This document shows, piece by piece, positions 1 to 64,000 of a stretch of DNA of 64,000 nt (position 1 is the first letter of the stretch; every line of letters starts with the position of its first letter). The stretch lies in NCBI GenBank assembly GCA_964234715.1, contig OZ174277.1; one strand, written 5' to 3'. Both the position numbers and the translations under genes were made by a program. The DNA comes from Podarcis melisellensis (lineage: Eukaryota). The notes under the pieces were generated by a model. It had not been told where the DNA came from. It saw only the letters and a list, made by a program, of their open reading frames with translations, and made no database searches.

Positions 1-136
1 CAGGGTGAAGGTGCTGTATCAGCTTTTCGTGTGAAAGTCTCACAGAAATGAAGAGCTGAAATTGCTTCTCGAGATTCCTTGTCAATGCTGGTGACACTAG
101 AACTCCTGGATCTGCTGAAGGAGTTGTCTCTAACAT
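1..136 (-). CDS. STXBP5: STXBP5 exon 23, 5' part (cut by window edge): DVRDNSFSRSRSSSVTSIDKESREAISALHFCETFTRKADTAPSP
   Basis: ATTTCAG acceptor at 137-139; open frame continues to position 1. Confidence 0.96.
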   Translation of the reverse strand, partial: MLETTPSADPGVLVSPALTRNLEKQFQLFISVRLSHEKLIQHLHP

Positions 137-2454
137 CTGAAATATTTAATATCAATTTAAACACAATGAAAAATAGTCCATCTTCCCTTTAAAGGACAGT
201 TACAAACAGTTTAGCTATAAGGCGTCTATAAAAACTCAATTCACTACAGTTAAGTCCATTTCACACATTGCATGTTTTTGGTGAACACTTAAGTAACAAG
301 TGTGAAAGAAATGTGTTTGAACATACACATATATGCCCACAAGAGCACCATCACGGTCTACAAGTATCAACAAAGAAGTGAATCTATGTATCTGTACATG
401 AAAAGTAGCTTGCAGAATATACCATACTTTATCATAATCACATTTATCTTTTAGATAGGACAACACAGCTGTGATCAAGTAATTTTTTAAAAAAAAGATA
501 TATATCATAATGTTGCATGATGCGCCATTTCTCAGACCAGCTTGGTCATTTTCTTTCTGACTAGTTTTATGAGATTCTATGCACTATGGAGGAAAATGAT
601 GTAAACATATTTTAAGTTCTTTTACAAACATACACAAACACACACAAACACACCCACTTACACACAGAGAGCTATTGATTTCTTTTTTAGTTCAGATTAC
701 TAGTTCTCACTATTTTTTAAAGCTAGTTATTGCAACTTTAGGACAGAGGATCTATTTGCTTATGTAAATTAGATGAACCCATAAATGTACTTTTTTTTTT
801 TAAACACCAATATAATATTAGGTCAGATTTCTGAGCCAAAAACTAGAGCTGAGACACTTAAAATATATATTCTCATAGACCACCCAGCCACAGAATCTAT
901 TGAACGTGTGTATTTAATGTGAAGAGATAGGGAAGGGGATGGTGGTAGAGTACGATACAGTTGTCTAGATAAGATTAATTATGGGTGCTTGCTTTAGTGT
1001 ATCTGTAGTATACGGTTAGCAACACAATGACGGTATTTGATAAAGGTACAGGGCAGGACCTTTCTATGGCAGTAGCATTAACTGTGAAGGCCACTGCATA
1101 AGAAGGTCAGTTCATGCCCATCTCTTTTGATGTTATTAAGTTTATCAGGAGCTCTTTGTTTCCAGTAGGGCTTTTATTATTGATAATCATGTTGATGGTG
1201 ATGATGCGTCTATTATTTTGTTATATTGCTTAATCTTATTGCTTAGTTTTAAAGTGTAGTTGTACTTTCAAAATTGTGGTTTTATTTTTATGGCAGAAAG
1301 TTTTATACAAAAACTCAATACTTCTCAAGTTATAAAACAGTGAGATTTCCAAGTTGTGTGTCCCAAGAGGAGCTGAAGTGTACCTTGAAAAGTTAAGCCA
1401 CCATGTTGAATGCACTCAACTCTCTATGCTAAAGTAGCAAGAACATAGCATTGTTCCTCCTATCCTTTGCCAATATTTCAGCAGTGAAGGCATCTTGAAG
1501 GAGAGAGGAAGAACACACTGAGATTTTCTGACACAGTTCAGTCCATGTAGATATATTGTTCAGATCTTAGATCCATTGAAAGTATGAAAATGATTTCTGA
1601 CCTATTAAATTGCCATACTGGTAATACTGTCCATTTCAAAAGTACAGTGTGTTAAAATCTCATTTTCATACGAACAGCAGACTTTTAAACCTGGTATTAT
1701 ATAGTGATTTGCTGCATTTAGTAAGCATGTTTGTAAAGAAGAACTGCAAAAAAGCAGAAGGATCAGAAGTGTGAAGAAATACTGAAATTTCAAGATTAAC
1801 ATGCACATCTGTAACAAATAAGATAAACCAAAAACCTTATAATTCACTGAAAGTAGGGAATGTGCCTGACATTGATTTCTGCCTCTTTGACTTTTAGTTT
1901 GTACCTTTCTTTTGATAGAAAACTCTATAGTACTATTTCCTTAGTAAAACTGCAATGGCTTTAATGGACACGTAAATTTGCTAAGACATACTTCAAGAAA
2001 ACAGCATGATTTCATAAAGGCATTCAGATTTAAACATGAGCGTACGCCTACTGTACTACTAATATATATATACATGATTTTAGTTTTATATGCCAATGGT
2101 CCAATCAAAATCAATAAAGACCGACACACAATTATATCCCCATGGGATCTTAAAACCTAAGGCCTCACTATTGAGGCCATGATCTGAAGAACTATGAAGT
2201 TCCATTTCCTAAGGGTACTTTAAATTTTTTTAAAATTGTATCCCACTACTCCAGTATAGCAAACTATATTTAAAAGTAATGGTAGTTTCAAAGGCAGCTG
2301 TTTGTATTCTTGCCTAAGTTTCTCAAACTGTGTATACAGTTGCAGCAACACCCCATTGTGATGCACATAGCAGTTCATTAAATACTTGTTTTAAGACTCA
2401 GGTGATTGATTAGATCTTAAGAAATATTATGTAGCAGAAGCAGCAGCCTATTTA

Positions 2455-2673
2455 TTCAATTTATTTTTTTACATTTATATCTTGCTTTTACTCTAGGGAG
2501 CACAAGGCAGCACACGTTATTCCTCCGATGCCTCTTTTATTCACACAACAGTCATGTGGAATAGGTTAGGTTGAGAGAAAGTAAGTAAGCTCAAGTAAGT
2601 GAGCTGAATGACTCAATAGAGATCTGAATCTGGATCTTCAAGTCCTAACTCAACACTCTTATAACCACTGGCT
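2455..2673 (-). mobile_element. Degenerate tRNA-derived SINE (Squam3/MIR-like)
   Basis: Minus strand starts AGCCAGTGGTTATAAGAGTGTTGAGTTAGGACTTGAAGATCCAGATTCAGATC (A/B-box-like head) and ends in an A-rich tail. Confidence 0.55.
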
Positions 2674-3027
2674 ATGAAAATAGGTATATAGGATTTCCTT
2701 AAACTATTCTTGTTTTCCATACAGTGTCCAAACTGATAATAATGTGAAACACGGTGATTAAAAAACAAGAACCTAAGAAGAAAATTTCATGTCTTATTTC
2801 AATAGATTTCCCATGGTTTTAAATGAGAAGAACATAAAAGTGGCTCCAAGTAGATGGAAAAGCATTTTGCTTACATGCATTAAATACTGTCAAATTTTGG
2901 AATACAACAATGGAAATTAAATGGACTCCCCCCTACTTAGTAGTTCGGTCACTGTATGTGTTTCTTTTTCCGCAGCCTTTTCAAAAATTGTAAACATCAT
3001 TAATACAGGCTTTGAACAAACACTTAC

Positions 3028-3078
3028 CTAACTCAGGTTTCAGTTCAGTTGGTAAGCTTAATTTTCTAGACATCTTTG
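3028..3078 (-). CDS. STXBP5: STXBP5 exon 22 (51 nt, skipped in the s-isoform): AKMSRKLSLPTELKPEL
   Basis: TTTTTCAG acceptor, GTAAGT donor, phase 1-1. Its 17 aa equal the m- versus s-tomosyn difference. Confidence 0.94.
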
Positions 3079-4129
3079 CTGAAAAATAACGTATAGTTTT
3101 ATAATAAAGCTAGAATGATCACATTTTAAAGAGTTTATGAAACTAAGAATTTAAGCTGTTGGTTTCCAAAATAAGAAATCATATACAACAGTTGTAAGCA
3201 AGGAAGGTATGCGCATTTACACATATATTTGTAACAGGTTTTAGTGACAAGTGTGCAGTCAGAGTATGGCAGTGTACCTTCTTTGGAGTTATGAACAGTT
3301 ATGAACATTAGTAATTAAAATTCTCAGAATCTCTGATGTCTTTATTGTAGCGCACTGTAAGTCATTATTTTGTATGATTTCCCTGGCACTAAATGGATTT
3401 AACAATTGAGTCAAGTTTACTTAAGCCTCTTTCCAACCACCTCCCCCAAACAATGGAATACTAACACTACAAAAAGAAAACCGCTGAACCACCAAAAAAT
3501 GATAAATATTAGAAAAATTCACAGAATTACACTGTAAAGTTAAAGACCACAAGAGTGGCTGTGGCTACTGGGAGACAAATTTGTATAGAAAATAAGTTCA
3601 TGAACTATGTTCCTGTGGAAGGACTCTTTTCTCCACTGATGAGGCCAAGTTAGCCAGAACCACCATTGGCAGAGGGCAACTCCATCAAGCCCCTACCAGC
3701 AAGGAATCTAACTGCTGTCAAACAGCACTGTTCAACAGAGGGAAGAACCATGTGGAAGAAGCATCCCTGACCCAATTAGGGCACCGTTGCTCCTCTAGTT
3801 GGGCGGGGACAGTGTGCAGGTGCTTCCACCCTATCCCATTGTCAAGGCAGAGACAAACAGAACCTGAAGCAGTCTGGTCCTCTGCTCTAGAATACATCTA
3901 CATGTGGAAGCCAATCCTGCTGAGAATGCAAACCACAAGATATTTGTAAGCTGTCTTGACATATGCAAACCACTTTAAGATTTTTTTTGTTGAAAAGCAG
4001 GATATAAATGTTCTAAATAAATAAAACAAGGTAATACTATGCTGCAAGTAAACTGGACAGAAAAGTGAGAAGGTGATGGAACAGTCAAAGAACATCCTGT
4101 ACTAGTTGATACCTAAACTCCAAATATAG

Positions 4130-4520
4130 CTGGAGAAGCCTGTATTCTTTAGGACTGGTGAGCCTTTAAGACTACATTTCCCATACAAACTTGCTCAAAT
4201 GCCCCACTCTGAACCTGAGGCCCTTCCTGGGGTCTTTTCATTGATGGTGTCTAAAAGTATGCAATTCCATCTTCAGGAAGGTTTGTTTAGCTCTCCTTTC
4301 TTTCAATAAGTTAAGATCATTTTGTTTAGATGTGCTTAAAGTGGGGTGGTGGGGGAGACAGGAGAAAGGGTTGCTGCTGTTTGTTTGTTTTTAGTTTGTT
4401 TTATACCGGTTGTTGTAAGATGCGGTTTTAAATTTTATTTTGTTTTATGTGATGTAAAATTGTTATGCTTTATGTTTTGTTTGTATGGTATTGATTTTAA
4501 CCTTGCTAGTTGAAAAACCA
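4130..4520 (+). mobile_element. Degenerate L2-like LINE 3' fragment with T-rich tail
   Basis: Resembles the 3' end of the L2 copy at 18418-18891 (ggggtcttttcattgatggtgtc...tgcaattcc). Confidence 0.45.
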
Positions 4521-7500
4521 GTTCTGAGAGATTTAGTGTAGATTTTAATATGGTCACATATTACACTCAGATATCATTTTGAACAAGTTGATTTTTAAAG
4601 GCCACTTACAAGTATAATTTTTAAAATTTTGCTAGTTTTGCATTTGCTTGGTAAAAAACATATTTATTCATCCAGGTCACAGTGGAGACCTTGACAGCCA
4701 TAGGAGAGACAGACAACGACACATGCACACACAAAGAAAATTTGTAGCCATATTAAAAATGCAAGCAAATTTCAGTGAGTTCTGAAGAACTGATCAGAAA
4801 AATATATAAAGACACTCATTATTACTGGAGTATTTTAATCCATCTCACCATCAAAATTGCACTCCACATCAGCCAATAGTAAGTATTCAGTGAAAGGCAA
4901 AACAACAAACAGCTCTCAAAGAGCCCCAGACAAATCCCATCTAGGACGCATCAAACCCCAAAGCTTTAGATCTCATCAGATAGGGACAGTGCACACATGC
5001 ATACAGTAGGAATGTTACTGGTGTTTTCAATGAAAGTAGCTCACTAAACACAGATCTCAAGAACTCTAGATAAAAGCAAATCAGAAATTAAATTCTTTTA
5101 AATCAAAGTCACCATTCATTGTTTAAAATAGGCAGCCACTATCAGAAGAATCTACCTGAGAAGGCCAAACATAACATCTAAAGAGTCTGGTACTGAATTA
5201 TGACCAATGCAGATTTAAAATTGTACCAAGAGACATGACCACAGAACATAAGCAGGTGATCTAATCCTGCTCACTGAAAACACTGACCTTTGCCATAGAA
5301 GCAGCAATTGTTATGGACAAATTAGTATAATTCACACAGTACCTCTTGAAAGGAGTTCATAAATTATAATTATTGGGCATATCAGCCTAGCATGTAGATA
5401 AAACTGACACAGTGAGAACAGCATATAAGCAACAACTCAGAGGGTAAACCAATTGTCTCTTTTCCTTTACTCCTTTGCCACGCCTGCAGAATTTGTGCCA
5501 TGCCAACTTAACTGCAGTTTAAATCAGTAGGCAAAATTAACTAGCTATACATTTAATGGTGCCTGATTAATTACAGGAGCCATTTTGAAAGCAGTTCCTA
5601 TAGTTAATCATCTCTAGCAAAACAGTCACCTGCAGTCCACACCACCAGAAAATACCTTCTACTGAGGAGAAGGGCTTGCTTGTGGTTCCTCATGTTTATG
5701 ACACACACAGTTTCAGAGGATATTTGGGAAAACTAATAGTTATTTCCCTAGACAACTCTCTTCTATTGCTGTGGGTTTATTTTCTCCTTACTTTATTATT
5801 TATCTCTTTTTATGTTGCATGAATTCTGTTCAACACAAAATTGAGATATATCATCTTAAAATAACAATAATTTTAACGTTCTTTGTATGCTTTTTTCATT
5901 TCTGCAAGCCAAACAGCTGAATCTTTGTGTGCCTTTGAGTCTCCTCCAAATATATCCTTGCTATGTTGGGTGAGGCCCAGAGAAAAAAGGATGCCAGCCA
6001 CTGCAGAGCTGCCCAGCCTGGCACTGAAAGATGAGGTCATTAAAGTCAAAGTAGATCAAATTTCGGAAATATTGTGCCCACCACAGAGTCACCTGGCACA
6101 CTACATCTCCTTTCAGTGCCTAGACTGTTAAAGCAACAATACTGAGCCTACCCAGGAAGCAGCTCACCTGGTCCAGAACAATTGGTCCCCCCCCCCCAGG
6201 TCCTCTCACTTAAATGGGTGGCTCTGCAGCATCCTTCCTCCAGCTGGCAGCCATCTGCTGCTGCTTGCACCATAGGTTCACAGGGTGGGGAACAGACTGC
6301 CTACCCAGGAGGTGCAGGGGCTGGAGGAACAGATCACCTGCCTAGGGGTAAATCTTGCACAAGTCCTGGATAATCTGTATAAGGAGCATGACAAACTTCC
6401 TGGACTGTCCAAATGAAGTCTGCAAGACTGCTATTCTGTCTTATCTTAAGATAAAGCTGATAATTGTCATGAGCCAGACTTAACCTCTAGGAGCCCTCTT
6501 CATAATATGCCTCCTCTTTGTATACAGAGTAACTAAGATTACACTCTTTGAAGTCTTTCTGCTGCTTCAGCAAACAGCAGAATACTACTACTGACTGCAA
6601 CTGGACATAGCAGAGGCTACTTTCAAAAGTGGTAATTTGCCAAAGATTTTCTTTGTCCTATTGCATCCATACAGAGCCTTATGGTGGATTTATTCCAGAG
6701 GTCAATGGTCTTCTGTTCCCTCATTCATCCAGAAGTTAGAATCTTCTGTAACCAAGTCAGACATTTCCACTAGTCACTTTGCAGATAAAATGCTCGCATT
6801 GTTCTAACCTTCATGCCACAATTAGAGCAGAGTCTGAACTACAGGCTGCTCTTCCTTGGATTTAGCTTTGCCACTATCTCACGGCGATAGGATGTTTGGT
6901 AAGGCACATGTGCCATATGGATATTGTATGAACATACACCTTGACTGGTAAGAGATAGGCTAGCATCTCAAGCGGAGAGAGGAGGGAAGTAATATTTTCT
7001 TGCCAGTATCAATCACTGCCATTTAATGCAGCAGACCAACCAATACCACTCGTGTCCCTGGGTGCTGGTGGAGTTGTGAGGCAAACCTTCAGTTTCTCTT
7101 CCTCCTTTGTTATTTCTTTTTCTCTTTTGACTGCACACAATGGCAAAGCAGCAGATTTTTACCTGGAGGTAACTGGTGCTGCATACAGGTGTGTCATGCA
7201 TATCATGAAGTAACACAGCTGGAGAACTAGTGGCATGATGGCAACATACATCTCCACCCACAGTTTGTCTCTGAAAATGAACCTAATACTTTTGACTAGC
7301 ATATCTAGCACACATCAATAAATTTGTGGCATCTTCTAGGATTCTTTTTACAGACACTTATGCACCATGCCACACAGGCTGGTTGGTTAGTTACACATTA
7401 TACAGGTGCTTCCTTTAATCATGGGACTGCTTGTGGGTGACAGTTTTTGTGAGAATCTCCCCGTCATTTCCTTTTTACTCTGCTAGTAAATTAAGCCAAT

Positions 7501-8646
7501 AGACAGCAAGTAGAAACTTCCTTAATTTGAGAAGCTTCTGGTTTTATTTCCCAACCATACTAGAGCATTATGGCTGTGACTTCTTTGTGGCTGGATACCT
7601 CATTGCTCTCTTGACATTTGAATGAAAGTAGCACATAGAATGGGCATCACAGTATCCTAGAAGCCAGTCCTGTTGACACAGGAAGTGTAACAATGGAAGA
7701 GAAGTACTTAATTTGTAGTGACTTGCACACAACTTGCAGGTTAACAGATATGTTGATTGTTTCAACACATTAAAACTAAATCTATAAAATTCCCTTTGAC
7801 ACCGAATGTTGTGATAAACTGAAGATATTAAAGAAGAAACATGATCAAGAAAATAACAATTAGACAACATGCTGTAAATATGCAAATTTAGAAGAGAGAT
7901 AAGCCACTGCGGTTACTGTGAAATATATATTGTTACACATAATTAGTAAAATCTCACTACAAATAAACAATTAGATAGAAATAATGACAAATGGGAGGAA
8001 GTCTGCTAAGTAATTTAATTTCCATTCAAACAGATGACCAATAGGTTTAACAGATATACTCTAAAATAAAAAGCAGAACAACCATATCCAAGCAATAAGG
8101 TTATTTCTTATGTTCTTACAACAGAAGGGTTCAATCCACCTTATGCACGTACTGCAAACTTGGTAAGTAATTTGCAATTTAATTGTCAGTGATCAAAGAT
8201 CAGTTAGCAACAAGGATTCAGAGAGAATACACTTATTGCTGAAATACATGAATTAAAATGTTATGTACTTTATTCCCAAGAAGCTAAAACCATTGTTCCT
8301 GCATTTCAGAATTAGCGTTAACACTTTGAGAACCTATGTTAAAACCATTTTATACGGCAATGCTCACAGGATTGAACCCTTTCAGTATTTCTGAATAGAA
8401 ACCAAAACCTTTGTAGAAGGATGTGCATATTCAATTAGAGAAAATTAAGAGCCCAGTCTCTTGGATTATGTTAATAATTGAGCACAGTATATTAGCAGAG
8501 AAGCAGCCCAAAGGAACACCACTTATGGTTAGGAGAATATTAATTTAACAAATATAATGCAGCTTGCTTTGTTTTGCTGCAGAGTTAAGCGCTGCATAGA
8601 ATAAGGTCCCAGGTAAGGAGCAAAGGAGAATTTTTCTAGTTCCTAC

Positions 8647-8694
8647 CTATATCATTGGCTACCATCTTGGAAAACTTTCTGCTTTTGGTCTTCA
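8647..8694 (-). CDS. STXBP5: STXBP5 exon 21 (48 nt, b-isoform cassette): VKTKSRKFSKMVANDI
   Basis: TTTGCAG acceptor, GTAGGA donor, phase 1-1. Exons 20+21 total 36 aa, the known b- versus m-tomosyn difference. Confidence 0.93.
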
Positions 8695-8788
8695 CTGCAA
8701 ATAATATTTCAATACAAAATGTCAATTTACTAAAAATATGAGCTAATGAAAATTTATGATAATTCTCTTAAAAATAAAAATACTATAC

Positions 8789-8848
8789 CCTTTTCTATAA
8801 AATTATTCATTTTTTGATCATCATCAGAATTGTTGGGAGAACCAGAAC
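8789..8848 (-). CDS. STXBP5: STXBP5 exon 20 (60 nt, b-isoform cassette): GSGSPNNSDDDQKMNNFIEK
   Basis: ATTTAG acceptor, GTATAG donor, phase 1-1; matches human GSSSPHNSDDEQKMNNFIEK (recalled). Confidence 0.92.
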
Positions 8849-10816
8849 CTAAATGAGTGAAGATAAGAATGAAAGGGACATACGAAATGGATATTAACAA
8901 AAAAGGATGCATACAAAAAATTTACGACAGATGACAAAATGAGAAAGACTATATATCCTAATCCATATCATATGCAACAATAAACCCCTAAGTAAACACC
9001 TCTTTGGGTATTATGGATGATTTATAATTTCAGGCTTTTTTTCCTGCAAAAAAAGAGGGAGTATTCACCTATATCTCCTGCTTTATGCGTAAGGACATCT
9101 ACATTTGAGACAGATAACTTTTGCGTCTTCCGTGTTTCACTTTCATCATACACAGCTTTAATTTTTCGAACTTATGCTGGGGCTACAATTTTCTAGTTCA
9201 GATGAGACCACACAACCAAAGGAAAGCATAGAAGATACAGATTTTCTGATGGGAATTGGGAAACGGGAAACAAAACAGTCTGGAAAGGTTGCTTGTGTTC
9301 AGATTAACAAAAATATTCACATGATAATAATAGCAGGGATTCTAGTTCACATTTTAAATGTCAATTTTTGTATTATCAATATTGCCAAAATAATTCAGAA
9401 GAAATAGCTTCATTAAGGTCTAAGGTGTGTTCCAGTGCACTTATCTCTGTGATAACAAATGAAAATACAGCTACTTTTGCCAATTCTCTGTATTTCAATC
9501 CAAAAGTGAAAAGATTTGAAGTGTGGTTGTTTTGCTATTAATTACTTTAAAAACTAATTGGAAATAACATCCTTTGTTTACCTGTAAAAATGAATTTTGT
9601 AAATTGTTTTCTGCATGCATATATTTATTACATTTTAATTAAGAACATAAAAAACCTCCCCTCCCTTCTCTATGCATACCAACATGGTACAGATGAAAAT
9701 AAAAATTAATGATACAAATGATATCAGGAACTACTACTTTCAATAAGAATACTTGCTGAATTCCTTGGGAATATTACGTTCATTCTCTTCTAGTGATGGG
9801 AGGCACTCTCCTCCCTACCCAAGTCAGATTCATGATTGGGTTCAGCAAATTAATACACATGATTAAAAAAAATGGCTCAATCGAGGGATCACACCTAAGG
9901 GCAAAATTGTGTCTAGTCAAAATCCAATGGTGGGTGGGATTGCCAGAGTCATTTTCCCCAGAACCCTGCCTGCTTTTTAAGAATCAATAAATAAATTTGC
10001 CATGCACATAAGGCTGAATCTGCACAAGTTAAATGTGTGTAAGTTGCATGCTTACTGTACACAAAAAAACCCTGTTCACACTCCTGTGGTGGCACTGTAA
10101 GCCCCTCCCCCCGCTTGCTCCCTGGATTCTGTGATTATGATGATTTTGCTGCTGCTGAAACAGCAGTCAGGGAAGCAGAGGGAGGAGTTCTTTTGCTAGG
10201 TCCAATTAAAATCTAATCCACTGAAAAAGTCTCAACTCCTATTTAAGAAAAAGATAACAACTTGCCAAGTTGCATATCTGAAATAAAGATTCTAAAGTTT
10301 AATGAAATTGCTACTCACTCCTTGCTTCCTATTCTTATACTACTTTCCACCCTATTGGTTAATTTTACTATAACAGCAGCAGAAGTGACAAAAGTGGGAT
10401 GACCTTTTCCCACTTAAATTACCTCTGGCAAAGAACAACGAAAGCTCATACAAATAAAAGATCGTGATGAGAGTAGGAGTTAGAACACATTTCTACTCTG
10501 AATAATCTCTTCTTGAAACAGATAGCCCAAGAGACATAAAACACACTCCCCTTATAATATAGTATTTCCTATAGTAATGCATTCTAAACACTGTAAATAA
10601 TGAACAATGACAAATATATAAGAATGGCTTTGAGGCAAACCAAGTATTCAGCTGTATGTACTTGTCTGAATTGTGTATATTTGAGAAAACCCCTGTAAAG
10701 TTCAGTGGCATAGTAAAAATCCTTCTGGAGCATGAAAACAAAAGAGGAGAGAAGCCTGCTACAAGGCGTTTTGAAGTACTATTTGTTCTAAAGCGTTTCC
10801 AAGAACAGTTCATTAC

Positions 10817-10882
10817 CTGAGGTGGGTGACTTGCAACGATCCTCTTGTACAGCTGTACCTTCATTAATATCACAAAGACCTG
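10817..10882 (-). CDS. STXBP5: STXBP5 exon 19 (66 nt): AGLCDINEGTAVQEDRCKSPTS
   Basis: TTTTACAG|CAG tandem acceptor, GTAATG donor, phase 1-1. Confidence 0.94.
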
Positions 10883-11890
10883 CTGTAAAATACAAAGAAC
10901 ACAACAGGTTTCAACAGCTGTGGACCATTTCTAATTCTTGACACAAACATGACACATAAGGTATTTTTGTGCCCACTGGGGAAACAATCAAATCCGATAC
11001 TTAATTATATTTTTAACTAAGCGTTTTGACAAACGTGTTTTGCTGTTCAAAGTATCAGTGTTTCTTCTTTGGGGAACAGGATGATTATGAAGATTCAGGG
11101 AAAAGGGGAGTTGGTATAGATGTGCATGAAAGCCTTTTTTCAATGTGATTTTTCTATGTAATATATGTGATTAATGCAAAATTAATGGAAAATTACCTGT
11201 ATTGTAAACAGGTATATTACAAAGAAAGGTAACCAAGTTGAATATAAGAATGAACATGTAAGGACAAATAGATTACATTTAAAAACCACCATAGACCATA
11301 AAAGCAAGCTAGAATTAGTAACATTTAACATGTTTAAGTATTTGCCTATCACTGTCGTCAAAACAGATCAAATTTTGAAGAAAGGCCTAAAAATACATAC
11401 TTCAAATATATTGATCTATTTGATAACCTGTGCCCTTCTAGGCCCAAGAAACCACTAATTTCAGAAAACACCATGGTGGTAAAAAATCCAGGACTGTGGT
11501 GGTTGCTTGGAACTCTTGCTCAATCAAAGTGATAGTCAACATGTGATTTTGGCATCTAGACCATTGATAAGGATAAAGAAAGCACTGTATCCAATACAAA
11601 ACCGAAGTAGCAACAACAGGCATCACTACAGATGACGAAATGCTTGGGCCGCTTTGGAAGGAGATGCTGTTATGAAAGCTGTTGAAGTGTAAAGATGACA
11701 CTGAAAGGCAGAAGTACAAAGCCTCACAAAGCCTCATGTCAATCTGTCGTTTGTTATCTTATAGTTCTAGGTTTCATCTAGGTCCATGGGCTTTGCAATA
11801 AACAAGGTTGTCCATAATGTTGCTTGCTAGGCACTGAAGAGCTCTTGATTTTCTTTGTAAAATCACAGGAGTGGAGGCTTTCTTAACACA

Positions 11891-11921
<31 letters not shown>
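11891..11921. repeat. (CT)n(AT)n compound microsatellite
   Basis: Direct reading. Confidence 0.9.
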
Positions 11922-12344
11922 GTGTGTGTTAGTTATAAATAAAACGACATTATTCTACTTTAATATCTAGAACTCTTCAGAACTCCACAGGCAGCTTCAT
12001 GCTGGAAGACCTATCAGAGATCTGTAAAACCTATGAGAGGATACACACAAGCATTGGAAAAGTTGGTGTGGTGAAAAAAAGAGAAGCAAAAGTATTCCTG
12101 ACAAAGAGCTCCCATTGCCCCCAAAATGTTAAATGTATGGATCTGGGAGTTTTAAATGGCCTAATAAAGGTATCACCCTAATATGGATTACAGAGAAAAG
12201 TAAAACCTTTTAATTTCCCCCACAAAAAGGCCAACAATTTGTTTGTAGTTTGGCAGCCTTAAATCCAGATTGGCTCCTGTGTCTGTAAATCATATCCACT
12301 TTGACCAAAAGTGGAAAAGGTTATTTCCATTTTTAGATTTCCTA

Positions 12345-13240
12345 TTATAATATTAGTTGTTATTATTATTATTATACACCATTCACCATAAGGCCCTTGT
12401 TAAAAACAGTTAAAACAGATTACATCTAAAATATGTATCTCAGGTATCAAAGGCCAGAGTAAAGAGGTGTGTTCTAAATGAAATCCCAGTAACCTGGCTA
12501 TTGTATTTTGGACCAGTTGCAGTTTTCAAGTCATCTTCAAAGGCAGCTCCACATAGAGTGCATTGCAATAATCTAGCCTGGAAGTTATCAGTGGATGGAG
12601 TATGATGATCATGCCACCTCAGTTCATAAGGGGTTATAGCTGTAAACCAGTCAAAGCTGGAAAGAGGTATATCTAAGCATCAAGGCCAACTGAGCCTCAA
12701 ATGACAATACTGGATCCTGGACTATCCTCCCCTCCCAAGCTGTGCAGAACACGCCATGCCCCCACGTCCGGGACTCAACAACTTAGAACACATAATACCT
12801 GCGTTTTCAGGATTCACCTTCAACTTATTGGGCTACATCCCACCCATTATTGCTTCCAAGCATTGGTCTAGCACCCACATATTGGTGACACCTCACATCA
12901 AAACCCCTGATGAGAGCTCCCAGCATTTTCAGATAGATGTTACATAGCATGGAGGACAAGATGAAACCTACAGCTCCACTCCCATGGTGCCAAACAATGG
13001 TCCTCCCCAAACTACTCTCTGGAAACAGCCCCAGGAGCAGGAACAGAACCAATGAATTGCATTGCCCTCCATTACCCTCCATAGTGAAGAGAGAACAGAG
13101 AGCTACATTTTACAGAGCTGCTCAAAACATGAATTACAGATCAATCCGGAGACCAACACAGATAGAAATTTTAAGAAATGCACAGTACAATACTGGGGCC
13201 AGCACACACCCTGCTGGGTCATCTTCTACCCTGCCATTTG
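12345..13240 (-). mobile_element. Degenerate L2/CR1-clade LINE fragment (RT and C-terminal region)
   Basis: Shares blocks with 16650-17790 (aaggccaactgagcctc..atgacaa; ggaaacagccc; catattggtgacac). Minus strand reads RLDYCNALYVELPLK. Confidence 0.75.
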
Positions 13241-14399
13241 CAATTACATCTTTGTAGTTCAGACATGTCTGCACTGGCACCCCAAGAACAGTTAAGATCA
13301 CTTTTACTTGAATGAAACGTACAACATGTATAATATTGTAACATAATTTAACTATACAGTGAATTCTTAATGAGTGCCTGGCTTTAAGTCCAGCACAGCA
13401 GGAGACACGCCTAAGCCTCTTTTGCAAAGTTCACATTTTGAATTTTGCCATTTAGGGAGGGGATGCTTTAAAATTCACCCACACTTATTGTGTAGAAGTA
13501 TTTGCAGAAAATAACTTCTAGGCAGTATCTGAGCTCAGGAGAACCCACCACAAGAAAGATGCATCCTGGTCACTAGGAAAAAAGGAAGGATAAACTTCGA
13601 AGACTCCAGGGACTACTAGCAAATAAGACAAGCAGGAAAAGTGCACTAAATGGAAAGGAGAAACAGAAGGCTTTTCCAGCTGGATAAATGGGTCTTTATA
13701 ACAAGTTTTAGGTTTGTTTTAAATTGATTTGTTTTTGTGTTTTTAACCATTTTAAATTATTTATATGTAAATCACCTTGAGACAGTGGTTTAGAAGGTGA
13801 TTAATAAATTAACTGTAATACCAATACTAATATTGTCTGGTGTCCATACAACACACTCAACAATCACAGCTCTGACTTCACTCGCTGGCTAAAAAGCACT
13901 GACAGAGGCAGCCAGGCTAGCTCATTTCACAGAAATTGCTTAGAAGGGTACCTGTATATCTTTGCTTCATAACTTTCTTTCCAGGAGGGTTAGAGATTTA
14001 CTTTTTTATTAAAAATAAAAAGGAAAGTTCAGAGTCTTGGTCCTTTGTCCAAGGGCACCAATGAAGGGCTTTGTGGACACCATTGCACACATTTGTGCAC
14101 ATTTGTGGGCACTACTGCACATTTGTGACTTGTATTCTATTATCTACTAATGCCACTTCTTTTACTGTTGCTTGCAAAATAGATGAAGGATGTAATCTGG
14201 ATCTTATTGTACTCAATATTCCATATTGATAGTATCTCAGGTAACAATCTATAATTATATTAATATAGAATTAATCTCTGCCGATATGTTAGTGAAAGAA
14301 GCTGAAAAGTAAAAGCTATGGTAAAATATTCAGGGTGATGAATGCATATAACCTAATCAACTGGATGTTAAAACACTTTATTCTTATGAGATGACTTAC

Positions 14400-14483
14400 T
14401 TATATAAGAGGTGCGAAGTTTTTTCACAGACTCTGAATATAAGTTAGAGAGGCCACACATGCAAGAAGCCACAGCCAGCATGC
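14400..14483 (-). CDS. STXBP5: Putative alternative cassette exon 18a (84 nt): GMLAVASCMCGLSNLYSESVKKLRTSYI
   Basis: Pyrimidine tract GTTTTTGTCTTTCCTTTCTCATTGCTTCAATAAG, consensus GTAAGT donor, phase 1-1, no stop codons; resembles the STXBP5L segment FCMRGLSNFYPDLTKRIRTSYQ (recalled). Confidence 0.8.
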
Positions 14484-16649
14484 CTTATTGAAGCAATGAG
14501 AAAGGAAAGACAAAAACACCAACACAGTATATTTGGAGAAAGAAAAAAAATCTGCAGAAAAACTTTAAGATCCAAGAAAACAATGTATTTGTGGGAAATT
14601 GTTAGACAGCAACTGAAATACAACAAATCATGCATGTGCCAGAATTCACACAGTATAATATAATTTACTTGTTGTCTTACATAATATTTATAAAATTTCC
14701 CATTAATACTACTAACAATTTAACGACAAAACAAACCTATCCCTACTCAGCTGTTTAACTGTTTCATTTAAGAGAATATATTACTAATATTATAAAATAG
14801 CCAGACTTATTTGTACTTATTCTTTTAATAAAACTACAATTATTTAACCATCTTTAATATGGAACTACCAGGAAAGGTAGGTAGGAAGAGCCAGAATTGC
14901 TGCTTATTCAACAGCCATAAATAGTTTTACAACGAAATGGTAATTCATGGAATATTGCAGTTTATATCTGAAACATTTGCAGTGTTCCATGTGGCTATTG
15001 TAGTAATTCATAATTGCATATAAGTACACAAAAAGTTCCATTGGTTACTACCAGAAGAACAGATCTTCAGTGCCTGATGAATGTTATTGGTTGAATATTG
15101 GTTCCATATCTGATGGTCAAAGGCAGGAACAGAACTTGTGAGAAGTAGGCAGTTCTGACATCCAGACAGCAAAGAGGGTGCCATGGATATACTGCCGTGA
15201 TCAGGATCTCCAACGGCCACAGACGTCAAGGCTAGAAGGAAGCTAAAAGGACCACTGTGGCTTTTCTTCCCTGATTTTATGAAGGACCCAGGTAAGAACA
15301 GAAATCAAGGAATGGTGTACAATAAGCCCAGGCCCAAGGAGACAGCAGTTTACTGAACCTCTACTAATAGGCTCTAAACTATAGTATTAATTAACTATGA
15401 AACATATTTTTATACTACAAGGAGGCAGAGTCTCTCTCTGCCTTCAGGATCTTTTTTAAAAGTAGAAGGAAATGGTATGGACTTTGTAAAGGAATTTGGT
15501 TCAACAAGAACAGATGCCCCCTTAAATGGTGCTGAGGTAGGTTCTGCAGGAGGGCAATGAAGTCTAAGGCCATTGCAGAGCAAAGGCACATAGTGGGAGT
15601 CATGAGAGATAAAACCCATCAGGCCGAGGCAATGGTGAAGGCAAATGTTGTTAAGGGTCTAGAATGTCCACAGATATAATAAATGGATTCATCCCTTTCC
15701 ATGGATAAGGGCTGCTTATGAGATGCTTAGTGCTTGTTTATGAGGCAAATGCCGAGCAAAGGTCTTACATTTAGAGGAAGAAGGAAAAGCTGCCTTAGCA
15801 GGCACTTTAAGTTTATTCAAAGGCTGAGTTTGGGCAGGAGGCGTGGCTATTGCCACCAGAGAGCACACTGACTGCCATCCCTACTCTTCAGAAAGCCAGA
15901 ATGCTGGGGCATGGATACATAGCACACACCAAACCAGAAGGTGCAGTGGTCCAAAACAGCTAAGAAGAATCGCCGAGGTTCAAATACCAACAAACCTGCC
16001 TCCATCCTCCACTGAAGCAGTTACTGGTGAAATCAGGAGAGAGAAAAAAGGCAAGAAGGCAAGGCAAGGGGGTTCTATTTATGGGAGAGATGCAGGCAGC
16101 AAAGAATGTAGAAAACAGCCAAGAAAGATGGGCTCAGGTGACAAGAGACAGGCTGAGAGAAGAAAGTGCTGGAGCAGTCATGAGGAGGAGAGAAGGTTAG
16201 GAGTGACAACCATACTGCCCTGGTATACTGAAGGGAGAGTGGGATGGCTTAGAAACAGTTAAGAGGAAGGCAAACACTGGAACAAAGAAGAAAAAGTGGA
16301 ATTTAGAAAACCTGAGAAGAGAAAGAACAGGAGCTCAAAAGCAATGTGACTACTTTGATGAAGGCAAGAATCAACTAGGAGCTGCCTACTTCCCACAAAT
16401 TCTGTCCCCACCTTCAACCACCAGGTGGAGCCAATACTCAACCAACGACCTTCACAGGAAGTGTGCCACATTAAACATGGCATTTGAAGCAGAGACATAT
16501 ATCCCCAAACACTTGGGGGAAGAAGCATGTTCTCACTACACTTTTACTTCTTTCACATTCTTCCTCCTGTGGAAGAATGGTGTACTGTGGTTACTGCATA
16601 CTATAAGGTCCCAGGGCTGGTTACACTAAAAGGTCCCAAGGTAATAGAA

Positions 16650-17790
16650 AATAAAGCATCCAAAAAAGATTAAAACAAACTATGCTCACAACAGGTGTCT
16701 TTAAGCATATGACAAAAAGCTGTATAATGAAGGTGACAGTGATATATTTCTGTGGGGAGGGTATTCCACACAGAGAATGCTCTCATCTCAGGTCACATCC
16801 CAATATCTCTAAGGACAGTGGAACTACCAACCTCGCTGATTTTAACACCCAAGAAGGCCTGTAGGAAAGGAGGTGGTCTTTCAGATATTTGGGAACTAAG
16901 TGAGCACCATGAACTGAGCCCTGAAACAAACCAGCAACCAGTGCAGCTCTTTTAGAACAGGGCTTATGTGAGTTCTAAAGGGAGCCCCAGGCAGTAGTCT
17001 GGCTGCTGGAGGTTACCAGAGCATGGAGTACTGTGGCCAAGTTGTCTCTGTGCAAATTAGACTGTAACGGGTGAAGCATCCAGAGCTGGAAAAAGGCATG
17101 CCTAGTTACCAAGGCCAACTGAGCCTCCAATGACAAGGCTGAATTCAGTAGCATCCCCAAGCTATGGACATGCTACTTCCAGGGAAGTACAACCCCAACC
17201 ATGACAGGTCCCCACACCCCAGAATCAAGAACCTGGGACACATAATACTGCTTTCTTTTCAGGATTCTGATTCAGTTTATTGGCTCACACACAGCCCATC
17301 ACCACCTCCAAGCATCAGTCTAACATCTTGACTACCTCTCCCAATTCATATGCAACAGAGAAACAGAACTGGGTATCATCTGCATATTGGTGACACCAAA
17401 TTTCCTGATGGCAGTTCCCAGTGGCTTCATATAGATGTTCCAGCGACAAAATAGAATACTGCAGTACACCACAGGACAACTCTCATGGCACATAACAGTA
17501 GCCTCCCATAACTACTTTCTGGAAACAGCCCTGGATAAAGGATTGGAACTACTGAAGTACAGTGCCCCCAACCCCCACCTCCCTGAGATGATCCAGAAGG
17601 ACAGTGGGAGGTCAAGGAGAATGAGCTGGCTTGCACTCTTCTCACCTCTCTCCTGACAAATCTCATCAACCAGGATGTCCAAGGAGGCTTCAGTATCATA
17701 ACTGGGCCTGAAGCAGGACTAAAATGGATCTAAGCAAAGAGTTTTTTCCAAGCATGTCTAAAGCTGTACTGCCACAACCCTCTCAAGCGT
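16650..17790 (-). mobile_element. Degenerate L2/CR1-clade LINE fragment (reverse transcriptase region)
   Basis: Minus strand encodes CHQYADDTQFCFS (YADD motif) near 17365-17397; similar to 12345-13240. Confidence 0.8.
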
Positions 17791-18417
17791 TGTCCAAAAA
17801 TTAGTTATTTTGTACTGGGCAATAGTGATTTAACATTTCTGGGACAAAAAATGTCTTCCTAAGAAGGAGCCACACCACCATGTCCTTCCAGGCAGGTGGT
17901 CAGTCCCTCTCCTCAAGTGAAGCATTAATCACTCATTGCAAACCCAGCTAACCATCTACGGCTAGCTCTCAGAAGCCGAGGTGGGCAAGCATCAAAGGGC
18001 AGCAGGTTGGCTGCACTTCTTCAAACAGCTTGTCCACATCTTCAGGTATGAAGCAACTCTAAAATTTTCTGTTCATATGCACTTCCTCCTCTGAGAATTT
18101 TAGGCTTGTGGTTTGCTGAATTTATGTGATTGCTTCCATGTGCCAATACACACCTTAACAGATCAAATACGGCATGCTGAAATAATTGTGTCAAAAAATG
18201 AAGGGGTTAAGTGCTGAGTGGTTCTGTGAAGCAGTTAGTTCAGAATAAATTAACAGGGCATTTATGATAACAGGGTGTGATAGCAGAAAGGAAGACGAAA
18301 AGTAAATCTCAAACAGGGAAAGGCAAGACAATGGAAGATGGTTGATGTGAACACATAAACCTTGGTAAAGAATAACACTTTTTGTATAAAAAAGTAATGA
18401 AGTAGAATAATATATCT

Positions 18418-18891
18418 TTGAAGGTGACTCAGAAAGTACAACTAATACAGAATGTGGCAGCTAGACTGGCGACTGGGAGTGGCCGCTGGAACCATGTAAC
18501 ACTGGTCCTAAAGGATCTTCACTGGCTCCCAGTACATTTCCAAGCACAGTTCAAAGTACTGGCACTGGCCTTTAAAGCCTTAAGCAGCCTCAGCCCCGTA
18601 TACCTGAAAGAGCATCTCCATCCCCATCACTCAGCCCAGTCACAGAGGTCCTCCTCAGAGGGTCTTCTGGCAGCTCCTTCACTGTGAGAAGTAAAGTTAC
18701 AGGGAACCAGGCAGAGGGCCTTCTAGGCAGTGGCACCCTCCCTGTGGAATGTGGCCCCCCCATGTCAAGGAAATAAACAACTACACAACTTTTAGAAGGC
18801 AGCCCTGTATTGGGAAATGTTTAATGTTTGACATTTTATTATGATTTTATATGTTCTGTAAGCTGCCCACAGTGGCTGGGGGAAATGGGGT
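18418..18891 (+). mobile_element. L2 LINE 3' end, 5'-truncated
   Basis: ORF 18418..18687 contains KVQLIQNVAARL...LKDLHWLPVHFQAQFKVL, a typical L2 ORF2 C-terminus; ends ctgcccacagtggctgggg followed by a microsatellite tail. Confidence 0.85.
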
Positions 18892-18931
18892 GAAGAAGAA
18901 GAAGAAGAAGAAGAAGAAGAAGAAGAAGAAG

Positions 18932-18960
<29 letters not shown>
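18892..18960. repeat. (GAA)23 microsatellite
   Basis: 69 nt of uninterrupted GAA. Confidence 0.97.
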
Positions 18961-18963
<3 letters not shown>

Positions 18964-19218
18964 GTAGTATGCTTATTATATATGCTAAATTTGGCAGTCT
19001 GGAATACTCTTAAAATGAAGACTGTTTGCCTACCATAATCAGATGATGTTTTCTAAAAAGAAGCCCCTACAGAATATTCTCAACATATAAACCTTTTGGT
19101 TTGTGCAAGTTACTTTCAAAGAAAAAGCTAATCGCATGCACTCCTAATCAGCTTGCGGTCCGGTAAGTAGAAGACCAATACAAAAATTTATCAGCAAGTA
19201 TCAAGTGTATGACCTTAC

Positions 19219-19370
19219 CTCCAGATGGTTGTCTGCTTTTACGTGGAGATCGGGGTTCCCTCCTATAAGGATCATTAGAACCATACAATTCAACGGTGCC
19301 AAGGTTTAAAAGTGTGGTCTTTTGGATGTAATCAACCATTGCGATCCCATTACAATTGCCAAAAACTACT
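19219..19370 (-). CDS. STXBP5: STXBP5 exon 18 (152 nt): VVFGNCNGIAMVDYIQKTTLLNLGTVELYGSNDPYRREPRSPRKSRQPSG
   Basis: CTTTCAG acceptor, GTAAGG donor, phase 2-1. Confidence 0.96.
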
Positions 19371-20287
19371 CTGAAAGAAAATTTATTAGAAAGAATATGA
19401 TGGCAATGAATGATTGATATCCAAATATATGCTTATGTTAAGTACAACATTTTACTTTCCATTTTTAGGAATTAGTTGAACTGATTATTTTTCAAAATCT
19501 ATAATATATTCTTATATAACATTTAGAAATGAAAATTTGCATGAAAAACTATTCAAAGAACAATTTATTTTAGTAGTAGTTGTTGAGAATAAAACCAATA
19601 GACTATTGCCTTACTAAATAGCAAACCTCCACCTGACATAGAATGATTACTGTCCACTGCTTACTCAAGGGTAACTGTTTTGTTGCAGTGCGGGAAGAAG
19701 CTAATAGCTGCCTTGTTAGTTTGTCCTTGACATGCATTTGTGTTTGGCATGGTTTTACATTAATATTTATTTCTTATAAAACAGGTTTAAGTAAATAGGC
19801 AGTAAGAACAATACATAATAAGATGCAACTCTAAACAACAAGCAAGATAAAAACAACAGAATGAGCTGGAAACACCAACAGGAGACTTTTGATTCTGAAC
19901 TGTTGCGATTAACCAAAAAAGCATTTTCACATCTATATAATAGGAGCTGAGACAATCCACCATCTGGCTGCAGAAGAATACCAAAATATAATCTTCCCCA
20001 TTCCTGGCTGCTACACTTGAGATTTGCCTCATCACCACTGATGACTCTGTACTTCTACTTTTTACAAAACGTCTTACACCTCCATGCCTCACCCAGAGGT
20101 TTCATATGCTGGTCTGATTGTCTTAGCCACATCATCTAACTGTCTGCTATACAATTACCCAAATGAATACCCCACTGTACATCCAACGTTCAATTACTTC
20201 ATTCTCACCATCTTGTTTTAATGTCCGACAATTGACTAATTTACTTGTTACAGCAGCACATTATTGCATTCTCCCATATTCTTTCTG

Positions 20288-20343
20288 AATGTCCACCTAG
20301 CCTAGATACAACCAAAATGTCCACCTAGCCTAGATATAAACAA
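20288..20343. repeat. 28-bp tandem duplication (aatgtccacctagcctagata...)
   Basis: Two adjacent copies with 2 mismatches. Confidence 0.9.
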
Positions 20344-20748
20344 AAAAAAGCCTCTTCACAAAACGGCTGGTAGTCTAAAAATATACAAGACATTCAAGAA
20401 ATCAGAGATGGCACAGAAGATTGTGTTCTACGCTGAGAACCATTTGTCAACTTTTCTGAAAGTGCTGTGTACACATCTAACAGCAGAAGCTATCTTCCCC
20501 ATGTAATATACGAAGATGGTACAACATTATTGTAATGAAAGGGAACCTTGGACAAAGACTGAAATGTGTTTGCGGCTGAATACCACAATAAATGAGAAGG
20601 CCCTTTAAGTACCTTTTTACTGAAAACATGGAAACAAGTAGCATATCAAAACAACATGAATCCAGTAGTTTAGCAGTAACGTCATATTCTTTCTGCAACA
20701 GGACAATGGGATTTAAGGAAGAGAAAGCACAGCACCAAATATACTTAC

Positions 20749-20874
20749 AAGCCATAGGCAGAGTTGATTGCAAGGCTTGTTATTTGCTGAGGTGGTTCTC
20801 CACTCACCCATACTAACTGGATAACCAGCTCAACCTGGTAGCCTGGAGACTGCTTGAGGGAAGAGTTTTTAACT
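20749..20874 (-). CDS. STXBP5: STXBP5 exon 17 (126 nt): VKNSSLKQSPGYQVELVIQLVWVSGEPPQQITSLAINSAYGL
   Basis: TTGCAG acceptor, GTAAGT donor, phase 2-2. Confidence 0.96.
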
Positions 20875-22071
20875 CTGCAATATACAGGAAAGGTAGACAA
20901 CATTTATCCTTGTGGAAGTCTGCCAATAAATTTTACTAGAGTGGGAATATTTCATGACTGATTGTATTTCTTACTGCAAGTTAGTACAGCTTCAAATGCT
21001 TACTCTGGAACAGATTCATATGATATGGGGGAGACTTTTTAATGTAAGTGGCCGTGTTCTGATAGTGAGAAAGATCACATGCAAGCACTGGAGAGCACAT
21101 TTTCCCACCCCGCCACCCTGGTCCCGGGTGTACATAAATTGCTTAATCAGTCACATTTTAACATATTTTCCGATCCTGGCATGTAAATGATGGTTTGCAC
21201 ACAGCAGAGCTTGCTTAGTTAAGATGAAATGGCAAACTATAATTTGCTGAAGTGGTTGCAAAATTAAGCATTATATCATAAGGACTCACAATACTTATTA
21301 TACATTTATTTATTTTTCTTTAATTTAAAGCATTTATAAAGCATTTATGGAAACAGAAATTCAGTAATAACAGAGACCAATCTTATGCGTCAGGGACAGC
21401 CAGGACAAAATGGTATGTCTAAGTGTCTAAAGCAACTGATAGATGATGCTTCACACATGGCAGAGGAAAGAGCATTTCACAGTGCAATTAGTTCCGCTCT
21501 CTGCCAAGTCTCAATAAAGTAGAATTTGGTGGCGTGTCATGACTGGTGACCTAGACTTGAGAGTTGTTAACTTACCTAAATTAATCTCTTGAGTCCATGG
21601 CTCAACTGAAATTTGAACCAGGAATCTGCAGGCTCATAACTTATTCTCTATCTCAAATATGAAGGAATAGGAAACAGTACAGGAAAGTGAGATAAGGCAG
21701 GAGATTCTAAGTTAGATGTGTAGTTGGGGGCATTTGGCATCCGGTTCTCTCTGGAGGACTGAGAATGGGCATGCTGTTTTTTAAGAAAAGCTGCAGTTGC
21801 TATATATCAAACTTTGGCAAATACAGCTATTGAAACACATAGGTAGTTTCATAGGCTCCTGTAAGCAATATATAATTACTTTGTACATTGATACAAGCTC
21901 AATACATGTGTCTTCTATTTGCGCACCTTTGTAAAGCATACACTAGGAGGAGGTATGAGTAACCATATCCCAAAGCAGCACATGTCAAAAGCCAAAAGTT
22001 TTTTCTACAATAAGATTAAGCAGTCTATGAAGGTAAGATACAGTATTTAGAAATACTAGCCTTACACTTAC

Positions 22072-22250
22072 TTTAAACATGGGACGTTATCCCGAAGCCC
22101 ATCAGATGAGCTGCTGCTAGTGGATGGATGAGACTGGGGAGCAATGGACTGAGGGTTGGAACCTGTGCCTGGAGTAGGCAGTGGTGGCACTTGCTCAGAA
22201 TCTGGAGACTCTATATAATTTATTTCATACAATAGCCGTACTTCAAGCAT
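22072..22250 (-). CDS. STXBP5: STXBP5 exon 16 (179 nt): MLEVRLLYEINYIESPDSEQVPPLPTPGTGSNPQSIAPQSHPSTSSSSSDGLRDNVPCLK
   Basis: TTTGCAG acceptor, GTAAGT donor, phase 0-2. Confidence 0.96.
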
Positions 22251-22559
22251 CTGCAAATGACAATGGAGAAGACGTGACACAGTCCGAGAGTTCTTTGCAC
22301 TGCAAATTTTGCAGTTGCCAATTCACTACTTTGGTCTCAACAACTTCCATAAAGTTAAATCCAAAATTCTTATTAAAGACAAGTGGATGGCCTCAACCAC
22401 AGTATCAAGCTGCAATGTATCAATCAAATACCAGACAATAAGGTACCAAGATTTGTTTGACACTATCCTGAGAGATGCTGGGAGCTGCAGGTAAATAACA
22501 TTTAGAACGGCACGGATTTGCCATTCCTGTTTTAGAGAAACACTTGCAGCTGATTCTGT

Positions 22560-22790
22560 GGGCTGTGACTACCTCCTCAGAACTGAGCAGTAACACAGGA
22601 TCAAGAAATACTTCTGAGTGGTGCACCTTCTCATTTAAAGGCAATGTAACCACATCTAGGAGAGGAAATAGCAGCATCTTTATAGACCTAGATTGTCCTG
22701 TCATCATGGTCCTGTCATCATTCCTATCAGGAATAAGCTTCAATTTGTTAGTGCTCATCCAGTCCATAACTACATATGTTCAGGCATTAA
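22560..22790 (-). mobile_element. Degenerate L2-like LINE fragment
   Basis: Minus ORF fragments MDWMSTNKLKLIPD and LDVVTLPLNEKVHHSEVFLDP resemble the WM..NKLKLNP.K and LPLKE.V..LGV.LD motifs. Confidence 0.65.
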
Positions 22791-22958
22791 TTAAATGCAC
22801 AAACAATTGTTTCTTGGTTTGATGGAAACAAATAAAGCTGGGCGACATTGTGTATATTCAGAAGAACTGCTGAACATTCTCCCTCTATAGCTGAAGAGCA
22901 CTGTGGACATCCATCTCAAGTGATCCAGAAAATTTGATCAAATACCATGATACTATAT

Positions 22959-23094
22959 TAGGCATAGGCACACTTGGCCCTCCAGATGTTTTGGGACTAC
23001 AACTCCCATCATCCCTAGCTAACAGGACCAGTGGTCAGGGATGATGGGAATTGCAGTCTCAAAACATCTGGAGGACCGAGTTTGCCTATGCCTG
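22959..23094. mobile_element. Palindromic hAT-type MITE
   Basis: TIRs taggcataggca / tgcctatgcctg, internally palindromic, imperfect 8-bp TSD tactatat/aactatac. Related partial copies near 25820-25915, 35400-35540 and 48700-48770. Confidence 0.8.
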
Positions 23095-23693
23095 AACTAT
23101 ACTGGCAATACAGATAATGAACAAGTTATACCCTCCCTGTTCAAATCTAGATGAAGACAACCAAAGCATTATGGTGTTCTCAAACCCTCCCAAATATTTA
23201 CTGATATGGGTCAACAGTCTGCCTCATCCATCAATTTTTTTATTTGATTATGAACAACTTATGAAACCCTCCAACCACTGTCTATGATTTAATGGGTGAA
23301 AAAATTGAACCAACCTGTATAAAAATATTAGCTGCACTCTCTTCATAAGGCCAGGTATAAAGTACATGTGACCAAGGAGTTACTATGAGATTTTACCTTT
23401 AAGCAAGCATCTAATGCAAGATTAAATTGTTCAATCTAATTTCAATTTATCATTTTCAAAATAAAATGGATTTCAGCTAAATTTTAATTGTATTTGTAAT
23501 GAGTAAGCCTAATGTTTTCAGCACATCCTATTCCCAAGAATGTCCTATTCCCAAGAAAGTGACATAACCACTGAGCATGGAACAAACTAGTCAAAAAAAT
23601 GTTCAAGCTAGTTTATACTAGTTTATATATTGGCTAAATATAGGGATTAACTAATATATAAATGCATGTCCAATATAGATAACTGTCAATTAC

Positions 23694-23914
23694 CGGAATC
23701 ACATCTGTTGTAATTTCTTGTTTGCTGAATCTGTAAACAATGACATGTGCAGAAACTCCTGCAATGCACAGCATCCTGCTTTCTGCACACCACGAGATGA
23801 TCTGAATGGCATATGGGTCTTCATCTACTATATCTGTGCTTGGTCTGTCGTCCTTATTTTTTGATTTTTCAAAGACTTTAGCTGTTTTTAGTTTGTACAG
23901 CACTTGCAATGTTA
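23694..23914 (-). CDS. STXBP5: STXBP5 exon 15 (221 nt): ITLQVLYKLKTAKVFEKSKNKDDRPSTDIVDEDPYAIQIISWCAESRMLCIAGVSAHVIVYRFSKQEITTDVIP
   Basis: TTCCTAG acceptor, GTAATT donor, phase 1-0; overlaps ORF 23634..23909. Confidence 0.97.
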
Positions 23915-24914
23915 CTAGGAATAAAATAAAAAATAAAGATAGTTAAATGTACAAACCAACGTAATTTTATAAACAAAAATATTGTTCAAATAAGGCCATT
24001 CTGAAACAATGGTAATACAGTGCTCACATTTCCATTCACGCTGATTGAAAGTTCCTCTGCGGGTGATGTGTGCATGTTTGCTAGTGAGATAGATATCAAT
24101 TTGCATTCCGCACACATGTGGTTCCAAAATATAACACTTTTCAGGATGTTGAGGAACTTCAGTGGGAAGACAAGGGTGAGGAGGGGCCTGATAATTTATA
24201 TGCAAATCATTGCATGCAGTCCTTTGGATCCTGGGCATTGTGTATTATGGCCAGAATCCAAAGGGCACAGAAGCAGAAAGGCTTGGCAGCCTTCCCTTAT
24301 GCAGAGAAGGATTGTGCCCTCAATTATGAAATGGCATTAAGACAAAATATATAATCAAAAATAGTGTTACAGCACCTTCTATGCTCCAGGATTTCAATTT
24401 GTGTTTCAAGGAGGTGATACGGGTTGCTTATGAGATATCAATTAACTATCATGTATGATTTGAAACCTCATCTCCTCCATCACCTTTCTCACTTCCTGTC
24501 TTTCATATCAAACTTTTGGCTCAGAGGTTAATTACACTCAAGTCCTATTTCAGCTGAGCAGACAATTTAGTCACAGAGGCAGGGCAGAGGGATTGTGGTG
24601 TTAAGGGCACACTAGCAGAGCCCATACGGTTCTCCTGCTGGTGTGCCTTTACAGCTTGAACCTCACAGCCACCCTGCCTCATCCCCTACAGCAATCTGGT
24701 AAGAAGCAGTGCCACCTCTTATGGGAGAGGCAGTTCTGCAGATGCTGGCTGTTCCTGGTCACAACTAATTTAGGACCATTCATTCCAGTGGGAATTAAGT
24801 ACAGCAGATTTGAGCAAACAAGGCAAGTAAACCCCAAAAGATGTCATCTATAAGGCAACAGTTTCGCAGCAGCACTTTTTAAACAATTCTTCCATAACTT
24901 AGCAAAACACTCAC

Positions 24915-24955
24915 TTGCAGAGGCATCCCAAAACTTGATCGATCCATCTGCATGC
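24915..24955 (-). CDS. STXBP5: STXBP5 exon 14 (41 nt): HADGSIKFWDASA
   Basis: TTGATAG acceptor, GTGAGT donor, phase 2-1. Confidence 0.96.
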
Positions 24956-25509
24956 CTATCAAAACAAGAATTTTTAAAAGCAAAATCTCTTTAGAAAAGG
25001 AATAGCAAGGCCGATGAGATTTAGTTAGTGATGTTAAATTGATATAACAAACCCATATGCTCCTATTTTCTTCTTAGTATTAGCCTATCATAGGTGAGCT
25101 GCATGTTGAGGGAAGGCTTGCTGAAGGAAGTCCTAGGAAGATACAATGCATCTATGTGTACTCTGAATGAGGAGACATTTAATACTTCCAAGAAGATCTC
25201 ATTGGTGCTGCCTAAGTCATACAGTATCAAGCATAATGGGCATGATACTCTATAATCATGTTGCTAAATGTAGAGTTTTACATTTCCCAACAGAAGTAAA
25301 TAACAGACATTCACTTATATGGAAGAGGTAAAGAGTTGTACTTGAAGACACCACCAAGACTGGTGCTAAACTCAACCTCTTGTCATGGTGACTTTATAAT
25401 TTGGGATGAATAATGGATTTTGCCCTCTCTTAACAGAGTGAGAGGGGGCATCAGATTGTAGGTTTTTTATTTTGCTCTATAGAACCAAATGATTTCCAGT
25501 GCAACTAAG

Positions 25510-25597
25510 GCTGTAATCCTAAGAACATTTACTAGTGAGTAGCTTCAATGAACTCAGCAGGACCTACTTTTCCATAAATGTGAATAGGACTGTGCTG
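25510..25597. mobile_element. Short palindromic squamate repeat (MITE-like)
   Basis: gctgtaatccta...taggactgtgc ends; related decayed copies near 32765-32855, 56095-56160 and 60100-60195. Confidence 0.55.
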
Positions 25598-26973
25598 CAA
25601 ATCCATCCCACATGCATTGCAACACCAACAGCTGGTGTCATCTCATGAGGGCAAATGCTAATTCTCCTTACTACCTCACTAAGAGAAGTATGATAGGATT
25701 TGGTTTTATGAGTGCTTTTCTAATTTTAAAACAGTTTAGTTCCGTTCATCTTTTAATATTGATGTGCATGGTTTAAAAATTCTGAAATTCACTTGTGTCT
25801 TAGATGTTGCTTTAGAACATGATAGCCCAAGTGTTACCTTCCAGATGTTGTTGAACTACAACTCCCATCAGCCCCAGCTAACATGCAAGTTGTCACTCAA
25901 CAACATTGGCTACCCATATTTTATATAATTATTTTTTAAAAATATATATATATTCTTTGTCTGAGGACTATGGATCTAGACAGAGAGAGTACAGTATATG
26001 TTGAAAACCATTCCCATAATCTATCAAACAAGTAACAAATAATCTTTGTTTTTCTGATATGTTGAAAAGAAAAACAAAAAGTAGTAGTAGTATCAACACC
26101 AACACTACTTAAAAGCCAGCATTATTGCCAACATATTATTCACAGTAACCACCCACAGAACTCACTGAGTGTCTGAAATGTTTCACATGCAATAGATAAC
26201 AGCAAGCAACAGATATTTTTTAATTCACAGATATACATGCTGATTTTTCAGATTTTCTCTGCTCAAATTGGCTAGCACCTCATACGTCCAAGAAAACTTC
26301 ATTAGATAAATTATACAACATTTAAAATAACTCAGACCACCAGCTGACCTTACTTAAATGTTTTAAATGCCTGATACACACATGGCTACAAATGTGTACG
26401 CTATTGCAAAGAAAGGTGGAGGCTGAGAGCCACTGGAGAAGTATCCCCACTGTCGCTCTCAAGTAACCAGGGAAATCTTTACTAGCTTGCTCATTTTAAC
26501 TCTTCAGTTATACATTAGGATGATAGAAATCAGAAAAATATCCCTCTGCACCATAATTACCTGTCCTCCACAATGCAATTTTAGCCTCAGATCAAGGATC
26601 ATACAGTAATCTTTTCCGCTGTTATAATTTTCAACACTAGCCCTAACTCTACATTTATATTTCTAATAAAAGCTGATGGTAAATGCCAGTGAAATGTCAT
26701 ACAGCAGGTGGTTTTGGGGGCTGTAAGTCTTTTTCTTTTCTTTTCTCCCAATACATTTCTCTCCTCCCCCAAAAAGGGGCAAGCAATGCCTTTTATCCAC
26801 CTCAAATTAGTTCATAATGTTACTTTAAGCATGACAGACAATTATTATCTAAATTACCCTAAAATATGTGTAGGTTACAATATACCAGTTTATGAATAAT
26901 GATGCATAAATTATGCATATCCCCACATTTACCTTGGCAGCCTTGTCCAAACTAATGTAGTCTTATTACTTAC

Positions 26974-27041
26974 CCAGTAATAATGATCTCTGGATAACTC
27001 TGTGTGACCAAACCCCAGTTTCCACCATTGATAGGCCATTC
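26974..27041 (-). CDS. STXBP5: STXBP5 exon 13 (68 nt): EWPINGGNWGLVTQSYPEIIITG
   Basis: TAG acceptor after an 83-nt intron, GTAAGT donor, phase 0-2. Confidence 0.96.
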
Positions 27042-27124
27042 CTATTTAAAACAAACAAGCTGATTAAATCCAAACACATGGAATACTGTTGCTTAGTAAT
27101 AAAGATATTAACTCCCTTTGGTAC

Positions 27125-27272
27125 CTTTTTACTATAACCTTGACGTTTCTGGCGAGCCCCAACTGAATAAAGTGCTGGAATAAGGTCCACAGGACAATCG
27201 GCAAAATATTCACAACAGGTAACTGGAGATTCATGTATACTCAAGGGATAGGGATTCTCAAATATAGGATAC
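27125..27272 (-). CDS. STXBP5: STXBP5 exon 12 (148 nt): YPIFENPYPLSIHESPVTCCEYFADCPVDLIPALYSVGARQKRQGYSKK
   Basis: AAG acceptor after a pyrimidine tract, GTACCA donor, phase 2-0. Confidence 0.96.
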
Positions 27273-28307
27273 CTTTAATGAAGGGATGAAAACATGAAAG
27301 CAGTTAGTTAGCTGATAAATAAAATTTGTAGTATGCAACACTTTCTCCCAAGGTGGTATTAAACAATGATAAAAATGTCAATGCAAAAAAAGAAAAAAAT
27401 AGTAAATGAATACAAGGGAGTAAAAAGTAAAGCATCAAAGGGGAAAGGAGCTCAAATATTTATAATCTATGTGAATAAATATAAATCACTTTGGAATACT
27501 AGTATACTTGAAACACATTAGTAAAGATTTAATTGTAAACTGCTTGTGAAATATACTCTACAAAAAATTATCACTTCAACAGAATGCTGGTGAACTGCTA
27601 ATCTCAAAAATCAAGAATTTTCAGAAATTATCTTGTAATATCCCAACCCTAATATGAACTCCTGCTGTCATTAAAAGATCTAACCTAATTTTATGTATAA
27701 CTAAAAATTATCTTTAAAATGAAAATTAGCAGCTACAACACAATGCATAGCCATAGCTATGTTCCTCCTATCAGGTATATCAAGTGTTTGAATCATCACA
27801 CAGTGTGCCATACTGGCCAAGTTTACACATCTTGCTGAACGTTGGTTCATAGAATTACAAAAATGAAGAGGTACAAACTACAGTGAGCCTCGGCCTTGGG
27901 TACTTCCCAATCCTCTTCCTGCATGGCCAGGATTATGTGTTTGGAAGCTTCTGCCTTTAAGTGCAGCTTGCTATAACATCTGGACCCAGAAGTGTGTTTA
28001 TCAAACTGTGGTGAAGCAAAAGCTGCTGGAATTGTCCTGGTCACACAGGAGGAGGAGATCATGTTATAGTTTAGCATGATAGACAAATGTGGACACTGAA
28101 TTACTGTAAAGAAGAATTCACTGTGAGTTATCTTCATTTCTTCATTCACCATTAGGAATACACACACACTCAGGGGCTATTTACAAGCAAATCACAATAG
28201 AAAACTTAGAGTTTTGTTAAATGGAACAACCTTGATTGGTAAACTCCATCCATGACAGCTACGAGAAACACACCTTTATATAACCTCATTATATTCTGAA
28301 TTCTTAC

Positions 28308-28380
28308 CCATTTTGTGCAAGATCAATAAGTACTAAATCTTTTTCTAGAAGAACGACCACAGCATATGGCTCTTGGAAAT
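28308..28380 (-). CDS. STXBP5: STXBP5 exon 11 (73 nt): DFQEPYAVVVLLEKDLVLIDLAQNG
   Basis: GTCTTAG acceptor, GTAAGA donor, phase 1-2. Confidence 0.96.
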
Positions 28381-28993
28381 CTAAGACAGAGACAACAATG
28401 CAACCAAAGATGAAGCCTAATTAATAATTTAATAAAAGCAAACATTGATTCACTGCTGATTTAATATTTTGATGCTTAATGCAACATGGGAGGGAAACAG
28501 ATTAATGCCATAAACATATATATATATGTTTTCACCAAATCTTTGTAACTGTTTCCTAAACAGTAGTCCCAACGTAGTGTACAATACCACTGAGCAATTA
28601 AATGACTAAACGGCCATAAAATATCTAAGGACTTCAGCAGGAATTAACTCTGAAAAATACAATAGGACAAGAGTGTCTTCATCTGCCTGCAGAACAACAT
28701 CGAAGAAAGTGGCAAATAGAAGGCGCTCCCCACTCCAGAGACCCACGGAGTATGCAAGCGAAGAGGGGCCTCCACTGCTGATGACTTTGGGGATGAGTCC
28801 TGCAAAGTCTCATTCATCTTATTTGGTGGATGATTTCTTCTCCAGTAAACAATAAGCCTGCCATCCAGAGCCATTGACAGCAATGAAACCCAGGAAGCAT
28901 TGCTGTTGCCAATTCTGAGAAACATATGTGATGTAGCTACAACAACAAATATGATTGTCTGTTTGGTATTGTGACATCCTCATATTCACAATA

Positions 28994-29072
28994 TGTGACT
29001 GGCTGAGAACCAGTTTGTTAGGAAGAAGAAGATCTGTGACTGGCTGAGAACCAGTTTGTTAGGAAGAAGAAG
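28994..29072. repeat. Perfect 38-bp direct duplication with a 3-nt spacer
   Basis: tgtgactggctgagaaccagtttgttaggaagaagaag at 28994-29031 and 29035-29072. Confidence 0.95.
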
Positions 29073-29489
29073 TTGCTGGGGGGGGGGGATACATGAACAG
29101 ATATAACAGTGGAAAAATTAGGGGGTTACTTGAGAAGGTTCTAGGCACCTCAAAAGCCCCCATATCACACTAAAAAGAGCCACTGGGCTTACCTATATAA
29201 AAAGTGTGCTTGAGGGAAAATATGCTCTCAGCTGGGATCTAAGCTCCTTCGAGCTCTTACAGGGTTTTACACAACTGTCCAAGCTGCCACCACCCACATT
29301 TAACACAAGAATAAAAATAGCAACAAGTAACACCAACAAGAACATACACTGCTCAGGGCTTCTCTAGATGTATGAAGCAGTGTAGAAGTAGAGTCAGTTA
29401 GACCACATCAAGAAAAAACTAGGTAGCCCAGAGTAATGAAAAATATATTTTACAGTCCAACAGTTCTTTTTCCTGTCAGGTGGGACATG

Positions 29490-30150
29490 CCCAAGGTGAC
29501 AATAGATAGGGTGGGTAACCCTGGAAGCGTAGGCTGGAACACACACTGTCAAAAGAGAGCCTCAGCAAAGGCAAACATGTTCAGCCTAAAGAACTATGCG
29601 CACAACAACAAACTGCAAGGAACCTGGCTGAGGGAAATACACTCCAATAAGCCAAAAGGGGTGAAAAGCTCAAAATCAGTGCAAATAATAATCAGTGAAA
29701 AAGAATTTATTTTAAATAGGTGAAGTTGTGTGGGACATTGGGGGTGGAGGGGGGCAAAGTACAGTATGAAACAGAGTGGGAAGTGGTAGAGTTGACAACA
29801 GAGGAAAAACAAGGCTAGCTGAGTGAACAAAACAGCAAACTCACAACCCATCAACTCACCGCCCTCCAGGACACAAACATTAAACTACTACAAAAACAAC
29901 CCTGAGGCAGACACACAAACAATTCCACACACACATGGAACAACCACAAACAACCAAGACCAGTTGACAGGAACAGTCAAAAAAGGGAGCCTGAGCCAAG
30001 GGAGATGGAGACTTCTCTGCATGAAGGGAGGCGTTTAAACTGGTGGGGGTTGGCTGCTTGGAAGCACAACTTTAATTTAGCTTCAATCCTGTCTGTAAGC
30101 ACTAGAGGGAGCTCACATCCCACCTGAGAGCATCTTTAATCAAAAGAAAA
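29490..30150. mobile_element. Unclassified interspersed repeat, copy 1
   Basis: Right end (ctagagggagctcacatcccacctgagagcatctt..atc.aaag) shared with about 44290-44400; left boundary approximate. Confidence 0.6.
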
Positions 30151-30478
30151 ATGTACACGCAAAAAAATTAGGTTATGCATTAGACAGCACAGCCACCAGC
30201 CCATGGAAGACATTCCAGAATATGAGGACTACTCTTTCTCATAAATGCTATCTTGCTGTCCAGATAGGATGGTACTAGAGATATGTAAGTTCTCCTCAGA
30301 TTACTCAAAAACTATCTACGATCTTTCAACATTTTTGAGGAACCTTTTAGAAGAAATGGCCCCACCCAACCCTGCCATGAAATCATATAAACAGTAAATA
30401 AAATTCTGGAATTGCTGCAGCAAAAAACTGCTTTTAAGCAGTCAAACAAGTGGGAAGAATTTTTTCCCCAGAACCTAC

Positions 30479-30633
30479 CATTAGGGTATGGAGTTTCACA
30501 GAGGGTTAGAAAATCAACTATTGAATAATCCATTTCTAAAACAGCAGTGCTCTTTCCGTGCATAACTGTTAAACAGGGTCTTCTTCCTACAGTGTCATAT
30601 GACAAGCCACCTGACAAGATGATGAAAGGTTCT
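30479..30633 (-). CDS. STXBP5: STXBP5 exon 10 (155 nt): EPFIILSGGLSYDTVGRRPCLTVMHGKSTAVLEMDYSIVDFLTLCETPYPN
   Basis: TTTCCAG acceptor, GTAGGT donor, phase 2-1; lies within ORF 30312..30695. Confidence 0.97.
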
Positions 30634-30754
30634 CTGGAAAGAAAGAAAAAACAAACAGTTAAGATTATGAGAGACAGCATTAGGAGACTTATCATCTGAG
30701 ATCAAGAGAGTAACCAATAGCACTCTACACTGTATATGCGGCACAATATACCAC

Positions 30755-30836
30755 TATTATATTATTATTATATTATATTATATTATATTATATTATATTA
30801 TATTATATTATATTATATTATTATTATATTATATTA
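30755..30836. repeat. (ATATT)n microsatellite
   Basis: Direct reading. Confidence 0.95.
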
Positions 30837-32485
30837 ACAATATACTGTGTTAAGTGTGCTTGGCTTAAGAGTTGTGCAAGAAAACAAGTTTGCCCAACAC
30901 ACTGAACAACTAGCTGAAGAAATCCATTCCCATTGTGTTGATCTGTGTAAATAGAGGCACTTGCTTGTCTTTTAAACCATATTTTAAGCAGTTGGACAAA
31001 CTATTATCAAGGATTCAGTACACCTCCCCACTTATTCAGAAAGATGCATATGCAAAATGCTGCCAAGGAATGCAACTAATCTTACTAAAACTTGTTTTTT
31101 CTTCCTTGGATGTGCCATACAAGTGTGAAACTCAAAATTCACTTTTAGGTAGGACCAGCCCATTCACCATGTGGACTGAGACAGCTGCCTCGGGCAGCAG
31201 AATCCAAAGGTCAGTGTCTCCACGAGTGCACCACCTGCCTCTGCAGGAAAAGCGACAGCAGCTTCTGGAAAGATCTCGCAAACCTTTTGTCAGATCTCAC
31301 AGGAAGCCGCCACTTCTCGTGTCTCTGGCGCTGTATCCCCTTGCCACCAGAGAAGAGAGAAGAAGCAGTGACAGCTTACAGGTTCTGACAAGGTCTCCCT
31401 GGAAGCTGCTGCAACTGTCTCTCCTCACTTCTGCCATGGCAGGGAGGACGCCCCACCCACCATCACCAGAGAAGCAACAAGTGGCTGCAGCAGCAGGCTC
31501 CAGCGAGATCTTGTGGACCTCGTGCAATAAAGACTCACTATTTTCTCTTTTAGATATGTACTACATACAAATGGAGACCCACAAAGTGATATATTTGTGA
31601 TAAATCTGAACGTAATCCTGAATCTGAACAGTAGTGTGGGAATAATTTATTTCCCCTGCACATGATGTATGGAAATCTGACAGGTTAAAAAGCATGCCAC
31701 ACCCCAATTCCATTCCCTTTCCTTATTCTAGGATTCTTTAAACTTGCAAGGACAATGCAGAGCCTGCACATGTGTGAAATAAGTTAGGATTAAATAAAAA
31801 TCACTTCCTCTGCAATTCAACCCATGACAGGGGTCAAAGAGCCCTCAAAAACTCATCAAATCCTAAACTGGGAAGAAATTCTGGTTAATCATTTAGCCTC
31901 TCCCACTTCCAGATTACTGTAAAATGTAAGGTGTTTTATGTTAATTTTGCTCCCTCTGTTTTACTTTCCACTACCCCCAGCTCAGTGTTAAATTTTCCCT
32001 TGAGGTTTTTCTGTGTATCTGAAACCAGTTTCCCCCTTGTGTATGCACAATGACATATTTCCTGCCCAAAGTAACATCCACTTTACTACAGCAGCAAATG
32101 GTTTTAATGTATATTCCACACCTACATATAACAAATCTGTAATTTAAATTGTTGCAAGAATTTAAGAGATTTCTCATTCAATTAATTTTAACAAATAAAT
32201 ATTTTTTGCATGAAGGTTGTATGAAAACAAAGTGCATGGAAGTTTGAGAAAACATTTACTTTCACAATCATATTTGCTTCCAGTCTACTTTTATGCAGTA
32301 ACAACAACAACAACGCTGAATAGAACTTAAGGTTTCATGAATAAACAAAGTGGTGGTGGGTTTGTCACATTTTAAAATCATGGAAGTACTTCAAGAGCTG
32401 TTTAGATTATTTTGCCTTGCAAAGTCCTTATTTTTTCTCTACAAATATCCAAAACAAAGTTAAGTAACTGTTTCCTAATTCTTAC

Positions 32486-32564
32486 CCAGCTCTGGTAGTT
32501 TTGTATTCCACTTTAAGAATAGGTTTACAAGGCTCTGGCTTCTTTCCATCTTTTACCTGCTTTC
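32486..32564 (-). CDS. STXBP5: STXBP5 exon 9 (79 nt): GKQVKDGKKPEPCKPILKVEYKTTRAG
   Basis: TTTTAG acceptor, GTAAGA donor, phase 1-2. Confidence 0.96.
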
Positions 32565-33986
32565 CTAAAACAAAATATTTTCTTATTTACATTTAAAAAT
32601 AATTTGATAAATCTCAGAAATCACACCAAAATCTTAAGAATAGTCCCATATATTTAAAAGGTTATATAAACACTACCAAGTGTACATCATACTATCCTTG
32701 CAGATTTAATGCAAATAACTCAATTGCTTCTCTTATAAACAGTAGATATTTGGCAGTAATAACCAACACCCCATGTGCTCTCTTACCTGGGAGAAAGTCT
32801 CAATCCACTGAAGTCAATGGGATTTACTCCCACATAAACATGCACAGGACTGAGTTGGAGAATTATGAAGAATAAAGAATTCTTTCCCCTTCATTGTATT
32901 GCTGTCAGAAAAACTACTTTATTTCAACATTTGGTCGTGATATATTTTAAAAGAAAGCAGGTTTGACCAGCAAATTGCCTGTTTCACAAAAAATCATCTC
33001 CACTATATAAACACTGTATAAACTGATTAGAACCTTTTACAGTTACTAATTTACATAAATAGTGAGAACCTTTACAGGGCTAATAGGCTAATTACATGTT
33101 CTGCTAATTTCTAAGAAAGCTATACAAAACTGCAAAGCACTGCAAAGCAGGTAAAACCTAGACATTTTTACATCAATGCTTAAGTCTGATAAGGCGCCAC
33201 TGCAGACATCTTTTTAGACATACAATAGTAAGATTATGATCATACAACACAACAAAATTCCTAAAGTTGTGAAAGGTGTACACAAATGTGTACAACAGTG
33301 TAGCCTTGGATTTTCCCTGGCAATCTTATGATAAATGTACTACTGTGCCTGCACTTAGGGTGAAAGTAATCTTGGATTACAATAGTGTTGTGCTAGTTTG
33401 ATATATGCTGACTCCTTCCACCCCCTCACAAATTAGGTTAGTAGTTGGCATGCCCATAATAGCCAGGAAAGCTAACTTTTGAAGCAGCTCTGCAGACATC
33501 AGTGTTTAGCTCCACGGCATGAAAACCTTCACCTGCTGCCTTCTGCACATTAAGCATTTGTTGAAACCACTGGAGGAGACCAGGTTGTTGCCCCTTACTG
33601 AGCTAGTTCGCAACCCTAATAAAATACGTAACCAGAAAAAGCTGCCTGGTCCTATTCTATCTTGAGACACAAGAGGTGCACCTGAACTAGTTTTCTTTTG
33701 CAATACTGCCTAGATTAATAAACAACTCCACACTTCGCCTCCAAAGCAATGGACTTTCAAAGCCAATCCTTTCAAAGCCAGGAGACAAGGCAGGTGATAT
33801 AAGCAGCAGCAGAGTTGCAAATATATGGTACAGTTTAATACCTTCTTTCAGCACATGGTCCTCAAGAATAGAGTGGCATGAAGTAGCAGCCACCGGTAAG
33901 CAGTTTAGATGACTTAGCCTGCAAATCACTCTAAAGCATAATGTATATACAATGTTGACTAGAACACACTTCCATTTTGAACTTAC

Positions 33987-34110
33987 CATGTGGAGTGATT
34001 GTCTGAAATGGCTTGGTAGGATTCCTTACATTCCATATAGTCAAGGTTCCGTCCGAATGGCTACAGATAAATTGCTTTCCTTCGTGGTGCCAAGCTACAG
34101 AATGGATTGC
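33987..34110 (-). CDS. STXBP5: STXBP5 exon 8 (124 nt): AIHSVAWHHEGKQFICSHSDGTLTIWNVRNPTKPFQTITPH
   Basis: TGATCAG acceptor, GTAAGT donor, phase 0-1. Confidence 0.96.
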
Positions 34111-36068
34111 CTGATCAAAGGAGGGGAAATCAGAACTTATTCAAAGCAATAAGCAGAAATCTTAACAATTTCATTCAAATATTGCTTAAATACTCCACCA
34201 TAGTTCATGTGATTAAATAATGTGATAAAATACTATTTTAATGCAAAACTGTAACACTGATTCTGAAGATAGTTTTCTTTAACAAATCATTTTACGTGTG
34301 TTGCGAAAGCAGTTCAACTATTTAAACCTACTTTGTTTGGTTTAAAACTGCTATTGAAAACCTAATACAATGGTATAGTACAGTGGTGCAAATGAGAAAA
34401 ACATATATATATATTTCCAATTGCTTTTGGTGTACTATAGTCTGTTAAACTGAAGAGAACACCTGTATCTTTTTACAAGGGTACAATTGTCTGCAGTATT
34501 GGTGAAAGACACAATTTTCATAATGACTTTGTTTCAATGCTATGCTTCCCTACAGCAATGTACTCTTTGATCTTTTTAGCTAGCATGCATTTTGTATCAA
34601 GATTCAATTGCCATAATCAATGCATGTGGACGTGAGCTAGCCTACAAAATGTTTCTTATACAATTGATTTTGGAAGTCTGACTGGTCAACTGGAATTGCA
34701 TCATGTGATAATCGGTCAACCTCCTATCTGATGAAAATTATAAAACTTTCACATCATGCTATATTAAAAATGTACTATTAGTCAAGAACAGAGAATTCTC
34801 CTGGTGTAAATCAGCATTCATCAACATCTCACCAACTATGCACAACTGAAAAGGTGACATTTGATTTTACAAGGCAATGACAAACTTGATTTATAATAAA
34901 ATGAGAATCAGATATGACATTAATGAACGGGATCTGCACTCCATAAAGGCTTTGCTATAAGCAAAAAATGAATCCAGTTTTTAGACTTAGTAAGACTACT
35001 GCATTAAAACACATGTATAAAATATATATCTTGTTATTTTCTACTTTGACTAGAACATTAGATTGCTGAAGTCATACACATGAAGTGCAGGACTAACATC
35101 CTGCAGTGGTGTCCAAACTTTTTTCAAAGAGGGCCAGAGTTGTTGAGCTTTTTTTTAGGATTGAAGGACTAGTAGTGGAAGTAATAAGAGTTTTGTTGTA
35201 TGCAGCAATCATCAGCTAACACAGCAAAATACTTCAGAGAAATTCTTCAAAATAATTGCAATGTAACAGCTAAGACTATTGAAATTTCTGTAATTTGGGA
35301 GCGCCTGGACAATTCATAGCAATGCTAAATAACAATCTAGTACTGTTACTAGAAAAGCAGCTCTAAAATTTAAACTTATCTAGAAATATAGCCACCCCTG
35401 CACTAGAGTAATAATGTGGCCCAGTCCCAATTTCAACTCCCATCAGCGCCACGCAGAACAACCAATTGTCAATGATTAGGGGTTATTGGGAGTAGTAATC
35501 CAACAACGTTTGGAGGGCCACAGACTAGTTACCCATGCTATATAATGTTAAAGCTTCAGAGACTATACCTGTGGTTTTCAGTTTTCCACTAGATTAGATC
35601 TTCTCACTGCTAAACTGGTCAAGAAATCCCAGAATTCCCAGAACATACTTTGTAAAAAGTGCTATATGCTACATTGACTATTGGATTAATTACATGTAGA
35701 CTTGAATTTTTTGAACTATAAAAACTCAAGGCCAGTGATATTTTACATACAACACATTTGAAAAGGCATTAAAATGTAAATTGAAGTTAGTCCATCAGAT
35801 CAAAACACAAGGTGAAAATCAGTTTAACAATGAGCCCTGTGACTTGAATATTCCAGCCAAGTATACAGCAATAATCCTGCATTAAACTATTATGAAACAA
35901 AGCAAACCACAATGTACTACTTTTTAAAAAATAAAATTCTTTCAAGTTAAGGAATTGCTCATTTCCTAAAATGCCTGTAGCGTAGCTTGTGAAACCAGAT
36001 GCCTTTCTAGGTTTCTTTGATGTCATTTTTTATTTCCCCACATTATATAGCTACTTCTAGCTATGGTA

Positions 36069-36137
36069 TAAAACGAAGCATTCTCTCTGTATTTTTTTTA
36101 CTTTAAAACGAAGTATCCTCTCTGTATTTTTTTACTT
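36069..36137. repeat. About 35-bp tandem duplication (taaaacgaag.at.ctctctgtattttttttact)
   Basis: Two adjacent near-identical copies. Confidence 0.85.
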
Positions 36138-36146
36138 CTATCAGTG

Positions 36147-36379
36147 CAGTGGTACCTCGGGTTACAGACGCTTCAGGTTACAAATGCTTCAGGTTACAGA
36201 CTCTGCTAACTCAGAAATAGTACCTCAGGTTAAGAACTTTGCTTCAGGATGAGAACAGAAATCGTGCGGCAGCGGCACAGCAGGCCCCATTAGCTAAAAT
36301 GGTACCTCAGGTTAAGAACAGTTTCAGGTTAAGAATGGACCTCTAGAACGAATTAAGTTCTTAACCCAAGGTACCACTG
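36147..36379. mobile_element. Tc1/mariner (Tigger-like) non-autonomous element
   Basis: TIRs cagtggtacctcgggtta / taacccaaggtaccactg, TA on the right flank (TG on the left), internal caggttaagaac repeats. Confidence 0.85.
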
Positions 36380-37178
36380 TACAGATTCCCAAATTATTCT
36401 ATCACTCTGCTGCAATATAAGAAAACTTTGAGACAAGACTTCATAAACTGTGCATTCATAGCATCAGAAAGTCCACATGACCATGTTTTTATGTATCACA
36501 GCAAAAGTCAGGGTTAAGAAAGAGAAACAGAAGTGACTCAACAATAACACAGGAAAGTGATGGAAACATTTATTGTCTCTGTACTAAATGTTGGTATCAA
36601 AGGAACAACAAAAATGAACAAAGGCAACTGCATGAGGAAAGGTGAAATTTTCTCCTGTAGAACTGGAAAGCAGATTTCCCTCTTCATTCTGGAAGGGGTC
36701 TAACTGCACACTAGTGATGGGAAAGTCCATCATGACAGGAATCATCAGGCTAGGAAATGTTGTGTATTGCAGATAGAGAAGCCTTGATTGCAGGGACAGG
36801 GAACCTCCAGCCTCTAATTAGGTCTGCCAGGCCTCCCCATTTGGCCTAAAGCCCAAGCCACACCCACTGGCCTATATCATGTCAGGTGTAGGGCAAGTAA
36901 AGACATGACTGGGACAAAGGGGGTTTTGTAGGCACTACTGATCATTTGCATCTCAAAGCCCTGGCGCACAGCACTTTGACTGTTGGGGCTTGCACAGTTC
37001 TGTAAACGGTCCTTTTACGCCATAAAGTTTAAGGGGAAAATTTAAAGTATTTTCCTGTTCTGCCTTTGTGAACTTGTTCTAAATGATTCTTTGATAACAG
37101 AAAGCACACTTAAGAATACATTTCCTGGAGCTTTGGGTAGAAGAGATGCCAAGCCAAGCCTTCTGCTACACATCAAAA

Positions 37179-37324
37179 ATCTGAAGAAGTGTGCATGCAC
37201 ACGAAAGCTCATACCAATAACTAACTTAGTTGGTCTCTAAGGTGCTACTGGAAGGAATTTTATTATTATTTTATTTTATTTATTTTGTTTTGACTATGGC
37301 AGACCAACACTGCTACTACCTGTA
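37179..37324 (+). mobile_element. Penelope-like element 3' terminal fragment containing a minimal hammerhead-like core
   Basis: ctgaagaagtgtgcatgcacacgaaagctcatacc...ttagttggtctctaaggtgctactgga...gcagaccaacac.gcta pattern, recognised as a reptile PLE end. Confidence 0.75.
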
Positions 37325-37844
37325 ATCAAATCCCACCACTTCACACTTCCCACCATGAAAATATTGCTTGTTATCTGTCAGCTTCTTGACAACTGATCCT
37401 TTCCTCAATTCATGAGCAAGAACAGTGTAATTTAGAAGACAACCGGGGTGGGGGAAAAGCAGGAATCTGGGGAGCTTTTCAACCTATTTGTTTTAATAAT
37501 ACCAACTGCAAATTAAGACCCTGGTTTGCAATTACTCATCTTCTACAAGTGTACAGTGTTCCCTTCCTCTTCAGTGATGATGAGCTGGATATATAAATTT
37601 TAAAGCACATCACTTGGGTGCAATCCATCTGTGGGGGCAAAAGCTGTCTGCTACTCCTGACCAGTGAAGTAGACCCCATTAGCAAGGCTGACACAGAAAG
37701 CTGAGAAGATGCAAACTGTAGCCCTTCGGGTCCCTGCAATATATAGCACCTTCTTCCACCTACACCCCATTTTTGGGTAATATATCCAATAGGCATTTCC
37801 CAACATTCTTTGTCTCATGGAAATGTCATGGATGCTTTAGTCGA

Positions 37845-37912
37845 GATTCCTGCATTGCAGGGGGTTGGACTAGAAGACCCTTGGGTCCCTTCCAACTATA
37901 AGATTCTACGAA
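37845..37912 (+). mobile_element. CR1 LINE 3' end (short)
   Basis: gattcctgcattgcagggggttggactagaagacccttgggtcccttccaact...gattcta, the CR1 3' terminus. Confidence 0.85.
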
Positions 37913-39788
37913 TAGGCAGAGAGATAGAAATGCTTGGAACCATTTGAAGCAGGGAAGGCACTGCATCCAAGATACATGCCCACCAAACTGGGGACCTAGT
38001 TTTGGAAGTGAAAGAAGTGGTGCATTTTGAAACTATTAGTCATTCTCCAGACTGAGGAGCTGGATTCAGTTGGGATTGTGAAAAGTAAAGAATTTTATCC
38101 CACTTAAACCAAGCTCCTTGCAAAGTGGGAAACAAGTATTTATTTTTTACGTTTGTGACATCAGTATTCTAAGTGTGAAACAAGTGCAAATCTGCATGAA
38201 GGAGGTAGTTTCCTATCCATCACTGATGCCACTGCCAGAGGTACAGCCCATAAGACTTTATTAGACTTCTGTGTATAATATAAAAATATAGTCAATCATT
38301 GAGTTTTCCTTCTGCAGGACAACAACTTGTAAAAAAGAGATTTTCATCAGTTCTTAACACAAATGGGCAGTAATGAGGAAATGAAAAAAGGGAAAGGAAA
38401 GTTCAAAGAATTTATTTAGCTTTCTAATAGACCCAACATATTTCAAAGAATACTTGCTTCAGGATAACTGAAACAGATAACTAGTACTATATTAAGAACA
38501 CTGAATATTAAAACATCCTTATGTAAGAATATGCATACTATATCAAATATGAAAATAAACAAAATTAACATCCAATATCATTTGAGATGGTGGATGATGC
38601 ACATAATTAGATGTAATGTGTAAAAAGTGTTTCTTGATTGGTGTTGCCCCTCCCCTTTTTTATCATCAGGCAGACTTTGTTGCAGAAGGCAAAAATTCAC
38701 ACTGAAACATGGGAATTAGAGGTTGGGAGAGCAGGAGATTTTGCCTTTCCCCAACATTGCTGAGTACATGCCTTGAGCCCATATACAAAGGCACTACTTG
38801 AGCCCATGAAAAATGCTCCATTTGCTACTTTTTCAGCTTTAACTATATTTGAAAAATTACATGAAAACATACCAAAATAGATTTGGTTCTAACATTACCA
38901 ATTAAACAGCAATGTTCATACATGCCTTAATTTTAACACTGAAACAACTAAATAGAAACAACTTATTTGCACTTACCATTTTTTCTCATTCTATAGATTA
39001 TATCTTCACAAAAATGTGCACTCCACAACCAATATGTTCAATTTTATTTTTATGTAAACTGTTAACAGCTGCCATGTATCTAGTTCCAATTGATAATTTT
39101 ATCTATTTCTTATAAAAGCTGTTAACTTAATCAGATTTTACTGCTCTCACATTTTTTCTATGATTGATTTATTACTCATTCCTTTGGAGAACAGTTGAGT
39201 GCTGTCCCTAGGGAATACTGTGGTAGCATGGGCAAAACCTTTACCCTACTCACAATAGGTAACCTGCTTCCACTCAGAGGAACTAACGAGGGGGAAAAGG
39301 TAGTGCTGATTATTTTGTGTGTCACTGATTGAAAACCCGGGGGGGGGGGGGGGAAGGTAGTCTCACGGACCTGCCATTATTGTAGGGATGTTGGTAGCAA
39401 GTTCACTAGCTATTATGCCACAATATTTTTTAGATACCTGGATAGGTTTTACAAATTTTGCTCAATATTCAAATTTTAAGTAGAATTATTAGTGCTAAAT
39501 AACTGACACCAGTAACCATTCATTAATAGAATGTAAATGTTTCCATTGTTCACACTGGCACAAAACAAGAATTAGATTTGGGACTCAAAGAATTCAAAAA
39601 CGTCTCCTAAAGCATCCACCTCCAATGGAAATCAGTAATGAAGATACATCCCACTCAACTAGCAGAGTCCCTCCTGCACACAGATATTATGGCAGACATG
39701 TAGAAAACCCTAAAAATGATACAACTCAATCTTTAATAAAATATTGATTTACGTGCTTGTTATATATATTCCACCCTCTGTTTTCAAG

Positions 39789-40148
39789 CAGAGGCATACC
39801 TAGGGGTTGGTGAACCCGGCCCCTGCCAGGGGCCCCAAAATTCACCTATCAAGACTATGGAGTGTATGGCGTATATGCATGCAGTGATGCGCTGCTGCTG
39901 CGATCATGGTCAGCTCAAATGCAAGAGAGGTTCCCCATCCTTCTCGCACCACGGTAGAAAGGTGTGCAGACTTTTTTGCCCTTCCTCCTTACCTCACCCT
40001 CACGCCAGATGCTTTGAGTACTTGGGTTGTGTAAAACGTAGTAATCTTTAATTCGGCTGTTGTGGTAAAGTGTTTTTCTTCTGGGTGTGTGTGTGTGTGC
40101 CAATACAGCTCGTTGCCAAGGGCACAAGGAACCCTAGGTAAGCCTCTG
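39789..40148. mobile_element. hAT-type non-autonomous DNA transposon
   Basis: TIRs cagaggcatacctaggg / ccctaggtaagcctctg; imperfect 8-bp TSD ttttcaag/tttccaac. Confidence 0.75.
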
Positions 40149-41487
40149 TTTCCAACTAAAGACTAGTATTTTTAAATTGATAAAAATCAATCTCTAATCC
40201 ACAAATTCCAAAGTGCTACTTTCATAGAATTGTGTGAATGAATCCTTGAGTATCTGCACACCTAGAGTGCTCAGCATTTATTTGAGAGGAACTCCAGAAG
40301 TATCCTTGCTTTTTGCTGTCTTTTAAAAATGGGTACTACATTAATGCAAATCATGTTGGAAATCAGCTTTAGAAAATGAAATTTCCAACTTGCACCACAT
40401 GTATTGATATTTAAATTCAGAAGTTCCCCCACCTTCCTTTCAGAACGATTAAAAAAAATATAGGGTTTCTAGGGAGAAAAACATATCCAAAGTCTGCTCC
40501 TATAGACTACACTGACTGCCCATGAGGCTATCAACTATAATGCAACTAACTCCTAGCCTAATCACACTCACTAACCTTTGGGTGTAGGGCAAATTCCAGT
40601 CTTGGGGTTACAGCAGGGGGCCACATTAGTGACATCACACATCAAAAATAGGCTTCTGCCTCCTGAATGGACTGAAGACTCGTCATAAGATGTCCTAAAA
40701 AAGGAAAATATTTTCTCTCTTTTATAGAATGCTCCCTTAAATTAGCCAATATGCTCCTCGTTTTGGAGTAATCATGGTTACCAGGGCAGCATCTAGAATG
40801 AAATACCAGAAACTGGTATTTGTCTTTAAATGTCATTCTGATTAAACAAGTTGAGAACAATTTAGCATCTTAGTAGTCGTGATGATTTCCATATGCCTAA
40901 AAGTGGGTTTCTGACTGTTTGTATGGAACTTCAAAAGAAAAAGGACTATTTGGCAGAGAATAAGCATACAAAAAGCAACAGAAAAAAGTTATGTAACATC
41001 ACACACAACCAATAACAGCATCACTACTAGTTTCCTTCTACTGTGCTTATTTCACAAACTATTCTGTAAAATGTTAATTTGCTAGGTGAAAGGGCAACTC
41101 TGGAAAAGATACTATAGCTACACAACTCAGCCTCCATAAGTTTACATATGTAAACAACAAAGAAAATGGAATTACCGGTAATACCCAATGTTTTTGATTA
41201 AGTATCTGAACCACTGGAATGTGGGGATAGGGATACTTGTTCAATATCCTGTGTTCATAGGAGAAAGAGCATTACTACAGGACATCAGAAAATTTCAATA
41301 ACAACTGCCCTGAAGGCTTTGAAATCAGCTGGAGTATTGCATCGCTATGAAAACAAGCACCGTGACAGTGATCGTAACCTTAAATTGCAGTTTAAATAGA
41401 CACCAAGGACTAATAGAAGGCTTAGAGACCTTATCCTCTTCAAAACTGTCCAAAAGACTTACCTGACATATAAAGGAATAAAGGGAG

Positions 41488-41528
41488 ATGCCCAGAGTGA
41501 CTGGGGAAACGCAGCCAGATGGGTGGGG

Positions 41529-41584
<56 letters not shown>

Positions 41585-41585
41585 T
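41488..41585 (+). mobile_element. Very short L2 3' end with (ATT)n tail
   Basis: tgcccagagtgactggggaaacgcagccagatgggtggggta plus about 17 ATT units; same terminus type as 18863-18891. Confidence 0.75.
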
Positions 41586-43999
41586 CAGTTTCATTTAAAG
41601 TTTGTACCTCTTTTATTACTCAACTGCCTAGATTTGGTAGAAAAAACTTCCGTCATCCTCGGTAAACATTTGCTAAGTTTTACAACTGGTAGAGAGAATC
41701 TCTACTGAAGGTGAATATCCCTGGCGTTCCTTAAACCAATGAACTGGTTTGCCAATGAACCCTGGCAAAAAGCGAGTGATGGCTACGGCTAAAGCCTGAT
41801 GAAACTTAAAAAAAGACAAACTCATTTCTAATTTCACCGAACAGGGTATCTACATGGCCTGCCCCTAAGGAACCCCTTCAAACTCCTCATGGATACATAA
41901 GATAATTCTATGCATTCATTTAGGACTGCAGCTGGTCAGAAAAGGAAATTGAGGCTCTGTGCTGCAACTCTTTGAAATGCCTCCATCTCTTAGAGAAAAC
42001 CTTTGGATCCTTATGCAAACTCATGAAGCAATTCATATTCCGATTTGAAAGTGGCCCTGCAGAGGAGTCAACAAACTTGTCTGTGGTTACCTTGGCAACA
42101 CCCTGCTGGCTCTTCAGAGGTTGGGGAGATTCAGGTCTATAAGGAGAAACATTTAACCTAATATTCTAGTGCCTTCAGAAAAAGAGTGGGAAAACGCCTC
42201 AGCTTGAGGACTATCCCCTGTCTCTAACCAAAGGGTTCATATCCCTGTCTGAAATGGGCACACTTAATCTCTAGTGTGAAAAGGTTGGAGGAAATAACTT
42301 GATAACCACTCAACACAGTAGGAACACTCTGGCGGTTCAGATTACCCTGATGCAACCGTGTTTATGCTACACAATCAAGTAGCTTCACTCCTTGGCCCCT
42401 GAAATTTTAGGGGTGGAAAACAAGAAATATGATACCTTAATTCCTGTTTGGGGGGGTCTTATGAATACCTCCTGTGTAACTGATGCAATCTCCCCAAATT
42501 TCTGATTAGCATCCTTTTTATCCAGCTGAGAAACTCTGGGTAAAGGGAATGTACATCACCCATTAAGGCAGGAGCCTTACATACAAGTGACTACACTATG
42601 AAGCTTCATTCCACTCAGGGCTGACCAGTTTCTGAAACAGAATGGGAGCAGAAACAGCTGTTCCATGAGGCTTTGCATCAGGAAAACTGGTGCTTCTGTG
42701 ATATAGAAGAGGCAGGATTCTCAGCTGGGGCACTGAGATCCTGTACTGCCATGGCCTTACAATATAAGTGTAGGCATTGTTTGACCTGAAAACAGTCTAT
42801 TAGAGACCATTTCTTTCTTTCATTTATTTGCATTCAGAAACAACACTCCAGTCCCATTTAGTCTCTCACAGATCTAATGCAGGGTCCACAACGTCTTTCA
42901 GTTGTTAAAACTGGACAGCTCTTTACACTTTGAAATAGCTAAGCCCTGCAGCACTGCATGAAAACCTGGAAACTTTACTTCTAACCTCCTCAGACAATGG
43001 CCATTTGAGAGGAACTTCCTCAGGGAATGACAGCCCTGGCAACCAGAAAGTAAACCAAAGCAGCTGAAAGAATAGGAATATTTTATGCCCCAACGATGGA
43101 AATCCTTTGCGGGGTTTGTTTTTTGTTTGTTTTTTGCAATAAACCAGAAAGGAGAGTTCCCTTTATTTGATTCAGGACTTCAGGATATCAAAGAGATGGA
43201 AATTGGTGTTTAGCCTGCTGGACAGATCCAGGTAAGTCTTTATATAAGTCTGACAACAGTGCCTCTTTGAATTGCTGAAGCTTTTCAGTATTCAGCTGAG
43301 GATGAGGTAGAGCCACACCAAGAGTATGTCAGGGGGAAATAGCAGTAGTGATGAAGCACTAGGCATACTTGACAGTTTTGATTACCTGTACTGATATTTG
43401 TGTAACCAAGCCTGAAGAAAAGAGCGGTAAATTAGACCAGACTCCTTTTGGTGGGCTGCCTTTGACATGGCAGCTTTAGAGGCTCTCTCAGCTACATGAC
43501 TTAGCAGTTATATTACCTGGGACACAATGAAGGATAGTAGCCTCACCCAATGAGAATGGATTCAGAGCTGGAGCCCTGCACACCAGAAGTTGATGCCAAC
43601 TGAGAAATGCAGTGATTAAGTAGAGACTTATACATTGCCATAAGGGTTTTAGCCTTCAGCAGTGTTTTCTTGGCCCACTATTTCCTCAAAGTTGCAGCAG
43701 CAAATTGTCTGGAACCAATGGGGGAACCATAATCCAGTAGTTGCTGGCCATTGCTTGGCAGGATAGGTGATCTACGGTAACTAAGCGCAGATCTCCTGTG
43801 GTTGATAGTTCAGAGCTCTGGTGGGGCTTCAAAAATGGCAGGAAGGAGAACATAGCAGCTGTTAAAAATTCCTCACACAGCCATAGAACACTAAGCTGCC
43901 TATCTAAGAAAAGGGGGAAAGGAAGCAATATGACCAAAAAGAAAAAGTCAAAAAGAAACAACTAAGTTGCCAGAGAGGAAGGAAAAAATGTAGTGGGAA

Positions 44000-44400
44000 A
44001 TAACAACCAAATTCCCCACAATCAACAAAATACCCCTGCAAGATGCAAACATTAACCTACGCAAGACACCCTAAACTCAGAATGAGAGATAGCTCACACT
44101 AGCTTTTGCCTCACACAAATAACATGACAGACACAACCTTTTTTAAAAAAAACAAGCAATACCAACAGCACAAAGACAAATTCCAGAAACACAGGTACAC
44201 AGACAAACACAGTCAAGACGTAAGTCTGAGCCAAGCTGAATGAAGAGTTTGGGACACGACATCTCAGCACAAAGGCAGGAATAAAAAACTGCTGGGGGCT
44301 GGTCAGTTGGGAGGAAAACTCAAATTCAGCGGCAATCCTGCCTTCAAGTGCTAGAGGGAGCTCATACCCCACCTGAGAGCATCTTCATCCAAAGGATAAA
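44000..44400. mobile_element. Unclassified interspersed repeat, copy 2 (diverged relative of 29490-30150)
   Basis: Shared terminal block of about 110 bp and similar AC-rich interior; left boundary approximate. Confidence 0.55.
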
Positions 44401-46860
44401 CATGCTGTATTTGCTAAGCTTTGTCCCTGCTTATCAGCATAACTCATAAGTCCAACTTGCCAAAATTTACTGTGGGGATAACAAGCAGATTAGAAATAGC
44501 ACCACAAATATTCATTAACTGCTTCCAGGTTAGAGCTCTTATTGCTGCTGGAATGTTGCTCTTGTGTGATAAATTGGTAGTGATGCCACTCTGAATATAA
44601 TAAAGCACTTCACGTAGAAAATGATCAGTTTTCTAAAACGGTGTTATTCCTCCTAGCTGCACATATTGGGCCTCCTTCCTCTACTCCTCTCCCCTTCTAA
44701 GACAGGAACATTTTAATACCACAATACAGAATAAAATAGCCCAGATTGGAAGGGGGCATTATGGATCCAAGCCAAATATATTCACAACAGTTTGGTCATC
44801 GCAAGGGTTATGTTGGCACAAGTGTCCACAGTCAACACTCAGTTATATAATAAGGAAAACTTACAAATGTTACTACCACTTTCACATGATACATGATTTC
44901 TTAGATACTGTATGGCTTTTTTTTTTTTTTTTGCAATCTGCATGTTGGAAGAATATTGAAACTGCCCTTAGCCAATGTTCATGAAGTAAGAATCCATAGC
45001 AGCCAATGATTCAATAGCTGTCTTATTTTTACTTTAAGTACAAATAATGTTACCAGAAACCATGCATCCAAACAGAAATAGGAAGGATACCCTTCAAATA
45101 GGCTGCTTCTACTGTTCATTTGCAAGTTTAAAATTACTCATTACTAAGGCAGTTTTCAATTGCATCTGAAATCCCACACAGAATTGTGACATTACATAGA
45201 ACAAGACATGTGAAATGAAGTAGTAAAATAGTTATGTGTCACATTTTTTGTAGAGTAAATATAGCATAAGAAATTCTTGACTCTATCAAAAAAAGAAGTA
45301 TGCAATAACAGTCTATTACCAAAGACTGCATTGTTATAGCAACTCTAGCTTCCATAGCTGGCATGCATGACAATATGTAATCAGAAGCCCAATATTCTGC
45401 AACCAAAAAGTTATATTTTAGAAAAAACAAAGTTTAATTATCTGATGATTAAGAAGACAGGACAAGTTAGAATTTAAAGTTTCCTGCTATAAAAAAAATG
45501 AGGGTGAACCTCCTCACTTTACCTCTTTTGTGCCTGCAAGGAGATTCAAAGCTCCTGCTTTCTATTTTAGTTGAAATTTCTCACAATATCCAAACTTAGA
45601 AAATGGGGGGTTGTTGAAACTATGGTTTGAAAACAAGTCAGGATGTGAAATCATGGGTCTAAACCAATTTGTTCTCTCTAGTCATGAAAACAAACAAGTT
45701 TTTCCACGTTTGGACACCAAGGGGAACTGTGGTTACTTGAAAATCAAAAGCTTCTCTTTGTGGTTACAAAAGAAACAGTGAATGGAAATGGAGAATATGA
45801 CCCATGGCTTTGTTCCTCATAGGCTACATCAAGGATGAGTCTAATTCCTGTCCTTGGCGAAATTTAAATACACAGCAAGAAACCAAAAACATCTCCCCTT
45901 TTAGCTCACATGTTATTTATATAGATTTTTTATTTAACCATTAGAAAAAAGTAACCATAAGGGCTCAATTTGTCACTTTACTGTGCTCCTATTTCCCTTC
46001 TTCATATCCAAACTTCCTGCATAGACTGCAGACTTTTAAACTATAATTACCGTAGTATTAATCTTAGGATACTATAAACACAACAGCTGAATTGAGGACT
46101 CCTAGAATATTGAAAAATACTTATTTCACACATTATTCAGCATCACAATATATATATTCATTTTCCCAATGAAAAAAGAAATGGTTCAACTGCAATAAAA
46201 AAGTTCAGTCTTGTACATGTTTTCTCTTTACGCATTTACAGCAGTAAGTACCAAACAGGATATATGCAGTACTGTGTGAAGCAGTTCTCAGTGTCCCAAG
46301 CTATGAGGTAAAGTGACTAAAAGAAAGAGGATTATGATGATAGCTGCAAGTCAGCAGTGTAATCAGAATACTGAAAGTTTATGCACATGAACCAGAAGAG
46401 AACTTGTCGAGAGGTATTTATTTATGGTATTCCTTTATAGGAATATAATCCAGGGCAGTTGGTAATAAGAATACGATACAATTACATAACCTAAGTACTA
46501 CAAAAAAACAGAAACAGAATCGCCAACTCTCCACCATTTTGTGGTGAGGCAGCATTGTGCCACTGACATGGAGAAAAGCTGCGGGGAGGTCTCCCTCCCT
46601 GGTTGGGTGGTTGGCCACACTGCATTCTACCTGGCCTGACTCTGGAGGCCAATCAGCCTGACCTCAGGGGGAAGGCTTGTGAAATGGATCAATGTGAGAA
46701 TTTATTCCTGCTGGTCCATTCCTATGGTATAAATAAAGCCCAGGCTATAGGGACGTGGGTGGTGCTGTGGTCTGAACCACTGTTTGCATGGATTAGAGTG
46801 CTAGAATTCTGAAGTATACCTGGAGAGAACTAGAAACAGTCAAAATTGAAGACGTCTTCA

Positions 46861-47168
46861 GACGTGGGTGGCTCTGTGAGTTAAGCCAGAGCCTAGGGGT
46901 TGCCGATCAAAAGGTTGGTGGTTTGAATCTTCGGGACGGGGTGAGCTCCCGTTGCTCGGTCCCTGCTCCTGCAAACCTAGCAGTTCGAAAGCACATCAAA
47001 GTGCAAGTAGATAAATAGGTACCGCTCTGGTGGGAAGGTAAACGGCGTTTCCGTGTGCTGCTCTGGTTTGCTGTACGCCGGCTCCCTCGGCCAGTAAAGC
47101 GAGATGAGCGCCGCAACCCCAGAGTCAGTCACGACTGGACCTAACGGTCAGGGGTCCCTTTGCCTTTT
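46861..47168 (+). mobile_element. Sauria SINE, with a separate 5'-head fragment at 46750-46782
   Basis: gacgtgggtggc.ctgtg head; ggggtgagctcccgttgctcggtccc; cctagcagttcgaaagcac...gtgcaagtagataaataggtaccgct; 3' end ggtcaggggtccctttgcctttt. Confidence 0.92.
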
Positions 47169-48899
47169 ATAGCACTAGTATTGGAATTGTCAGTTTTCCA
47201 ACCCACGTTCCTTTTGCTAGGTGTGATTTTGCTGTGGACATTTGTTGGAAAGACATTATACTGTCTTAATTGGCCTAACTAGGCTGAAAGGTTTTTGCCT
47301 ACCTCAAAGAGAGGAAGCAGTTGTATTTATGTTTCAGCCATATCAGGTTTTTTTGAGTGGGAGTGCGCTGGACAGGATCTGAAGCTTATGAGGGGACCCC
47401 AGTGGGGTCTTGAAGATGGCACTTTAAAGACTATGGCTCTAGGCTCAGAGGGGTAAGATGGGTGAATGGCTGCCACACACTCAGGTTCATAGCAGGACTC
47501 ACAGTAGCAGCTATGGTTGCCCAGTAGGTGGGCTGGGCTGGGAGATGTGTATGCCCGATACAGATTCTTGCCTGTTGCTGTGCCAAACTCCAATATGTTG
47601 TGATCAGTAAAATTATGGCCATGTTTAATCCCCATTCTCCTTGTGCCAATTGCTCCCCAAAACCATGCCTAGAAGCACATAGCCAACAATTAACAGAAAA
47701 GCATTTTTCAAATTCCCTACTTCATTAATCCAGAGAGCAGAATGGATGAGTCAGTTATGGTGTTTAAGATAATCAGTTCCTTTTCCACAGATCTAAAAAT
47801 GTCACTTCATTTAAAATGCAAATGTATAGTTGCTGGCCCAAACTAGTCACTGCTGAACCTAAACACATAATGGTTTGCTAAAGCTTTCTTCATTTTCTGA
47901 CGTTCATACACATTTAATTATAGGAGGAAACTGTTTCTCGTCCACTCCACACTTTAGACACAGATACAGATGCTTTCTGAGGTTCTAGAAAAACCAAACT
48001 GGGAACCTGTAATGAACTGGGGTGGGGAATGGGGAGTGAGAAGCAGATAAGCAAGGATTGCTACTTGTTTACCCTGACATCCCTCCACATCATTGGAGGA
48101 TAGAGACACATCAGAGAATGCTTAGCCTGAGTGTAATTGCACCCTTACTACACCCTTGATTGCTTCAACTGTACAGAAATATAGCCTCTCTCTGTCACCA
48201 AAGTATAGAGATAGCTGGGCTAAGAAAAATATATAACCCTCTTCCATAGTCACCTTAGAAGCCAATCTTCCTATCCATCCCTTTTTGCAGGGCAAAAAAA
48301 CTGCTTAGACTGAAGCCTGTGTATTGCTGTCTGATGAACGCGACACCATACAGCAGCATGAGAGAAGCATACATGTGCAATCTTTACTGTAGCCACTTTC
48401 TTGTGGGAGGGGGGAGGTTGGTCTATCCAAACCTCTGACATTTTCCTGCATTTCTCTCCTAATCTCTCCACCCCCATTTCCCCATGTCTTCAACATTAAC
48501 ATTCAGATGCTGTAGTTAAGAACTATAAAATACACACACTACACTGAAGTCCATATAGCACATGCAAGTTTAGCAACCTCAGAAACGTTATTCCCAAATC
48601 TGTTGCTATCTTATGAAGTTTTTTTTTCAGCAATGCTTCAATGTGTTAATGTATGAATCTGTGTAACTTGTATACATATATAATAGAATCATAGAATTGT
48701 AGTGCCCTCCAGATGTTGTGGATGAAAACGCCTGTCAATCCCAGTCAGCACAGCTAAAACATGTTAAATGCAACAGGTTGGGGGAGATCGTTCCAGACAA
48801 ACACAAGCAAATAACTATGTTTCTAATGTTAAACTACAAAACTGCTTTAATTCTAATATCATGAGTACAAAAACCTGCCAGATTAATAACTTCAGTTAC

Positions 48900-48983
48900 C
48901 TCGTCATGTGTGTATCTGTAATCTGCCTTCTTGCATTTGAGGTCCCATAATGCTACTGTTCCTGATTCAAAACCAATCAATAG
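48900..48983 (-). CDS. STXBP5: STXBP5 exon 7 (84 nt): LLIGFESGTVALWDLKCKKADYRYTHDE
   Basis: TTACAG acceptor, GTAACT donor, phase 0-0. Confidence 0.96.
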
Positions 48984-49786
48984 CTGTAATAAATAACCAA
49001 AGAAAATATTAATTTTCTGGGAGTGAAAATGAGTTATTTCTAGTACCTGAATACATGTGATTCAATTCTAAAAATTTCTGGATTAAAATGCAAATGTTAA
49101 GGACAATTATAGAAGCATAATACTAAAAGGTAACAGTATCCTAAAACTGTAACAATACTATCAGAGACACCAAAAGATGAAATATATTTTAAATACTAAA
49201 CCCAGTGTTTAGGACATGCCTACTGACAGACTATTCCGACATAAAAGAAATATACAGATACTATGATATGCAATTTCAAAGACTGTTTAAAGTACACTTG
49301 AATTGTCAGAAAAATACAGACAAATAGTCTCATGGTTGCTTCAGTCTCAATCGAATTAAATGAATCCACCCATGGATGAACACGCAGAGGTATTAAATCT
49401 AGGAAATAAAGATCACCACAGACTGAAACTCCCAGCTTGTGGCAAACCATTTATATGAAGCAGATGCAGTGTAGTGAACTGAATTATTTTGCATGCATAG
49501 TCTGATTATTACCCTGAAGAAACACTAATCTTAAAACTTGATACAAGCTTGATTAGGAAAAATAAATTACCTGAGTCCTTATTTGATTTTCTGCAATGCT
49601 TTTACTGCAATTATTTGTATGCCTTAAACAGATTTTATATATGTATATAGTCCTAATTCTATTAATGTTTAATTGGTTTTTAATTATTCTTTTTTATGTT
49701 TTTATCAATTCCTATTATAATCTGTAAGGCACCTTGAATCCTATCAGGGAAAAATGTGAGGTATAAATACTACTGCTGCTGCTACT

Positions 49787-50804
49787 TCTTGTTGTTTAGT
49801 CATTTAGTCGTGTCCAACTCTTTGTGACCCTCATGGACCAGAACATGCCAGGCACTCCTGTCTTCCACTTCCTCCCGCAGTTTGGTCAAACTCATGTTGG
49901 TAGCTTTGAGAACACTGTCCAACCATCTTGCCCCCTTCTTCTTGTGCCCTCCATCTTTTCCAACATCAGGGTCTTTTCCAGGGAGTCTCTTCTCATGAGG
50001 TGGCCAAAGTATTGGAGCCTCAGCTTCACAATCTGTCCTTCCAGTGAGCACTCAGGGCTGATTTCCTTCAGAATGGATACGTTTGATATTCTTGGAGTCC
50101 ATGGGTCTCTCAAGAGTCTCCTCCAGCACCATAATTCTAAAGCATAAATTCTTTGGCGATCAGCCTTCTTTATGGTCCAGCTCTCACTTCCATACATCAC
50201 TACTGGGAAAACCATAGCTTTAACTATACGGACCTTTGTTGGCAAGGTGATGTCTCTGCTTTTTAAGATGCTGTCTAGGCTCGTCATTGCTTTTCTCCCA
50301 AGAAACAGGTGTCTTTTAATTTTGTGACTGCTGTCACCATCTGCAGTGATCATGGAGCCCAAGAAAGTAAAATCTCGCACTGCCTCCATTTCTTCCCCTT
50401 CTATTTGCCAGGAGATGATGGGACCAGTGGCCATGATCTTCGTTTTTTGATGTTGAGCTTCAAGGTTGTGTCATCTGCATATCGGAGGTTGTTGATATTT
50501 CTTCCGGCAATCTTAATTCCAGTTTGGGATTCATCCAGCCCAGCCTTTCGCATGATGAATTCCACATTTAAGTTAAATAAGCAGGGAGACAATATACAGC
50601 CTTGCCATACTCCTTTCCCAATATGAACCAATCAGTTATTCCATATCCAGTTCCAACTGTAACTTCTTGTCCCACATAGAGATTTCTCAGGAGACGGATG
50701 AGGTGATCAGGCACTCCCATTTCTTTAAGAACTTGCCATAGTTTGCTGTAGTTGACACAGTCAAATGCTTTTGCATAGTCAATGAAGCAGAAGTAGATGT
50801 TTTT
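49787..50804 (-). mobile_element. BovB/RTE LINE, 5'-truncated, about 1 kb, with internal deletion
   Basis: Minus ORFs contain GVWQGCILSPCLFN, NNLRYADDTTL and KAMVFPVVMYGSESWTIKKA...LQYFGHLMRR; 3' end GGACACGACTAAA...CAACAA; 11-bp TSD ctgctgctact at 49776-49786 and 50805-50815. Confidence 0.95.
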
Positions 50805-51419
50805 CTGCTGCTACTACTATTACTAAATTCCCCAATATGGTTTGTTTCCTCCTCTTCTTCAAGTATGCAGGGTCACCTGCCACTTATCACATTGCAACTA
50901 GACTTAAAACGTAGAATATTCTAAATGACTCACTACCAAAAGGGTCAAAGGAAAAGATTGACCCTAATGTAAATAAATAAGAACCAATTCAGATATGCAG
51001 AAAGATACACCCTAGACTGTACAAATACAGGAATATTCAAATGCAACTCCATCAAAAAAAAAACCACACTGCATGATGAAAACTATGTAACAGGAAAAGT
51101 GGCTGTTTTGTGTTTTTAAGACACAGTTCTAATATGCATTTTGCCCTTTTAAGACACAGAAAAACTGAAATAAAATATCTCACCTGTGCCTGAAGTGGTT
51201 TGTTTTAATTTTGTGCAATGCTCCTTTATTGCGAACTCAAAAATAAAAATTCTGTTTTTGTAGTTTGTGTACATTTAAGGTGGACCATATTACATCGACT
51301 TGAATATTAGTTTTTAGCATGGAGACTGCACATGGTATTGAACTAAAAGTTTTTGCAGTCTTTCACAGAAGAAATATAAAACCAGACCACCAAAAGTAAT
51401 CAGCTCTTGAATTGAAATA

Positions 51420-51590
51420 CAGGCAGCTCCCCAGTCGCGCATAACCACAACATGTGTGACACACACACCATTTTTGGTGCCCAAAGGGGGTGGAATGGGG
51501 GTGGGAGCAAAACGGGAAGGACTTGCGCACGTCCCACTGATGTGTGCAGTGGCCACGAACGGAAGCCTCGCGTAAGCGGGGATTCCCCTG
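51420..51590. mobile_element. Probable mariner-type MITE
   Basis: TA flanks on both sides, imperfect TIRs cagg.agctcccc / ggggattcccctg, locally CpG-rich. Confidence 0.45.
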
Positions 51591-53710
51591 TACAACAGTC
51601 AGCTATTAGGCAAGGGTAAAAAAATAAGAGTAGAAGGCAGCATCAGGATCAAACTAGTTGTTTGACTGGTGTGGTACTCTAAAAAATAAACGTTTCCAAC
51701 TATCATCTTCTACTATTACGGAGAGAAGCAATACATGATAGTATGTTCATCTGCATGAGAACTGTAACTGAAGGCACAGATAATCCTCCATCTATACCCT
51801 ATACAAACACAGACTGTATGTTTGACTGAATAATTTAGGGAGAAAAATAGTTTTAAGCCATTCTAAAAATCCACTACGTAAAAATTTCAAAACTGGAAAC
51901 CTAGAGACCTAAAAAGTCACTCTAAAAGAACCGATATATTTTTAAAAAGTCATGTTTTTTCACAGCAAAGGTATTAAAGAGGAAAATCTGTCGTAACTTT
52001 ACTGCACACTTCATAAAATGCCTCCTGCCGCTTGGAAATAATCTTCACCAATCTGGTATGCACCCGTGTCAAAACTGTTATTATGTAAGGCCCCCGCCCA
52101 CATTTGCACAGAAATATCTTTAAGATCCCTTTTTAATCCTAGTATCAGAATATCGAGAGGATTTTCTAACATTTAAGATTTATATCATAATCCTACTAAA
52201 AAAAAGCATTCTGAAGTACTAAATTCCATTTAATCCAGTAAATGTGGAAAATTAGATCTCTTTCTTGTATACAAATTATGTATACTGCCTAAAAATGTCA
52301 CTAAAATGTCATAAGTATGAGTTTACATTGGCAAGATGTCTATGTATGCTTTATACATATAATTTTGAAACAGCATTGTGTCATAAGCCGCTACTTATGA
52401 ACATCCAATAGCGATGCTTGCATAATAGTCCAGATGCTGGAGATGATTTCATTGCCACTAACTACCGTTTTTCTGGGGGATCAGTCTCTAGGACATATGA
52501 CAAGACACTTCAGTTGTTGTTCTTAGAAGAGCACAAAATTATACATGAATGAAACGTGAAGGATGGACATAAACCTTTTTTAATGTTAATTCACAATAAG
52601 GACCTTATCTTTTCAGTAATAATAGGTTTCTAAGCCCTATCATGTCCTTCAGTAGAGGAAGAGGGCTTTATAGTATAAAAGTAATGAAGAGGATAATTGT
52701 TTTACCCATTCACCACTGGAATCTTTTTTTTTTTTTTGCTTCAATTAGCCCACAGCAGTGGCCCCTGTGTGGCTCCCAAAGCAGTCTACACATTTCCCCA
52801 GGTGTGTGTTTGTGTGGCCACTTTTGCAAAGGAATATATAACACTTCATCCAAATAGTTATTGATAAGGGCATCTTGACACAGATATTTACACCTAAACA
52901 TGGTTCTCACCAGAACTTCCAAATTCTATTCCTATTATTAATAAACGTATTTACTTAACATGCATATTTCAACATAAATCTCTAAGCAGTTTATGTATGT
53001 CAACGAAAATAAAAACTAAAAATGCAGTAATTTCATATTCAAAACTGTTGCTAATGGTAATAAAAGTAAATTCCACATTTTAAGCAACAATTGATTTCAG
53101 AACCATGTAACTAAGCACATAAATAAAATATATACCATATAATTGAAGCCTATACAAAACACCAAAATACATCAAAACACAACATCAAAATAAAACCTAA
53201 CTGCAGCATATATCAAGAAAATCTCATAACTATTACAAAAAAAAACCCTAACACATGATAAAAAACAAGAATTCAGGAGCCATGCTGTCATCCTCAATCG
53301 GGAAGCATTCACACTCTCCTTGTACCACACCATCCACTTAGTTCTCCCTTCAATAAAACAAGCAACAACCAATAGGCATGCACAAAAAGATAGCTCTGTT
53401 GAATAAGAGCACTTCAACATTAGAAAGTCCAATGAATAAGAAGAAAAAGAAGAATAAAAACAAAAAAGCCATCTCTCACCCAGAGCAACACAAGAACACT
53501 TTCTGTACCTCTCTCACCTAAGGAGATCAAAGTCTTTCCCAACAAAATATTACAGTTTGAAGTCGGACATTGCCACCAATACACCTGACACCTCACATTG
53601 TTTTACAAACTATTAGCATCCAAAACAGAGATGCTAAGTGAAATAAGTTAATGTTAAGAAACAATTCAACTCTTAAACATTTTTTTTTTCATTTCCAAGT
53701 TTTAACATAC

Positions 53711-53774
53711 CTTGCCTTCATCCATTGGATTGTCACTAATATGGACAACAGGTCCTGGATGAGACTTGGATGAC
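53711..53774 (-). CDS. STXBP5: STXBP5 exon 6 (64 nt): SSKSHPGPVVHISDNPMDEGK
   Basis: TTTTCAG acceptor, GTATGT donor, phase 2-0. Confidence 0.96.
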
Positions 53775-55226
53775 CTGAAAATATAATCAATATGTATTTT
53801 TTACAAATTAAGAACAGGAATGGGGGCACACAAAAATACACAAATATCAACACAAAGAAACAGGCACCAATGTCAGTTAAAAAGCCCATGCTATGTAGAA
53901 GCACATAATATTACAGACTAGGTATGTCCAGTTAGAAAGGACTGAGGTACTTAGAAAATAATGGTTTTACAAATTGAACAGTTATTGTGGTAGGTACAAC
54001 TCAAACTATTATTATTAATAATAGCTCCCCCTGATGGGACTCATTAGGTGCTGTCCAATATATTGATTCTCAGTGTGTAAACTCGGTGTCAGAGAATTAG
54101 AAGTCTTTAAAAGAGAAACCTTTTTTAAAAAAAAGTACAAAATTGTCTGAGTATTCCCAAAACTAAAAAATGTAACAAAGTACATTTCTAATCACATTTA
54201 TGAACAACTAAACTCTTTAAAATCACAATGGCTGACAGAATTTAAGACTAATCAATACTTGTTAGTGGAAAACTGCTTCATAATTTGGCAATGCCAGACT
54301 AATAAACTTCCATGAAGTATTACAGAAAATGCCTATTAAATGAAATTACGTATTCATGCAAGTCTAGAGTTCCATGGCACTTGTACTGATGGAAAATATC
54401 TGTGAAAGATTAGTTATCAACATAACTAGTAAAACTTCAGGGTACATAAAAATACTTGAAAACAAACTCACTGTAACAATTTCACGAGAATAGTTACTCA
54501 GTGTTTAAAACGAAGCAGCTATAAACAGTAATAGAAATGGAGTGACAACAGAGAAGCTAGAAACTAAGAGCACTCTCAGCATTCTCAGGAAATAGATCAA
54601 TTCACAAAGAACTCTGATATGATGATATTTTGATGTACAGTGCCAGTTTAGTGACTTCCAGAGACCTATTTTAAAACAGTGACTGAGTGAATTTTTTCTC
54701 TGAGTTTAGAATTGTAGTGTTTCTTAAAATTAAATAGTAATATGATGGTAAACACCAAACAGGATGAGTTGTGCAATTGAAATAGTAGTCAAATCTAAAA
54801 TCTAACTTGTAATTAGCTTTCTTTCAGGTACCATCTCTAGGAAGTACATAAAGAAATTTCCAGGGAAGATTCCATTTTGTTTGAAACTAATATTTGAACT
54901 ACGTAAGGCCAAGTTCATATATAATGATACGCCAAAACATGGCTGTGTGACAACACATGAGCATGTAGATACTCACAGTAAAAACAGTGGCTTTTTCTTT
55001 TCAGTTTTCCTGCTGCCAAACTACAAGAACCAAAAACCCAGGTTCACACAAAATGCTAAGCCAGACTAGGGAAGGAGTATTCAGCCACAATTTTTTCCCT
55101 GAAGGTGCCCATGTGCTCTGATTTCCCTAAGGTTTGGCATAGTGTTACGTGCCAATCAAGTCTCTGTCCACTTTACCGAATGCCCCCTCCCTCAACAAAC
55201 TCCACTTCAAATACTTTTTGCTATTG

Positions 55227-55400
55227 CAATGGTTCCCAATTAGCTAAGTATTGTTTTTGAAAAATCAAGCCATGGAACCCCTACTTTAGAAAATTTTGGT
55301 ATCTCCATGGTAGTTTTTGTTATGTGAATGCTTCCATGGACTCCCTGGGTGGGTTACGTGGACCTCCTGGGGTCTGTGGACCACCAACTGGGAACCACTG
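55227..55400. mobile_element. hAT (Charlie-type) MITE
   Basis: TIRs caatggttccca / tgggaaccactg; 8-bp TSD tgctattg/gcctattg with central TA. Confidence 0.75.
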
Positions 55401-57639
55401 GCCTATTGGAAATCTTTTAAGATATTCATCCAGCATAAAGTTAGCCTGAAATACTTTGTCGTTTTTACTAAAAGTAAATCAAAACACATGTGCAAGGTTA
55501 TGAACTCCTCAGCTACAGATCTGTAAAATTGTTCTATGTAAAGTGCCATAGATTAAACTAAAGAAATCAACATTGATTTAGGGTAGAATAACAATTTTCA
55601 AAAGATCTGCATCACTGTATTTAAATAAGCCACAATTCTAGGCTTGACAGGACTCCCAAACCTTCCTTTAAAAAGCCCTTAACCAGAGAGGCTTCAAAGA
55701 TCCATATGGCTGCAACAAGTCACACATTAGGTGCTGATCTAGCACTTACTAGATCTAGATCTACCTACTCAAGTTAGTTGGTAAAGATGTGAGAGCACAC
55801 ATGACTGAATTCTCTTCCATACAAAACTTCTCTCAGACATGTGAGAAGAGCTGTAGCTTGGCATTTTGCCAAACATCTAGCTCAGTTGTCTATGTAAAGG
55901 AACTGCCTTGCACGCTGAAACATTCAGCTCCATAAATGCAGCAGTACAAACCAGACATAGCTCTGCTACTTGAGTGAGATCTTGACTGTATTTTCCAAAC
56001 TAAAATTAAACCAATAACCAGATGACCCTCCCAATTAGAAATGCTAAATATGTGCTCTATTAAATTGCCACCAGGAAACCAGTCTCACAGTACAATTATT
56101 GCCATATCTACTCAGAAGAAAGCCTCACTGAGCTCAATGTAACTCATTTCCAGGTAAGAATCAATATTTTCTGGGGGGTTCTCTTCAGGAAACATGCAAA
56201 GCAACTTCGCCTATGAGGGTCTGGCAGCTGATGTGCTAAGCTTTCACAACGACTCAGGCTGATACCAACTATGAAAATCTTCCCCTTCCCCCCAGACAAA
56301 TGCATGCATGAATGAAACAGACTAAAGCAATTAAGTCACACTTTTATCTTCTACCCAGTCAGGGCATAGATAATTATTGATTATAATCAATATCTACTGG
56401 AATAATCAAACTTGAACAATAAAGGGCAACTTAGCCTAAAACTTGGGGGGGGGGGGAATGAACAATTGGCTATGCAGTATTGTTGCATTAATCAGATCAC
56501 TAATCAAACTCTCTCCCCTTCAGGCCCTCCCCCCAATCAGCTCCAGAGGGTTGAAGGCGACACCAGAGCAGACTTTGGGAGTGGAACCTCAGTGGTTCAG
56601 CACTGGATACCACAAAATAAAAACCTCCACAATAAGACTGCTGGCTCCTAATACATAAGCTAACATCTAGGACTTTCCCCCCTTTAGCTCCATTTTTCCC
56701 TTGTTCCCTTAACCACCTGTAGCAAAATCAGACAAATTTACTTATTACACCAAGAAAGGAATCCAAGGATCCAAGAAACTGAACAAAAGACACTGGCTTC
56801 AGGTGATAATGCATGTCAATATGAAATTATGGACTAGGCTTCCTAAGTGGAGGACTTCCCTTGGAGAATGGAGGAGTAGGAACAGTCATCAAAACCTTGT
56901 GAACAAAATTATTGGGAAGAAAATGCTACTAATGAAAGGGTGTTAAATTACACATGAATAGGCTACTTGTAAAGTCCTTCAGTGTTTTCACACTGCTGTA
57001 AAATCTATTTTAAGGGTGGCACGGTGTGTGGGTTGTCTTTAAAAACTGGCAAGATAATGGCCCCGGTCCAGTGAGTGAGACAAGACATATTGTTGACAGA
57101 GTTCACCGTTCTGAGTCCCAACATATCAACTTGGCTCAAAAGTCTCCATTTTGTCTGGAAAGGTCTAACAAATTAGAAGCGTATTTTTCGGTTCCCACAT
57201 TATACCAAATGGAAAAGAATACCCCAGCCCTCTACATGCTGGCCTGGGAACTCACGGGTGTAGCAAAAGCAAATGGAAACTTTTATCTTCCTCCACTTCC
57301 TAATTCAATCAAGACAGCACTATCACTTATCAACTGGCTACTAACAGGATATTCAAAAATCTTCTTTGTTCACTGATAAATCATCTTTCCATGACTACCT
57401 TAGTCTTTCATATTGTTCATTTCTAATATAGCTTAGTTTGGTTTCAAGAGAGCGGCCTTACTAGGATAAACTCAGTCTAGCTGAACCCTGGAGCTCCTGG
57501 TTTTGGGTGCCTGCCTCTGACACTAAATTCTTCTTGGGCTTACTACTGTCCCTTCTCATTCCCCTCCTTGTCTGGTCTGGTCTGCAAAAGTTAACCTATA
57601 AATTGCCTTTGGTTTTACTCTCCCTCAGTAAACCTTTTT

Positions 57640-57953
57640 ATACCCTCCAACATTTCTCCTATAAAAATAGGGACGTCCCACTCCATAATGATAATACCCT
57701 ATTATACCCTAGCCACTCTGGGCGGCTTCCAACATATATAAAAACATAATAAAACATTAAACATTTTAAAAAGCCTTCCTTATACAGGATTGCATTCAGA
57801 TGGCTTGGGAGTCGGATAACTCCACACTCTCCAACATTTCTCCAGTGAAAATAGGGACATCCTAAGGAAAAGCAGAACATTCGAAATCAGAAACCAGGAC
57901 GGCTTCTCTAAATCTGGGATGTCCCTGGAAAATAGGGGCACTTGGAAGGTCTG
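57640..57953. mobile_element. Non-autonomous DNA-transposon-like repeat
   Basis: Internal repeats ctccaacatttctcc...aaaatagggac (two copies); ends accctccaa / ttggaaggtctg. Confidence 0.6.
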
Positions 57954-58411
57954 CCTTTTCTGTTGAAGCTCTGATACAATCTCTGTTGTTCCCTTCCCAA
58001 GTACCTTTTAAAGGCACCCCACTACCAACAGAAGGGGTGTCAAAAATTAAACAGCAGTCTAATACTTCTCTGGATGATTTAAAGCAAAATGGAAATAATT
58101 TTTGCTTCCTGATTGTTAAACAATAGGAAAAAGTTGAACTGCTAAAAATGCTGAAAAATAGGGAAGGCAGCCAGAAGGCTCAGAATTCTTTAATTCTAAC
58201 TGAATAGCTTGTATATATTGGACTACAGTTAGTTTTTTGTTTTTGTTTTTATAAGAACCTTGAGATCCATTAAGAAAGCCTGAAGTGTCATTTCTGAACT
58301 AGAATAAAAAGATGTGCTCTTGTGTATTTTGAAAACATGCCAATTTCTGGGCCAACACGAATGTACTGACAGCAGCCTATCCTCTTGCAGATGAGAGCCT
58401 GGGACACAGGT

Positions 58412-58671
58412 CACAATGCAGAGAGTCTCCCTCACCCAGTCCTACAGTCATATTTTCTCTTCACAACTGGTGTTCCCAAATACCATTTTTTTCTGAACAG
58501 TAAGTTGAATTAAAAAATTGAATTAAAAAATGCACCTTATCTAATCCCTAAAATTGACGATAAATATCAAGGAAGGCACAGTGCAGAGAGTCTCCCTCAC
58601 CCAGTCCTACAGTCATATTTTCTCTTCACAACTGGTGTTCCCAAATACCATTTTTTCCCGAACAGTAAGTT
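58412..58671. repeat. 95-bp direct duplication flanking a 70-bp insertion copied mostly from 60681-60749
   Basis: 58412-58506 versus 58577-58671 differ at 3 positions; 58512-58580 is identical to 60681-60749. Confidence 0.95.
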
Positions 58672-59420
58672 TCAAAGGCATACAGAAACATGTTTCAAGC
58701 AAGTCTGATAAAAATACACTTACTAAGTTAGGCAGCAACATGAATCAGTCTCAACTCACTTGCTCTTCAATAACGTTTTGTTTTAAAAATTATATGAGAA
58801 GTGAGTTTAGTTAAATAAACAAAATGAAGTCTAGAAGTACATTTGTTTTATTTCTTTTTAGTTACTATTTACTTTAACTATATTTTGAATATTTTTAAAT
58901 ACTTGTTTTAGTGTTTTTATCAATAATTTTAACCTTTTATTTTATATTTTTGTACAGCACTCAACAGTTGTTTACAATCAAGTGGTATATGAAGTTTATT
59001 AAAAATAAGTAAGGAAACATGAAACAAATGTGAGCCAGACTCAGGAGATATTTATTATCATATATGAAGCTAAAGTGGAAGAGAAGATTGAGAAACTATG
59101 CTTAATCCAAAAATGCAACCTGTTCTATACTCCCCCCCTTAAACTATATTGAATTTTACTGTTGCACACAAACACATGCAGTCACAGGAGGGGGGAAAAA
59201 CAGGAGAAAGAAAAACTAATAATACTGTACAGAGTTGCAGTATGAAATAAGAACAGCAAACCAGTATACCAAATTACAATCATACTTCACTAAATATCAA
59301 AAAAATGAGAAGAATGGAGCTGGAGGAGTATGGGTCGATCCTTTCCTGTTAATATATTGAAGGGAAACCAATCTGCATAATTTCTGAGACATTCAACAAA
59401 TATATACTGAATATATATAT

Positions 59421-59672
59421 ATGCAGGTTTTGGTGTCCTCGGGTGTCTTCCCGTGTAAAAGTTGGGGTGTCTAGGCGACGTTTCGACGAGGTCTCACTCG
59501 TCATCTTCAGGCTGGTGCTTTCGGCTTCTTACAAGAAGCCGAAAGCACCAGCCTGAAGATGACGAGTGAGACCTCGTCGAAACGTCGCCTAGACACCCCA
59601 ACTTTTACACGGGAAGACACCCGAGGACACCAAAACCTGCATTCCTGTACCCGTGAAAATCTACGAAAGCAA
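59421..59672. mobile_element. Penelope-like element end with inverted pseudo-LTR (perfect 110-bp-arm palindrome)
   Basis: 59421-59530 is the exact reverse complement of 59533-59642; contains ctgaagatg...cgaaacgtc; ends ccgtgaaaatctacgaaagc; inserted in (TA)n. Confidence 0.8.

Positions 59673-59724
<52 letters not shown>
59673..59724. repeat. (AT)n(AG)n compound microsatellite
   Basis: Direct reading. Confidence 0.95.
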
Positions 59725-59729
<5 letters not shown>

Positions 59730-60528
59730 TTCAAACACTATCAGTGCTTTTTAAAAAAAAACTTCAAGGGATTCCATTATGTACTGAATATATTTTTGTC
59801 TAAATGACATACCAAATGTTTAAAATATTACTTTGCTGGCATGCTGAAACTAGGATTCTGGCCAGGGTTCAACTAACAAGTCCTGCTAGCAGAAGCTTGC
59901 ACAAGGACTTCCACCAGTTCAATGGGTCTTCCTCCTCTCCTTTTCCCGCACTACCCCAAACTGGCTTGGGGGGCATGAGACCTCCCTCCACTCTGAACAG
60001 CAGGTGGAGGGAGGACAGAGTGGCTCTTTCCATCTGGCAAGCTAAAAAGGTGATGGAACGATTGCCATAGTGTTACGTCGAATTCCTCTCATAGACTAAG
60101 GCTGTAATCCTACAGCTGGCTACACTACGGATCAAATGCATGATCCAATGAATGCAGAGAGACATACTATTTCTGAATAAATCCATAGGATAGCAATGTG
60201 CCACACATTCTAACAGTAGGAGCGTTATTTTCCAAGGAAATTTCTACCACTTTAGCCAACATAGGGAGATAGCCAGTTAAGTCACTGAGTAGATCCATGG
60301 ACACCAATGCTTTTCATTATTTAAATTCATTTTATTTTAATTTGTCCACACTGAGTATGACTAATGCTGGGTATCATACATATACACATAACAGGTCAGA
60401 AACCAGGGTTTCACAACCAAAAAAAGAAACACATCTACATTTTGTGTGTTGTGTCAACTGAGAATATAGTTGCCAAAAAGAATGATACCCAAATAAATTA
60501 CATTTATTTTCAAGTAGACCATACTCAC

Positions 60529-60663
60529 AGTTCAATGGCTTTATTCCACATGATGACATAGCCTGAGAGAGAGAAGGACTCCACATTAACAATGTGTATA
60601 TTTCCTCTTTCAGTGCCCACATACAGCCATTTACTCTGGAACGGCATATGGCAAAATGTTATC
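60529..60663 (-). CDS. STXBP5: STXBP5 exon 5 (135 nt): ITFCHMPFQSKWLYVGTERGNIHIVNVESFSLSGYVIMWNKAIEL
   Basis: CTTTCAG acceptor, GTGAGT donor, phase 2-2, WD40 sequence. Confidence 0.96.
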
Positions 60664-61125
60664 CTGAAAGAGAAAAAATAAAAAAATTGAATTAAAAAAT
60701 GCACCTTATCTAATCCCTAAAATTGACGATAAATATCAAGGAAGGCACACTATTGCACTTCATGTCTAGAGTTTATGCTCACAAAAGCTTGTTTAATTCA
60801 CACCCAGGTAAATCAATTTTCCCCTAACTTAGGTCTCTGCTTTTCAACAACAGATCATTAGTTCTCAACTGTATCTCCAAAACAGTTTTATGAATGTGTC
60901 GTTCTGTTAACACATACAATGGGAACGCTAGCTGCTCATCTGCAACACATATAGAATGCTAGGTCTCTATTCCTTTAAAATGGGATGAAATGGAGAGCTG
61001 TTCCTATCCAAACATGAGAAATAACAAATGAAACAACTTAGAAAATCCATGATGAATGATTCTGCAAGAGTATACAAGACATTTCTGCTCTCACAAAAAA
61101 ATCAGAGCTAAAGACAACCACTTAG

Positions 61126-61127
<2 letters not shown>

Positions 61128-61183
<56 letters not shown>
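61128..61183. repeat. (GA)n microsatellite, about 28 units
   Basis: Direct reading. Confidence 0.95.
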
Positions 61184-61185
<2 letters not shown>

Positions 61186-63339
61186 CTTTATTTTACTTTG
61201 ATAATGGAGAATATTTGTAGAATGGACTTATTCCATAAAAAGAAATCTGAAGTGCGCACTATTCTGAATTTGTTTCAAAGATCTGCTGTGCAACAGTAAT
61301 TTCATCCATAGCCACTCTCGGTTTAGGTCAGAGGATATCTGTAAGGCACACAGATCCACATTTCACACAACTTTCTAATTTATTGTCAAGTACTGAGAGC
61401 AAACTACTATCCAAGATCTTCACTTTCTCCTTCCTTAAAAGCTGCAGTTTTGCCAAATAGCATTCTCTAGAGAATATAATTTATAATTGCAATAAAGGGC
61501 ATCACAGACTTTGTAGCTGGATACATAAAAAATGACATTTTTTGGCTATAGGGATGTGAGAATCTATGGCAGAACCACCATCAAATCCAGACCCTTACTA
61601 GGGAAAGCTCTAGGGCTGGAGGTCCTCTAGGGGGGAGAGGGGAGGGCTTTGGATACAGAGAATGATATTATCTCTCTCAACCCCCCACCAACACACACCC
61701 TTTCGCTCCCTACCAGTATAGCATGGATGGTGTGATAGCCATGAAGGTTCCCATGGCCACATTGAAGAGACCTGCATTGGCAGACCTTCTCCACCTGCAG
61801 AAAAGGAGGAAGACAATATCCAGGGCCACAGGAGAATATCCTAAAATGCTTAATAGTGAGTAGAACTCACATAGTGTTTACTATTGTTTATTTATCGTCT
61901 TCAGAAGAAAAGCTTGATCTTGTCTTGGTATTTTGGGTCATGGCACAGACTAACAAAATAGAATACACCTAAAGTGGAAGTGCTACAGCACAGCCATAAT
62001 CCAAGTAAACATTGCTAAACACCTATTGAATCTAAGCACAATTTGCATAATTACTTACATAAATGTCTTAATAGTTAAGGAAGGTCACTTGAGAGGCAAT
62101 TTGCAGATACTTGCAAAGGATTTCCTTTGCTAGTTGTAGGCCATATGTCTCCTCTGATAAAACTGTCAAAGCTACTTAAGCAAAACCTTTATCATGATTT
62201 GTAAAACTTAGCGCAGTGTGTAACAATTAAACAAACTTGCACTGTTCCCAAAAAGAAGTTCATTGTAAAAATCTCAAATACTGATGCTTCAAGTGAAAAG
62301 ACAATTCACTCTTTTTCTAATTCATTATTTTAATCCAAGGTTTTTAATTTGCCAAAAGAGTTGTACTAATTTATATCTGTGTCAAGCTATTTATTTCAGC
62401 CATGCTGTTTTTGTTTTTATTTGCTATTTAACTGGTTATTTAATGATGTATGCCACCTTGGGCAATTTTCTATTTGACAGGTGGCCTGGAAATATGGTAA
62501 ATAAAAAGGTAAGGAGGAAGATTATTAAGGAGATCCACACATATGGCAGGTCTTTTCCCAAACAGCTGCCACATGATGGACTTGGCAACACAGTCTGGCC
62601 ATAAAGGTCGAGGCAACCCAAGGCCTGCTGAAATTAAATGGCTAAAATCTGTTAATTTTGACACAGACTCTTCCTGAAGCATATTAATCAAGAAATAAAC
62701 AGGAAAGAAAACCTGAGAAAACAGATATCTCTTTCCCTTTTCCCAGACAAATTATACAGCTGGGATGTCAAAAACCTGCTATACAAGAATCCCAAGTAAT
62801 CTTGTGGAAGCAATTCCATGGAGATTGCAATGTCTGCTTCAGCACATCCACATTTACTACTGCTCCTTCCCATTGGTGATTCATGCAACTGCAATGGCTC
62901 AGAAATGTGTAGTTGTGTCCATAGCTGTACAAGGCTAGACATTACTTTTTCCACGCAGCTGCTTTGCATAGAGCAATTTTGCCAGCTTCTAGGTAGCAAC
63001 AGTGTAAAAGGTATTGACAAACAAATCTGCTTTAGTTCTATAACCAAAATGCAGGCATTCACCTTGTTGTGTCACTTAAAGGTGTGCACAGTCCAAATGT
63101 TCTACAACCACCATTTATGTGCTCCCCACAATAAATGCTGCTGGGGTGACTATGCAAGAGCCTGATGAAATTAGGAGATTAACCACCCTATGGTTTCTTA
63201 ATATGTATTTTGTTCCAGTACATTCAATGCCATCTGGAAGACTAGCCACCCAGAGATTCAAGACAACAGAAAAAAACAGAAACACATTATGCTTTTTGTC
63301 TAGGTATGTCAATAGACAATGTACTTTAGAAATTAAGTA

Positions 63340-63500
63340 AGACTTCTTTTGGAAGAAATGACACAGCATCACATCTTCAGGAAGCTCAGGAATTTCTTGA
63401 AAGGCGACTATGGAACAAGGGTGCAAGGCTATGCCTTGTGTTTGGGCATTGCTGCATCCATTTTGTGGAATTTTCTCCCTCTGGACATCTGGCATGTATC
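63340..63500 (+). mobile_element. Degenerate L2-like 3' fragment
   Basis: gccttgtgtttgggcattgctgcatccattttgtggaattttctccct resembles the L2 3' RAFSV.AP.LWNSLP region. Confidence 0.45.
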
Positions 63501-64000
63501 TATGATGCTATGCCTTAGACCAGAAGTTCCCAAACTGTGGTCTGCAGAACATTTATTTAGATGGTCTGGTATATCCATACAAAGTATTCATATTGATTTT
63601 TTATTTTATTTCTTCTATTATTTGTTATGTTGTTATCTTATTGTAATACAAATTGAACTGCATTGTCAAAGGTATGAAAAGGTAACAGAGCTCCAAAAGA
63701 TTCAACAAGGTCTACTCCCAATAGTTCCCTGTTCAGGTTACCCACTACAGTAAGCATGGATTTCCTTCTCAGGCCTAAAACTGGACTTAAATGGACAATT
63801 TGTATCCACCCAGCATTGAAATGGCACCATCTCTTAAGCTCCTTATCTAGAAATTCAACAGAGACACAGCCTCATGGAAACAAATAGTGAAAACTATGGT
63901 TTAGTGAGATGTCTGAATGGACACACCAGAAAACTACCCAGGCTCCAAGAGTTACATTTAAGAGGGAAAAGGCTAGTTTGGAACATGAAGCATTATTTTA

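Follow-up and report, generated by a model that had tools for sequence, protein, structure and literature searches.

Tomosyn-1, encoded by STXBP5, restrains SNARE-mediated exocytosis in neurons, platelets and beta cells. The literature recognizes three isoforms of tomosyn-1 (s, m and b) and four of tomosyn-2, its STXBP5L paralogue (these three and xb; PMC3188574). The hypervariable linker of tomosyn-1 is the site of PKA phosphorylation and SUMOylation, which fall on exons other than the one considered here (PMC3188574). A Stxbp5l exon regulated by SLM2/T-STAR and Sam68, likewise an alternative exon of a tomosyn hypervariable region, is 171 nt long (PMC5397175).

The DNA analyzed here, referred to as the window, is a 64,000-nt stretch from Podarcis melisellensis. 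Comparison with STXBP5 proteins (tblastn) gave 18 collinear segments on the minus strand, which placed the window in the STXBP5 gene. Between exons 18 and 19 an 84-nt segment (14400..14483, minus strand) runs from phase 1 to phase 1 and codes for (G)MLAVASCMCGLSNLYSESVKKLRTSYI(T). It is very probably a genuine, alternatively spliced STXBP5 cassette, orthologous to a known cassette and paralogous to one in STXBP5L, with minor or tissue-restricted use.

On the minus strand the intron ends in ...ctttcctttctcattgcttcaatAAG, the exon runs from GCATGCTG to CTTATATAA, and GTAAGTcat follows. The 3′ splice site region (14484..14530, minus strand) is composed of a pyrimidine-rich tract and a non-consensus AAG acceptor, which precedes the exon as ...caatAAG. 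An A at acceptor position -3 is rare. The 5′ splice site, GTAAGTCA, spans 14392..14399 (minus strand), with GTAAGT at 14399-14394, and the last base of the exon is A, not G.

The peptide was read in frame +2 of the cassette. An in-frame TAA is found immediately 5′ of the final G of the acceptor, and translation running past the donor passes nine further sense codons and then stops. Re-reading of the sequence confirmed what the first-pass annotation had given for the exon, namely its coordinates and letters, the open phase 1, the AAG acceptor, the GTAAGT donor and an internal CAG at 14435-14433. Its statement that this frame was absent from the ORF track needs a correction: a mechanical list with a cut-off of 25 aa contained 14368..14481(-) as an ORF of 37 aa.

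The upstream constitutive exon 18 (19219..19370, minus strand) ends with ...RKSRQPSG plus one base (g) and is followed by the donor gtaagg. It was 90-92% identical to its top two protein matches, one of which has an STXBP5-type sequence. The downstream exon 19, AGLCDINEGTAVQEDRCKSPTS (10817..10882, minus strand), opens with 'ca ggt ctt tgt' and is preceded by ttttacag. Both exons adjoin the cassette in phase 1, and inclusion preserves the frame. The product would read RQPSG-G-MLAV...SYI-T-GLCD, the junction Ala being replaced by G, 27 residues and T.

Exon 19 has a tandem CAG/CAG acceptor (10882 or 10879), located at window 10879-10884 on the minus strand. Without the cassette it gives RQPSG-AGLCD or RQPSG-GLCD. 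With the cassette it gives ...SYI-TGLCD or ...SY.-SLCD (also ...SYL-SLCD in RefSeq isoforms). The outcomes annotated in other species, among the fetched proteins, were 16 TGLCD versus 25 SLCD.

Two other features of the gene were recorded. The intron between exon 18 and the cassette contains a perfect (GAA)23 microsatellite (window 18892-18961). An STXBP5 exon of 46 residues (window 20739-20876, minus strand) matches proteins of Varanus, a parrot and a dolphin, and is missing from an NCBI protein, P0306. Either this exon too is alternative, or the annotations differ.

The first-pass annotation had given a similar peptide for STXBP5L, and correctly so: squirrel (Sciurus) STXBP5L, MBZ3886426.1, carries DNFCMRGLSNFYPDLTKRIRTSYQ, flanked by ...PRKNKQIIA (homologous to exon 18) and SLTELND...RCKSPTS (homologous to exon 19). 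In view of its length, this 24-residue segment is putatively the one reported to separate xb- from b-tomosyn-2 (Groffen et al. 2005). In a single BLASTP comparison the window cassette aligned significantly to the squirrel protein, and only at this segment (12/20 identical, E 6e-7). The earlier alignment by eye had given 12/22.

The two cassettes occupy homologous positions, between the ...SPRK... exon and the ...RCKSPTS exon. They have a common core, CM.GLSN.Y....K..RTSY, and both are optional in the hypervariable linker. On the other hand, the STXBP5L cassette has 24 residues versus 28 in STXBP5, has neither a hydrophobic N-terminal stretch (MLAVAS) nor the second Cys, and shows DLTKR where STXBP5 has ESVKK. 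The CxC motif pointed out earlier is present in the window cassette but is not a general feature, as only the first Cys is kept in teleost STXBP5 and in STXBP5L.

Judged by this alignment and by its position, the window cassette and the 24-residue STXBP5L cassette are paralogues. Both genes have the cassette at the same junction, and in STXBP5 it extends from cartilaginous fishes to mammals. This indicated that the exon predates the STXBP5/STXBP5L duplication, in agreement with the previous proposal. The Stxbp5l exon regulated by SLM2/T-STAR and Sam68 was also considered as a counterpart and was rejected, because it is a 171-nt exon and not the 72-nt cassette (PMC5397175). It is not a paralogue of the cassette, and its regulation is therefore not transferable.

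An exhaustive protein search was performed with exon 18 as the query, and the matches were then screened locally with the cassette peptide and its two junction residues (G...T); exons were searched singly throughout. Four matches had a cassette-like segment directly after exon 18: squirrel STXBP5L, a Coilia protein, toothfish STXBP5 and bichir STXBP5. A word search with 40 residues of bichir STXBP5, spanning the exon-18 end and the cassette, found 88 catalogued proteins with the cassette directly after RQPSG, and every named one was STXBP5 or 5-like.

Cassette-bearing species included rays (Mobula, Hypanus and Hemitrygon), non-teleost ray-finned fishes (Polypterus, Acipenser, Polyodon and Lepisosteus) and many teleosts. 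Among the tetrapods they included two amphibians (Xenopus laevis and Leptodactylus), the reptile Varanus komodoensis, about 20 species of birds, and mammals (rat, with isoform X11 XP_063131071.1, gerbil, goat, dog, a bat, a bear and dolphins, e.g. XP_067557939.1). The consensus of 49 distinct cassettes was g..l.v.sCMcgLS.lYSESVKKLrsSy, with the core C-M-x-G-L-S-x-L-Y-S-E-S-V-K-K-L-R-x-S kept across jawed vertebrates.

The window cassette was identical to the common bird form at 27/28 residues and to those of gar and monitor lizard at 26/28. Taken over birds, gar, bichir and Varanus, 25-27 of the 28 residues were identical, at the same junction. Comparison with rat isoform X11 gave an E value of 4e-12 (BLASTP). 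Two further NCBI proteins (P0305 and P0306) carry the cassette with differences from the window at three cassette residues, and were therefore not treated as the window's own products.

The suggestion that the exon might already be present in automated gene predictions was borne out by dozens of RefSeq 'isoform X' entries and Ensembl/UniProt models. Some Ensembl-derived models run through the cassette donor into the intron. These are no evidence of splicing, and not every catalogued model is transcript-backed. A 33-nt short form using the internal CAG had also been proposed, and no 'PSGESVK' junction was found among about 350 proteins.

Splicing of the cassette was seen in a fish. The Logan transcript contig SRR11587724_7618 (5771 nt) codes for an uninterrupted STXBP5 of 1138 aa with the cassette in it, so it must be a spliced transcript. 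Many RefSeq isoforms also join the cassette correctly to exon 19.

Five short bird ORFs found by word search were rejected as evidence of splicing, because they read through both introns and are thus genomic. Their contigs, unspliced through both introns, provided bird genomic DNA. The cassette exon of the window was 92-94% identical to these contigs in nucleotide sequence. The identity fell to 78-80% in the 50 nt upstream, 60-65% in the 50 nt downstream, and about 40% beyond 100 nt. Five codons differed between the window and birds, four of them by synonymous changes and one by a replacement.

The bird contigs keep the acceptor as AAG/G and the donor as A/GTAAGTCA. The AAG acceptor and the GTAAGTCA donor were present in four bird-type contigs and in carp, paddlefish and toothfish, so that the splice sites are conserved in the genomic DNA of other species. 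The paddlefish cassette (L010:7189-7266) is 78 nt long; a 6-nt in-frame deletion removes Ser-Glu of LYSESV, and Cys replaces the conserved Arg.

RNA of Podarcis melisellensis was searched with a query made of the exon and some 57 nt of sequence to either side of it. RNA or probable-RNA runs contained 13-75% of the sampled words, and raw-read RNA runs with the same species label were also found. Four runs, three of contigs and one of raw reads, were mapped to window:10750-14600. The contig runs had been selected for containing the cassette stretch. The upstream part of the intron (region 13900-19400) was avoided owing to (GAA)23, so that the junction 19219>14483 would be visible only as a loose end at 14483.

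The first-pass annotation had pointed to reads across 19219>14483 (exon 18 to the cassette) and 14400>10882/10879 (the cassette to exon 19). Over window:10750-14600, no joint involving the cassette and no loose end at 14483 was found in the four runs, from unspecified tissues. The power of this check was low, as about 12% of the raw run was read, junction reads numbered 7, and contigs drop rare variants. The pieces that covered the cassette (14376-14526, 14461-14600 and 14236-14423) matched the genome straight through the splice sites, at a depth of 2-5.4. They are unspliced pre-mRNA fragments.

The summed contig depth over the exon-19 bin was 5-23 by run, with single contigs at 41.5-44.7 in runs X1 and X5. 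The 5′ end of exon 19 was joined to the end of exon 18, in all the informative runs (7 reads of run X22 and contigs of X1 and X5); the exon-18 end was recognized, in reverse complement, as a loose end at the 5′ end of exon 19. At its 3′ end exon 19 continued into the AKMSRKLSLP exon, AKMSRKLSLPTELKPEL (3029..3079, minus strand), by an m-tomosyn-type junction. The sampled transcripts are m-tomosyn-like, and skipping of the cassette is the form seen in them. The direct joining of exon 19 to exon 18 means that the cassette is optional. We infer that it is also included in some tissue of Podarcis melisellensis.

Two side observations came from the same runs. The exons at 8849-8790 and 8695-8642 are bypassed where exon 19 joins 3079..3029. 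In two runs, 31 nt of the intron (13668-13698) recurred inside contigs of 735 and 1169 nt, with unrelated flanks and at a depth of 12-13; a repeat fragment transcribed at another locus is the probable source.

The lack of inclusion junctions in the four runs, and the low-depth, unspliced reads over the exon, would also be produced by a relic, that is, an ancestral exon used in other vertebrates that has dropped out of splicing in this lineage and survives as intron sequence. Without use, such an exon should drift. In the window, however, the open frame, the AAG acceptor, the pyrimidine tract and the GTAAGTCA donor are all intact, the changes relative to birds are the single replacement and four synonymous ones, 27/28 residues remain as in the common bird cassette, and the flanking intron is still conserved. 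We consider a relic improbable.

The level of conservation at synonymous sites was high. Between the window cassette and a teleost mRNA, 63/84 nt were identical. Where the amino acid was the same, the codon was also identical in 17 of 18 cases in the cassette, versus 16 of 36 in exon 18. Alternative exons under regulation typically show constraint of this kind at synonymous sites. This suggests that the near-frozen synonymous sites reflect splicing-regulatory RNA elements atop the coding function.

A hypothetical RNA hairpin was predicted at 14398..14444 (minus strand), whose stem would take in the six final bases of the exon and the donor GU. In the window sequence its energy was -15.2 kcal/mol, with a z of -6.1 and 0/200 shuffles. 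It was kept in 3/4 bird contigs (identical by descent) and weakened in one bird variant. The stem was absent in carp, paddlefish and toothfish, and covariation gave no support. A stem-loop that occludes the 5′ splice site, of the MAPT exon 10 or SMN2 TSL2 type, was considered and rejected on these grounds. Its absence in fishes also means that the hairpin cannot explain the synonymous constraint from fish to reptile. The fold of the whole exon was not special (z -0.35).

Synonymous sites that have hardly changed between a genome of reptile grade and a teleost, together with a stable local hairpin over the donor, might suggest that the segment is conserved for a non-coding role, as an intronic splicing regulator, an RNA structure or an enhancer, and that its open frame is incidental. 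This is very unlikely. The segment is spliced into fish mRNA and into many RefSeq isoforms with correct exon 19 junctions, the changes between lineages are mostly synonymous or conservative, and the donor hairpin is absent in fishes. RNA-level constraint atop coding is, moreover, normal for alternative exons, so that it is no alternative to a coding cassette.

The splice signals were compared with chance over the 8336-nt intron between exons 18 and 19, using a crude splice-site matrix of our own approximate frequencies. By this matrix the intron held 393 open, frame-preserving AG..GT intervals. Two other candidates (17707/17701..17579, with one common donor) equaled or beat the cassette on both sites. 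On splice signals and open frame alone, the cassette is not above chance. The case thus rests on homology and conservation.

These similar-scoring candidates in the same intron would allow the cassette to be an AG..GT interval that is open by chance and resembles STXBP5L by coincidence, a reading that 25-27/28 identities to the cassettes of bichir, gar, monitor lizard and birds at this junction, the E value with rat isoform X11 and the conserved splice sites effectively refute.

Inclusion of the coding cassette would insert 28 residues between ...RQPSG and GLCD..., where the hypervariable linker begins after the second WD40 propeller. Basal inclusion may be kept low by the AAG acceptor, which is weak and conserved, with the exon being switched on in particular cells. 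From the peptide, the Cys and the basic Ser/Thr motif might modulate tomosyn, e.g. through phosphorylation or acylation. Candidate features for acylation or phosphorylation are the invariant Cys-Met, the LS.LYSESVKKL core and the basic R-(T/S)-S end. A full-length AlphaFold2 model of a cassette-containing bird isoform had a mean pLDDT of 30.5, and no structural reading was possible.

A deeply conserved optional insert of 28 residues at the start of the linker, with a core common to tomosyn-2, is a plausible regulatory module. A fuller proposal, to which we give slightly less than even weight, is that the 'xb-like' cassette is a fourth independent module of tomosyn-1, retained over more than 400 million years with nearly unchanged synonymous sites and experimentally undescribed, whose Cys/basic Ser/Thr core, common to tomosyn-2, would act as a regulatory switch in a restricted cell type.

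The small exons that make up the classical s, m and b forms of tomosyn-1 are used combinatorially in the same hypervariable region as the cassette. None of these forms contains the cassette, and functional studies with s-, m- or b-tomosyn-1 cDNAs leave it out. The junction ...SPTS-AKMSRKLSLP in the RNA runs is of the m type, as in classical m-tomosyn-1. In gene models the cassette is combined with s-, m- and b-type downstream exons. This indicated an independent fourth variable module. The first-pass annotation had suggested an xb-type isoform of tomosyn-1 beyond the classical three. Its central inference of a conserved extra cassette is supported, and the cassette is not one fixed 'xb' isoform.

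No description of the STXBP5 cassette was found in searchable papers. On the other hand, it is already present in the public gene models of many vertebrates, including mammals, and is therefore not new as a feature. It appears to be known at the database level and uncharacterized in searchable papers.

The closest known counterparts are the annotated STXBP5 cassettes of RefSeq/Ensembl predicted isoforms, e.g. those of rat (isoform X11, XP_063131071.1), Pseudorca (isoform X8, XP_067557939.1), Cuculus canorus (X7), Xenopus laevis (X2/X4), Lepisosteus (X6/X23) and Varanus (KAF7254555.1). These lie at the same junction as the window copy (after ...RQPSG and before GLCD/SLCD), have 28 codons in most cases, are 77-96% identical to it in peptide sequence, and have the AAG acceptor and the GTAAGTCA donor wherever genomic DNA was readable. 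The mammalian cassettes (e.g. dog and bat) are more diverged. At position 4 the window copy has A where the common bird cassette has T, the one difference between the two, and gar and monitor lizard have A here as well. By sequence, then, it is another orthologue of the annotated STXBP5 cassette with nothing essential different, one more copy of an exon that annotation pipelines place in many species.
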